A DNA stretch of 64,000 nt from Carcharhinus amblyrhynchos (taxonomy: Eukaryota). The position numbers and the translations under genes were made by a program. Shown piece by piece: positions 1 through 64,000 of the stretch (positions are counted from its first letter, which is position 1; each line of letters starts with the position of its first letter). The notes beneath the pieces are model-generated. The model was given only the letters and a program-made list of their open reading frames with translations. It was not told the origin of the DNA and did no database searches. Where the stretch lies: the NCBI GenBank assembly GCA_965287045.1, contig OZ336886.1:23622001-23686000 (forward strand), written 5' to 3'.

Positions 1-205
1 CTTCCCTTGTCTGCATGGGTTTCTTCCGGGTGCTCCAGTTTCCTCCCACAGTCCAAAAGACATGCTGCTTAGGTGCATTAGTCATGCTTTATTCTCCCTC
101 AGTGTACCCGAACAGGTGCCGGAGTGTGGTGATTACGCGATTTTCACAGTAACTTCATTGCAGTGTTAATATAAGCCTACTTGTGATGCTAATAAAGGAA
201 TTTAA
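1..205 (+). mobile_element. V-domain tRNA-SINE, 3' part, with tail gtaagcctacttgtga..aataaa
   Basis: V-domain gtctgcatgggtttcttccgggtgctccagtttcctcccacagtccaaa; same tail as the copy at 9751-9985. Confidence 0.8.
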
Positions 206-1564
206 ACTGAAGAAGGATGTGCCTATGAAGGACTGACCCTTAACAAATTTCAAAGAACAGAAAGGACAAGATCCTGTCCCGTTTCAGAATACAACAGGTG
301 AAAAGATTTTAGAAAAGATAAAGATACATACATACATCTGACATAAGTGTTAAATATGCAAACATTTTTCTTAAATGCAAAAACTGAAGTAGATTCCAGG
401 ATTTTGTGTATCCAACTGTATGCAATTAACATAGAATTCGAATATAAACTTTCCAATCTTTATTTGCAAAAAAAAGGTAATAATGAGTACAAGTGTATCT
501 AAAAGTAGGATATATCTGAATTTGTAACCAACTTAAGTGACCTTTATCGCGAAGAATGGGACTACAGCCTCAAACAACAGCATTTGTTGTTAGCTGGATA
601 AGAAAGAAATTGCAGTATTAAGTTTAACATACATTAAAAATGCAATATTTACTAAAAGAACTTGAAATATGTACCAGAATGTGTCCTGCACCAACTTTCC
701 TTAATTTTGAAACAGAACCTTAGGGAAATCGATTCAAATCAAACCTTTCTTAAGATCAAAATGTTTTTCTGTCAAGACGTGACATTAGCAGATTCTATTT
801 TATTAACTGTTTGAGAACTGCAGTAATCCCTGACTTCATTTCCAAACTAAAATGACAACATTCCATAACCCATAATAGTTTCAATTTACATATTTCTCAA
901 ATTGCATTTTCTCACAACCAGGAGAAACTTACAGAAACTTATTAGGCAGCTGTAATGTGATAGAAAACTTGTTGAGAACTACAGAGGATATTTATTAGTC
1001 AAGGAATTAATACTTCATCAGGACATTCCAGCTACCTCTGTTTATTTGAATTTAACCAAAAGTATGCATCACTGTAGAAACAAAAATAACTAATCTCTGA
1101 TCGTCTGATTTGCTTTCAGGCTTGATTTCTTTTCTATCTCATCACTGTGTAAAAAGGACAAAGTGTTTATCAATCTACCTTTTCAGATCCACTTTTAACA
1201 TTAATACAGTGTCTGGAAAATAATATTAAAACATGAGCTGGATAATTTGTACAGTAAATGATGCTACAGTCTACTCCTTATTCACAACGCAAATATCTGA
1301 TAATTCAATTTTTTTACCATTAAAGTCCCACTTTATTCCATTATTCATGTTGCTTAATTCAAATTATTGGATAATTCAATGTTTTTTTTCATTCAGCAGA
1401 AATAGGCCTTGTGGCTCTCCTGGTTTAGATGCCCGGAATTTGTACTTGCCATGAAAAATCAATACTAGAGGCCAGTGACAACAATTCTTAAAAATGTTAC
1501 TTTTCCAGTAATATGTCATTCTAGAACATTGTTTTTTTAAGTAATGCAACATAATATCAATTCC

Positions 1565-1760
1565 TATAAGATCCTGAGTGGTATTGACAAGGTGGACATG
1601 GAAAGAGTGTTCCCTCTGCTGGGTGTCCAGAATCAGGGGACAGTGTTTCAAAATTAGGGGTCACCCTTTGAGGAGAGAGATGAGGAAAATTCTCGTCTTG
1701 TGTGCGACTTTGGAACTCTGCCTCAAAACGTGGTGGAAATGGTGGGGGGCGGCGGGGTCA
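1565..1760 (+). mobile_element. CR1 LINE 3' ORF2 fragment
   Basis: ttgacaaggtggac...tgttccctct...gggacagtgtttcaaaattaggggtcaccctttgaggagagagatgagg resembles the other CR1 3' ends in the window. Confidence 0.7.
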
Positions 1761-2169
1761 CTGAATATGCAGATCACTGTTACTCAGGACCTACAGGCAA
1801 TGGTCATGCTAGTGGTTTCACAGGCCATCGATCTGGTCTATGTATTCTGTTGCAGGAAGGCAACTTTACCATCAAATGCAAGCATTATTTAAAAAAATGT
1901 TCCACTCCAATTAGTCAATGTGTATGCCCTGGCTCTGAAGAACGAGTGGCTGGTCACCTTCCAGTAGCTCCCACTGCTACTGGTAAGGGCCAAGCTGCAG
2001 TCATTCTTAGCCCATTGGACAATTTGGGAAAAATCACTGCTGGGTGACTAGTACCAGCAGTGAGGACTTTTAACCCCCATCTGATCCAGACATCAGAGTC
2101 CTGAAGCCTGTGGAGAAAATCCTGCCCCAAGTGTCAGTACATACCGAGGTTCTATTTTTCCCCAGTATT

Positions 2170-3090
2170 GCAAAGGATAGGTCTGGTCCCGTTGCTGTGA
2201 ATAGCACATTCAGTTGGACTATACTGGACAACCTGTCCCTCATGGAAAGGTTGGTGCAGTAAAGCACCTTGGCTACAGTTGTCTGCATGTAATGGTCTGA
2301 AAGTTTTGTAGGAAAGGGAGATGATGGATCTTGTTGGATGGTTCCTTGAGCAGACTGTCAAAGCCAATTGGCAGAACAGCACATCAGGACTTTCAAACCA
2401 ACATTAAGACATGGTTTAACTGGTGATGAGAAGGGCTCAGCTCTTTCTTACAAATATAGAACCTTGGTGCTAGCACATGCTGTCTTTCAAATTGAGCAGT
2501 TGCAAAAAAATTGTTACTTATCTCCTTTGTTCTTTTACAAAGAAGGTGTCTGAAAAAAATTGCAGTGTTTTTTGGTCAAGGTTCATCCTAAACAGCTAGG
2601 TAACCCAGGTGCCTGTGCTTTAATCGCAATTCCGAGAATCGCATGTCAAGAGAAACAAATTTGTGCTTAAGGGCCATCAGCTCGGAAAGACTCTCACTGG
2701 TATATCTAGGATTTGTAGACCTTCCAGCTGATCATCACCAGGTGTCATTGAACATTCCAAGGTCTAGGACTGCAGGCTAAGAGGTGCAAGTTCGGTGACC
2801 TGCCACAAAAGCTTAAAGAGGAATAAACAGAGTTTTGGGCCCTCCTTCTGTATCCCAGTGAGCCGATACCCACATAAACCCCTTGGGCTTTATATACCAG
2901 AGGATGTTTCAAATCAAATATAAATGTAAATTGTAAACACTAACTGAAATGTAAGTGGAGAGAAGCATGTCAAAATACCATGTACCATTTTAAAGGAAAT
3001 TATTCTGTCTTGCACTCTAAAGTCACATTTGAATTGTTCTGTAATGCATTTTCATAAATTTTATGACTAAAGTACATTTTTGAAAAAAAA
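2170..3090 (+). mobile_element. Degraded L1/Tx1-type LINE 3' end
   Basis: Decayed ORF2-like sequence ending ttttatgactaaagtacatttttgaaaaaaaa (degenerate polyA signal plus A-tail). Confidence 0.5.
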
Positions 3091-3269
3091 CCATAATCTT
3101 GCAAACATTTTAACGCAGCATGAAAGATTGCTAAAGTGTCAAAAGTTAAGATTTTTAGGAGAAAATATTAAACCACATCTCTTAATACCTGATAGGGGGC
3201 AAACAGTTGCTTAAAAAGATCAGTGACTTCTCAAAGAATCTTCATGTACCCTCTCCTTTCTTTTTCCCC

Positions 3270-3365
3270 AATGTGCTCTATGGATGGTATGCTTTGTCGG
3301 TATTGCGTAAGAAACAATAGTTTTCATTGTATATCCATACTCGTGACAATAAATCAAATCAAATA
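3270..3365 (+). mobile_element. Rex1/Babar-like LINE 3' tail
   Basis: ttttcattgta...cgtgacaataaatcaaatcaaat, a short tandem-repeat tail typical of this clade. Confidence 0.5.
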
Positions 3366-3989
3366 TCCTCCTTTAAGAATACTAATAGCAGTGTAAACAA
3401 GTCATTAATTTTACTTGTTGTTTGTGAGATCTTGCTGTGCATAAACAGGCTGTCATCACTGCCTACATAATGACGATTGTATTTCAATATTCATTTCAAT
3501 AAAATGCTCCTGGAGTATCTCTGAAGTTATACTGAGAGTTTGGGGAGGAAGAGCCACAACAAGGTGCTGCTTTACCAGGCAGAAAAGCAGGTCTGTTTTT
3601 GGATTCTCAGTTCAAAGAAACGATATAGAGAGTGGGTAGAGAGTTAAAGACCAAAGAATTGGCAGAGGGTGCCTTGGTACTGGGAATCTATTTGAGTACA
3701 TTCATAAGACTGAACGAAGGGGACTGCCAGAAAGGGATAATTGAAGATTGACCTGGTGGGGTGAGGAGATAAATCTTGTTCAAGCTCAGAAGAATAGCAA
3801 ACTACATCTGTACTGAGAAAGCAGTGTTGTGTATAAATGTGGCACAGGGTTTTTGATTGTGTTACAAAAGCTGTAGTTTGGTTATTAGTTACTAAGTAAT
3901 GCTTAAATGAGCTGATTTTAATTTGTTAGAATAAAAGTCTTAAAATGTAGAATCTTGTGTGATTCCTTATATTGGTCACTGCAAAATTC

Positions 3990-5292
3990 ATACAGAACAA
4001 AGGAAATTACAGCACAGGAACAGGCCCTTTGGCCCTCCAAGCCTACACCGACCATGCTGCCCAGCTCAACCAAAACCCCCAACCCTTCCGGGACCATATC
4101 CCTCTATTCCCATCTTATTCACGTACTTGTCAAGACACCCCTTAAAAGACATCCACTACCTCCCCTGGCAATGAGTTCCAGGTACCCACCACTGTGTAAA
4201 AAATCTGCCTTGTACATTTCTTTTAAAATTTGTCCCTCGCATCTTAAACCTATGCCCCCTAGTAATTGACTCTTCCACCCTGGGAAAAAGCTTCTGACTG
4301 TCCACTCTGACCATGCATCTCAATCTTGTAGACTTCTATCAGGTCTCCCTTCAACCTCCATCATTCCAGTGAGAACAAACCAAGTTTCTCCAACTTCTCC
4401 TCATAGCTAATGCCCTCCATACCAGGCAACATCCTGGTAAACCTTTTCTGTATCCTCTCCAAAATCTCCACATCCTTCTGGTAGTGTGGCGACCACAATT
4501 GAACACTCTATTCCAAGTGCGACCGCACTAAAGTTGTATAAAGCAGCAACATGACTTGCCAATTTTTAAACTCAATATCCCGGCCGATGAAGGCAGGCAC
4601 ACTGTATGCCTTCTTGACTACCTTCTCCACCTGCATTGCCACTTTCAGTGACCTGTGTACCTATGCACCCAGATACCTTTGCCTATCAATACTCTTAAGG
4701 GTTCTGCCATTTACTGTATATTTCCTATCTGTATTAGACCTTCCAAAATGCATTGCTTCACATTTGTCCAGATTAAACTCCATCTGCCATCTCTCCACCT
4801 ACATCTCCAACTGATCTATATCCTACTGTATCCTCTGATGGTCCTCATCGCTATCCACTATTCCACTAACCTTTTTGTTGTCTGCAAACTTACAAATCAA
4901 TCCAGTTACATTTTCCTCCAAATCAGCAAATGTTTCAGCACTGATCCCTGAGGGACACCACGAGTCACAACCTTCCATTCAGAAATGTACCCTTCCACTG
5001 CTACCCTCTTTATTTGACCAAACCAGTTTTGTATCCACCTTGCCAGCTGACTTCTGATCCGATGCAACTTCATCTTCTGCACCAGTCTGTCAAGAGGGAC
5101 CTTGTCAAAGGCCTTACTAAAGTCCATGTGGACAACATCCACTGCCCTACCCTCAATCATCTTTGTCACTTCCTTAAAAAACACTACTTCCCCTTCACAA
5201 AACCATGTTGCCTCTCACTAATACGTCCACTTATTTCCAAGTGGAAATAAATCATGTCTTGAAGAATCCTCTCCAATAATTTCCCTACCACT
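3990..5292 (-). mobile_element. CR1 LINE, 3' ~1.3 kb, degenerate reverse transcriptase
   Basis: ORF 4906-5184 gives EGRAVDVVHMDFSKAFDKVP...LARWIQNW...VTRGVPQGSVL; the 3' terminus cagcacaggaacaggccctttggccc lies near 4010. Confidence 0.93.
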
Positions 5293-5494
5293 ATTTTTTC
5301 AAAAGTGATCAGTCTCTATGGCGGTCACAATATATGGAAGTGCTCTGTTGCAATTATTTTGAAGGGCAACACTTCATTTTAGTGATGGGTGGGGAAGAAA
5401 AAAAATACTGGCAAAGTTAGCTGCACCCAACAGAAATACATTTCCTGTTCGACAGCTGCAAAAGAAATACAGGCAGATAGAACAAAGCTTGTAG

Positions 5495-6690
5495 TTAAAA
5501 CTATCCTGGTACATTGCTTCCCTGGTGCCAGGGTCAAGAATGTTAGAGTGGATGAACAGCCAGGAGTCATAGTCGACATTGGTACCGAGGACATAGGTAG
5601 GAAGAGGGATGAAATCTTGAAAGCAGCTATTAGGGAGTTAGGAAAGAAACTGAAAAGCAGGATCTCAAAGGCATTAATCTTGGGATTACTCCAATTCCAT
5701 GTGTTGGTGAGGAAAGGAATAGGAGGATCGAACATGTGGTTGGAGAATTGATGCAGAAGGGAGGATATCAGATTTCTGAGGTGTTGGGACTGGTTCCAGC
5801 ACAGGTGGGATTTGTACAAGATGGATGGGTTGCATCCTAGTTAACTCTGATCCTGTTAGGATAATTTGCTGATGCTGTTGGAGGGGGTTTAAACTACATT
5901 GGCAGGGATTTGATACCTCAGAGGGAGCTCAGATTGGAGCGTAGCAAAACTGGTAACAGGAAGTGGAAAAGTAATAAGCAAAATTAGAAGGTATTCAAAG
6001 CAAAAGCAAGTATCAAATAGGATAAGAGTGTAGAATGTTGTTAAAAAGACAAGTTAAGGGCGTGCTATCTGAATGCGCACAACTTGCGCAATGAAGTAAA
6101 TGATTTAAAGGCACAAATGGAGAAAAATGGCTATGGCTGAATTACCATTATAGCGACGTGGCTACAGGGTGAGTAAAGCTAATCATTTTGGGTAGAGCTA
6201 AGAGACAGCAAGAGGCAGGAAGTTGTTTACAGGCTGCCAACCTGTAGTGGCAATATTAGATGGCATGATATAAATCAGGAAATTAGAGCCGCGTGCAATA
6301 TATGTAATAGAATGTCAATGGGTGACTTCAATTTATTTATCGATGGGTAAACCTAATTAGCACTGATGGTGTGAAGGACGAATTCCTGCAGTGTGTACGA
6401 GATCACTTTCTGGGGTAGTACGTTGAAGAACCAATTAGGGATCAAGCTATTTTACATTTAGCATGACGTAATGAGAACAGGCTAATTAATAATCTTGCTG
6501 AAAAGTAGTCTCTAGAAAATAGCAACCATAATATGACAGAATTTCACACTGAGTTTTGAAGTGATATCGTTCATTTTGAAAATAGGGATCTTAAATTTGA
6601 ACTAAGGAAATGACAATCTGGTGGATTGACGAAATACATGAAGAGGTTTGATGGTCAACAGGCAATAGCTAGCTTTCGAAGTACTACCAG
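5495..6690 (+). mobile_element. CR1 LINE 5' part: ORF1 SGNH-esterase-like domain and ORF2 APE endonuclease relic
   Basis: VHCFPGARVKNV...VIVDIGTEDIGRKRDEIL (ORF 5389-5751); tgctatctgaatgcgc (CYLNA); atgggtgacttcaat (MGDFN). Confidence 0.88.
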
Positions 6691-6754
6691 TTCTACGACA
6701 CATTTTTTAATTTGTTCACTGCAATGAAGTTACTGTGAAAATCCCTTTATACAT

Positions 6755-6985
6755 TAGAATATAAGAACAAGAAGCAGGAGTAGACAACTCAGCCCCTCAA
6801 GCCTGCTCCATTTAATGCCATTATGCCTGATCTCATCTACAGCCTCAACTCTACTTACTTGCTCATTCACGTTAGCCCTTTAAACCCATTACTAATTAAA
6901 AATCTGTCCACTCCTCCTTAACTTTGCTCAAAGTCACGGTATCTACCAGGGTCTAGGGTAGCGAATTCCATTGACTCATGACATG
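6755..6985 (-). mobile_element. CR1 3' end
   Basis: ataagaacaagaagcaggagtagac..cagcccctcaagcctgctcc is the reverse complement of the CR1 tail seen at 11030-11083 and 30120-30170. Confidence 0.8.
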
Positions 6986-7244
6986 TAGGATGAAAAGCAG
7001 ACTGTGATTGGCCAAATGGAATGTCATTAGTTACCTGCTAAGTTTTTAATGTCTTTGCTTATGGATGGGGAGCTCAGAATTGAAAATTAAATTCAATGCG
7101 AGTGGATGAGTCAGAACTGGTGGGAACTAGGGCAGACAGGCAGGTGAGAACAGGAACGGATGGGGGCAGTGGGGGAGGGAGCAACTAGCAAGCTATGGTA
7201 TAAACCTGCTGCTGGGTGGCTGCAGTTCAGGAACCAGCTGCTGG

Positions 7245-7480
7245 TGTGTGTGTGACAGAATGTGTGTGCGTGTGTGTGAGAGAGAGAGAGAGAGAAAAAT
7301 GTGTGTCTGTGTGCATGGGATAGAGAGAGAGACACAGAGAGAGCGAGCGAATGTGTGTGCATGTGTGAGAAACAGAATGCATGTATGTGAGAGGCAAAGA
7401 AAGAGAAAGAGAGTGTGGGTGGGTGTGTGCAAGAGAGAGCACATGCGAGAGAGCACGTGTGTGAGACAGAGTCTCCACAC
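7245..7480. repeat. Compound (TG)n/(AG)n low-complexity microsatellite
   Basis: Directly visible tgtgtg/gagaga runs; source of the His/Thr/Ser/Leu-rich spurious ORFs. Confidence 0.9.
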
Positions 7481-8139
7481 ATAGGTTTCCCGGTGGTTTG
7501 GGTTGGCTTCAATAGGGAAATCCCATTAACACAGCTGTGAGGCCAGAGAATCCTGCCCTATGTGTCTGAGAGTGAAAAATTGTGCGCGAGAGAGATAAAA
7601 AAAAACTATTCATTACCTGGTGGGTGTTTGGTGCCAGTGGGGGAGGGTGCATTGGTGGTGGTGTGGTGCTCAGAACTGAGGGTTGCCCAAACCTCAGACA
7701 GCTTCAATTTTTGTCCTCAAGTGGGAGTGCAAGATCACGTCTGGCAAGGGGAGGTGTGTGTGTGGGAGTGAGTGACAATATTCGTATAGAGGTGAGTGTG
7801 AGTGAGCAAGTGACTCGATTTGTGGAGGACAGTGCAAGATACTGAGTGAGTGTGTTGAAGTGAACATAAGACTACCTTACGCCCAATCTCAATTTACTCA
7901 CTCACTCTCACCACCACGACCACACTCACCCACTTATATACACTGACTCTCTCACACACTGTTGATTTTTATTATGTACTCTTTCAAATTTAACAATTTA
8001 ATGCTATGATATTGCTGTACTTCTGCACAGCAATTTTTTATTTCCTTAAAACCTCAACTTTTTTTTTGCTTTATTGCTGTGACAAACGTTATCTCCAACA
8101 GCAGCCACCCCCCACCCCCTGAGGTTGGACAGCCAGCAT

Positions 8140-8866
8140 TAGATCAAAGGAAGTGGCTCATCAGGTTGCCAGAAAAATGATAAGTTTGAGGATTGGGAGC
8201 AACTTAGAATTCAGCAACGGAGAGCAAAGAAATTGATAAGGAAAAGGACGAGAGAATCTGAACGCAAAATAACAAGAAACAAAGACATAGTGTAAAAAGC
8301 TTCTTTAGATATGTGGAAGGGAAAAGATTAGGAAAAGGGGTGCGCTTGGAGTTTGTACATCCTCCCTTGTCTGCGTGGGTTTCCTCTGGGTGCTCTGGTT
8401 TCGTCCCATAGTCCAAAGATGTGCAGGTTAGGTTGATTGGCCATGCTAAATTGCTACTTAGTGTCAGGGGGATTAATTGGGTAAATACATGGGGTTATGC
8501 CTGGATGGGATTGTGGTTGGTACAAAGTGGCCTTCTCCTACACTGTAGGGATTCTATGATTAGCAAGGGCAAATCCAAGTATATTGCAGACAGAAACAGG
8601 AAAACCTATAACGGAGAATAGGGAAATGGCAGCGAAATTAAACAATTACTTTGTGTCTATCATGGAGGACGATGTGGAAAATCTCCCAAAAATACAAGAG
8701 AACCAAGGAACTTGTGAAAATAAGGAACTGAATTAAATTAGCATTAATAGATAGCAGTAGAAAAATTAATCAGATTGAAGGTTGATAAATCCCCTGGACC
8801 AGATGAACTATGTCACAAGATGTTGAAGTTAGCTTTAGAGATCGTAGATGTATTGGTTGCCATCTT
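8140..8866 (+). mobile_element. CR1 ORF2 middle segment, interrupted by a SINE
   Basis: gtaaaaagcttctttagatatgtg (KSFFRYV); aaattaaacaattacttt (LNNYF); gataaatcccctggaccagatg (DKSPGPD). Confidence 0.85.
8345..8562 (+). mobile_element. 5'-truncated HE1-like V-SINE inside CR1
   Basis: V-domain plus tail ctgtagggattctatgatt; gattag occurs on both sides as a possible TSD. Confidence 0.85.
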
Positions 8867-9745
8867 GTCTTTCATGTCCCCTTTATGATGGTTGGCTGCA
8901 CTACAAACAATCCTTCTCCACTGACTTCTATTCTCTGCTGCCCTCAATGTCTGTCCCATTGAGGGACCAGTCGATATTCTGATATTACCCAGCCATGCCA
9001 TCTTGGGCCTTCCTTGTGTATGTTTTTCCAGGTGTTTTACTCTTTTTCCAAACATACCCTATCTGTTTGCATCACATGTCCTCAAACAAGTTCCCCTTAT
9101 TACCAGCTTTCTTGAGCATCCACATTTGTCTGCTTGGATATCCATAACATACAATATCCATGCAAGTCCTTCCATTTCAAAGCTCTTGTATGTTACTCTT
9201 GTAGATGGTCTAGCTTTCATAGCCATCCATTGTCATCGGCCACACAACGGCTTTCAGAGGACACATCTTCATCATAATTGAGATGCTATGGTTATTCCAT
9301 ACTCATTCAAGTTCACAACACCACAAAGTTTGTTAAGTCTCGACCGAGTTTGTTTGATAGACGCTGAATTTTCTGTGATGAGTAATTCAAGACATGAAAC
9401 TGTTCAAGCTGAACTCCATTAATCAGAATCTAGCAAGTCTTTTCAGCCATCTTACTCACCTTCATCTTGTCGACACTGATCAACAGATTATACTTCTGGT
9501 GAAACTGGTCAAGTCAATCCACCAATCTTGTAGCTCCTCCACTGAGTTAGTGAGCAGAATGTCATCACCATATCAAAGATTTGATACTCACCACCCACCA
9601 ATTTGTATCCATCTTTGAATCCTTCAAATGTCTCTCTCCTAACTATTTCTGCTACGATGTTGAATAAATATAGTGTGAGGGCACACTCTTGTCTAACCCC
9701 ATTTAACATCTCAACCATTCTGAAAAGATGCCGGCAAGTCTGACC
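8867..9745 (-). mobile_element. RTE-clade LINE 3' fragment
   Basis: ORF 9509-9718 NGVRQECALTLYLFNIVAEIVRRETFEGF matches the GVRQGCxLSPxLFN motif; ORF 8813-9055 GRPKMAWLGNI...AAENRSQWRRIV matches an RTE C-terminus. Confidence 0.85.
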
Positions 9746-9750
9746 TGGTG

Positions 9751-9985
9751 CAACATGGTGGCACAGCGGTTAGCACCAGGGACCCGGGTCCAATTCCCAG
9801 CTTGGGTTACTGTCCGTGTGGAGTTTGTACATTCTCCTCATATTTGCATGGGTTTCCTCCCACAGTCTGAAAAACGTGCTGGTTAGATGCATTGGCCTGA
9901 ACAAGTGCCGGAATGTGCCGACTCGGGAAATTTCACTATAACTTAATTGCAGTGTCAATGTAAACCTTACTTGTGACTAGTAAAC
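9751..9985 (+). mobile_element. V-domain tRNA-SINE
   Basis: tRNA-like head ggtggcacagcggttagcac...gggtccaattccc, V-domain, tail aaccttacttgtgactagtaaa. Confidence 0.85.
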
Positions 9986-10001
9986 AGGTTGTAAAACTTT
10001 A

Positions 10002-11083
10002 AATGTGGGATTGGGATGACATTCTGGTATAGATTGAGAACTTGCTAACGAGAGTAGGAATAAATAAGTCATTCTCAGGATGGCAGGATGTTACTAATTG
10101 GGTACCACAAGATCAGTGCTGAGACCACAGCTGTTCACAATTTATATAAATGATTTGGTTGTGGGGACCAAAAATAGTTGTTCCACATTTGCTGATGACT
10201 CAAAACTAGGTGAGAATGGAAGTTGTGAAGTGGATGCAAGGGGGCTTCAAGAGGATTTGAACAGGCTAAGGAAATGGATAAGCACGTGGCAGGTGAAATA
10301 TAAGTGTGAAGTTATTCTTTGGGAGAAAAACAGAAAGGTAGGGCATTTTTTAAATGGAGCGGGGTTGGGAAGTGTTGTGTCAAAGACACTTGGATGTCCT
10401 CGTTCGTGAGTCACTAAAAGGTAGTTTACAGGTTCAGCAATCAATTAGGAAGGCAAGCGGTATGTTGGCCTTCATTGCAAGAGTGTTTGATACCAGAGTA
10501 ACGACATCTTCCAATAATTCTATGTAGCTTTGTGAGATCCACTCGGAGTATTGCATATAGTTTTGATCTCTAAAAAATGGTATACTTGCCATAGGTGGAG
10601 TGAAACGGAGATTCACCAGACCAATCTTTGGAATGGCGGTGTTGTCTTATGAGGAGAGATTAAGGGAACCAGGCCTGTATTCTCTAAGCTTTTAAAGAAC
10701 ACAAGGTTATCTCATTGAAATTTACAAACTTATTACAGGACCTGACATTGCACATAGAGGAAGGATGTTCTCCTGGCTGGTAAATCTCCAGCAGGGGACA
10801 CAACCTCAGAATAAGAGCTAGGCCATTTAAGACTGAGATAAGGACGAAATACATCAGACAGGGGCTGGTGAAACTTTGGAATTGTCTATCCCAGAGGGCT
10901 ATGGAAGTTGATTCACTGAGCATGTTCAAGGCAGAAATTGATAAATTTCGGAATACTAGTGATATCGAGTTAATATAAGGAGGATGAGGAAAATGGCAGA
11001 GACATAGGTGATCAGGCATGATCTGTTTGAATGGTGGAGCAGATTCGACGGGTCGAATGGCTTACTCCTGCTCCTATGTTCTT
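10002..11083 (+). mobile_element. CR1 LINE RT and 3' end
   Basis: SVLRPQLFTIYINDL...FADDSKLG (ORF 10098-10409); terminus tactcctgctcctatgttctt. Confidence 0.92.
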
Positions 11084-13096
11084 AACCAAGACAACTACAA
11101 TGAGGTGCTGGAAGTAATGGATACAAGATATAAAGAAAATGTTTACAAAACTAACTCAAATTGTTACAATGGTTGTTATCTATATCCCACAGTTATCAAG
11201 ATAATATTTTGTGTCCCTTATTTGAGAAGAAACTGAAAACATATTCCACAAATCTCATAGTAAATTTATATTGTGGGTTAACAGTTATATATGGTGATTC
11301 TAATGCTTAGAAAGCATTCAAATTCAGGAACATTGTAAGAAAATGCATTCCATTTAAAACGATGCAATTGGAAATCTTAGCAGCATTAGATTAAATTTGG
11401 TAGTTTTGTTCATTCAAAATAAAATTCAAATGTTGTAACTACATGTTAAATCAAATGCACCACACACCGTACAATACCCAAAACTCCAGCTTCAAGAACT
11501 TATAAAGCACATTTCCACTCAACCCAACTAGATTGCTTGTCACAACTGACATGCCTCGTCAAAAGTTATCCTTCACTGCTCATGGGCAACACAGAAGGTC
11601 AAAGACCAAATACAATGGTCCACCCTATCCCACTTTCTTCTTCACACCAGCATATATTGAACGAGATGACAAGAGAGTACACGTTGCAACAGCTGCCAAA
11701 TGAACAGAAGCTGTCCAGAGCTGGCGAGCCGGAGGAGAAAAACTAGCCCATCTATACGAACGTCAAGACCAGGGATCATATAGTGACAAGCTTAAAGTAG
11801 CAGCAAGTGGAAATACAAAGAGCTTTACCCACAATATAAAATTATTGAAAAAACTCCATGAATCACAATTGTTTGAGAAACCAAAAAAGGAAACAAAGGA
11901 CACAATACTATTTGGTTTGATTCAATTGATTCTCAGAGACCTTCATTTTCAGATAAATTAAATTGCAAAGAAACTAATCTTCTTGACTGTGTTCTTTTAT
12001 TTGCCTTTTAAAATTGTCCCTCACCCATGCTCCCCCTTGTCCCCTTTTTCCTGCCCTCTCCCTGGGTTAGGAAATGATTATCTGGCAGTTCCGAGTATCT
12101 GACTGCTCATGGGTACTACTTGCTGCTCGGAAACCTGACCTGTGAGCTTTATTTTCCCTCAACTTGCCAACATTCTGGTTGTATTCATGAGCTGCAATCT
12201 AATTCAAGTGCACTTAAGTTCTTGCAAACAAGCAGCAGCCGAGAACACCACATCATGTGTGAGGCTCTTTTTGAGGAAACAGAGATGAGTAAATATCACT
12301 GCAGTAGACGGAAAGATAGGGTAACCTGTCCACACATAAGCCGTCCCAATTAGCTAAGGCAAAATTCAGTTACTACTCCCTGTTGGTTTGTAGCACTATT
12401 TCCTTGAACTGAATGCCAGCAAAAGTTTAATGACAATTACCTCCTTCTAGCAGGTTCAGAAAAAAACATTGTACTAAAATAAGAAAATAAAATCTTTACC
12501 AAAAAACTGAAAATTGAGAAAGTCCTGAACTCCAGCAGCTGGTATTATTACTCAAAATTAGTTGAATCAAATCTGTGAACTTAAAGCCAGAATTCAAGCT
12601 CTCAAGAGTCAGAGCTACATTTATTATAGTGCTGTTAAGCTTTCCCCCTACTGCAATTCAACCCTGCCGATAACCTCAACAGAGCGCCACAATGTACAGA
12701 CTATTTCTAAATTCTGCTCTAGGCTAAACATTCTTCTGTACATACTGGTAAATTCAACAGTCTCTTTAACATCTGAGAACAAATTACCAACAAGTCATTT
12801 TTGCTCAATATAGCAAGTCAATGTGGCACCCTGTTTTGCTCTATTACAAACATGTACAGTACCTTGCCTGAGAGTCATTTGGACGCTGATACAAGATTCA
12901 TAATAGCTGTCAGAATCTCAGATTTTTTTCTTTTGTTTTATGAGGTCAGGCAATATTACATGCACTGAAATATTCCATTTCCCAGCTGAAACCCTTCTCA
13001 TTTGAACACGACAGGTTGAGGGAGTCATGATTTTGCAACCCAGCATGTGAAACAAAGTGCAAGGGGGCAGGTGGCTAACCCCACATTCTCCTTTTG

Positions 13097-13244
13097 NNNN
13101 NNNNNNNNNNNNNNNNNNNNNNNNNNNNNNNNNNNNNNNNNNNNNNNNNNNNNNNNNNNNNNNNNNNNNNNNNNNNNNNNNNNNNNNNNNNNNNNNNNNN
13201 NNNNNNNNNNNNNNNNNNNNNNNNNNNNNNNNNNNNNNNNNNNN
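13097..13244. other. Assembly gap (148 N)
   Basis: Run of N. Confidence 0.99.
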
Positions 13245-16200
13245 TGGACCATGGTGAGAGCTGTCCAAGGGACATGGGCACTGCGAATTGCTTCGAAGGC
13301 TTGACTTGGCATTTCGGAGACAGAAATTAATGAACAATGCAAGCAATTTATTATATAAGAAAAGGGTGCCGAGCGTGAGGTCCTGACCTTCAGCTCAGCT
13401 TTGATCCCCTCTAAAAGGGTAGAATTGCTAACTTGCACCTGACATTGAGCCTGAGAGGGGGAAAATAGAATTTTCTAAAGAGTGTTATCATTAAAATTTG
13501 TACTAACCATGAACAGCTGTAATGCCAATTGTGGTTAAATACGAACAAACTTGCAGACTTTGCTGGGAAAAATAAACACCTATGCAGAAAAGAAAAAATG
13601 ATCTGAATGTTTTATCACAGCCAAAGTGACTGAATATTCCTTTATTAATTCTCATTTAATGTCACTTTAAATTGCTGACATTATTATCCTGCAGTATTAA
13701 GAAAAAATTGTGTGTAATTAGTCAGTATTAAGCCTCTGTTATTTATTCGAGCCAAATAAACAACACCACTTTAATTACCTGGGCTCTGCAATATTGATCT
13801 GGGCATCAAATTTTAATATGACTTTATTTCAGATTTCCATATGACTAGTATTCAAATTTGTTCCAGCAATAACAATTTTGCAGGCATAAATGACTTTTCA
13901 TTCAAAGTATGTAAATTATTCCCCAACACTTGGGAATGCAAGACTTTCAGCGCTAGCAGCATGTTTATGTAGACCTCAGGGGCCTTGGTACTTCATGAGC
14001 TGCTCTCTAATATGGCAGAAAAGCCACCAATTACCAGAAGAGACAAAAGTCAACTAAGACAGGGAATCTCTTCCTCCCAAACCTTGTTCTCTCCCACTTC
14101 AGTACATGGTGTTAACGACATACAAATTTTGAGGGCATTAACTATAAACAGGAATTCAAAACAAGACAGACACACTGTCGGAATATGCCAATGTCAGCAT
14201 CTTAAGTACCCTCATAATCCCAGGACACAAGTTTCGGCATTATTGTCTCAATTTAACTTGCATTAGTACCTAGCACCTTGATTACACTATTGGGGTGGTA
14301 ATCTTCCCGCATATGCCATCATTACTTATGTCAAGCCACTTGAGCAGTTATGAATATTATTTTGTTTTACGAGAGAGTAAATTAGTGCTGCTCCCCTAGA
14401 GTTTTGGGTGCTTAACACTGAAGCAGTATGCAGCCTTCTGAAATCCCATAACAAATCCTTGTTTAGTGCCACATGTAGATAAGAGCTATGTCGCAACATT
14501 CTAGCATAATTGACTCATATCCTTCTTCATTTGAGGACAGCAGGAAAAATTCACCTTTCTTCCTCATTAATCTAGATTAGTGCTGGTTTATCTGCAGAAT
14601 CTACATCTTTTCAACATACTAGGTATGAAGCATTTGTATTTTAATATTACAAATTATTAGTGTGTTGTTCAAGAGAATTGTTGTCGTATATTTGAGATTT
14701 GTGCGTTGTTTATTCGGTTTACATGATGGAACCTCCAATATGAATAGGGTAAATCTCTTGGGAGCCACAGAAACTCAGAAATGATGTACATATGAGTACA
14801 TGGACCCATGGAAACTGAATATAAATGACTATGCCCCAGCCAGTCACATCTGGGGTGGAATAGGCCAGATAAATAATTCTGACGTTAGGGGAAATAAAAT
14901 AGAATCTCGAGCCCTACATAATATTATTTTGCATGCAATGTAACAGAGTTATATTTTACTAAATTGTATCCAAAAAGATCAGTATTCTTTATACAGGTAC
15001 TGAATAGGGAAGCTGGCACTGTTTCATTATTATCAAAAGTATTTGAATATGTTGGGGTATTACAATAATATGTAAATTTCTGATTCTGGAGTACTCCATT
15101 ACGCTATATAACTTATTTTTCACAACAAATTTTAAACTGTTAATGTAATTGATGTTTTATTTGTATTGTTTCCACTCACAAAAAATAAGCGTATATTTTA
15201 TGGGGAAAGTGATTCTGAGTGAGCATTCTTAGTTCAGTTTTGTTCAAATTCAAGATTCTCACATGTCTACTTAAAACCTGCAGTTGGGCTGACCAACTTT
15301 TTAAAAACCATGTTACGACAGGTCATGTAGCATGCATTTCTTTCCACAAATGCCTTAGCACCACGAGAATGATGCTTCCTACACAGTAAACTATGCCACT
15401 GGGGGATCCATTCCTTTCATTAAACAAACTGAGAAAATGGTGTCCTCCAACATCTCCCAAAATGATGCCAATTTTGAAAAATGGCTTATGACAGCTGAAT
15501 GAAACTTTCATGAACTGACCAGAAGGGCACTCGTGAAACCCACAGACTGACCAGGAGACACAAATCTGAAGCACGACACGCTGAACTGTTACCACGTGCT
15601 CTAAACTGCAGCCCTCACGAGTCAAATCAAATTTGCTGTTACAAAACCTTTTCTGTGTCCACTGACATACTTGCAGAAACATATATATTTTTTTCAAATC
15701 ATTAAAATCTTTTCTTCTCTTCCAAGCATGGGTTATTTCAGAATTAAGTGCTAGGCTCTCTGGTGCTTTGGGAAATGTAAACTCCAATTTTTACTCCAAA
15801 TTCACAATACACTCCAGTAGCTTGTGTTCTCTAAAGCCCAGAGCGGACCCTTAAGATGATGAGCATCTTAGAGAGTGCTTTGGTAAATCATGCAAACAGG
15901 AGTGGGAAGAAGGACAAAGTCATCTCTTTTGCCATTCCACACAACCAGTAAATTGATTTACAAACCACCATGGTCCAAAAATAAGTACTATAGTTATGTG
16001 ACGAGAGGCTACCCTTTCATGAAAACCTGTACTGCAGACTGAATGTAGTGGAGAAAAAAAATGTATAGGCTGCTTTACATTCCTGTGTCTTAGAAAATCC
16101 TACTCTATCATGACTGAAGATATCAGCATGAATTACTTCTAAATCAAATGCTACTGCTAATCAGTCAGGGAACTAGTTTCCAAAATGAATGGCTAACATT

Positions 16201-19200
16201 CTACATTTGAATCATTTTATACCAGCAGCTTTTAGATTTTGTGTAAATGCACATCACTAATAGTATTTCCCTAGTTGTGCAGAAAGAGATTAATTATTCC
16301 TTTAATGAACCATTTGAATAAATTTAAAATTACCATTTTTATTTTTTAATCCATTAGCGTTGGCATTCCCCCCCACCACTCCATACACGCTGTCTTTACA
16401 AGAGACCAATACATCTGATATTCTTGCCAACAAAAGCATTTGAAATTAGTGATTTGCTTTCAGAAACTTTAATTACAATTTTAAAACACTATTTCTTCTG
16501 TTTAATAGATTCAAATTGTTTCAGTATTATCTTGGTTGCAAATAAAATGTACAGTATGTGACAATATTCCCAGGATTAATCACTCTTGAAATTATAATAT
16601 GCTCTTGAAATACCAAATAAAAAGACAGCAATGTTGTTGATGTACTCAAAGCTTCTCGCTTTCTGGAGTTTGCTATTATTATGCATATCCAGGTAGGAAG
16701 TTAATTAACCCAAAGCTTAAGCTAATTATGATAGCAGAATGCTATCAACCAAAGCTTTCAGTCAGACAGCTGTCCAGAATTTCATTTGCTAATCATTTGT
16801 CTTTGGCTGAGCATATGGTACATTTTCATGCAATCAGAGGAACAACAAACAGCTGAAAATCATTAACTAAAAACAATGTGCATAAAATCAGAAGCAATTT
16901 ATATAGCCTGGTGTCAAACAGAAACCTAAATACTTCCTCTATAAAAAATTATCAGCTTCTGCTCTTTCACATTTTCTCACTTGGAAAATTTAATCTTGTA
17001 ACACAAAAATGACTGGAAATTTTGTGAAACAATGGCTTATTAAAACCTCTGTGCAAGTTTTCGAAGCTAATCTAATTTGTAAAGTTTAAAACTGCAATAT
17101 TCTGTGAAAACTGTGCCCAAAATTAATTCCTATAATGAAGTGATTTTTTTTCTAAAATCATAATGAAATAAAATAAAATACATCAGATAAATTTAATCCT
17201 GGAAGTTTAAAATTTGGAAACCTACATCTCTTTGAAAGTGGTGAAGGTCAAACCTAAATCATAAACATTACCAATAATACCAATGAAATTTTAAACATAC
17301 GTTTCTTTGCACCAACATTGCATATTGTTTTCTGTTAAAGGTGCTAGCATGTGTATTAAATTCAAACAAATTGAGCAGATTTTTTTTATTAGGTAAGGCC
17401 AGGTCTTGACTTTTCAAATGATGTGACAGCTGCAATTGTAACTGGTCAAAGGATCACTAGAGCCTGATTAATTGTTGGTCTGAGGGGATTTCTATTGGTC
17501 ACAGACCAATGAACTACTGGGAATTTCAACCTCTGAAATATGAATCTGGAACAATACAGAACTATTTCTTATTTACTGGATATTAAAAATGCTGTAATTC
17601 CTTATGTACAAATTTCATTCAAGTCAGTAAATAATGTTGATTTGCATCAATTTGGAAAAGTCCAAATAAAATAGCAATGAATGCTATACACATTTATAAC
17701 CCCAGCATTACAGAGAGCAACAAGGGTAAATTGTGAATACTTGCCACCAATTCAGTGAAAGCAATAATGAGCGTACTTGCCTGGAGCGGTACGCTGCGCA
17801 AGTGCCCTCCTTAACCCTTTGTCTTCACCTGGTTACTAGACCACTTAGAAAAAATGCAATACTGGAATGAAATGGATTTTGTTGTGCATTTTTTTCCCCT
17901 GGACAAGGCAAAGGTTTGTGCTCTGAACAAGGCAATATGCAAATTCACCTATTAAAACCATTCTCAACTGTTGGAGCAGCAACAAACTGTTTGGCCAATA
18001 AAATCTCAAGACTAACACTTGGGTGTTGTTGGCAAGGCCACATTTGTTGCCCACCCCGAAGTGTCCTCAGAAAATGTTGGTCAACATTCTCTTTGAACTA
18101 ACTATATTTCTTATGGTGATGCTTATCTTAAAAATGGTGTTACAGTCAGAATTTTTGATGAATGCAGGGCATTATACGAGGTAAAGGCAGTTCACCTGTG
18201 AACACAAAGAAAAAAGTGCCTGTAATTTGTGAGGCACTAAACAAACAGTTAAACTAACACTATATTTTTCTATAAGATCCATTTTGAAAATGATGCACCT
18301 AGGAAATTAAAAATTTGCAATTCAATTTATTTTGTATGTTCATTGGAAGGAATAATATTGGTGGGAGCACTAAAGGAAGAATATTTCTCTCCATTGCATC
18401 TAGATAAGTAGTAACAAGCATTTTCATAGCACCAGATTCACTACACGCTGCATAGTTACTGGTCAATAGTTAGCTTGCATCAAACAGTTCACAAGTTTAC
18501 TTTTATATTTTACAAACTTTCTGTCCTAAGAATCTCCAGGATTAAACAGCTGAACTATGGCTGTGTATTATCAGTTCATTGCCAATATTCATTGCCTACA
18601 GGAAATCGATACCAATCCAACCTCCTTAGCTTAGTGTGTGTTGATTTTCAAAGAGGTACTGTCTTGATGAAAAATTTTTCAGTAACCCTTGTTTTTAAAT
18701 ACACAATACAAAGCAACAAACTGTGCTGAAATACATCATTGAACATGTTGCATGTGATGTTATCAGACAAGAAATGGTGCAAGGTTCCCTCTCTTTTGTC
18801 AGATTTTAGGGAAAAAGGTTTGTGGTACATTTTTACACAAGTAAGTGTCCCTTAATGTTTGAAGAAAAATGATGCCACCTTGTCTCAGTTATAATAATAA
18901 ACCTGCATTGTTAAATTAAATTACATATTTCATTGGAGGTCAAAGAAATAGGATAGTTTATTGGGGAGCAATATTATTATTGGATATATTCACTGCATTT
19001 GGCAGAATCTCTATTAATGATGAACATCCACAATTAAGAAAGAAAAGCTGGAAGAAGTGGGGAAAATCTACATTAACTATTGTTCAAAGTATTCCTACTT
19101 TCAATTGTACAAAATAATCATCTAACTATAATTTTATTTGGTATATTGTAAATATACTTTTTCAAGCACATACACGCTCAGGTCTGGTCTCCCTCCATAT

Positions 19201-20069
19201 TAAGCCATTCTGTAATGTCACCAATTGGGAAAATACCAGTGCAATTCCTGAACAGCTCCTTTTTACATGCCCTTAGCTGTTCTTGTATGAAGCTGACCTG
19301 GTTCACAGGAACTCAGATGATCCTGGTTATAATATTTTATGTTTCTCCTTATTCTCTTTGGCTTCGCTGCTACTTACAATACTGTTAACCATTCTATATT
19401 CCTCCTCCACTTTACTATGCCCTAATGATTTTATTCCTATTCACGATGGTAGTTACTACATGTTTTCATATGATTTCTCATGCTGTAACTGCAAACGGTC
19501 CTCTAGTAATCCCTTGAAATCCACTTTTCGTCCCTTTAAAATTATTTACAATGAGAACAACATTATTCGCAAGTATAGAGTCAGCTTCGTCATGTGGACC
19601 AGTAACGCTCATCATTTCTACAACCACCATCCATTCCGGGGCTGCTATGGAATTATCCAATTGTGTAATAGTGCTGAACCATTATAGGTGTACTGAACAA
19701 GTTTCTGCCTGATGCAAAGTCTTGGATCAGCTGAAATGTTCCACAGGTCAAAACTAACTCATGCCACATCAACACACCATTAATTCTGACATTAACCAAC
19801 CTAATTATTGCCACACTGTCTAACTGGGTTACTACTGTATCACCCAACTGCCTTATATAAGACAAGTTCTGGAATAGTCTTAGCTTCCAGTAGCTCAATG
19901 TCAGATCTTGCCAGTTGTACTATACCACTTATGACAACCTTCAAAAATATTCTTGCTTTCCCACTCAGTGAGACCACTGGTACAAAATTTTGATGATCTA
20001 CTCAATACTGATCCTTCTTGCCCACAAGCACTATCCCACAACAATGTACAACTATGTCCCTTCCTGGAG

Positions 20070-20405
20070 GTCAAGTAGTGCAATGGATAGCTTCCCTGTC
20101 CCTGAGCCAGAAGCTCCAGGTTTGAGATCCACTCCAGGACTCAATAGCTAGGGAAGGTGTGTTCCTAATATGACCAGCAACTTGAGTAACAACCTGAAAA
20201 ATCTTTCCAACGTGCCAATGGCAGGTGGGCAGGTAGTAAGAACGAGAGGGACTGCTGGTCAGCCATCCTTGATGTGGAGTGGCACCTCTCAAGCTATAAG
20301 TGTCTGGTGATAGACTGCTGACCTATTCCAGGAAAAGAACTTCAGGATGGGAGGAGATGAAAGTCTGCCTTGTGCACCACTAAGCGCAGGAAGAGAAACA
20401 ACAAT
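20070..20405 (+). mobile_element. tRNA-derived SINE
   Basis: A-box-like gtagtgcaatggatagc, B-box-like ccaggtttgagatcc, tail ending aagagaaacaacaa. Confidence 0.6.
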
Positions 20406-22794
20406 GTCCTTTCCTCATGCCTGTGGTTGCCAAAATGTCTCACCCATGTACTTATTCCACATCTTATGTATTAATTTCCAATACCCCCCACCTTCATATT
20501 ATCAGTGTTGATCTTTCAGCTATTATGACTCTGTTCTCTGGAACACGATTCCTAAACAAATGAATTCTGTTATTTCATTTCCGGCCTTAAAAGATGCATT
20601 ATAACCTATTTCAACACCATCTTTTTCATCTCTCTACTTAAAACTCACTGGTGTTCTAGAGTAATATAATAGACAGGGATGCACACATTGGTGTGTGGGG
20701 GAATAACGCAATGCTGTGGAAGAATGGTTGTACGATATCAACGAAAGATATATGGAAATTGTAAATAATATGCATAAATCCAAGTTTCCTTTGTCATGTT
20801 GGGCTTTAACCTATACTCTTTGGGTGGAAAATCATGTGTGGATCCAATGCTGAATTAGTAACAGTAAATTTTAGATTTCCCAAACATTCTCCTTGGGCAG
20901 ATTCATGGGATTAATCTCCACCCTATTCTTTTTGGTAACCTTGCCAATCATGTATATATGTACGCATGTAAAATATATATAACGATTTAACATACGCAGT
21001 ATATGTTAATTGACAGATATTTATGTATTGCAATATGTGAAAAACATTTGGATACTTTTTTTGTTTATAGATAGTGCCCTGGTTATAACATACTGTCCAA
21101 TTTAAGTTTATTTTTATTTGTTTGAATCTTAAATTTAGCAATAATAATAAGAGCATTAAGACACTATTGATTGAGCAGAGAAAAATAAAATACAAGCATT
21201 TATAGTCTCTAAGAAGTACTGTACCAAACACAAATACTTCAATTCACCTGGGCACCGTAAATTAAAAGGCACAATGGTATGTACCAAGAAGAAGAAATCA
21301 ACATTACCAGCTGCTTACATTATTTTTTAGTCTACAGCTTTTTTTTACATTTGGGCAAAAGGTTAATTTACAAATAATTCTGCCTGAATCATATGCACAA
21401 AAGTAATATTTGTGGAGTGGTTATAGTTGACTTACGTGATTGATAACAATTTTGTTTCATAATATCAGCAGCAAATAAAAAACAGACTGTAATATAAAAA
21501 ACATAACATGTGACAAGGTCTTCTAAAACATTTCTATTTAGGACCTCACAAGCTAAATTGCTTTCACTGGCCCCTTCCACCTCTCAGTATGGTTGACAGA
21601 CAAATTGATCTGAACATCGGAAAATAATATGCTTGCAAAATTTCTGTGGGTGAGATTTCAGTCTTTGAATTTTTCATAGAAGAACAAAATGAAAGATTGC
21701 TTCTTTGATTTTTCTTCCATTAAGCCTTCCCGTCTTATGTACTACAGGAATGAACAATACTTCATACAGCAGCAATACATTGTAAACAAATGTACAACAT
21801 TTTTCACTCGAAACCGAAGCCTTGTGAGGTAAAGAGGTTAGATCACAGGCATCTTTGCCCTGCAGATTATGTTGTTCAATTGTAATGAATTCATACATTT
21901 GAAGTTGCCTTAGGGGCTCTCATTAGACTTGGGGGTGTTTATTACAGGGTATATTGCATGTATCACTTAACAGCGAGAAGAGTGGATGATTTGATTAGAA
22001 ATGTTGACAGTTGAGGTGTGTAAAGAATATGTCATTCATGCACATTTCCTTTACTTTAATAACAGGATCTATCACTCAAAGATGCTTTAAACCTACTTTA
22101 AGTCTTAGCTTTAGAATTAAAACAGACAACTTTGCAATACACTAACTGAGAATCTCCTTCCAAACCAATATTAGACCAGCAGTATAATTAATCAGACCTT
22201 CTACTAATCCGTGTCCACAGGATCAGTAATTTACAAAGTGTATTGATGTCATTTGGACACTCTTTTGGTTAAATGCTCGTGAGATAAAATTGCTACAACC
22301 ATAATTTTCCTCACTCATCTAGACACCCTGCCCCCCACCCCCCAAAAAAGACATTAGCACTTTGAGTCTCAAGAGAGTTAAGCACAATTGTTCACTATTG
22401 TTTGCATTTTTAAATAATTGATTAGAAAAATGTCCATTTTAAAATGCCTTCATGTGTTTTATTCCTGCAAATGCTTGATGATAGTTAAAACCATAGAATT
22501 ATATGCAGTCAAACTAGTGTTATTCTGCGCAAAGCCAGAAGACATGCATTTGATTTTATTAAACTAGTCTTTCCTGAAAGTGGAAGAGTTTATTGGTTTT
22601 TTTTTTAAGTATTTTGCCGTAAGGATAAAAATTATACTGCACTTACAGAAGCCTTTTGGTAACATTTTCCTTGAAACAATCACATGATAACTCCGTACTA
22701 CCTTTGTAACTTCTCTGTAAGTGACACCAGCAACCTTCGGAGTAGGATTGACAAATACAAAAAACATCCTCCACAATTTGGCTTCCACATCTCT

Positions 22795-22926
22795 NNNNNN
22801 NNNNNNNNNNNNNNNNNNNNNNNNNNNNNNNNNNNNNNNNNNNNNNNNNNNNNNNNNNNNNNNNNNNNNNNNNNNNNNNNNNNNNNNNNNNNNNNNNNNN
22901 NNNNNNNNNNNNNNNNNNNNNNNNNN
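22795..22926. other. Assembly gap (132 N)
   Basis: Run of N. Confidence 0.99.
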
Positions 22927-24584
22927 TTGACCAAGAACATTCTGTGATATGGAAGCGATATGTATATCATCATCATTTTTGATAAATGCAGCTTCTGAAC
23001 ACAGAATTACATACCTTGCAACAGTATTAAAGCTAAAACTTAGACTACTAAATCTATCCAAGTACTTTTTTTTCTGGCTTATATGTATTAGATGTTTTTC
23101 TGTTTTGCTTACTAATTCTTACATCACCATTGGAATACTGTATTCACTTGCCCACTTTGCACGTTTAACAGGTTTATTTATATCCTGAAAATTTTATATC
23201 AATACCACATATAAAATTTGAGAAAAGATTTACTGCTAACGAGTGTTAATATCTGTAAGTACATTAAAACACATCAGCTCTTGGTTTATATGTTTATGCA
23301 AATTAAAAGATATTTAATTCTCTTAGGAATCCAAATAAAAACTCCAAAAGCTTCCTGGAGTCCACTAAGTTAATCACATCTGCACCAGTTCCCTTTTGTT
23401 TTTCTGTTTTGCTTTTGTTGATCTTGATACACAACAACCTTTGTCCATCATAATATTGTTATGCCATGGTTTCTGATGCTTTCAGGTTATAGTTTATATT
23501 AGGTTATGAAATATTCTCTATAGCATGCACCTTTTAATAATATACAAAGCACTTGGCTCCCAATGGCTGTTATAATGAGGTCAGAACGTACTTTTTGAAA
23601 AAAAAATCCAAATCTTGCACATTAGGAGAAAATCAAAGCTAATGGGGTCCAAAGGGACACCACAACCTTATGAAGGTTAATGTGGACACCTCTGTGGTGA
23701 GTAAAAGCCCCAATTATCCGACTACCCCTTATAAACAGTTAATTCAAACCAATGCTAAAAATTATTGCATGTACTTGAAAATACCAGTCATGAACAATAA
23801 ATCGATGTTATTGTATACTGAATCGAAGTAGCCAGTAAGTGAATCAACAATACCTGTAATTTGAATTAGTGTTTTGATAATAGATAAATAAGCCAATTTG
23901 ATAAAAGAAAAGACTTATGGGCACGGTAATGAATTCCTAATGCAGTTTTAACAAAAGCAAATATTTCAGATGACAAAGGAATGTACTTTACGGTAATTTT
24001 TATTTAAAATGACTCAATAAGGTGGCAACTGCAAGAGTGGAGTCCCTATAAAGCACCAGTGTTTTATCATTACAATATACAGCAGCAACATTTGTGCCTA
24101 ATTATCTGCCCCAATTAAATGAATATTCCAATTAACTGTGGCCCCTTTAGATCACTCTTACCACAGAGTGATAGCTGTAATAACATTACATGATGTGATA
24201 CATATTTTAAATAAATTTTCTTGCCCAAATCCCATCTGCAACATTTTTCATGGGAACCCAACCTGGTTAAGCAGCCATTTGTCTTAACTAACCAATTGTG
24301 TTCAGCCCAAAGACTGATTGATTAAAACTATCCAAACAAACCAGACATAACTCTGTACAAAGCCTCACTGTAACACAGGGCTGTGGTTGATGTCATTATC
24401 TGTTAATCTTTTTTTTTGCTAAAATTTTCATCCATCGCTTTTGATATATGTCTTATGGATGTGAGAAGAGATGCGAGAAGGAAATAAGGCAGAAAGTGAA
24501 AACTGAAAGCAAAAATATTAGGACAGTTCTGCAGCAAAGAACTTCAAAATCCAGAAGCCGTTTTATATTTTGAAAAAAATTTCA

Positions 24585-24900
24585 TTTCTACAATGCCTGT
24601 CCATGTTCCCAGAAATATCTCAAAGCACTTTTCAAACAATGAATTATTTTCATGAGCAACTACTTATGTAGCCAACAGTGGTAGCCATTTTTCAAAAAGA
24701 AAGATCCCACAAACTGTAATGAGATGAATGACGAGTTACTCTGCTTTGACAGTGATACTGAGGGAAGAATGCTGGTTTGCGTATTGTGAGAATTCTTTCC
24801 CATTGAATAGATCCATGGGGTTTCTTTCCGGTCAGCTGAACCATCACAAGCATGGGGAGTCTTCATTGGACGCATGGCGCTGCTGACAATATCATTAGTC
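24585..24900 (-). mobile_element. Old Deu-domain-type SINE
   Basis: atctcaaagcactt...aagatcccacaaactgtaatgagatgaatgac...ccatggggtttcttt; related copies near 45480-46465, 51240-51440 and 62500-62750. Confidence 0.6.
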
Positions 24901-27900
24901 TGATGGTTAAATATCACAGAATTATATTTTGATGAAGTTCAGATGCAGTTGCAAAATCAACCAAACTTGAAATTGTTGTACCCTCAACATTAGCTCCACT
25001 TCTCCTAACTAAACGGTACACTACATCCTGATTCTCTGAGCAATAATCTGATCTGAAATTGGTTTCTTACAGGGACGAGAAAAGAACATTAAAAGCTTGC
25101 TTAAGTACATGTTTAGGACTGACACTGACCATTTCTTTCTCTTACTATCCTTGACACAAACCCAGTATCGTGCCTCTTTCTGACAAATTGAATTCTGTCT
25201 ATTTTCATTTTTGAATATTTCAACTAAATCTAAACTGCCTGCACTAGGTGGCAGTCCATCCTGCAAATTACTAATGCTAAGTGTGAAGAGAAGTTACTTT
25301 TTAAAGTTACGTTTATCTCGCAATGTTCTTAGTTTAGTCAAATCATTTAGCTGAGAACAAAATTTGCAATAAGGAAATTATATTTGGTCCAACAAGCCTG
25401 TTGTATCCAAAAGACTGTAGAATTTGCATCTGACTCCTTTTTATTTTATAATATTCTGGGGTAAAGGGGCTGGTGAAACATTTGAGTAATATATCTTCCA
25501 GAACATTTCTTCCCAACCATTTCACCTCCTACATTGCTAACAATATGAAAGTTCAGGTCCATATCGCTTGAGGGTGCTTCCGACTTCCATGGCAACCTGT
25601 TAGTCTTAGTCCACCTTATAGTTACAGAACTCATCAAGGCCATGCTCACAACATTTCTTCTGTTTGCATTGTTCCAATCTTAAATATATCTGTCTGAGAT
25701 TGGTTCCTGTTCACAGTCTTGTCTACCTCTGCCACTGGTTCTCTCCAGGATATTTCATCAATAAGGACATAAATGATCACATTCCAGCAATTGTTTCAGA
25801 CAGACCACATGCCCAGGACCTCAACAGAAATGAGATCAGAATGTTCATAAATTACTTTGGATCATCTAAGCCTAGAATTATCCCAAAATCTTTAGAGCTC
25901 TCTTCTGGCCTTATGCAGAGAAACTTCGATTCATCTTTCATGACTGGGTTTTTCCAGCAACTGAACTAGAATGAACACTTTTAAGACATGTAAATAATAG
26001 AATAAATCAGTGCACAGATGGAGATTAACTGCTTTACGCCTGCATAAAATCAACTTCTATTGACCTGCGGAGTGGAGTCCACACTTCTCAAAGTCTTGAA
26101 GATGCAGCACTTAGGTTTACGCAGGAAATCCCTTTTGTCAGCCTTAAATTGAGACATGAATCCGTTTAATGTAAACTCTACATTAAAGTAGCAGCACGAG
26201 GAATGTCATAGGAGTGTATACCATATCCATGTGCCATAATAATAGCACTATCTCAAGGCCCTGGGAATTATTCAACAGGCTAATAGCATATACAAGATGT
26301 CAAAGGCAGAAATACAGAAAGCAGTTTTCAGGATTTCTCCATGTTACCACATTCTTCCTACTGCATGATTGGGCCAAAGGGACTTAGAACATTTCCACGG
26401 TTCAATTTGGAAATGGTGTTTGATGGTGATAAGCAGAAACTAAAGATTTGTGTATTTACATAAAAAAATCTCCAAATTTCAGTGTAATTTTGATATATCT
26501 GTTTTGACAGTGATTATGCCAACTGGATACTCCTTGAAATCTAGAGCTCAAATGATAACCTCAAACTGTACTTCTGATTGCAAAAGAAGCCAATTTAGAA
26601 TGCTAAGACACTTAGCAAAAAGGTCAACTGGGGAATGAAATGTACTTTTCGTTTAACGAAAACTTTAGACCAAAAGTATTGAAATCAGAAAAATTACCAA
26701 AACAATTCCTGGTGGAAGCTCTTATAACACCTTAAAAGATGTAGGAATTAATATGTTTCTCTATTCAGATAAAAGGACTGCAACATTATGAAACATCTGG
26801 TTGATTTTATTTGACTATTAAAAGAGTAATTCAACCTGTAAAACTATGTTATGCCTAAAATACACAGAGTAGAAAAATAAAGTCTAAAAGCTGATGGAAT
26901 TATATTAAAGAGAGGTATAAAGCTCTAAGGCAATTTACGTTATCATTTACATATACAAAGATAGAGAAAAATGGCCCACATTGTTCCTTGAAATATGATG
27001 AAATTTTTATAGTTCTGAGCAGAATGTAATCACTTTATTCAGGCCAAAATAATCTTATATTTCTTATTAAATGCAATGTTGTTTAAAACAATTGCTTGTG
27101 GCTTGCTTATATTTATTGGTCAAGGAATTCTACGCTGACAATTTCAGGATGATTAATGAAGGCACCTTTTTCTCAGAATGTCAGACTTTGCCTTTTTAAC
27201 AACTGACCTTTCATAGGATACTAGTGAACTCATAATTCCACTTTTGCACAGTTTCTTATTAGTAGAGTTAAAATTAATACTTATGGGAATGGTGGTTAAG
27301 CCTCGGCACTGTAAATCTTCCACTCCTCCAAGCTTCACAAAGAGCAAAGCTCCAATCTTACCTGCAGCACTTCCTCTTAACAACCTTATTTTAAAAATTA
27401 AAATAACAGTTTATTTCATGAAAGAAACAATCTGCAGTATCCTGAACTAAATGTGGTTCAATTATAAAACATTGTAATATTATTCTCAATTAGGGAAAAT
27501 ATGCTGGTTACAATGCAATACCAGCTATCACAGTAGGGGTTACAAAATTATATATGTATTTGTATTATATATAATTTTGTATTATTCATAAAAAAATTAA
27601 ACTGCGTTTGTAATTTCCAATAAGGTACTTTCTTTGTCATTATCTGTTTTCTGCACATAACACAGCAGGCACAATAGCAAAGAACATGCTTTGAGATGAT
27701 GAGCAGCAATCATAGGACAGGCCTTTTGTACAATACCAGGGATCTAGAATTTGTGTGAAATATTTTGGAAGTGCATTGTGCTATCTCTTCCAAGGTATCC
27801 AAATGGTGGTGGAGCTCTTCCCCAGTTTGGTTCATGAGTGAGTGCAAGGACACGTCCACCTGTCAGTGGGCCAGCACATAGGTTCCACCATGGCGGAGGC

Positions 27901-28258
27901 AGTGAGTCAGCCAAAAGTCCATCAACTTCGGCAGGAATGGAAGATCCTGCAGGCAAACAGCGGTGGAAAATTCTGACCTTTGGTGCTCTTCGTTAACATT
28001 GCTGCTAGCCAGTGGTGTGGACTGAAAATGAAAAGCCAGCTAGATCACAAAAACAGAAAGTATGCAACCTCTCTTCATCCACACTTTAGAGCCGTCACAT
28101 CAACCTGCTGGACAGACCTCAGGAGAGCAGAAGACTAAGGGAGTAAACGCTGACAGAAAATCTGAGTGTAGCCAAAGGCAGGCAGATGTCGATATATTTC
28201 ATTTTTCCAGCAACTCCTGAGACTAAGATGATATCAAACATTATGACTGGTGCATGTG

Positions 28259-29331
28259 GTCCACATTAACTTGGCCACTTAGGTTGAGAATTGGCTTGCC
28301 TATAGAAGTTAGAGAATAATGGTGGAAGGGTTTTTTTCTGGTTGGAGGTACATGACTAATGATGTTCCGCAGGGATCCGTACTGGGACTTCTGCTATGTT
28401 GTGAGTTATATAAATTACTTGGATGAAAACAGATGGGTGGGTTAGTAAGTTTGCAAACAACACAAAGATAGGTGGAGCTGTGGATAGTGTAGACAGTTGT
28501 CAAAGCATACAGTAAAAATATAGATCAGTTGCAGATATGGGCAGAGAAATGGCAGATGGCGTTTAATCTGAGCAATTGTGGGATAAATGTTAAGGGCAAG
28601 TATACAGTTAATGGCAGGATCCTGAACAGCATTGGTGTAAAGGGATCTTGAGGTTCAAGTACATAGCTCCCTGAAAGTGGCCATACAAGTAGATAGGGTG
28701 GTAAATAAAGTGTACAGCATGCTTGTCTTAATTGGTCGAAGCATTGAGTACATGAGTCAGGATGTCATGTTGCAGCTTCATAAAACTTTGATTAGGCCGC
28801 ATGAAAAGTCCAATTCTGGTCGCCACATTACAGGAAGGATGTGGAGGCATTGGAGAGGGAGCAGAAGAGGTTTACCAGGATGCTGGCTAGATTAGAGGGT
28901 ATGAGCTATAAGGAGAAGCTGGATAATCTAGGGTTGTTTTCTCTGGAACGGCAGAGGCTGAGGGGAGACCTGATAGAAGTCTATAAAATTATGGAGTGGC
29001 ATAGGTAGGGCTGACAGTCAGAATCTTTTTCCCAGAATACCAAGGGAAATGCACTTAAGGTAAGAGGGGGAAAGTTCAAAGGAGATATGAGAGGCAAATT
29101 TTTTTGCATAGAGAGGGCTAGGCGTGTGGAATGCACTGCTGGGGTATTGGTGGAGGCAGATAGAATAGAGGCGTTTAGGGGGCTTTTAGATAGCACACGA
29201 ATATACAAGGAATGGAGAGATATGAACCAAGGGCAGGCAGAGGGATTAACTTAATTTGGCAACATGTTTGGCACAACATCGTAGGCCGAAAGGCCTGTTT
29301 CTGAGCTGTCCTGTTCTATTTTCTATGTTTC
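28259..29331 (+). mobile_element. CR1 LINE 3' ~1.1 kb
   Basis: gttccgcagggatccgtactggg (VPQGSVLG); QLHKTLIRPH; terminus gccgaaaggcctgtttctgagctgtcctgttctattttctatgtt. Confidence 0.92.
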
Positions 29332-29747
29332 TGTTGGAATCAACCAAAAAAGTCAAGGGGGGAGCCATATTTTAAAAAAGCCCAGGTTGTCCATAAATTC
29401 AATGCAGCAGACACTCCTATTTTGCTGCAGACCATTAACACAGGGGCGAAAAGAGTTACGACTGATAAATCCAACTTGATTTGCATAAAGAACAAGTGCT
29501 ATGGACTGTCTCCAATGGTGGGAGGCACCATCGTGTATCACTGGTCAACCAATGTCCTCTTCAGCATGAACAGTCCCAACTACTAAGATGTGAATCAGCC
29601 ACAACCTGTCTTATGCCTGTGAAGGAGACAGATAGGTCAATTCCTGTGGAGGGGGTGGTTATGTCTGTGAAGGAGGGGCAAACAATGCTTGTGAAGGGGG
29701 TGCGATACCTGTGAGAAGGGAAAGAGTGCTCCCTGAATCTTATGTAG

Positions 29748-30169
29748 GCTTGTACTCGTTAGAGTTTAGAAGAATGAGGGGAGATCTCATTGAGACGTAT
29801 AAGATGATGAAATGGGATGGATAGGATAGAGGTGGAGAGACTCTTCCCACTCAGAAAGGACAGTAGGACTAGGGGGCACAGCCTCAAGATAAAGGGGGGG
29901 GGCGGTTTAGAACGGAGTTGAGGAGGAACTTCTTCACTCAAAGGGTGGTGAATCTCTAGAATTCTCTGCCCGTTGAGGTGGTGGAGGCTGCCTCGCTAAA
30001 TATTTTTAAGACGCGGGTTGATGGGTTTTTGATAAGAGAGGGGATTAAGGGTTATGGGGAGAGGGCGGGAATGTGGAACTGAGCCACGACAGATCAGCCA
30101 TGATCTTATTGAATGGCGGGGCAGGCTCGAAGGGCTAGATGGCCTACTCCTGCTCCTATTTCTTATGTG
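29748..30169 (+). mobile_element. Relatively young 5'-truncated CR1 3' end
   Basis: CpGs retained; terminus cctactcctgctcctatttcttatgt; cttatgtag at both 29739-29747 and 30170-30178. Confidence 0.9.
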
Positions 30170-31119
30170 CTTATGTAGTCGTGGTGGTGGTTGGGGGTAG
30201 GTGGTGATTACCCCGATGCTTGTGGCGGAGCAGAGGGGTGAGTCCATGTGGGGATGGGGATAGATAGCAGAGCTGGGCGTCCTTTATAGATGGTGCCTCG
30301 ATCTGTATGGAGCTGGCCTTGCCGGTTCTATCAGGCACACTCCTGCCATAGCGACAGCATAAAACAGGCCTAAGATTTCCTGTGCTCGCCAGCAAATCCA
30401 GTCTGAAAACTCAGTTGTGTTTCTGGAGAGATGCATGCCAATTTTCGGTCAGAGCCTGACACTCTGACAAATGCTAGGAAAATTCCACCCATTGTTACAG
30501 ATAGAAGAGAGGGAAAAGCTGAATTTTATTCTCTCAACATCTGTCATAAGTAAAAGTGTTATTGTTGTGAGCTTATTCTGAAAAATATTTGTTTGCGTAG
30601 TCAATTGTTGGTCCAGGGGATATGCAGCAACCTCTTGCAGGAGGCCATACACATACACACTGCTGTTAGATGTTTGCAGGTTGGAAATAAATCAGCAGAC
30701 TGCCCTTTGAGCTCTCAGCTGTATATAGTGATTTCAAAATGATCAGCAAGTTGTGTTATCTCTTTCCACCACAGTGAATTCATAAAGGGATGCTTGCCTA
30801 TTATCTGAATCTCGTTTTGGTATGATGGCTTATAGGTTCCCAGCCACTAGCCTCAAGAATCATCATCAATATTGATGACCCTGATGCATGTAGCTATTGT
30901 CTTGTGTAGACCCTCAGACTTCCCTTCAGAGGGTTAAACTTATAAGATGCAAATGATATATATTTTCTTTCAATAGTTCCTTTTTGAAAATGTACCTCAA
31001 CAGCCTTAGGTGTGAGATTTCATGAACAAAATGTCAGGGCACGTCTCCAGTATATCTAATTCATATAATGCCGTCGTGGTTACCTTATAATTTCAGCCAT
31101 CAGGTGACTTGTAGTAGCC

Positions 31120-33040
31120 ATCTTTAGATTCAGCAAAGAAAATGCTTCCAGTGAAAACAAAGTCTGGGGAGGCCATCACTAATTGCAACAAACAGTTGAA
31201 GAAATGGGTGGAACATCTTCAGTTGTACTCTAGGAAGAACACGGTCACTGAGGAAACTTGAGACAACATTAAAAAAAAGTCTGTCATGGCAGAGCTGGAT
31301 ATCAAACCCACTGTGGAGGAATTTAATTAAACTATTAACTTATTTGCCATGGGCAAAGCTCCAAGTGCTAAAGTTATTCCACTTGAACTCATCAAGAATG
31401 GGAAACTGGCACTCCTGTACCATCTCCACAAACATCTCTACTTCTGTTGGAGGAAGGGTGCAATTGCAAGAAAAACAATATGAACAAAGGAGACCACTAT
31501 ATAGTGCTTTTTATCAATCTCGCCAAAGCATTTAACCATGTGAGCAGAGGCGGTCTATTTAAGCTGCTGTAGAAAATAATCTGCTCACTGGAGCTGAGGT
31601 TAGCTTTGATAGGGGAATACTGGAAAACTTTGCAATCTGCAGTAGGGTCAAGAAGAGTTATACATGGTACAAACTCTGATATGTTCATTATATTCTTCTC
31701 CTTGTAGCCATTATATGCCTTCAGGTCATCTACAGGAGGTTTCTATTTCCATAGCTAAACTGATAGAAAACTGTTCAGCCTGGCTCACTTGAGATCCAAT
31801 ACAAAGGTGCACCAAGTCCTAATTGGAGAATTTCTTTTCAATGACGATGCTACACGAACATTCCATACCAAGGAACACCATCAGCGACAAATGGACAGAA
31901 TTTCTCATGTCTGTAAAGAGCTTAATTTGATTATCAGCATCAGGAAGACATTTGTCATGGTCCAAAATGTTACCATACTACCACATGTAACAGTGGCAAT
32001 GTGACACTGGAGGTCGTTTATAGCTTTACATACCTAGATTCCATAATCACCAGCAATCTATCACTTGGTGCTGAAATTAATACATGCATTGAAAAAGCTA
32101 CAACTGATATGTTCAATCTGAGTAAGCAAGTATGAAGCAAAAGCATCCGACTGAGAAGACCGAAGTGTGAGGCTATCAACTCTACACCTTTAGCATACTC
32201 TTCTACAATAGTAAGACTTGGATTATGCATACCAAGCAGAAGAAATGAGAGAATTGTTTCCACCTTCTCTGCCTCAGCAGCTCATGGCAGGGAAAGGTAA
32301 TCAGCTCAGAGATCATCCTGGAGCGTTAAAACAAGTCTGTCACGGCAGAGCTGGATATCAAACCCACTGTGGAGGAGTTTAGTTAAACTATTAACTTATT
32401 TGCCATGAGCAAAGCTCCAAGTGCTGAAGTTATTCCACTTGAACTCATTAAGAATGGGAAACTGGCACTCCTGCGCCATCTCCACAAACATCTGTTTCTG
32501 TTGGAGGAAGGGTGCAATTGCAAGAAAAACAATATTAACAAAGGAGACCACTATATAGTGATTTTATCATACACTCATTGTCAAGCCAACGAATGCACCA
32601 ATTTGGTGATGTTCAGAGGATGGATGACAGCCAATATATCCAAAGACTTTCTGTACAGTGAATCGGCCACTGGGTCACGTCCTCATGGGTATCCGTCCAT
32701 ATCTCTGCTACAAGGTTACCTGCAAGCGAGATGTGAACATGGCAGACCTTGACACAGACAATTGGGAGACAGTGGTTGATAGCCCTGACCTCTGAAGGCT
32801 GATTTTGCTTGGTAGGGCATTGGAAGAGGAGAGCAGAAGCAAGAAGTTCAGCTGGCTGAGAAGAGGGCCTACAGTAAAGAGTGGTCTTCTCTGCTCACTG
32901 CTTTGCTCTGCAGCAAATATGACAGAGATTGCCATGTTAGAGTAAGGCTCCTGAACCACACCAGATGATGCTTAACACAGAGTTGACCACAAAGAATTGG
33001 TGATGCCAACCATTGTCTTACAAGAATGAAGGCTGCCATA
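31120..33040 (+). mobile_element. Degraded RTE (BovB-like) LINE
   Basis: tgggtggaacat (WVEH); KAPSAEVIPLELIK; tttatcaatctcgccaaagcattt; LIGEFLFNDDA (YADD region); tttacatacctag (FTYL). Confidence 0.85.
32326..32569 (+). repeat. Direct duplicate of 31269-31516
   Basis: About 245 bp, near-identical by eye (aagtctgtca.ggcagagctggatatc...ggagaccactatatagtg). Confidence 0.92.
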
Positions 33041-36000
33041 AAAAAAAGATTGTGTCATTTTGCCATTGATAAATGATACATTGGAGACATTCAATATGCA
33101 CAGAACACACTAACAAATTCTACCAATATTTTGTAAATCCTACGAATCTCGGAAATTCAAATGGTGGAATAAGACTCTGGAGAAATCAGCTTAAAAATCA
33201 TAATGCACATGTGGGCTGGGAGAGTTTGGAAATTGCTTTTTTTGTTTTGAACCAATTCATCCAACAGAGCTCAATTAATGTCCTAAGAACTACTTTCACT
33301 TACAATACAAGGTAAATATGGATCAAGGAAAAAAAAGGAATGAAAGGAGCTCAGAAAGAAAGAAAAAAAATGAACACAGAAAGGAATAAGAACACACATG
33401 AAGAAACTAAGCTCATTGCTTTTAGTACGATACCATTTCAGCAGCACATTTTCCAAGAGGCAAATGTTAAAGAATGTAGTTATCAGTTTATACTAGTCAT
33501 TCTACAAGTCGTGCCATGTTCAAAATAAGTGGAGTAGCTTTAATGTAATACTGGTGCTTTCCCAAAAAGGGATAGGATGCTAAATGTTTTAAAGAATTCC
33601 TAAAATGTTAAATTCATTAGGCAATTTAAAACATTTTATTACATTCCATTTTTTTTCCACAATTCCCCATGCATTCTTTCACTTATATTGTATTACAGAT
33701 ATCCTCTGCTGCAATTAACTTGGCTGGAAAGATGATGGACCAATCTGACTGTAACTACATGATAAATTCATCTCTCTCCTCATTTGAACATATCTTAATG
33801 TTACCAATATTAATAATTTTTGCTCTAGGAAATAGGTGAAGCTTACTAAAGAAAAAGTCCTTGACCAAAATAGCAAAGGATATTATACAGAGAAATGATC
33901 TACTGATGCAAATCATTAAATCTATTTGCATTTGCTTACTGAACCTTAACACAGAAATTAAACTACATACAGGAAAAGGGAGATGGTTTTGCATGGTTAC
34001 AGGAGACATCTTGGAAGATCCAACTCTATGTCATTAATTCTTCCATTTTTCCTCATTAACAAGTAAAATGTTTTTACTGCATGAAAAGTTTTAATAAATA
34101 GATAGAGCAGTCGAACTGGTATGGGAAGTTTGTAATATAACCTACGACAGTGTTAAATTGTCTATGAATGTGCTAAATTACTTTATATTTTCAACAATTA
34201 AGTTGTTTTAGAATAACACCTGCTAACATTTCTTTTTAATATTAATACATAATATATCATATTTCATTAAATCCAACACATCACATCACAGTCGCTTCTT
34301 TACAATTCCTGATATTAGACACTTTCTACATAACTAACTGCTGCTTTTCACCTGCAAGGTTCTGTATTTCAACCTTGCCTCTGGCTATTGTCCTAAAGGC
34401 TTAAAAATGGACTTCCCATGAGCAGGAATGGATCGCAAGTCATTCGTTTGTCAGCACTTCAATACTTTGTCAAGGGGGATTCTCTACCTTGGCAAAAATT
34501 GACAGGATTAGGGTTTCTTGTCAGATGAGTAAATTTCAGTGCCTCCACCAACTGCACTGCTAAAAGAATTTTTTGCACTCATTCAGGAAAGTTGTCAAGG
34601 GAAACAAGTCATTTTATGTATTTCCATATTGCAATTTTATTTTATCATTTGCACTATTATTTTCTGATTTACTTGCCCTTGCTGCGTTGAAGCAAAATGA
34701 TCATTCTTGTGCACCATATAGAATAGGGGTGTCTCTATATAATGAGCATTAATAAAAAGATAATGCCAACTAATTTTCATTTACTTCAGTGGTGACCCTC
34801 AGAAATGGGTCTGACTCCAGCAAGAAAAACAAATGGCACATTGCCTCCCATGACTTTATATTTAGAAAATTAAATGAATAGGTGGAGATACAAGATAACA
34901 ACCCAATCAAGAGAGCTATATCATATATTAAAGAACATAAACCTTAAGAATTTGTTTCCTAATTCGAAAATCTTCAGTACACAAATTCACTTGTGTTGGA
35001 AACTCACACAAAATGGGCACTAAGCCTGAAATGTGAGCTTGAAAACATGGCCCCACTCGCTTAAAATTAGACTTTGGGCCTCAGTCCTAAAACAAAAGAA
35101 CAGCAACCACTAACTCATTGTCCGTTGGAACTCTCCAGTCAGGATCTTGAGAAATGTGGCCAGACTTGGCAAAAGCCAGCCTATAGGTAAGGATTGGGGG
35201 TGGGGATGAAGCAGAGGGGCTAGTTGGGGATGAAGGGAGGGGGAAGGGGTGGAATGATCCCAGATTAGTCATAGCCATGTTAATTTGATGGAGCAAGTAG
35301 GAGCGATGCTGCTCCATTGGTTCCATGGATGCAACATTTTAAAAAATGGACATTGCATTCAGTGAACTGTCTACACCAGGCTTTTGAAAGAACCACTGGT
35401 TAGGTCTTCGCATACCACCGAAAAAACTAACCAGAGCCCACAGATCATATCTTCCAGTTGATGCTAATTTCTGAATGGAATCCTAAAACTAGTTTTAGGG
35501 CCCAGCTTTGCATATTCAATGCCAGTTCCAGGCAGGTAACCCGGACATTTGGAAATCATCAGCTTCCAATTTGCTGTTGGCACAGTTCCAGGGTAATCAG
35601 CCTAAATCTGCTGCTCTCACAATACTTTTCTTCCAATAAATGGTTGAAACGTTGTTCTAATCTGTACTACGTACAGGCTTCAGACAAGAGACATTTCAAC
35701 TTAACTGCAGTTCATGTGGAAATATAGAAAGCTGCAATCACCAACTGTTCACACAACTGCTCCCTGAGTTTGTTTTGCACTATATACATTGAACAGGTGG
35801 CAGAATATTACTTAGACGTGTAAGCAAACCAAAGTTTACATCAGCATTTGATTATTAGCCCTTAGGTTTTTTTTAAGCTAGAAGTTAAAAGATGATAGCA
35901 ACACTAATAATAATAATGGCTATATGTCTTGCGCAGAACCTTCACATTGGCTCAATTAGGACAATTTGAATCAAGTCAACTGTAACTTAATCTTGTCTTC

Positions 36001-36825
36001 TTGTCAAGAGGTGTTTTAAGATTGGTGTTTATATGATTTTGAGTTAGATTTCATTTCTTATCCTACCTGTTACTGAAGCAATGTCTGCTCTGTTATGCCA
36101 TGAAAATGCTAATCAGGGCCTTGGGTTTCAATAAAATATGCTCTGAATGCTATTTTCACCCTTTTAGTTTAGAGCACATGGTTTTACCAATTAGCTTCAC
36201 TTGAAGTCTGATCATAATGCAGATGAAACAATTTAAACATGAAAAGTTAAACATGGCTGCAGGCCACCTGATCCTAGGCTGCTGTGAAGTGGCAGAAGTT
36301 ACAAAAATTCAGGTGGAAACGCCTTCAATGCGGAACCTATCCTAAAGGTAGTATCACAATCCTATCTGCATAGGGGCCTCTCAAATTATTCAGAATGATT
36401 ACAGGCCGATCTCACAGACAGATTTTTAATTTGGTCACCATTTTGGCTATTGGAAACAAATCTGATGGAATGTTAATACTTACAAATCAGTTACTGCCAG
36501 CCTGATACCGGAGTTGTTACATTTATTACAATCCTTGAACAATTTCATTACATTATCTTTTTCCCTGCTTGTGCACTTTCTCATGGCTCCATGTGAACTT
36601 ATGTCCCTGTAGCCTCCTTTGTATTTGTATCTCAGAAGTATTTTGAGACATGTCTGTGTATGATCCTCCCAGTAAGGTATGGTTGTCATCACCATAGTCA
36701 CCCCAAGGTAGTAAACCAAGATTTATTATTGGGATATTCATCAGCTGGATTATTTATTTTATTCCTTTTATCCATTCTTGGGATGTGAGCATTCACTGGC
36801 TAGGACAGCATTTATTATTGCCCAG

Positions 36826-37160
36826 TGAAGGCTTAGTGGTATTATCACTAGATGATTAATCCAGAAACTCACCTAATGTTCTGAGTTTGAATTGTGCCAC
36901 GATAGATGGCGGAATTTCAATTCATTTTGAAAATCTGGAATTAAGTATTGACTGATTACAATAGAGCCATTGTCGATTGTTGAAAAATCCCTAAAAACAC
37001 TAATGTCCTTTAGGGAAAGAAATCTGGTCAGGCCTACATTTCACTCCAGAATCACAGCAATGTGGTTGACTCTCCACGACCCTCCAAAAGCAACTGGGGA
37101 TAGGCAATAAAACAAAGCCAGCCAGCCAGCGACACCCATGCCCCTGAAATGAATTTAAAA
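36826..37160 (+). mobile_element. tRNA-SINE, second family
   Basis: tagtggtattatcactag...aaaatctggaattaag...ctaatgtcctttaggga...cagcaatgtggttgactct; homologous to 45615-45945 and 53300-53585. Confidence 0.8.
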
Positions 37161-38494
37161 GTCCTTAATTGCCTCAGAGAAGATGGTGGTGAGCTTATAG
37201 ACCTACAAAACACAGATCAGAAAACATACAGGGCTATGATAAATAAACAGTGGTCTGGGATTAATTGGAAAGCTTGAGAAAAAAACTTGGTACTGGCAAA
37301 TTGGGCAGAATGACCTCTTTCTGTGCCATATCTTTCTATGGTGCTATGATCTATCATCCATAAAAAAATTCCAGTTATAAAACATGGTGATAAAGGATGT
37401 CAATGCTCCTCCATGGAAAAGTATACACAAGGGCAGTGATTAACTTATTGGCTTCTGGCATGTCTTGCATTCCATTTCCAACATTTAAATTAATATGCTT
37501 CAACTCCCATTTGTTTGAATTGAGTACAAAAAGTAGAAATACAAAAAAGTCTTTACGGACATTGTTGTTCGGGTCTGACGAAGATTATTTTCAGCTGCCT
37601 CTAACTTGACATCAAATATTTTAATCTCTCCATGTCTTGTTGAATCAGAAGCTTTTCATTTTTTTTGCAAAAATCTAACTAAGTAAAAAATGAAAATTCT
37701 TCATTCTCTTTTGGTCAAACACACCCAACAGTGTGATACCGAACTATAGCAGCCTTGTACTGAAACACACTGAGACCAGTCCCTGATCTGTAGAAAGTTA
37801 CCTGTCCTCAGTAAGAGCAGTGGTGAGGTTATTAGGTGAAAAGTGGATAAGTTTGACTGTAATTTCTCCTTCCTCAGGTCAGTCGACCTCTCAACAATCA
37901 CTACAGAAGCTTATATTTGAAGGATGGCAATTTGGGAAGGTACTGTGAAAATAAATGCTCCAGTCACAGCTTTGCTAACTTTTAAACGGAGCAATGCTGC
38001 TTTTCCTCTTTGTAGCCTAAAGGAAACAGCAACTTAATTAATATACCATCAACTTGGAAATACTGCAATATACTGGAGTGTTCGTTCGTTTCTCCCAATC
38101 TTCATGTAATTTGTTTTCTATTATCCAGAAATATTGACCAGAATATTGGGAGACTTGAAGAGTGAGGGAGGCGATTTTGCACTCCAGACACCCAGCTGAA
38201 CAAACTTACCTCAGGAGCTGCTGAATGTAACAGCAGGCATGAGTATAATTTCTTTATTTCATTTCTCAGCTGCAACCAGCCAGTCAGATTGAGGAACAGC
38301 ACCAGATTGCATCCAGGAAACAGAATGGTGGTGGGAAGTAGAGTCCAGAGGTTTTGGCAGTAGTTACATTGACGGTGAAGCCAGAGATGATGAATTGGTA
38401 TTCTTCTGGACCCTTAGGAGGTGGAGGTCAGGATGAGGGGAAATAAGAAGATTGTGAAAGAAACTGAGTGTGTTTGGGGAAGGTGAAGAAGAAT

Positions 38495-38836
38495 GGCACG
38501 GTAGCACAGTGGTTTGCACTGCTGCTTCACAGCTCCAGGGTCCTGGGTTCAACTCCTGGCTCAGGTCACTGTCTGTGTGGAGTTTGCACATTCTCCTCAT
38601 GTCTGCGTGGGTTTCCTCTGGGTACTCCAGTTTCGTCCCACAGTCCAAAGATGTGCGGGTTAGGTTGATTGGCTGTGCTAAGAAATTGCCCCTTAGTAGG
38701 GATGTGTAGGTTAGAGAGATTAGTGGGTATCATATGTAGGGATATGGGGGTAGGCCCTGGGTAGGATTGTGTTCGGTGCAGACTCGATGGGCCGAAGGGC
38801 TTCTTTCTGCACTGTAGGGTTCTATGATTCTATGAA
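38495..38836 (+). mobile_element. Full-length HE1-like V-SINE
   Basis: A box ggtagcacagtggt, B box gggttcaactcc, V-domain, CR1-derived tail gatgggccgaagggc...ctgtagggttctatgattctatga. Confidence 0.92.
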
Positions 38837-39758
38837 CATGGAAAGGATTGGAGAGATCAGGGTGGATGGGGAGAACATTGGTGGAGTGCCCTTGAAGAAC
38901 ATGGGGAACGCAGAAAAGATCAGAGGTTGTTGAGGACAATGGCGGCGGAATCTCAACTAATGAGATCCTTAATAATTTTACTTCCAGTGGTGGGGGAGTT
39001 CCTTATGCATATTGGATGCACTCACCCTCCTAAGTTAAATGTCTCATCCCACAGGACTCTCAAACTAGGCCTCCTTTCCCCTCATCTCAATTGCTGGGCA
39101 TGCTCACTGGGCCCATTCATACCAGAGGCTTGACTTCAATCCGGCCTCTTCTTTGGGGTCTGGCTCTGGTCCCAGCCACGGCCATCATTCACATCTAGGT
39201 GGTGCTGGGACTACAGAAATGCCAGTTAAGGCAGGACTTCTTTCCCTAATGTCAGAGTGGATATCTTACCCTGAGCCAATTAATAAGACGGGAAGACCGT
39301 AGACAGAGAAGTAGGAGTAGGCCATTTGGCCCATCAAACTTGAAATTTGGCCCCAGTGAGCTTGAAATAGCTGCACCCAAGTTTGCTCTCTCATGGGTGG
39401 GCTCCTAACTGCTTTTCGGGATGAACATGACCCCTGTAAAATCCAGACCATTGTATTAAAAATGTATTTTCTGGTCCCTCATTCTTTATAAACTATGGTT
39501 TTATATAGAGCTTCCCCTTTTCTCTCCAACATCTCTTAATTCATACTTGGCACTAACTCAAGTTCTCTAATTGGTTCTACTATTGAATTACGATGAGACC
39601 ATAAAAGAAAGCAATTCTACAAGTATACCAGTTATATACTTGTAGACTGATATCAAAAACTTTGTCACTCATCCTCCTCAATGATTTAAGTCTTCAAAAC
39701 ACTAATCATTGCATTCTCCATTATCACCTCATCTACTTCAATGACACTGCTTTATTCC

Positions 39759-39971
39759 TGATGTGGTATGCCGGCGTTGGACTGGCGTAAACACAGTAAA
39801 AAGTCTGACAACACCAGGTTTTAGTCCAACCTATTTATTTGATAATATACTCACTAGCTTTCGGGGTTACCCCCTTCTTCACCTGACGAAGGGGGTAACC
39901 CCGAAAGCTAGTGAGTATATTATCAAATAAATAGGTTGGACTAAAACCTGGTGTTGTCAGACTTTTTACTG
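39759..39971. mobile_element. Penelope-like element remnant: inverted pseudo-LTR palindrome
   Basis: Perfect inverted arms 39794-39877 and 39888-39971 (84 bp); actgctttattcc duplicated at 39746-39758 and 39968-39980; hammerhead core at the centre. Confidence 0.8.
39878..39915 (+). ncRNA. Minimal type I hammerhead ribozyme motif (PLE-type)
   Basis: ttcac-CTGACGA-ag-gggg taa cccc-GAAA-gc-TA-gtgag. Stem I ttcac/gtgag, stem II gggg/cccc, palindromic AGCT stem III, predicted cleavage after A39910. Confidence 0.7.
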
Positions 39972-41720
39972 CTTTATTCCGCCATACCTGGTCTAATGTA
40001 GTCACAAAATTTCCTTGAATAGCTTCTTCTCATCTATCAACACAAGTGCATCCAACTTGCACTTGTGCCTCATTGCCAAGCCTATCCCAGCTACAAACCA
40101 TCCCTGGGCAATATCGCTCATATACACATGGGTCAGCCTTTCTGGATACGTCAATTCTTCTTCTTTGTAACCACTGTTTAAGGACATATGTGCAGTTAGG
40201 TTGCCTATCCAACAAGAAATGTTGGATAAATCAAAATTACCAACACCAACATTCACAGATCTCAGCAGCATCCACCTTCCTTTAATTCTGATTTCACTAG
40301 ATTACTTGCTCAGGCTAAATCTGACACTTGGAATCCTCATCATTCTGTAGAGATGAGCTGACTTTTCCTCCTTGTATCTAATCCATCAATTTTTTATTTT
40401 AGGTGTAATGTATTTGCACCTTTTATCTTGTGCTGACCTCTCTATGGTGCTCATATCCTTTTGCTTGTTCCTTCTCCAAAACAAATCACCTAAAAATAGT
40501 CGTTGTGTCTTCTCCTGAACTCATAAAATTAATATGGAAGAGGACATAATTTAGCTGATGGGTTTATCTGTATTACAACACTGTAATCCACTCGTCATAA
40601 CTCTAATGGTTTCTCAAATAATTCTGGGCTATTGCTTTTATTTCACTTATCCACCAGGAAGTCTATTCAATACACTGATTACTTTTAGCATGAAGCAAAG
40701 CTTTCTGACCATCATTCAAAATTTGCAAACCTATACTCCAAAGAAAAGTACAGCATCGGAAAGGCCCTTCAGTCCTCCAATAGTGCTCTACCCAGTGAAT
40801 TTAAGTTTTTTTTCAGATCTATCTCTTCTAAATTATTTACCCTTTCACTAGTGAATTTTGTATGATTAGCTAGAAGAAACAAAGTGGGGATGATTTTCAT
40901 TTTCGGGTATAAAACAGTGTTGAACCGCTTTAATGGCAACTAAAATCTCTTGTTTAACCTTATTTACATAATGATTCACAGTTCCAGGTGCTGGATTTAG
41001 AAATAACAATGCTGGTTAAGAGATGAAAATTACACACCTGTCAAAAGTGTGGGGCCTTCAGTTTTTGTGCCGAATGGGTCAGATATCAGCAATGCACAAG
41101 CAGCACCTCCCAACACAGCATCTGGGAATCTGGAATGACTTTTGGGTTCAAGCATCATTAATCTTTTACTGGTGAGCTACAGCCAGCAAGACAGCTGGCT
41201 GGTTTCCTGTAATGGACAATTGGCCAGCTGTAGTATATAGGTATTCAGCAGATCAGACCTATCGGATCAATCATGTAATTGTGAGTTATATAATAGGTTT
41301 CATGATAGATTAATTGATTTTTTTTTAAGTTATGGCAGCTTAAATTATACCACTAGGGAAACTATCAGTGACTGTGCAAAATTTGGAGAAGCTTCCTGTG
41401 TCTAAGTAAAGCTACTTTGCCAACAATTGACTGTAGCTGCAGAATATGATTTTTGAATTGATTGCCATGCTTACTTTGGTTATATTTTAGCACTCTAGAG
41501 ATCTCATTTCTACAGGAAAGATGAGGTACATTATCATGTGCTTGCTTGCTTGCCTCCATGGTGCTTACCAAGTAATGACTCCCTACCTCACATGCCAGAA
41601 AACCTCTCTAGGTCACACACAAGTCAATCACACTCATTTTGTTTTGAGATTGAGGCAAAGTTTGTGTCAATGTTATACTAGTCAAACACTACTTGCCTTT
41701 TCTTTTACAAAATACATAAG

Positions 41721-41920
41721 GGCAGAAATGGCTGGCCTCTCCTCAGCGTTTTTCTCAGTGGCAGGAGAGGGTGTGCCATTCGCTGGTGTCGGGATCTTCT
41801 GGTCCCGCCGCTATCAGTTGGAATTCTCATTGAAGCCACCTCATGCCACTGAAAAACCAGGGGATGCACCGCTGGTGGGTCCAGAGAATCTCACCACGTG
41901 AATGATGGAGAATTCTGGCC
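41721..41920. mobile_element. GC-rich MITE-like element (possibly Harbinger-type)
   Basis: Starts gggcagaa after taa and ends gaattctggcc; similar GC-rich short elements near 27800-27980, 47500-47635 and 48100-48220. Confidence 0.5.
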
Positions 41921-44475
41921 ATTGTATCGGCTATTTGCATTTGTAAGCTCTTAACGTAGCTTCTTTTTTTTGATTCCAGCATTCTGAGTAATTCTGTCTC
42001 TGCTTATTGCCCTAAATGCTTAGAGATATTATTTCTAAAATTGTCATCGATCTCAATGCACTTATTTGTTAGTAATTCAGCCAACTGTCCAGTGGAACAT
42101 GGATTTTTCTACCTCTAAAAATACCCCTAACGAAATGACAAAAGATGAATCTAGCTCCAGTATTCATCTATTTTGTTCCCTGGAAATAACATTAACACTA
42201 GAGAAATAAAATACAAAGATATAAAATAATAGTCTTCCATTATTATTGAATTATATAGCTATTTTAGGAACTGTGTTAATCTCCAAAACAACTGAACAGC
42301 TCAATGACTAACATTTTCAATTTACTGTATGTTATGTATCAAATGGCTACTTTTAGATATACATCCTTCTGAACTCAAAATCCTAACAATTTAACCACGC
42401 TCCAAGAGTAATTATGAGTACAAAAAGCTCAGTTATCTAATATATTAGCACTTTGTCATTCATTTTAACAATATGAGCCATGTCAAAATAATCTAAAACA
42501 CCATTTTTCTCAGATATCTTTTCTGAATGTTTCTATAATCCTGTAATTGTTAAGCAGTTGTACTCCAATAAAAACTGTCAATCGTAGAACCGTGTTCATA
42601 AACTCCAGACTCAATACTGCAGTTAGGAACCCAGTCTAATTATTACACACAATCTGCTGATTATACAAATTCTGGGACATTGTTTTTCATCCTAAATAGT
42701 AAATGATGTAAAAAAAATGCTTGCTGTACCAAATGAAGCATATTACTGGAACAGATTACACTACTAAGGGATTTTTCAATGATTGGGTCGAGGATATTGG
42801 CTTGCCTCAGTTAAAAAATGCAAATAATACACATTATGCAGCTATAAGGTTCAGCATCCTTCAAATCAGATCAAACACAACACGGTTTATTTCAAATGTA
42901 TGTGCCTACCAGAAAGAAGAAAAAAAGTATAACAATCTAGTGTGACAAAAAAATGACATTTGACTATTTATTGGTTCAGCTTGAAATATGTACTGCATCC
43001 CATTCCAGCTGAGTTATGAGGCAAAATTCCCACACTCAACTTATTTAAGCCAAAGAAAGCATAACATAGATATGTGCACCAGCTACTGAAAGTGATCTTA
43101 TTTATTAGATTGCGGGGTGTTGTAGCGACCTTGTGCACATATACTTTTGCATTGTGAAAGACTAGGTCTGAAACTGTTTACCCACAATGTTTCTGGCGTG
43201 CCAGTGGATAATGACGTGGTGAGGGCAACAAGGTTTAGTATTGTTGGTGAATAACAGAATGGACTGTCTCCTTAACCACTAAGGTTAAGAGATTGAGAAG
43301 GAAACAGGAGTAAGATGAAGAATGAAGGAGAAATAGAGTCAGTGAATTGAACTCAAATTAGGTACAGAGGAATAAACAAGGGGAAAAAATGAGATTGAAA
43401 GGAAGAAGGCAAACAAAAAAATTTAAAAATTACATTTAGCATTTTTATAATCTAAAAAAAATCACAATTGAAGGAATAAGTCTCCATAATTATAATTGTT
43501 TACTTCCTGGGCAAGAGTGTTTGATCAACAATCACTGACAATCGTGACACCATTAAAAGGATGCTTATGCTGATAACTATTGATTTAATTTCCCATCAAA
43601 CACATGACAGAAAGTTATGCAGCAACTTCATCAAACTCACAAGAAGTTTAAGCGTGATATCCTGTTTTCATGGAGCAATTGGTGGTGCAACACATTCACG
43701 CAACATAAATTATTGGTGACTCTACCGTGTAATAAGCTGTTGGCCTGTTTGTGTATTAATAACAGAATGCATTGTTCGGATCATTTTTTCCTGCAAAGCC
43801 TACCCAAAGAATAACTCTCATATCTTTACGTAGTGGTATCATTTCAATACAACTGCAATGTGTGGCAGAAGATGGTCTAAAGAAGTAATTCTGTAATATA
43901 AAGCTTTGTGTGGGTCAGTCTTAAGCAGATAGTTCTTTTCACACTTAAGATTCTTTTTCACTATTATTTTTAAATGAGTTAATTGAAGGAGATTCTGGTT
44001 ACCATGGATGAGTTTCACCACTTCCAGTTACAACATTCAGATCGATATCTCAACACATTTATTTGAATTTTGTAATACACTTATAATGTAACCACAAATG
44101 GTGCCGTGCCATTCCAGCAATGGCAATTTTCTTTAATATTACTGAAGACTGGAAGTTAATGATTCAACTTTCATGTTACGAAATGATCAACAAAAAGATT
44201 TTTCATTTGTTTTAGTGAATAACTTACATTGGTTGAAATTTCACTTCTAGTAAAAAAAACACAGATGAGGTCTCAGCATTTTTAAGCAATTCACTTATGT
44301 TACTTCTGAGATTTTTTTTCTTTAAATCCTGTTCATTAATTCAACTTAAGCTCTTGCTTTATTATTTGATAAAAGAGCTTTGGTTTGATCAAATGTGTTA
44401 TTACATGGGGGCCTTTCTTTCTCTGCCAATAATTTAATTAATCAAATATATGAAGGCCATTCATAGCATACACAC

Positions 44476-44615
44476 CTGTCCTTGGGTACAAAACTCTCCT
44501 GGAGCTGAATGAAGTGAATGCCTTCTTCACAGCCGGATACTTGTATGGTACCAATAGGACTTTGCAGAGCTGCTGTCACTTGCTTGCAGTGGTTTGTGTT
44601 GTTCTTCTTGGCAAC
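44476..44615 (-). CDS. MGMT: MGMT internal coding exon (equivalent to human exon 2), N-terminal domain
   Basis: Minus strand reads ttgttcatgtag|GTTGCC...AAGGACAG|gtgtgt. 140 nt translate to VAKKNNTNHCKQVTAALQSPIGTIQVSGCEEGIHFIQLQESFVPKD plus 2 nt. This aligns by eye with human [33 protein letters not shown], including the first Zn-ligand positions C, C and H. It ends in phase 2 like human exon 2. Absent from the ORF track. Confidence 0.93.
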
Positions 44616-45614
44616 CTACATGAACAAATCACTGGTCCTTATAAGTGTTTAAACAATCACCCCCTCCTGTCCTAACACCAGCCAAGAGTTTTTTTTAAAT
44701 TACATTAATCCTTTGAGCACTTACGGTTCAGTAATCATATTCAGAAATTTGAACAAAGTAGCAGTTTGGATGGCAGATATTGTGAGTGGAAGGAAAAAAA
44801 CACTGATTTGAATGTTTAGTTTTAATACATTTACAATTTTTCAGGTAATGTTCTATTTTCTTCTTTTATTTCCCCAATTGTCCCAAGACCATATTCTTCA
44901 CCCACTGGTACATATAACTTCTACTTCAATCTAACAACTTTCAATGCTAGATGAGGTTGCACTTCCCTCACAAAGCAATAACTGAGTCGTGCCAGATGCT
45001 AGCCAGCTGTGGGCAGAGCTCACAAGGGAGACCTTCAGCTAAATGAGTCTTGCTATCATGGTTCCCCTTTGGCAAGGAACTGAACTCAGTTTTTTGCTGA
45101 CATAGCTCCAGAATTACCACAGCTCACATTCCGAAAAAATTCTGCTACACTTTCTCATAGGCATTCCCTTACTTTGCCCCAAATCATGCTTCACTTTTCC
45201 CAATATTGATGAAATTATATCTAACAATCTCCCTAATGTTAAAGACCATCATGTCTTTCCTTGGTGTCTCCTATCGTCTGGCTCATCAATCCAAGCCTCC
45301 AATTTGTACACTGGTAGTAGTATATTTTGGGAGATTGAAGTGACATTTCACTGTGTTATCTGTATTCTGATTCCCCATTAAAAGTAAATAAAGAGGATGA
45401 AGGTCTCTGTGCCATCCTATGAAAGAATAAGACTGTGACTTAAATTTCACCATGACAGGACATCCCATGTGTTTTACAATTAAATACTTTTAAAATGTAG
45501 TTGCAGATATCAAGTAAAAAATACAACAGCCAACAGAGCAATCTCCTATAAACAGCAGAATTTCTGATGATGTCTCACAAGTTTACTATTGGACAAGATA
45601 CCAGGAAGGAGGAG

Positions 45615-45945
45615 GCGATGCTATAGTGGCATTGTCAGTGGGCTAAAATTTCAGGCAATACTCTGGGCACTTGGGTTCAAATCCCACAAAGGCAAGTGGT
45701 GAAATTTGGATTCAATAAAAATCTGGAATCAAAAGTCTAATGTTGACAATGAAATTGTCATAAAAACCCATTTGGTTCACTAATGTCCTTCATGGAAGGG
45801 AATCTGACATCCTACCTAGTCTGACTTATGTGACTCCAGATCCACTGCAATGTAGATTAAATGCCTCCTCAAGAGCAATTAGGGTGGGTAATGCATGCTA
45901 GTCCAGCCAGCAACGCTAATGTCGTATGAACAAATTAGAAAAAAA
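45615..45945 (+). mobile_element. tRNA-SINE, second family
   Basis: B box gggttcaaatccc; homologous to 36826-37160. Confidence 0.8.
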
Positions 45946-46126
45946 TTTAAAAGAATTCTGCTACTCTTCTTCACAATGTTTTGGGATATTTTACTCCCAC
46001 CTGAGAGCGTGCGGTTTGGGTCTCAGTTCAACATCATACCCAAAAGATTGCACCTTCAACAATGCAGCATGGAATGTATAGATGCAGTACTGCATGGAAA
46101 TGCCAGGGTAGATTTCGTGACTTAAA

Positions 46127-46416
46127 GGCTAAGATCAAGTGTAGTATCGACATGCTGTACTTGATTGAAGTCATTAAGGTTACATTTTAGCTTCATTTGA
46201 AGCAATTTTTAAAAGCGGCATCTCGGCCTTTTGGCTAAGATGCAAATTAGATCAAGCCTTGGAGGAGGAGCTATACCTACTCCAATCAGCTTGGATCATG
46301 TAGATCAAGCCCAAGACGGGAGGTGAGAGCCCAGTCTTGTCAGCTTGGATCGGGAATGTCTCAACTTGTTGGGACACTGAATTGGACTTGATTTGATTGA
46401 ATTGGATAAAAAAAAA
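46127..46416 (+). mobile_element. U2 snRNA-fragment-headed, poly(A)-tailed retroposed element
   Basis: 46127-46148 equals U2 nt 19-40 exactly; 46221-46241 equals U2 nt 7-27 exactly; A9 tail at 46408-46416; interrupts an older minus-strand SINE at cttaaa|ctgtaaccttctgactcag. Confidence 0.75.
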
Positions 46417-46529
46417 CTGTAACCTTCTGACTCAGAAGTGAGAGTACTACTTACTGAACTGTAGTTGACACATAGAGAATAAAATCTGGACACCAGAAAG
46501 CACTCCTTAAAAGAGAGCAAGACCAGATG

Positions 46530-47400
46530 CTAGAAGAGATCATATTTGAATCTCCCATTGCTTCCCCAACAAACTGTCTTCATAAACCTCTTCCTACCTA
46601 CCTGTCCTCTCCAACCCCATCTCACTTCCAACAATGAGTGTAAGAAGCTCTTCGTCCCAAGATTGAAACAATTTTATCAGTTGCCTCAGCCGCACATCTT
46701 CCTTTCACCACACAACTGGCCAAAATTTCTGAAATGTTCCCCCACCTGTCTCACCCTGAACTCTCATCTTTCTCCAGTTTCTCTCCTGTTATGGATTATG
46801 AAATCTCATGGTTTCTCTGAGCTCATCTTGTTCCCACTAAATGCTGATCATACAACTTTCCCCGCCTTGACCTCATGTCAGCAGATATTATAAATGGTTC
46901 ATTCGCTTCAGGTGTTGTCCCTCTGTCCTTTAAATCTGCTATCATCCTACTCCTCATAAACAACCCTTGATCTCCTTGAAAACTACCATTCTCATCTTTT
47001 CCAGAAATCTATGTTAGAATCCCTTCAATCAGGAGATTTCCAAAACAATCACGGTACCAAAATGGGTTATCAAATCACATTCCATGTGATTGTGACAAAG
47101 GTAAACTTCCCTCCCCTTATCCTTTGTGATCTGTCTGCAACCTTCATACAGCTGACCACACCATCCTCCTCTGATGCCTCTCAACTTTTTTCTAGCTAGG
47201 TGGGACCACTTTCCATTTTCATCTACTGGTTCCACTGGTTCCATTTTCATCTACTTAATTGCAGCCAGAAAATCACTTGTAATCTTTTCTTCAAACTCCT
47301 GCACTGAGACTCTGTTGTCCCCCAGGTCTCCTTGGCTACTTCCTACTTCTCATCTACATGCTGCCCATCAGCATCATCATCTGAAGGCACAGCATTATTT
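46530..47400 (+). mobile_element. Degraded L2 LINE RT fragment
   Basis: cttatcctttgtgatctgtctgcaaccttc..acagctgaccacaccatcctcctc matches the LILLDLSAAFDTVDHTILL motif. Confidence 0.75.
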
Positions 47401-50400
47401 TTTTACATGTACACTGACTGGTTTGGTGTCTTCTTTGGCATTTGTATGAAATGGCACTAATTGTCAGGTCCACTTTTTCCACAGATGCCACGTCTAATTC
47501 CAAAACTTCCGACCTCATCCGTGGCTGGGAGTCTCCAGTGCCAGTGAAGTGAATGGCGTATTAGTTGAGCGCCAAATTCTCCATTCTCACAGGCAGTGGG
47601 GTGGGAATGGATGAGATTGGAGAAGCCCGCCCTGAGTTTCTTTCCCTCAGGTCTAAAATCTTGGGCTGTAATTCAAATAATTATACCTGAACTATGGAGA
47701 CTTTACATTTGTACCTTAGAGTAATACAACTCTCAAAATCCACATTGCATCTGATGCCAAATTCTTCCAATCCTTTCAGTTGCTCCCTTCCCCACATCCC
47801 TAGACCAATATTAATAGATGCCCAGCATTAATAGCAAATGAAGGCACATTGAGAAAATTAAATGGTTTTTGGAAGTTGCATACAGATCCAGAAGTGCTGC
47901 CTCAGTGTCAGTGGAAATTTTAGTCTCTAGTTGTCACTGTTAGCATTTTTCCACATGGACCAGCTTTGGTACACCAAAGGAGACAGAGAACAACTTTCCA
48001 AATTTCATTCTTTCTAAATCTGCCCTTTCAAGAAGCAAGGTTTTTGCCTTCCACTTGGCTCTTGCTGGTGGGATCCATTATGAGTCACGATGATTAGGAC
48101 ACCACCACCGAAATTCTACCGCCCCATGCACTATGGAATCAGGGTGGCAGGCAATAGAAACGTCCGTTGACTTTGGTGAGGATTTTCCAGTCTTGGGTCA
48201 AGTGAAGTTGTAAAATTCCATGACTGTGATGGGGCAGTCTCGATGGAACATCTGGTTGTGTCACCATTTGCATTTGCTCAATTTTTTCTGAAGGTACTGA
48301 ACTTCAACACATATCAACTAGGGTTACACCAACTGTCATTTCTTTTGCCTTACTCATTTGAGCTGTACGATAATATCACTGGTGTACAGAGAGTGGTACA
48401 AAACACAACATCTGCCACTATGGCATTACATTGAGAAGTATTTAAAAATGGCATAATTAGAAATGTATACACAAGGTAACAAAAATATGAATACAAATAT
48501 ATAGCAATTAAGAATGTTGTCCTAAACAAAATTATATTTAAACAAGGTTACGCTACAGTGAAAAGCAATGACGAAAAGGACTTGAACATAGAAAAACTTA
48601 TTAATGATCATTAGATAACTCAAGTGTACAAAACAACTTGATTTACACAAACTTGGACTATTCCCTGAAGATGCCTTAAATAAAATGAAATTTGATTGTT
48701 CAGTCATTATTCCGATGGAGAAAAATCCAGCAAATTAAACTCTAAAACAGCCATTGATTTGAAACAATCGGGGCAATTTTAAACACGCCTCCCCAACTCC
48801 CCCCACTCCAGTAGGGTCATCATGATGCTACTGAGGTGAGTCTTGGGAGCAGGTTACACAGCTACTGCAGTCTGGTCAGAACAACTAAGATGCACTAAGA
48901 AATATGCTCCTCACTCAGAAATGAAGACCCACACCATAAAATAGGCAGAATTCTAGCCTCTTGTCTCATATAAAATGAAAGAGCTAATGCCTAGAATCTT
49001 CTGTCATTTAACCAAGAGGAAAATGGGGAAAATAACTGGTTATGTTCATTTCCTATTACAACATGGCACCTTGACATGCATAAGCAACACAGAATTATAT
49101 ATTAGAAAATGGATACCCAAGATTGAAGAACAACATGACTATAATCTAATCAAGGTGTTCAGATGGCATCAGTGATTTATGAATATTAACTGAACCCTAG
49201 GATTAAATTACTGCCTTGGACTCACTCCCTGAACTCGGTATTTTATTTAATTTAGCTGGTTTCATTTTTAAGGCTCAAAATAAAATTGCAGTTGCTTTCA
49301 GTTCTGGAGAGTTAGAACAAATGCAAGTTTATTAATGCTGTGGGAAAGTGAAATTAATTTTGTCCTATTCTCCAAATACAAAAGTATGCACAATTTTCAT
49401 ATTTTAATTTTCAAATAAAATACATTAATATTTTTGTGATAAACTCACAGTTAAACAAATGGCTGATAATCTTCATTGAAATGTACAAATTATCCTTGCT
49501 CTACTGGGATTGATTTAAATAGCCCATCCAGCAAGAAGAGTGTGTAGTGAAGGTTAAACTTGTCTGAGCATATTTAAGGCCACATGATTCCCACTTGCTG
49601 GCATTTTATCATCAATAATTCCAAAAATCGGTCAAGGTGCATGCTGCAGGCAGGCAGGAGTCTACCTTCATTGGATCACTGGCATCTTCCTGACTGAGTT
49701 TTACTCCTGATGCCAGTATCGCAGAAGGACAGGACACTGACCTGGGTCATGTAAATTGGGCCCATGCAGCACAATGTGCTCACTGGAAGAGATTTCCTCC
49801 AACCCCGTAACTCCAACAACCTCCCTGCCCATCCCTCTCCCCCACTCCCGTTAAAATCACCCCCACCATTACTGACAAAAATCATTTATATGTACATTGT
49901 TAACTAATAAACAATACTACGTCCTAAAAAACTAATGGATGCTAATATTAAGAACCTCATCTTTCCTTCTGGATCTGAGAAGCTATTTTGATACACCTTT
50001 ATTCAAACTTGGGTAACTACAACAGAACCTCAAAGTGCAGATCTAGTTTAAAAGAACACGATTTTATTAAGATACCCAAAATTCAAATTAAGTTTTGATT
50101 TGTGTATCTCAGCTTGCCTACAGGTGAACAACTGATAGTCACAGAAAGGTGTGACAGTAAAGTAACAGGTGATAAACAGGAAACCCAAAGGATCTCTTAC
50201 TGGTGTATTAATAAGGGCAGTGTCTGACGCAGTGATACACTTATTGACAAAAAATAACATGTCCCTCTGTGGCAGATCTTCGTGGTAGCTCGCATTCTTG
50301 TTATTCTTAGTGTTTAAGTTGCAGCAATATTGCAGAAAATGAGATACAACTCAAACAAAGAAGGCATGAGTCTGAAATTGACGAGAGAATGGGGACAATT

Positions 50401-51239
50401 AGAAACAGCAATCACAGCATATTTAGATCAGGAAAATATCCAGAGACCACAAACATAATTAGCTTTCTAAAAGGAAGATTATGTTTAACCAATGTTAATA
50501 AATTCTTTAAAGAAATAATACAAAGATTAGATTAAGGCTATGAAATGGATGTAGTATACGTGGACTTCCAGGAATCCAATAAAAGTACCAAATTATAAAC
50601 GAAACAAAAGTCAGGGGCCAGGGAGCAGGGTAAATTGAGAGATGGCTGCACACCAGTGATCAAATTGGACATTTTATTTTTGAAGTTTCCTTTTAATCAT
50701 TTCAGCAGCCAAGGATATCAAGGTAAAAATATTCCCCATAACTTCTATACAGCTGCTCATCTGTTACTTCCCAACATTTATTCTGTTTCAATGCATAATA
50801 ATAAGCCCCGAGAATGGCTAATCACAATAAGACTAGACAGGCAAGATTCAGAACATGTTCAAATGATCAGGTTGACAAGAGTTTAGGGTGATAATCTAGG
50901 AATTAGCCTGTCAATATTGTGATAATTTAGATCGACCAGCTCTCTGTTTCATGAAAACATTTTAATTGAGTAGCCCTACCAACTCATCTTATGCAATTAT
51001 CCATACATTGGGGTTGAGAATAAGGAGAAGGTGTGTTGTAATCAACAGGGTATTATTGTCCAATGAACAGTCATTGAGAATGTATATATTAATCTATTCC
51101 AATTTACTTAATAAATGACATTGATCAAGTAGATTCTTAACAAGGATTCAAATGATCAAGGTCAAAACTGATTTTCCATTATGAAAACATTTATTAAAGT
51201 AATAGTCTTATTGTAGATTTTTAGTGTTAACTGATTAGC

Positions 51240-51440
51240 GTAAGCTGTAGCTCAATATTTGTGGTGGCACTCTCATCTCTGTATCACATTGCTGTACGTG
51301 GGAGTTTGCTGTGTACAAGCTGGCTGTTGAATTTCCTTCATTACAACAGCAACTCATCTTCAAAAAGTATTTCATTGCCCATAACATGCTTTGAGGCCTC
51401 CAGTGATCATGAAAAGTGCTATATCAATACAAGTCTTTCA
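51240..51440 (+). mobile_element. Deu-domain-type SINE fragment
   Basis: atcacattgctgtacgtgggagtttgctgtgtacaagctggctg...gctttgag...tgaaaagtgctatatcaatacaagtctttc. Confidence 0.65.
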
Positions 51441-51971
51441 TTTTGGAATCTGATCAATGTCTACTGATGATTCACTAAGAAGCAGAGTGCAATTGAGAAA
51501 GTGAAGGGTTCAAAGGATAGATTTATAAGGCATTTCTAAGGCCACACAGGGGTGGGAGAAGAAGTCATTGCTAAAGATATGGGCCCAAATCTTCTGCAAA
51601 GTGGCAATTACCCTCAAGTGGAGGGGAGTAAGGTGGCAGGAGGTGGGTACAGTAGCAAGTAGGAAAGGCAGCAGGTGAGCAGGGCGGCTGGTGGATCTGA
51701 CAATACCATGGTGGGGGTAAGGTATCAGGTGGTTAAGATGGTAGGATGCACGAATGGCAAAATTGAGGTGGGTAGCCGGGTGAGATGGGAGGTGTGGCAA
51801 GTGGATCAGGTCAGGAGGGATTGCTAGGTCAGGGATTAACCAGGTTGTATTGGGAGTGAGTCAAGGACTGGTCAGATCTAGTCTGGTTGAGTCTGGAGAG
51901 TTGGGAGGTCAGTGGATCTTAGATGATGGACTGGGTCAGTAGGAATCAGTAAACTTTATGCGATAGTGGTG

Positions 51972-52788
51972 TGTGACGTTAGTGCATCTTTAAGAGATTT
52001 TTTTTAAAATTATGATCTCTGCAGCTCTCTCAGCTTCTATGTTTCTCAGCTTACAGCCTTAGCTGATGTCATTACGGCACTGGCTTGACCGGAGATGTCA
52101 TTTTATTGATGTTTAAAAGGCAATTTGTTTATTTTTACTGGGATGTTTATGACTCTGCATTATTTGGAAAAAAACTGGTTGGCAGGTCAGGTAATAGGAA
52201 TTTTTTCCTTTTCAGTTTGGAGTTGCAGTTTGAGTATTAGTTTTAGGAGGGGCATCAAGCTAGAAAGACGTCTCTCTGTCCTTGGTTTTGGAAATTCTGC
52301 TGGTCATCTGAAAGCAAGGTCTTACCTTTCTGAAGGGGGGAATCTGCTGTTGGCGGCTTGCCTGGAGTTCCTGGTGTTTTGGGAAGCTGTTCTGACTTCA
52401 AACTGTTCTGAGTCTATCCAGAGAATTGCTCATCCAAAGGACTCAATTCCAGTATCACGTGAGCATTAGTCTATGCTGTATTAAACCTATTTGAAGGGTC
52501 TTGTTTATGGGATTGGTTTGATTGAGACAGCTCTTATATCCATAAAGGGTTATACATTATCATGGTTGTTTTGGTGTTGTTTGTAATCAATAGAAGCTAT
52601 TGCTAATATTTTTACTATACATGTTAACTTATTAAATAAATTTTGTTTGATAAAAGCTCCCTAGTGGGTCATTTGAATCAGACTGAGATGAGCCATATCA
52701 TGCTTATCCTACCAAATTCAACATGCAGAACTTTTTATTCAGGCAGTTTCCATAAAACTCTTCAGAACTTCTGACCTGAACCATAACA
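51972..52788 (+). mobile_element. Solo LTR (817 bp), Gypsy- or ERV1-like
   Basis: TG(tgacg)...(cataa)CA termini; 4-bp duplication ggtg at 51968-51971 and 52789-52792; AATAAA near 52636. Confidence 0.7.
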
Positions 52789-53299
52789 GGTGTGAGTGAG
52801 TCAGTGTCGTGTTGCAAGTCAAATGGGGTCAGGAGTCAATGTGGGTCCTATTGTATGGTTATGCAGGAATTAGATTAGATTTTAATTTGTTTAACTTTTC
52901 CTGGATAGCAATCCACACAAGTAAGTCAGAACTGTCCAAATTCTTTAAACCTAACCCAGACTTGGAAGGCTCCAGGAAGCAGGGGAATTGCTTAATAAAA
53001 GTTCAAATTTCCTGGGTAATTCCCATAAAGTCAGTGTGCTGAGACTTCCGAGGGGACCCCTGCATTTTCTGAAGTATAGCTAGTTTCCAACGATCTGTCA
53101 ACTGGAAGATCTGGGCCATGCTGGCTACAATCGGATAACTAAGAATGGAACCAAACACCGACCATCACCAATGAAACACAGTAAACAACCCTGCTGCACT
53201 TTTGTTAGTCAAGGTTCATTGATCAAAGTCAATATAATTTCTACTTCTACATAAACTTGAGAATTCTTCCACATAATCATGTACACATCATCATACTTA

Positions 53300-53585
53300 T
53301 GGTGATGCAGTGTTAATCTCACTGGCCCAGTAATCTCTGGGAACATGTATTCAAATACCGCCATGGTAGCTAGTGAAATTGGGATTCAATTGATATAAAT
53401 CTGGAACATAAAGCTAGCCTTAGTAATAGTGGGCATGAAACTACCAATTGTTCCAAAAACACATCTGGTCAATGACCTTAAGAGAAGGAAATCTGACATC
53501 CTTACCAGATCTAGCCCAATGTGACTCCAGCCCCACAGCAATATTATTGACTCTTAATTAACCTCTGAAATGGTCTAACAAGAGC
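53300..53585 (+). mobile_element. tRNA-SINE, second family
   Basis: Homologous to 36826-37160 and 45615-45945. Confidence 0.75.
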
Positions 53586-56500
53586 ATTTATTTATATCAA
53601 TATGTACATACAATCTACTTGTCAGAACGCAGAATGAATTTCTGGGGGTAAACAGATAAGGGCAATTTCAAAGCCAGTATACAGATCAAAAAAGATTCAA
53701 TTTAAGGTTTCACCATAGGAAAAACAACCAAATTGGTATTTAATGCAACCCGCAGAAACGATTTACAAAACTTTCTGCAGAGCTCTGAATGCAAAGTATA
53801 AGTATCCTTAGTAAACTGTCTACCAACTATTTTATGCCAAACTGGCACTAAAAATAAAAAAAAAATCAAAACTCTAAAAAATTACAGTTCTCAAATTGAA
53901 TATTTTACTTGAGCTGGTTAAAAACTGTTTTAAATCAAGCTATTTTCTTTATTCACGAAACATTATGCATGATAGCATTTTCTCTGGTTTGCTGCATTTT
54001 TAAATTTCAGGTTTAAAATATTCATTATTGCCATTAGATTACATGAAATCACACTGGCGGAAATTAAAGGACATAGAAGTGAGTGAGTACAGAACACAAA
54101 AAAACCTTTGCAAGAAATAAAAACTGAAGTATTTATCATTTTAAAAATATTTTAAAAAATAATTACAAATTTTCCCTTGCCAAGAAGTAACTTAATGAAT
54201 CCGGAATGTTTGGAGAGGTGGGGGGAGGTGGATAGGTTTCTAGATCACTATGATACATAAATTAAATATTTAACATCTGAAAGTCAAGGGCTTAAATCGC
54301 CTATTATTTGCTATAAGCTGTAAGTAAATAAGACAAAAACAATAATTTCCTTTTACACCTACCATTAAGTTTAGTAAGTGAAAGCGCTTGTTATAAATCA
54401 TGCTTTTAAAAGACATGACCCATGTGATTGCTAATCTTGAGGCTGACATACTACTCAGGTGTATCTCAGATATGTACCTATTTTTTTCCCTTGCAGTGAC
54501 CCAGTACTTCATCCATTTAAGAAGTGTCAGTCCCTTATAACTAAGGCCCGAGTTCAAATGATTCAGATGATAAAGTGTCACCCTGTGGCCCTGATCTTCA
54601 GATTTACAGCTTCCATAGAAACACATTCACTTCCATCCTATGACTTTCCTGTTAATGCCTATGATACCATCTATCTCTGCTGAGATACTTTTACAATGTC
54701 AAAGATATCCTTTGCTTATTTTGCCTGCAGAATTTACCGTTCAAAATACCATTCTTCATTGACTTTAGACATCTTTACTTAGCCTCTTCCTAGTATTGCC
54801 TTTCTCACGTAGTTCAGAATTGGGTGACAAATGCAATGCCCTACGGAATTGTTTTTACAAGCTGGGGGAAAAAAAAATAAAGGAAATGACCATTATCCAT
54901 ATCTGAATGCCGCCATAAACAATTCAAACTTTAATTGCCTTTTAACAGATTACAGCATGTATAGTTGGTTACTGGAAAAAAATATATATCCTGAACTTTG
55001 ATCAGCAATGGTATACTGAAAAGAATGCTTGTCGGTGAAATTATTTACAGAAGTTGCTTTGATTATCCAAATTCAAACATGAGGAACAATATAAACTTGC
55101 TGACTTTTATCTTAGAAAATATCCAACATCTGATAAATAAATGTTGCTCTCTGCTGAGAAACTAAAAAGCTTTTAAACAGGTTTTCTGTTTAAAAAATTA
55201 CAATCTTCAGCTAATGCAGAATAAATGACAGCTAAGTTTTAAACATTGCGTGGCTAAATAATGCACTATTAAAACATTACTGAAATGAAGGCTGATTTAC
55301 AAGAGTTCAGATGAATTATTTTATAAAGAGCAAAGGCAATTGTTTTCAGCTCTTGGTATTCTCCATGTACTTTGGATTATATAATGATACACCATAATCT
55401 TTACAATTTGATGATTACCTGGTACGCTGTATATCAATGACTAAATGAAAACTGCGCAGTGTAACAAATTGTACTGTAACAAATTAATTTTAAATTATAC
55501 TTTAATACCAACAAAAAATCCATACATATACGTTGTATAGGCAACAAGGTACTTATCACATTAATTTCTCAACTCTAAAATAGTCCAATATTGTCTAAAC
55601 CCTTTTATCAAGTTATACAATCGTTTGGATCTTATAGCGTACGACTGATTTTGGGGAGGGGAACCAAATAACCCTTTCAGCAGGATCAGTTTAATTGAAT
55701 TCGGCCAAAAACTGAATGACTAAAAATCACACTTTACTTAAGTATATTAAGGATAAGTATTAGGTTCTCAAAAAAGTTCTTACAATATGCCAAAATTATG
55801 TATATTTTATCCAAATTATAACTAAGTAAAACATAACACGACAATGGCTTGTATGCATGCTTGAGAAATTTTCAAAACACTTGACATGTTTGGAATTGGC
55901 TTGAGATTTCGCCCGATCAGCCACCATAATTTTGGCAAAATTCAGGCAAAGATTTTACGGTATGCAACTAATAATTTGCAGGTTAGGCAATTAAACATTG
56001 TTATAAATTATTTATTTCTCCGAATTTGATTTCTTCCCCTTCATATCATTTTTTAAGGGTTTTAATTTCCAGCTTCTGTTTATAGAACATTGTGACTCTC
56101 GCAAATAATTCAATTTTAAAACTGTCAAAAGCAAGAAAGAACAGTGAAAGAAGTTTTAAACATTTCCTGCTGTCTTAAGTGAGTCTGGCACATTTTCCGG
56201 TATTACTATCCACTACTGTGTAGCAGCTGTAATAAGAAACAGAAAAGAGGGCTAACACTTTAACAGCTGGTAGCAGTGAAGAATTGTCTCTAACCAACAT
56301 ACTATCTCAGTAAAAGTAGTTGAATAGGAAACCTGCAATTTAATAGATGAGACTGATGATCCCTATCATTCTGGACTCAATTGCAATGGTATCCGGTATG
56401 AAATATCTGAAGCAGACATAGACGATTAAATTGGAAATAGCAAATGGCAGGGTGATTGGAAGTCTGGTAAATTATGGCTCATTCTTGTTCCTACCTCCAC

Positions 56501-57004
56501 CTCTCCATTTTATTGCTTCCAAGCTACCAATAAGGATATAATACTAAAGAGTTTCCTGAAGTGGTGTGAAATCGTCACATTGTAAGTTACATTTCTAGGT
56601 GATTTGGTTGTACTTAAATACCATTTGCAACAACAGCTAGTACACAGTGCAGGAATATAATCATCACTAGCAGATAAATGATTTTTATTAAAAGGCAATT
56701 TGCCATGATCTTAATTGTTACAATCTAAAGAGAAGGTGGGGTCAAAAGTGGATGTGGCGGAGCTATGTAAAACATGAAACAGCACAGGCAAAGTAAATCA
56801 AGGTTACCAGTTAAAAGCCTGAAAAATAAAACTAGAGACGACATTTATAAATTAGGGAATGTTTTTATTTAGAATCATTTTTAATAACTCTCGTAACACG
56901 CACCACCCAAGAAGCTGAATAGCATCCAGAGCAAAGCAACCCACTTATTTGGCAAACACTCCACAATCTCTAGACCCCTTAGACAATATCCTTCAAACTC
57001 ACAA

Positions 57005-58455
57005 CAGCAGTGCTGTTAGGCAGGGAGCTCCAGGATTTTGACCCAGCAACAGTGAAGCTACAGTGATGTATTTCCAAGTCAAGTTGGTGAATGCCTTGGA
57101 GAGGAACTTCCTGGGGGTGGTTCCCCCATGTCTGCTATCCTTGTTCGTCTAGATTTGTAATGGTTGTGGATTTCGAAGGTGCTGTTTAAGGAGCCTAGTT
57201 GAGTTCATGCCGTGCATTTGTAGAGGCTACACATTGCTGCTGTTGCGCTTCGGTGGTGGAGAGAATGATGTTTTGTGGAGAAGTTGCCAAGGAAGTGGAC
57301 CAGATGGTGTTCAGCTTCTTGAGTGTTTTTCGAACTGTACTTATTCAAGCAAGTGGAGAGCATTCCATCACAATTCTGATTTGTGCCTTGTAGAGTGTGG
57401 ACAGGTTTTGGGGAATCAGGAGGTGAATTACTCACCACAGGATTCCTAGCTTCTGACCTGTTCTTGTAGCCACAGGATTTACATGACTAGTCCAGTTCAG
57501 TTCCAGGTCAATGGCAACCCCCAGGATATTGATAGTGGGATTTTCAGTGATGGGAATAACATTGAACGTTAAGGGTCAAAGGTTAGGTTCTCTCTTGTTG
57601 GAGGTGGTTGGAGATTGTGCAACACAAGTGCCAGGCAATTATTACTTGTCACTTGTCAGCCCAAGCCTAAATATCGTCCAGGCCTTTTTGCATTAGGACA
57701 CAGATTACTTCAGTGTGAGAACTCATGAATGGTGTTGAACTTTGTTCAGTCATCAGTGGACATCCTCACTTCTGATGTTGCTATGGTAGGAAGATCATTG
57801 ATGAAGCAGCTGAAAATCATTGGGCTTAGGACACTACTCTAAGGTATTCTCATAGTGATGTCCTGGACCTGCAATGATTGACCTACAACAACTACAACTG
57901 TCTTCTTTTGTGCCAGGTATGACTCTAATCAGCGAAGAGTTTTACCCGATTCCCATTAACTCCTGTTTTATTAGGGCTCCTTTTTACCAGATTTGGTCAA
58001 ATGCTACCTTGATGGCAGGGCATCTTACTCTCATCTCTGGAGTTCAGCTCTTTTGCCAACGTTTAAACCAAGGCTGTAATAAGGCCAGGAACTGAGGGCC
58101 CTGGTGGAACCCAAACTAATCATCAGTGAGCAGGTTTTTGCTGAGGAAGTGCTGCTTGATAGCATCACTGATGATCCCCTCCATCATTTTCCTGATGATC
58201 AAGTGTAGACTGATGGAGTAATAATTGGCCAGTTTGGATTCATCCCTCATTTTGTGGGCAGGCCAAATCTGGGCAGTTTTCTACATTGCTGGTTAGATCT
58301 CAGTGTTCCAATAGTACTGAAACAGCTTGGCTGAGAATGCAGCAATTTCTGGAGCACATCCTCAGTACTATTTTTGGAATATCGTCAAGGCCCATAATAT
58401 CCAGTGCTTTCAGCCATTTCTTGATAGCATGTGGAGTGAATCAAATTGGCTGAAA
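57005..58455 (-). mobile_element. CR1/L2-group LINE RT and 3' region
   Basis: Reverse complement of 57795-57850 gives a GVPQGSVLGPxIFSCFIND-like motif; tttggtcaaatgctaccttgatg gives IKVAFDQI. Confidence 0.85.
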
Positions 58456-58634
58456 ACTGTCAGGGCCAGATTCAATACTAACTTTAAAAAAGGAAGTGGA
58501 TAAATATTTGAATTAGGAAGATAGACAGTGATATGCATAGGGAGATAAAGAAGGCTTTTGAAATAATTAATTAAATCTTTGAATAAGCTGGTTCCGATTC
58601 AATGGACTAAATTGCCTCTTTCTATGCCATATTG

Positions 58635-59515
58635 TGTGTTAGGAAATAAAGATGGTGAAGTAATTGATATTCACATTATGCGTTAGGAATAATGCCACAT
58701 ATTGAAGTTTAAGTTGAATTTTAAGCCGAATTTGTGTTTTTGTATTCGTGTGCTAAGAAAGGGTTAAAACTTCCGTTTAACTTCATGTTAAGCAAAGGTG
58801 CCTACAAGTCTGTAGATTTAGGTTCACTTTAAATTTTGCAGGCATTGTGACGACGAAGGTTTTACAACGTAAAGGTAATTAGAGTTTTTTTTAAAAAAAC
58901 TAAGTTGTTGCTTAGTAGCCAGAGACCCATACTGAAAATCAAAAAGCTTTACTTTCAGTCTGGAACCAGGCAACCCAGAGCAAGAAGCATTCCACGGAAA
59001 CTGTTAGAACAGACATTACAACGTAGAGGAATAGAAAGTAAATTCCAGAATCTAAAGAACAGAAACTAACTGCACATCTGGAATGAAAGAGTTCATTGAA
59101 TCAAAGAATCCCTACAGTGCAGAAGGAGACCATTTGGCCCATCGAGTCTGCACTGACCACAATCCTACCCAGGCCCTATTCCCATCACACCACATATTTA
59201 CCCTGCTAATCCTCCTGAAACTAGGGACAGCTTATCATGGCCAATCAACCTAACCTGCACATCTTTGGAGTGTGGGAGGAAACCGGAGAAAACCCATACA
59301 AACACAGGGAAAATGTACAAATTCCACACAGACAGTGACCCAAGCCGGGAATCGAAACCGGGTCTCTGGTGCAGAGAGGCAGGAGTGCTAACAACTGTGC
59401 CACCCACAGTGACACAGTAGTTGGTGTATTTTGGTCAATCATTTTTCATCTAATAAATGTTTTCCTCTTTTATTGAAAGTTCATCAGTTGTCCTGTGACT
59501 ATTTGTCCACGTATC
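58635..59515 (+). mobile_element. Possible LTR-like remnant interrupted by a SINE
   Basis: Composition and an aataaa near 59452 resemble the LTR at 51972; termini and TSD not resolved. Confidence 0.3.
59100..59406 (-). mobile_element. Full-length HE1-like V-SINE
   Basis: Reverse complement of the element at 38495-38836. Confidence 0.92.
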
Positions 59516-61479
59516 TCACCCTGGGATTTGACTTGTGCAGTAGTAACTCTTCCCGGAACTCAGTGTCTTCTTTTTAGAATGGAAGCTGTTGCAGTCCTTA
59601 AAGGGTTACTGTTAAAATTATTTTCACTTTCGCACTATACTGTGAAATTTACTGCAAATTGTGCATGATTGAATTACCTACCATACATCTAGAGAATTTC
59701 TTAAATTACACAGGGTTGAGGTTCAAGTGGTTGAGCGCTTAACTCCCAGCAAGAGGTTTGAAATCCTAAATTACACAACTGCCTGTCTGTCCAATTTCCT
59801 TGCCTTGGTTGGGTGAGTTTTGTCAGGTCTTGGCCAGGCTGCAGGTTACAGTACGAAGTGGAGGGAGCTGTTCCATCCTGGTGAGGAAAAACTGATATGT
59901 ACCAGCTTGCAATGCTTGAATTACACCTCCTGCTGGTTTATCAAGAGAAAGTATTGACAAATACACAATGGAGAAGACTGCAACCGTGACCACTGTTTCC
60001 CCTCTGCTAGAGCATGGCAAGACTATCAAGAAGAAAAAACATTTTAAAGGGGGAGGAAAAAACAGGACAGGGACTGCAAATATAAAGTAAGCATCTGGAC
60101 CTGTGGACCAAGTGGATAGCGCTTTTTCAAAATATTTCACTCCACTGGACTTTGCATATCCTCCATTCCATCAGTCAAGCAGTGAGGTAGGCACACTTTT
60201 GTGATGTAAACTATGGGGATCCTATTAGAACACATCTGCTTCCTAGCATTACTGCCAGTATGATCAGTCGGTTTCCATCACGTCTTGTTCTAATTCCACC
60301 CTCCCATCCCACCCCCACAATATCTGCTGAGATTTGTTCTGTTTGTCATCTTTTAGAACTCATTCAAGGAGAAAACCTTTGATGGAACAAAACATTGATC
60401 CTCCACCGCCGCCACCCTCACCATCAAAACTCAGAATATTCTAGAGGCACATACTTTCCATGAAAATACTTACAAACTATGACAAACAGTTGTGTAGAGT
60501 AACAGTTACAAGCAAAGCTGACACTAGAAAAGCAATTTTAAACAATATTTATATTTTGCAACCACAGAGATGTGGGTTTTCACCACAAGCCACTTTGAGT
60601 AGACTTGCTGAGTGTGAGACATGAACAGGGCATCCATGCTGTGATCACAAAACAGCCAGCGAGGATCCAAGTTTTGGTAACAATAACCACAAAGGTACTG
60701 ATATCATAAAGACCTGAAGCCACTCATTGATCAGAAACAATTAATTTAAATTCTGCAAAACAGTGATACCCGGGAAGAAAATAAAACAAAACAATTTAAC
60801 TTTTTCCTGTATTTTCATTCTGGCTAACGCTTCCGCCTCAATATTTTTCATTCAGCTCTGCATTTTTCCCCTTTGCCCTACTTCTCATTTTTTTCTTACT
60901 CATGCTTTCTTTTGACAGCTACTTCTTTGTTGTGCATTTCTTAATTAGTAATTCATAACTTAGTCTTTTGCTTTTCTTTCTAGTTCCTTCATCTGTCTCG
61001 TCTATTTGCCTCCTACTTGCCTTGATTACATTTCTGCGCTTCCCGTTGCATCTTTTTCTGTTTTCCCAATGCATCAAGCAAACCACAAAAGCACATGCAA
61101 CAGCTGAATTCCATTATAAACTCCAGATTACAGACAGCGCTGACTTACAGTTAATTATCATGCACCAAAGCATTCAAATAAGAAGTGTTCAAGGTGGAGC
61201 ACCTATAAACTTACACTCTAGTCAAGCAACCTTATGTTAAAACATCTGAAACTACCTAATAGTTCCAAAAATGCATTTATAAACTCTTTTTCACAGAATA
61301 TATTAGGTTCTAGCTAATACACAGAAAAGATTACAAACTAATTGCCATCAACACTTTTATACAAAATGAGTAATGTCTGAACCCGGAGAAAAAAATACAG
61401 ATATATGATTATATCATTAAATTCTATGCATAAAAATGGAATATCCATGGTTAGCAAAAAATAAAATATTAAGTCCTAC

Positions 61480-62020
61480 TTGTCATTAATAATAAATGAG
61501 GATAAAAAAGGTTGTACAAGATTTATTGGTGAGAATATTATGATTTATGACTTGATGTTTTGTACAGAAGCGCACAACTTACCAGGTATCTGCCTGTTAC
61601 ATGACTTTGAAAAAGCATATGCATCTGTGGCATTTTTCCTCACACTACAGGCCTTTTATATTTTTAAACTTCAAACCTTTTATATGCAGATGGCTCAGCA
61701 ATTTCTTTTACAACAAATGTCACATTTTTATGCTAATATAAATGGCCAAGCATATTGTGAGTATTCCACTTCAATATTGCTGCAGCGATTTCTGCTGTGC
61801 TGTGAAATTCATATGTTTATGACTAAAAGGAGGTCTGATCAACTGAATTTGAAAGCACAAAGCAGACGGTGAAACATTCAGTCCCTGTAGTGATGACATA
61901 ACTAGGTAATTTCTTGATGGCATACAAGCACTAAGTTCGAAGGAAGAACTGTTCAATTATGTATTAATTCATATCAGGCATAAAAATAAATCCAAAGAAT
62001 CACAAAGTTGTTTGAATCCG
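61480..62020 (+). mobile_element. Ancient L1/Tx1-clade RT relic
   Basis: RFIGENIMIYDLMFCTEAHNLPGICLLHDFEKAYASV matches GRxIxDN...DFEKAFDSV; downstream gatgacataact (DD region) and tcaggcataaaaataaat (SGxKIN). Confidence 0.75.
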
Positions 62021-62754
62021 AGAACATAATGGAATCACAAGCCATCATACTGATCACTGTTGAATGTTAGAAAAGTGATTTATCTGCCATCGCTACACAG
62101 TTGAACAACATGGATATTGTATGGGAGTTATGTTGAATTCTGCAACATAATCCAATTGTTTTTATCTCCCTTATGTACAAAAGTTCATGAACACAATCAT
62201 GAGTTTAGCTACTTTTGAGTAGCAATAAATTTCTGATAGCACAGATGCCCAGTTCTCATTCACAACAAACAATAAACTACAATAAGATTTAAAATACTTC
62301 CTTCATCTCAGTGATCACCTCACACTCCAGCTAAGCTCCACCCAATAACACCTTTCACATCTCAAGCATCTTGTATTGTGAAATATTGCTCAGGAGGGCA
62401 GTGACTGTTAAGAAGGCAAAAATAGTAATCATTCTCCATCACTCATCCTTCCACCACACGCCATGAAATGAATTGTTGTTCAATCTTTTTGCAAGTATTA
62501 TTACTTGAGAGGAGAAGTTGGTCAGGACACAGATCTCCCTGTTCTCTCAACTGTGTCATGGGATCTTCAACTTCTACCGGAACCATTTGAATAGTCAGTT
62601 GGGGGTTCAAGTTAATGTTTCGTTAAAGACAGTGCATTCAACAATGCCAGAAATGTCAGCGTAAGTTATCCCCTCAATCCCTTTGGCGGGACTCAAACTC
62701 ACAACCATCTGACATGGAAGTATGAACTGAATCATGCTGACACCTCAATTGGCT

Positions 62755-62910
62755 AAGAGCAAAGAAAATTACAGCAAAGGGACAGGCCCTTGGATCCTCC
62801 AAGCTTGCTCCGATCAAGCTGCCCATCTGAACTAAAACCCCCTACCATTCCAGGGACCATACTCCTCTATTCCCATCCTATACATGTACTTGTCCAGATG
62901 CCTCTTAAAG
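62755..62910 (-). mobile_element. CR1 3' end
   Basis: Same terminus as 3990-4145. Confidence 0.85.
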
Positions 62911-63054
62911 ATTTGCCTTAAACAACATAAACAAATTAATACGAGAAACAATAAAGAAACAATAAAGGGTTCACACATCCGGGCGTTAAAAGTTAAAAAC
63001 TACACTTATCTACTTAAAATCTATAATAAGAAGCTGAAATATTGTCATAAAATA

Positions 63055-64000
63055 GGTCTTTTTCTGATTAACAGGCAGTACTAGTGGGGTACCGCAGGGA
63101 TCTGTGCTAGGACTCCAATTGTTCACATTGATATATTAATAATTTGGAAACAGGAACTGAATGTATTATCTCCAAATTTGCAGATGATACAAAGTTGGGT
63201 GCAAGGGTGAGCTGTAAGAAGAATATGATTTTGATAGACTGAGTGTGTGGGCATATGCGTGGCAGATGCAGTATAATGATGATGAATGTGAGGTTATCTA
63301 TTTTGGTAGCAATAATAGGAAGACAGATCATTACCTGAATCGGTGTAAATTGAGAGAGATGGATACTCAGCGAGACCTTGGTGCCCTCGTGCATCAGTAG
63401 CTGAAAGAAAGCGCACAGGAACAGCAAATTGCAAAGAAAGTAAACAGTATGTTGGTCTTCAAAGGGAAAGGATGAGAGTATAGGGATAGGGATGTTTTGC
63501 TGCAATTGTATAGGCCATTGGTGAGGCCACACCTGGAATATTGTGTGCAGTTTTGGTGTTCTTATCTGAGGAAGGATGTCCTTGCTAAAGAGGGAGTACA
63601 CTAAAGGTTTACCAGGCTGATCTCTGGATTGACAGGTCTGTCATATGAAGAAAAACTCAGTCAGTTAGGATTATATTCCCTAGAGTTTAGAAGAGAGAGA
63701 GAAAATCTCACAGAAATTTAAAAAATTCTAACAGATTTTTGGGATTGGACAGAGAGGGGACAGGTCTCCTTTTCTTCTTGCTCTGCCTCTTTTCGCCTGG
63801 CAAACATCCAACCCTTGTTGTTCTTTGTAATGCCTTGTCCTTATATTGTGGTTTGTTGTCCCGAGTTCTTCCATTTTCATTCATGTTAGTCTTTTCTTGT
63901 GCAGAGTTGTGGACACGTGGGGTTGTTCATGGAGTACAGGTTAGACAGGGTAGATTCAGAAAGAATGTTCACTTTGGTGGGAAAGTCCAGAACTAGGGGT
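63055..64000 (+). mobile_element. CR1 LINE RT/3' region with a ~200-bp insert at about 63738-63935
   Basis: ggggtaccgcagggatctgtgctagga (GVPQGSVLG); aaatttgcagatgatacaaag (KFADDTK); LYRPLVRPHLEYCVQFW; acag flanks the insert on both sides. Confidence 0.92.

Follow-up and report, generated by a model that had tools for sequence, protein, structure and literature searches.

A U2 snRNA-headed short retroposon family in a shark genome and its likely partnership with a U2-targeting Keno LINE

Introduction

How does a piece of DNA that opens with U2 snRNA sequence and ends in an A tail come to lie inside an older, unrelated repeat? The question is raised by positions 46127 to 46416 (+ strand) of the window, as we call the whole stretch of 64,000 nucleotides of Carcharhinus amblyrhynchos DNA analyzed here. 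A sequence-only reading of this locus had proposed a short parasite that resides in U2 genes, is co-transcribed from the U2 promoter and landed off-target at this position. Published work bears on such an element. The transcription of SINEU, the snRNA-headed SINEs, is named as an open question (PMC4494074) and stated as not demonstrated (PMC5786205), and the LINE Keno inserts 37 nt from the 5′ end of U2 (PMC6136364).

We find that the locus is a 5′-truncated copy, belonging to the youngest layer, of a non-coding U2-headed short retroposon family. The family is real and abundant, and is probably now inactive. We consider it probable that it was copied by a U2-targeting Keno LINE and transcribed from U2 promoters by source copies residing inside U2 genes.

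Results

Anatomy of the window copy and its insertion site

As reference we used the genome's own U2 gene (locus L031), obtained by a search with Rfam RF00004. Against it, the U2 nt 19–40 head described in the sequence-only reading is exact, and so is the second U2 piece described there (nt 7–27), which extends to 23 of 24 matching positions when 46218–46241 is set against U2 nt 4–27. The copy is not collinear U2, again as claimed: it scores 24.8 bits in Rfam against a cut-off of 46, and only nt 19–40 and 4–27 match, for which reason a U2 processed pseudogene was rejected. The A9 tail is present, and the body is structured (z = −5.0; 0/200 shuffles fold as well). One description had to be replaced, that of a stretch of about 70 nt of "non-U2" sequence, which is made up of a predicted fold-back arm and decayed U4 sequence (Table 1).

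Table 1. Features of the U2-headed copy and of the repeat that it splits (window coordinates)
Feature	Position	Strand	Detail
5′-truncated family copy, youngest layer	46127..46416	+	starts at nt 19; 96.6% identical to family reference over nt 19–308
Head: U2 snRNA nt 19–40, including branch-point pairing sequence and Keno cut site between nt 37/38	46127..46148	+	22/22 identical to genome's U2
Fold-back arm, predicted partner of head (15-bp stem plus 4 bp), masking branch-point sequence	46152..46172	+	MFE and centroid agree
Decayed U4-derived segment: U4 nt ~20–47, then piece resembling U4 Sm-site region	46166..46210 (approximate limits)	+	recognizable only via older layers
Internal U2 piece, nt 4/7–27; predicted U2 stem-loop I fold clamped by extra pairs	46218..46241	+	in all three layers
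Body hairpin 1 (predicted)	46250..46297	+	
Body hairpin 2 (predicted), duplicate of hairpin 1 with different upper stem	46303..46351	+	
Short 3′ hairpin (predicted); U-A/C-G compensatory pair between layers	46358..46375	+	16 UA, 10 CG among 30 rows
3′ end: poly(A) signal (this copy minus one A) and A9 tail	46400..46416	+	A9 = 46408–46416
Old dispersed repeat, upstream half, split by insertion	45945..46126 (outer limit approximate)	.	8 other copies at 71–90%
Same old dispersed repeat, downstream half	46417..46470 (outer limit approximate)	.	alignment across junction

The flanks belong to one old dispersed repeat, continuous across the junction in 8/8 other aligned copies, so the claimed splitting of an older repeat stands. 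The tt/aaa insertion site that had been read here is unsupported, since the AAA before the insert aligns with letters of the host repeat and is thus evidence neither for an L1-type TT/AAAA site nor for a real target-site duplication (TSD). A tRNA search found no tRNA in the host repeat, which may be a SINE, perhaps SacSINE1-like. Another old repeat lies just upstream of it (45600–45930), and a distant Keno/Tx1-like ORF2 fragment (66% over 328 nt) is located at 2128–2436 of the window.

Size, spread and 5′ ends of the family

The family unit is ~310 nt long; full-length copies begin at U2 nt 1 and have U2 nt 1–40 as their head. A genome-wide search with a 22-mer from the body (≤2 mismatches) yielded at least 4,640 copies and a control yielded 1. 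A DNA search returned 3,602 candidates, and the 40 that were scored, self match aside, were all 92–96% identical. Individual copies were analyzed in a sample of 92, drawn from 89 loci among the first 100 listed positions of contigs C1 and C2; the mean identity in this sample is 94.5%, in a set biased to well-kept copies because it was chosen by exact match to the 22-mer.

Copies in the sample start at U2 nt 1–6 (n = 38), nt 7–40 (n = 34), nt 41–110 (n = 11) or later (n = 9). Many copies with the U2-nt-40 junction and variable 5′ truncation inside U2 had both been predicted, and both are seen here, with 72/92 copies starting within U2 nt 1–40. A single-copy sequence or one lacking a conserved junction, named beforehand as contrary outcomes, did not occur: the copies number in the thousands and the U2 junction is fixed. 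The 38 copies that start at nt 1–6 have no common sequence farther upstream, and inspection by eye revealed no common flank among the 92. Under loose rules, TSDs were scored in 26/92 copies and in 9/275 controls, some of them being tail artefacts. The target-site logo contains only a weak T after the tail (47/81 for the family, 15/30 for Keno) and is not diagnostic.

Most copies, including that in the window, are dispersed, and U2 follows the copy in 0/92 of the sample. The family body was absent from 402,266 scanned bases of current variant-U2 arrays, which hold 518 intact genes, and from the fetched parts of the main U2 array save for one decayed copy, L099. Every one of the 29 bins of the window copy is represented in contigs from 4/4 public runs, which bear the labels of four other organisms; this attests presence and not transcription. 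Some family copies exceed the Rfam U2 cut-off (51.6 and 51.0 bits versus 46), and such copies are liable to misannotation as U2 genes.

Two kinds of complex arrangement were observed among the copies. Three loci (L297:876-2215, L290 and L296) are tandem stacks of family copies, youngest first and oldest last, with short TSD-like spacers between them; the last copy in L297 is U1-headed. Four others (L164, L180, L187 and L122) contain inverted 5′ parts or head-to-head pairs resembling the products of twin priming.

Older layers, further snRNA donors and predicted RNA fold

Two older layers of the family are 85.5% and 79.2% identical to the young consensus, and identity to the layer's own consensus among the best-matching copies is 91.7% (20 copies) and 90.6% (30 copies), respectively. 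The head lengthens across the layers, from U2 nt 1–35 to 1–37 (the Keno cut) and then to 1–40. About 10 of 30 oldest-layer loci carry instead a U1 head (nt ~1–95 or 5–37, confirmed by comparison with the genome's U1), over which they have their own predicted arm (U1 nt ~6–28; z −5.7). A search for A-tailed insertion near U1 nt 93 gave 0 matches. The oldest-layer consensus is identical to the genome's U4 nt 23–47 at 22/25 positions (0/300 shuffles); the U4 match is weak in the old layer (6/300 shuffles) and not significant in the young one (182/300). The U1 and U4 pieces are unexplained by U2 targeting and no U1-site insertion was found, so template switching also occurs. A canonical Sm site in the U4-like piece was rejected, the G after the U run being absent. 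At four oldest-layer loci (L333, L334, L339 and L345) the head is of a further type, in which a short repeated motif separates U2 1–35 from the U4 piece.

Predicted pairing between head and arm grows with the head, covering nt 26–36 in the old layer and nt 25–39 in the young one. Among the 38 near-full-length copies that keep the branch-point sequence intact, its mean unpaired probability is 0.03; in the fold of the U2 gene, nt 34–38 are unpaired with a probability of about 0.9. The arm is thus predicted to hide the branch-point sequence of the head. We had considered the whole arm to be an inverted U2 duplicate with only G-U-compatible changes (7/7 transitions), and dropped this reading because the distal half derives from U4, itself complementary in part to the U2 head. 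In the body hairpins 90% of cells pair, and 11/51 pairs change on both sides, equalled by 61/500 shuffles, which amounts to modest covariation. On decayed copies RNAalifold prefers cross-pairing of the two hairpin repeats. U2 stem-loop IV was rejected as the origin of body hairpin 1, because no U2 match is left after the head is excluded.

A Keno-type LINE in the U2 gene arrays

A Keno-type Tx1 LINE (L108/L249) is present in the genome; some of its copies look intact, and its target lies just before U2 nt 38/39. It has two ORFs, a CCHC ORF1 and an APE-RT ORF2 (Pfam PF03372, PF00078, PF13966, PF00098). ORF2 returned 90 homologues, none named Keno, with the best at 46–48% over long stretches; the named match of highest identity (69% over 8% of the query) belongs to Heterodontus francisci. 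When the genome was searched for A tails with U2 from nt 39 onward behind them, 119 overlapping matches were obtained, mainly in U2 arrays. Across 402,266 array bases, the Keno 3′ junction is at U2 nt 38 in 44/46 downstream pieces, and 45/50 upstream pieces end at U2 nt 45–59, marking the 5′ junction. The 847 Keno 3′ ends counted in 2.9 Gb are mostly dispersed, hence the target specificity of Keno is relaxed. The array insertions inspected included no Utopia element. One dispersed truncated Keno (L225) carries U2 1–52 together with ~18 nt of upstream flank.

Several features of Keno and its targets were recorded alongside. Full-length Keno copies (L249:1468-3057, L239, L242) begin with U2 nt ~2–56, some with two U2 heads, and at dispersed sites too. 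In one Keno variant (L240, L209, L280) the 5′ UTR is shorter and a hairpin-forming stretch comes directly after the U2 head. A patch antisense to U2 in the Keno 5′ UTR was rejected as a common design (7th–8th of ~1,070 windows; 124/300 shuffles as good). The unit of the main U2 array (C45) measures 10.5 kb. A second type of U2 gene, ~87% identical to main U2, forms a 407-bp tandem array (G000 C98, C334, C734; L042-L060, L250-L289), and roughly 1/12 of its genes in the scanned part contain a Keno insertion. In a U4 gene cluster (G000 C3:40384110-40384246) a Keno 3′ end adjoins a U4 match, which may mark an insertion of Keno at a U4 gene.

Family copies at the Keno target site

Five family copies run into U2 from nt 38/39. 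The tail is followed by U2 39–126 in L061, by 38–112 in L062 and by 39–50 in L111; L241 continues into U2 38–114 and has U2 6–46 in front, and L094, located within a relic variant-U2 unit with a Keno fragment behind it, continues into U2 39–45. Conversely, nt 37/38 is where four family heads are themselves interrupted: another family copy lies there in L234, L362 and L363, and Keno in L366; all 3 loci from one of the searches show this arrangement. Copies inside U2 loci had been predicted, and some copies indeed lie in U2 sequence, with the U2 remainder after the tail or the upstream flank in front. The suggestion that the internal U2 piece mimics the target is unsupported: this piece is without the cut site, and the head is the part that is re-cut.

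Family and Keno are also found side by side. A family copy lies within ~25 nt of the Keno 3′ end at 4/30 Keno ends, and where an A run immediately precedes a family copy (8 sampled cases), the run is a Keno tail in 4, a family tail in 3 and other in 1. The two samples have two family-Keno pairs in common. A rough expectation from the counts puts chance adjacency of the two well under 1 in 10,000 per copy. A 3′ end common to Keno, by contrast with the other predicted supports, was not found: there is no real homology beyond a short AATAAAGT-type motif, the best blastn E value of the family against the 4.9-kb Keno is 0.63, and no homology to the Keno 5′ UTR was detected beyond U2. With no 5′ or 3′ homology outside that motif, the family was rejected as a deletion derivative of Keno. 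The same target site and tandem insertion together make Keno a well-supported partner of the family, and the genome's Keno (Tx1-clade) LINE is likely to have copied it, with the LINE at L108/L249 the likely helper.

Linkage to U2 promoters

A search for double heads gave 13 matches, continuing into family sequence in 9 cases and into Keno sequence in 4. The additional stretch of U2 stops at nt 46–61, the range of Keno 5′ junctions, and in L237 a TSD encloses the whole double-headed unit, which therefore moved as one piece. Two copies are positioned behind U2 upstream sequence. In L234 a family head directly follows ~250 nt of variant-U2 upstream spacer (167/201 aligned positions match a relic spacer), with older family copies in tandem behind the head. 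L099, in the main U2 cluster, consists of main-type upstream flank, U2 1–14, a reversed ribosomal protein S13/S18 pseudogene and then the remainder of the element; the processed pseudogene within the head of this promoter-linked copy occupies L099:3945-4376. A motif from the relic flank had 6 matches, 5 of them variant-U2 relics, with the family in 2 and Keno in 3. Since decay has brought the promoter-linked copies down to ~90% identity with the reference, none of them is established as a source. Extension into upstream flank was rejected as a common feature of the family (only 2 and 3 matches, with one real flank, L234).

The copies contain T5–6 runs (46206–46210 in the window), AATAAA and an A tail, which fit Pol II and not Pol III (an argument made likewise in PMC4494074). 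No Pol III promoter was found: the tRNA search gave no tRNA, and Rfam gave no tRNA, 5S or 7SL match. A classical Pol III SINE was rejected for want of a tRNA, 5S or 7SL head. From these arrangements we strongly infer that the family is transcribed from U2 gene promoters by source copies inside U2 genes. The parasite model of the sequence-only reading is thus supported, with three of its four predicted supports found and promoter use probable.

Discussion

The mechanism that we propose as probable, copying by Keno and transcription from U2 promoters, would run as follows. Pol II would transcribe a source copy within a U2 gene starting at U2 +1 and ending at the copy's own AATAAA, which would make the head the 5′ end of the host gene. 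Keno ORF2p would then copy the A-tailed family RNA, mostly into relaxed sites such as that in the window and on occasion into U2 genes again or into heads of the family itself. Such re-insertion would renew promoter-linked sources and add heads. The predicted arm-head pairing may hide the branch-point sequence and keep the chimeric RNA out of splicing. A more specific version, which we offer tentatively and hold somewhat less probable than its negation, treats the family as an snRNA-gene parasite whose head serves at once as promoter-given 5′ end, helper landing site and masked splicing-active sequence, with the arm lengthening along with the head, independently for U1 heads, and a re-insertion ratchet renewing promoters and stacking the heads.

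The strongest competing account, though in our judgment an unlikely one, follows Kojima's SINEU model: Keno moves the family, heads arise by template switching onto free snRNAs, promoters upstream are met by chance and U2-site insertions are by-products. U1 and U4 pieces built into the older layers, with no sign of U1-targeted insertion, agree with it, as does the absence of the family from the current U2 arrays scanned, and PMC4494074 argues in its accessible text for recurrent template switching. However, switching onto free snRNA does not lead one to expect extra U2 heads that end at nt 46–61, matching the Keno 5′ junctions at nt 45–59, nor the pile of starts at nt 1–6 without a common upstream extension, nor copies behind both kinds of U2 upstream flank. 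Mobilization by another poly(A)-dependent L1/Tx1 family, with the Keno neighbours explained by insertion into A tails, is very improbable. The family's 3′ end is not common to Keno and most copies are at non-U2 sites, as this account would have it, but 7/8 upstream A runs are Keno or family, and an A-tail preference would not yield the exact nt 37/38 junction at 9 loci. That there is no family, only independent U2 chimeric pseudogenes or an assembly artefact, can be practically dismissed: truncated U2 retrocopies are common in vertebrates (PMC4494074), but one fixed junction and body recur in at least 4,640 copies (control 1), and contigs of 4/4 runs labelled as other organisms cover all 29 bins.

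With copying by Keno and residence in U2 genes as the preferred reading, helper LINE, target gene and passenger are together in one genome, and every step is represented by copies: some lie in U2 sequence, some follow U2 upstream flanks, some are double-headed and some adjoin the helper in tandem. This makes promoter borrowing through residence in the target gene directly testable. The family extends snRNA-headed SINEs to a second vertebrate lineage and adds U4 as a third donor, and the predicted fold points to masking of splicing-active sequence as a possible design rule. If true, the reading of the family as a parasite in snRNA genes would explain SINEU-type transcription and the repeated gain of snRNA heads, far from crocodilians.

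Comparison with known systems

One of the known systems to compare is Keno itself. The U2 3′ junction is identical (PMC6136364, PMC4640811), and in this genome U2 heads are likewise found on full-length and truncated Keno copies, doubled on some; the family differs in being non-coding and in having no body or tail homology to the genome's Keno. Utopia (PMC4640811) has the same U2 target junction, with downstream U2 from nt 39, and its specificity is relaxed in reptiles, but it possesses a restriction-like endonuclease whereas the LINE in the U2 arrays here has an APE domain. As described for R2 in 28S rRNA genes (PMC4494074), co-transcription with the target RNA gene would take the place of an own promoter; R2, however, is autonomous and releases itself by a ribozyme, whereas the family retains the 5′ end of the host gene as its head.

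The closest parallels in design are SINEU-1, -2 and -3, which come from crocodilians, with none found elsewhere according to the accessible text of Kojima 2015 (PMC4494074). The published papers searched contained no snRNA-headed SINE from sharks, and the accessible text of PMC5499810 makes no mention of snRNA or SINEU. Like SINEU (PMC4494074), the family is <500 nt long, has repeatedly added U2- or U1-derived heads and has a poly(A) tail and internal oligo-T; it has no tail in common with a LINE, its probable Tx1-clade partner is indicated by a common target, and it forms tandem copies separated by TSDs. Of the features that define SINEU, we observe the U1/U2 head, a short, non-coding, poly(A)-tailed multicopy unit of fixed structure and oligo-T without a Pol III promoter, and, indirectly as in PMC4494074, mobilization by a Tx1-clade LINE through a common target. 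The crocodilian partner, Tx1-Mar, clusters with Keno (PMC4494074). In contrast to SINEU, whose partner targets a Mariner (PMC4494074), the partner in this different lineage still targets U2 genes, and some family copies occupy the U2 target position or follow the upstream flank of a U2 gene. The U4 segment and the predicted head-masking arm are further apparent differences, neither being mentioned in the accessible text of PMC4494074. The family is therefore SINEU-like.
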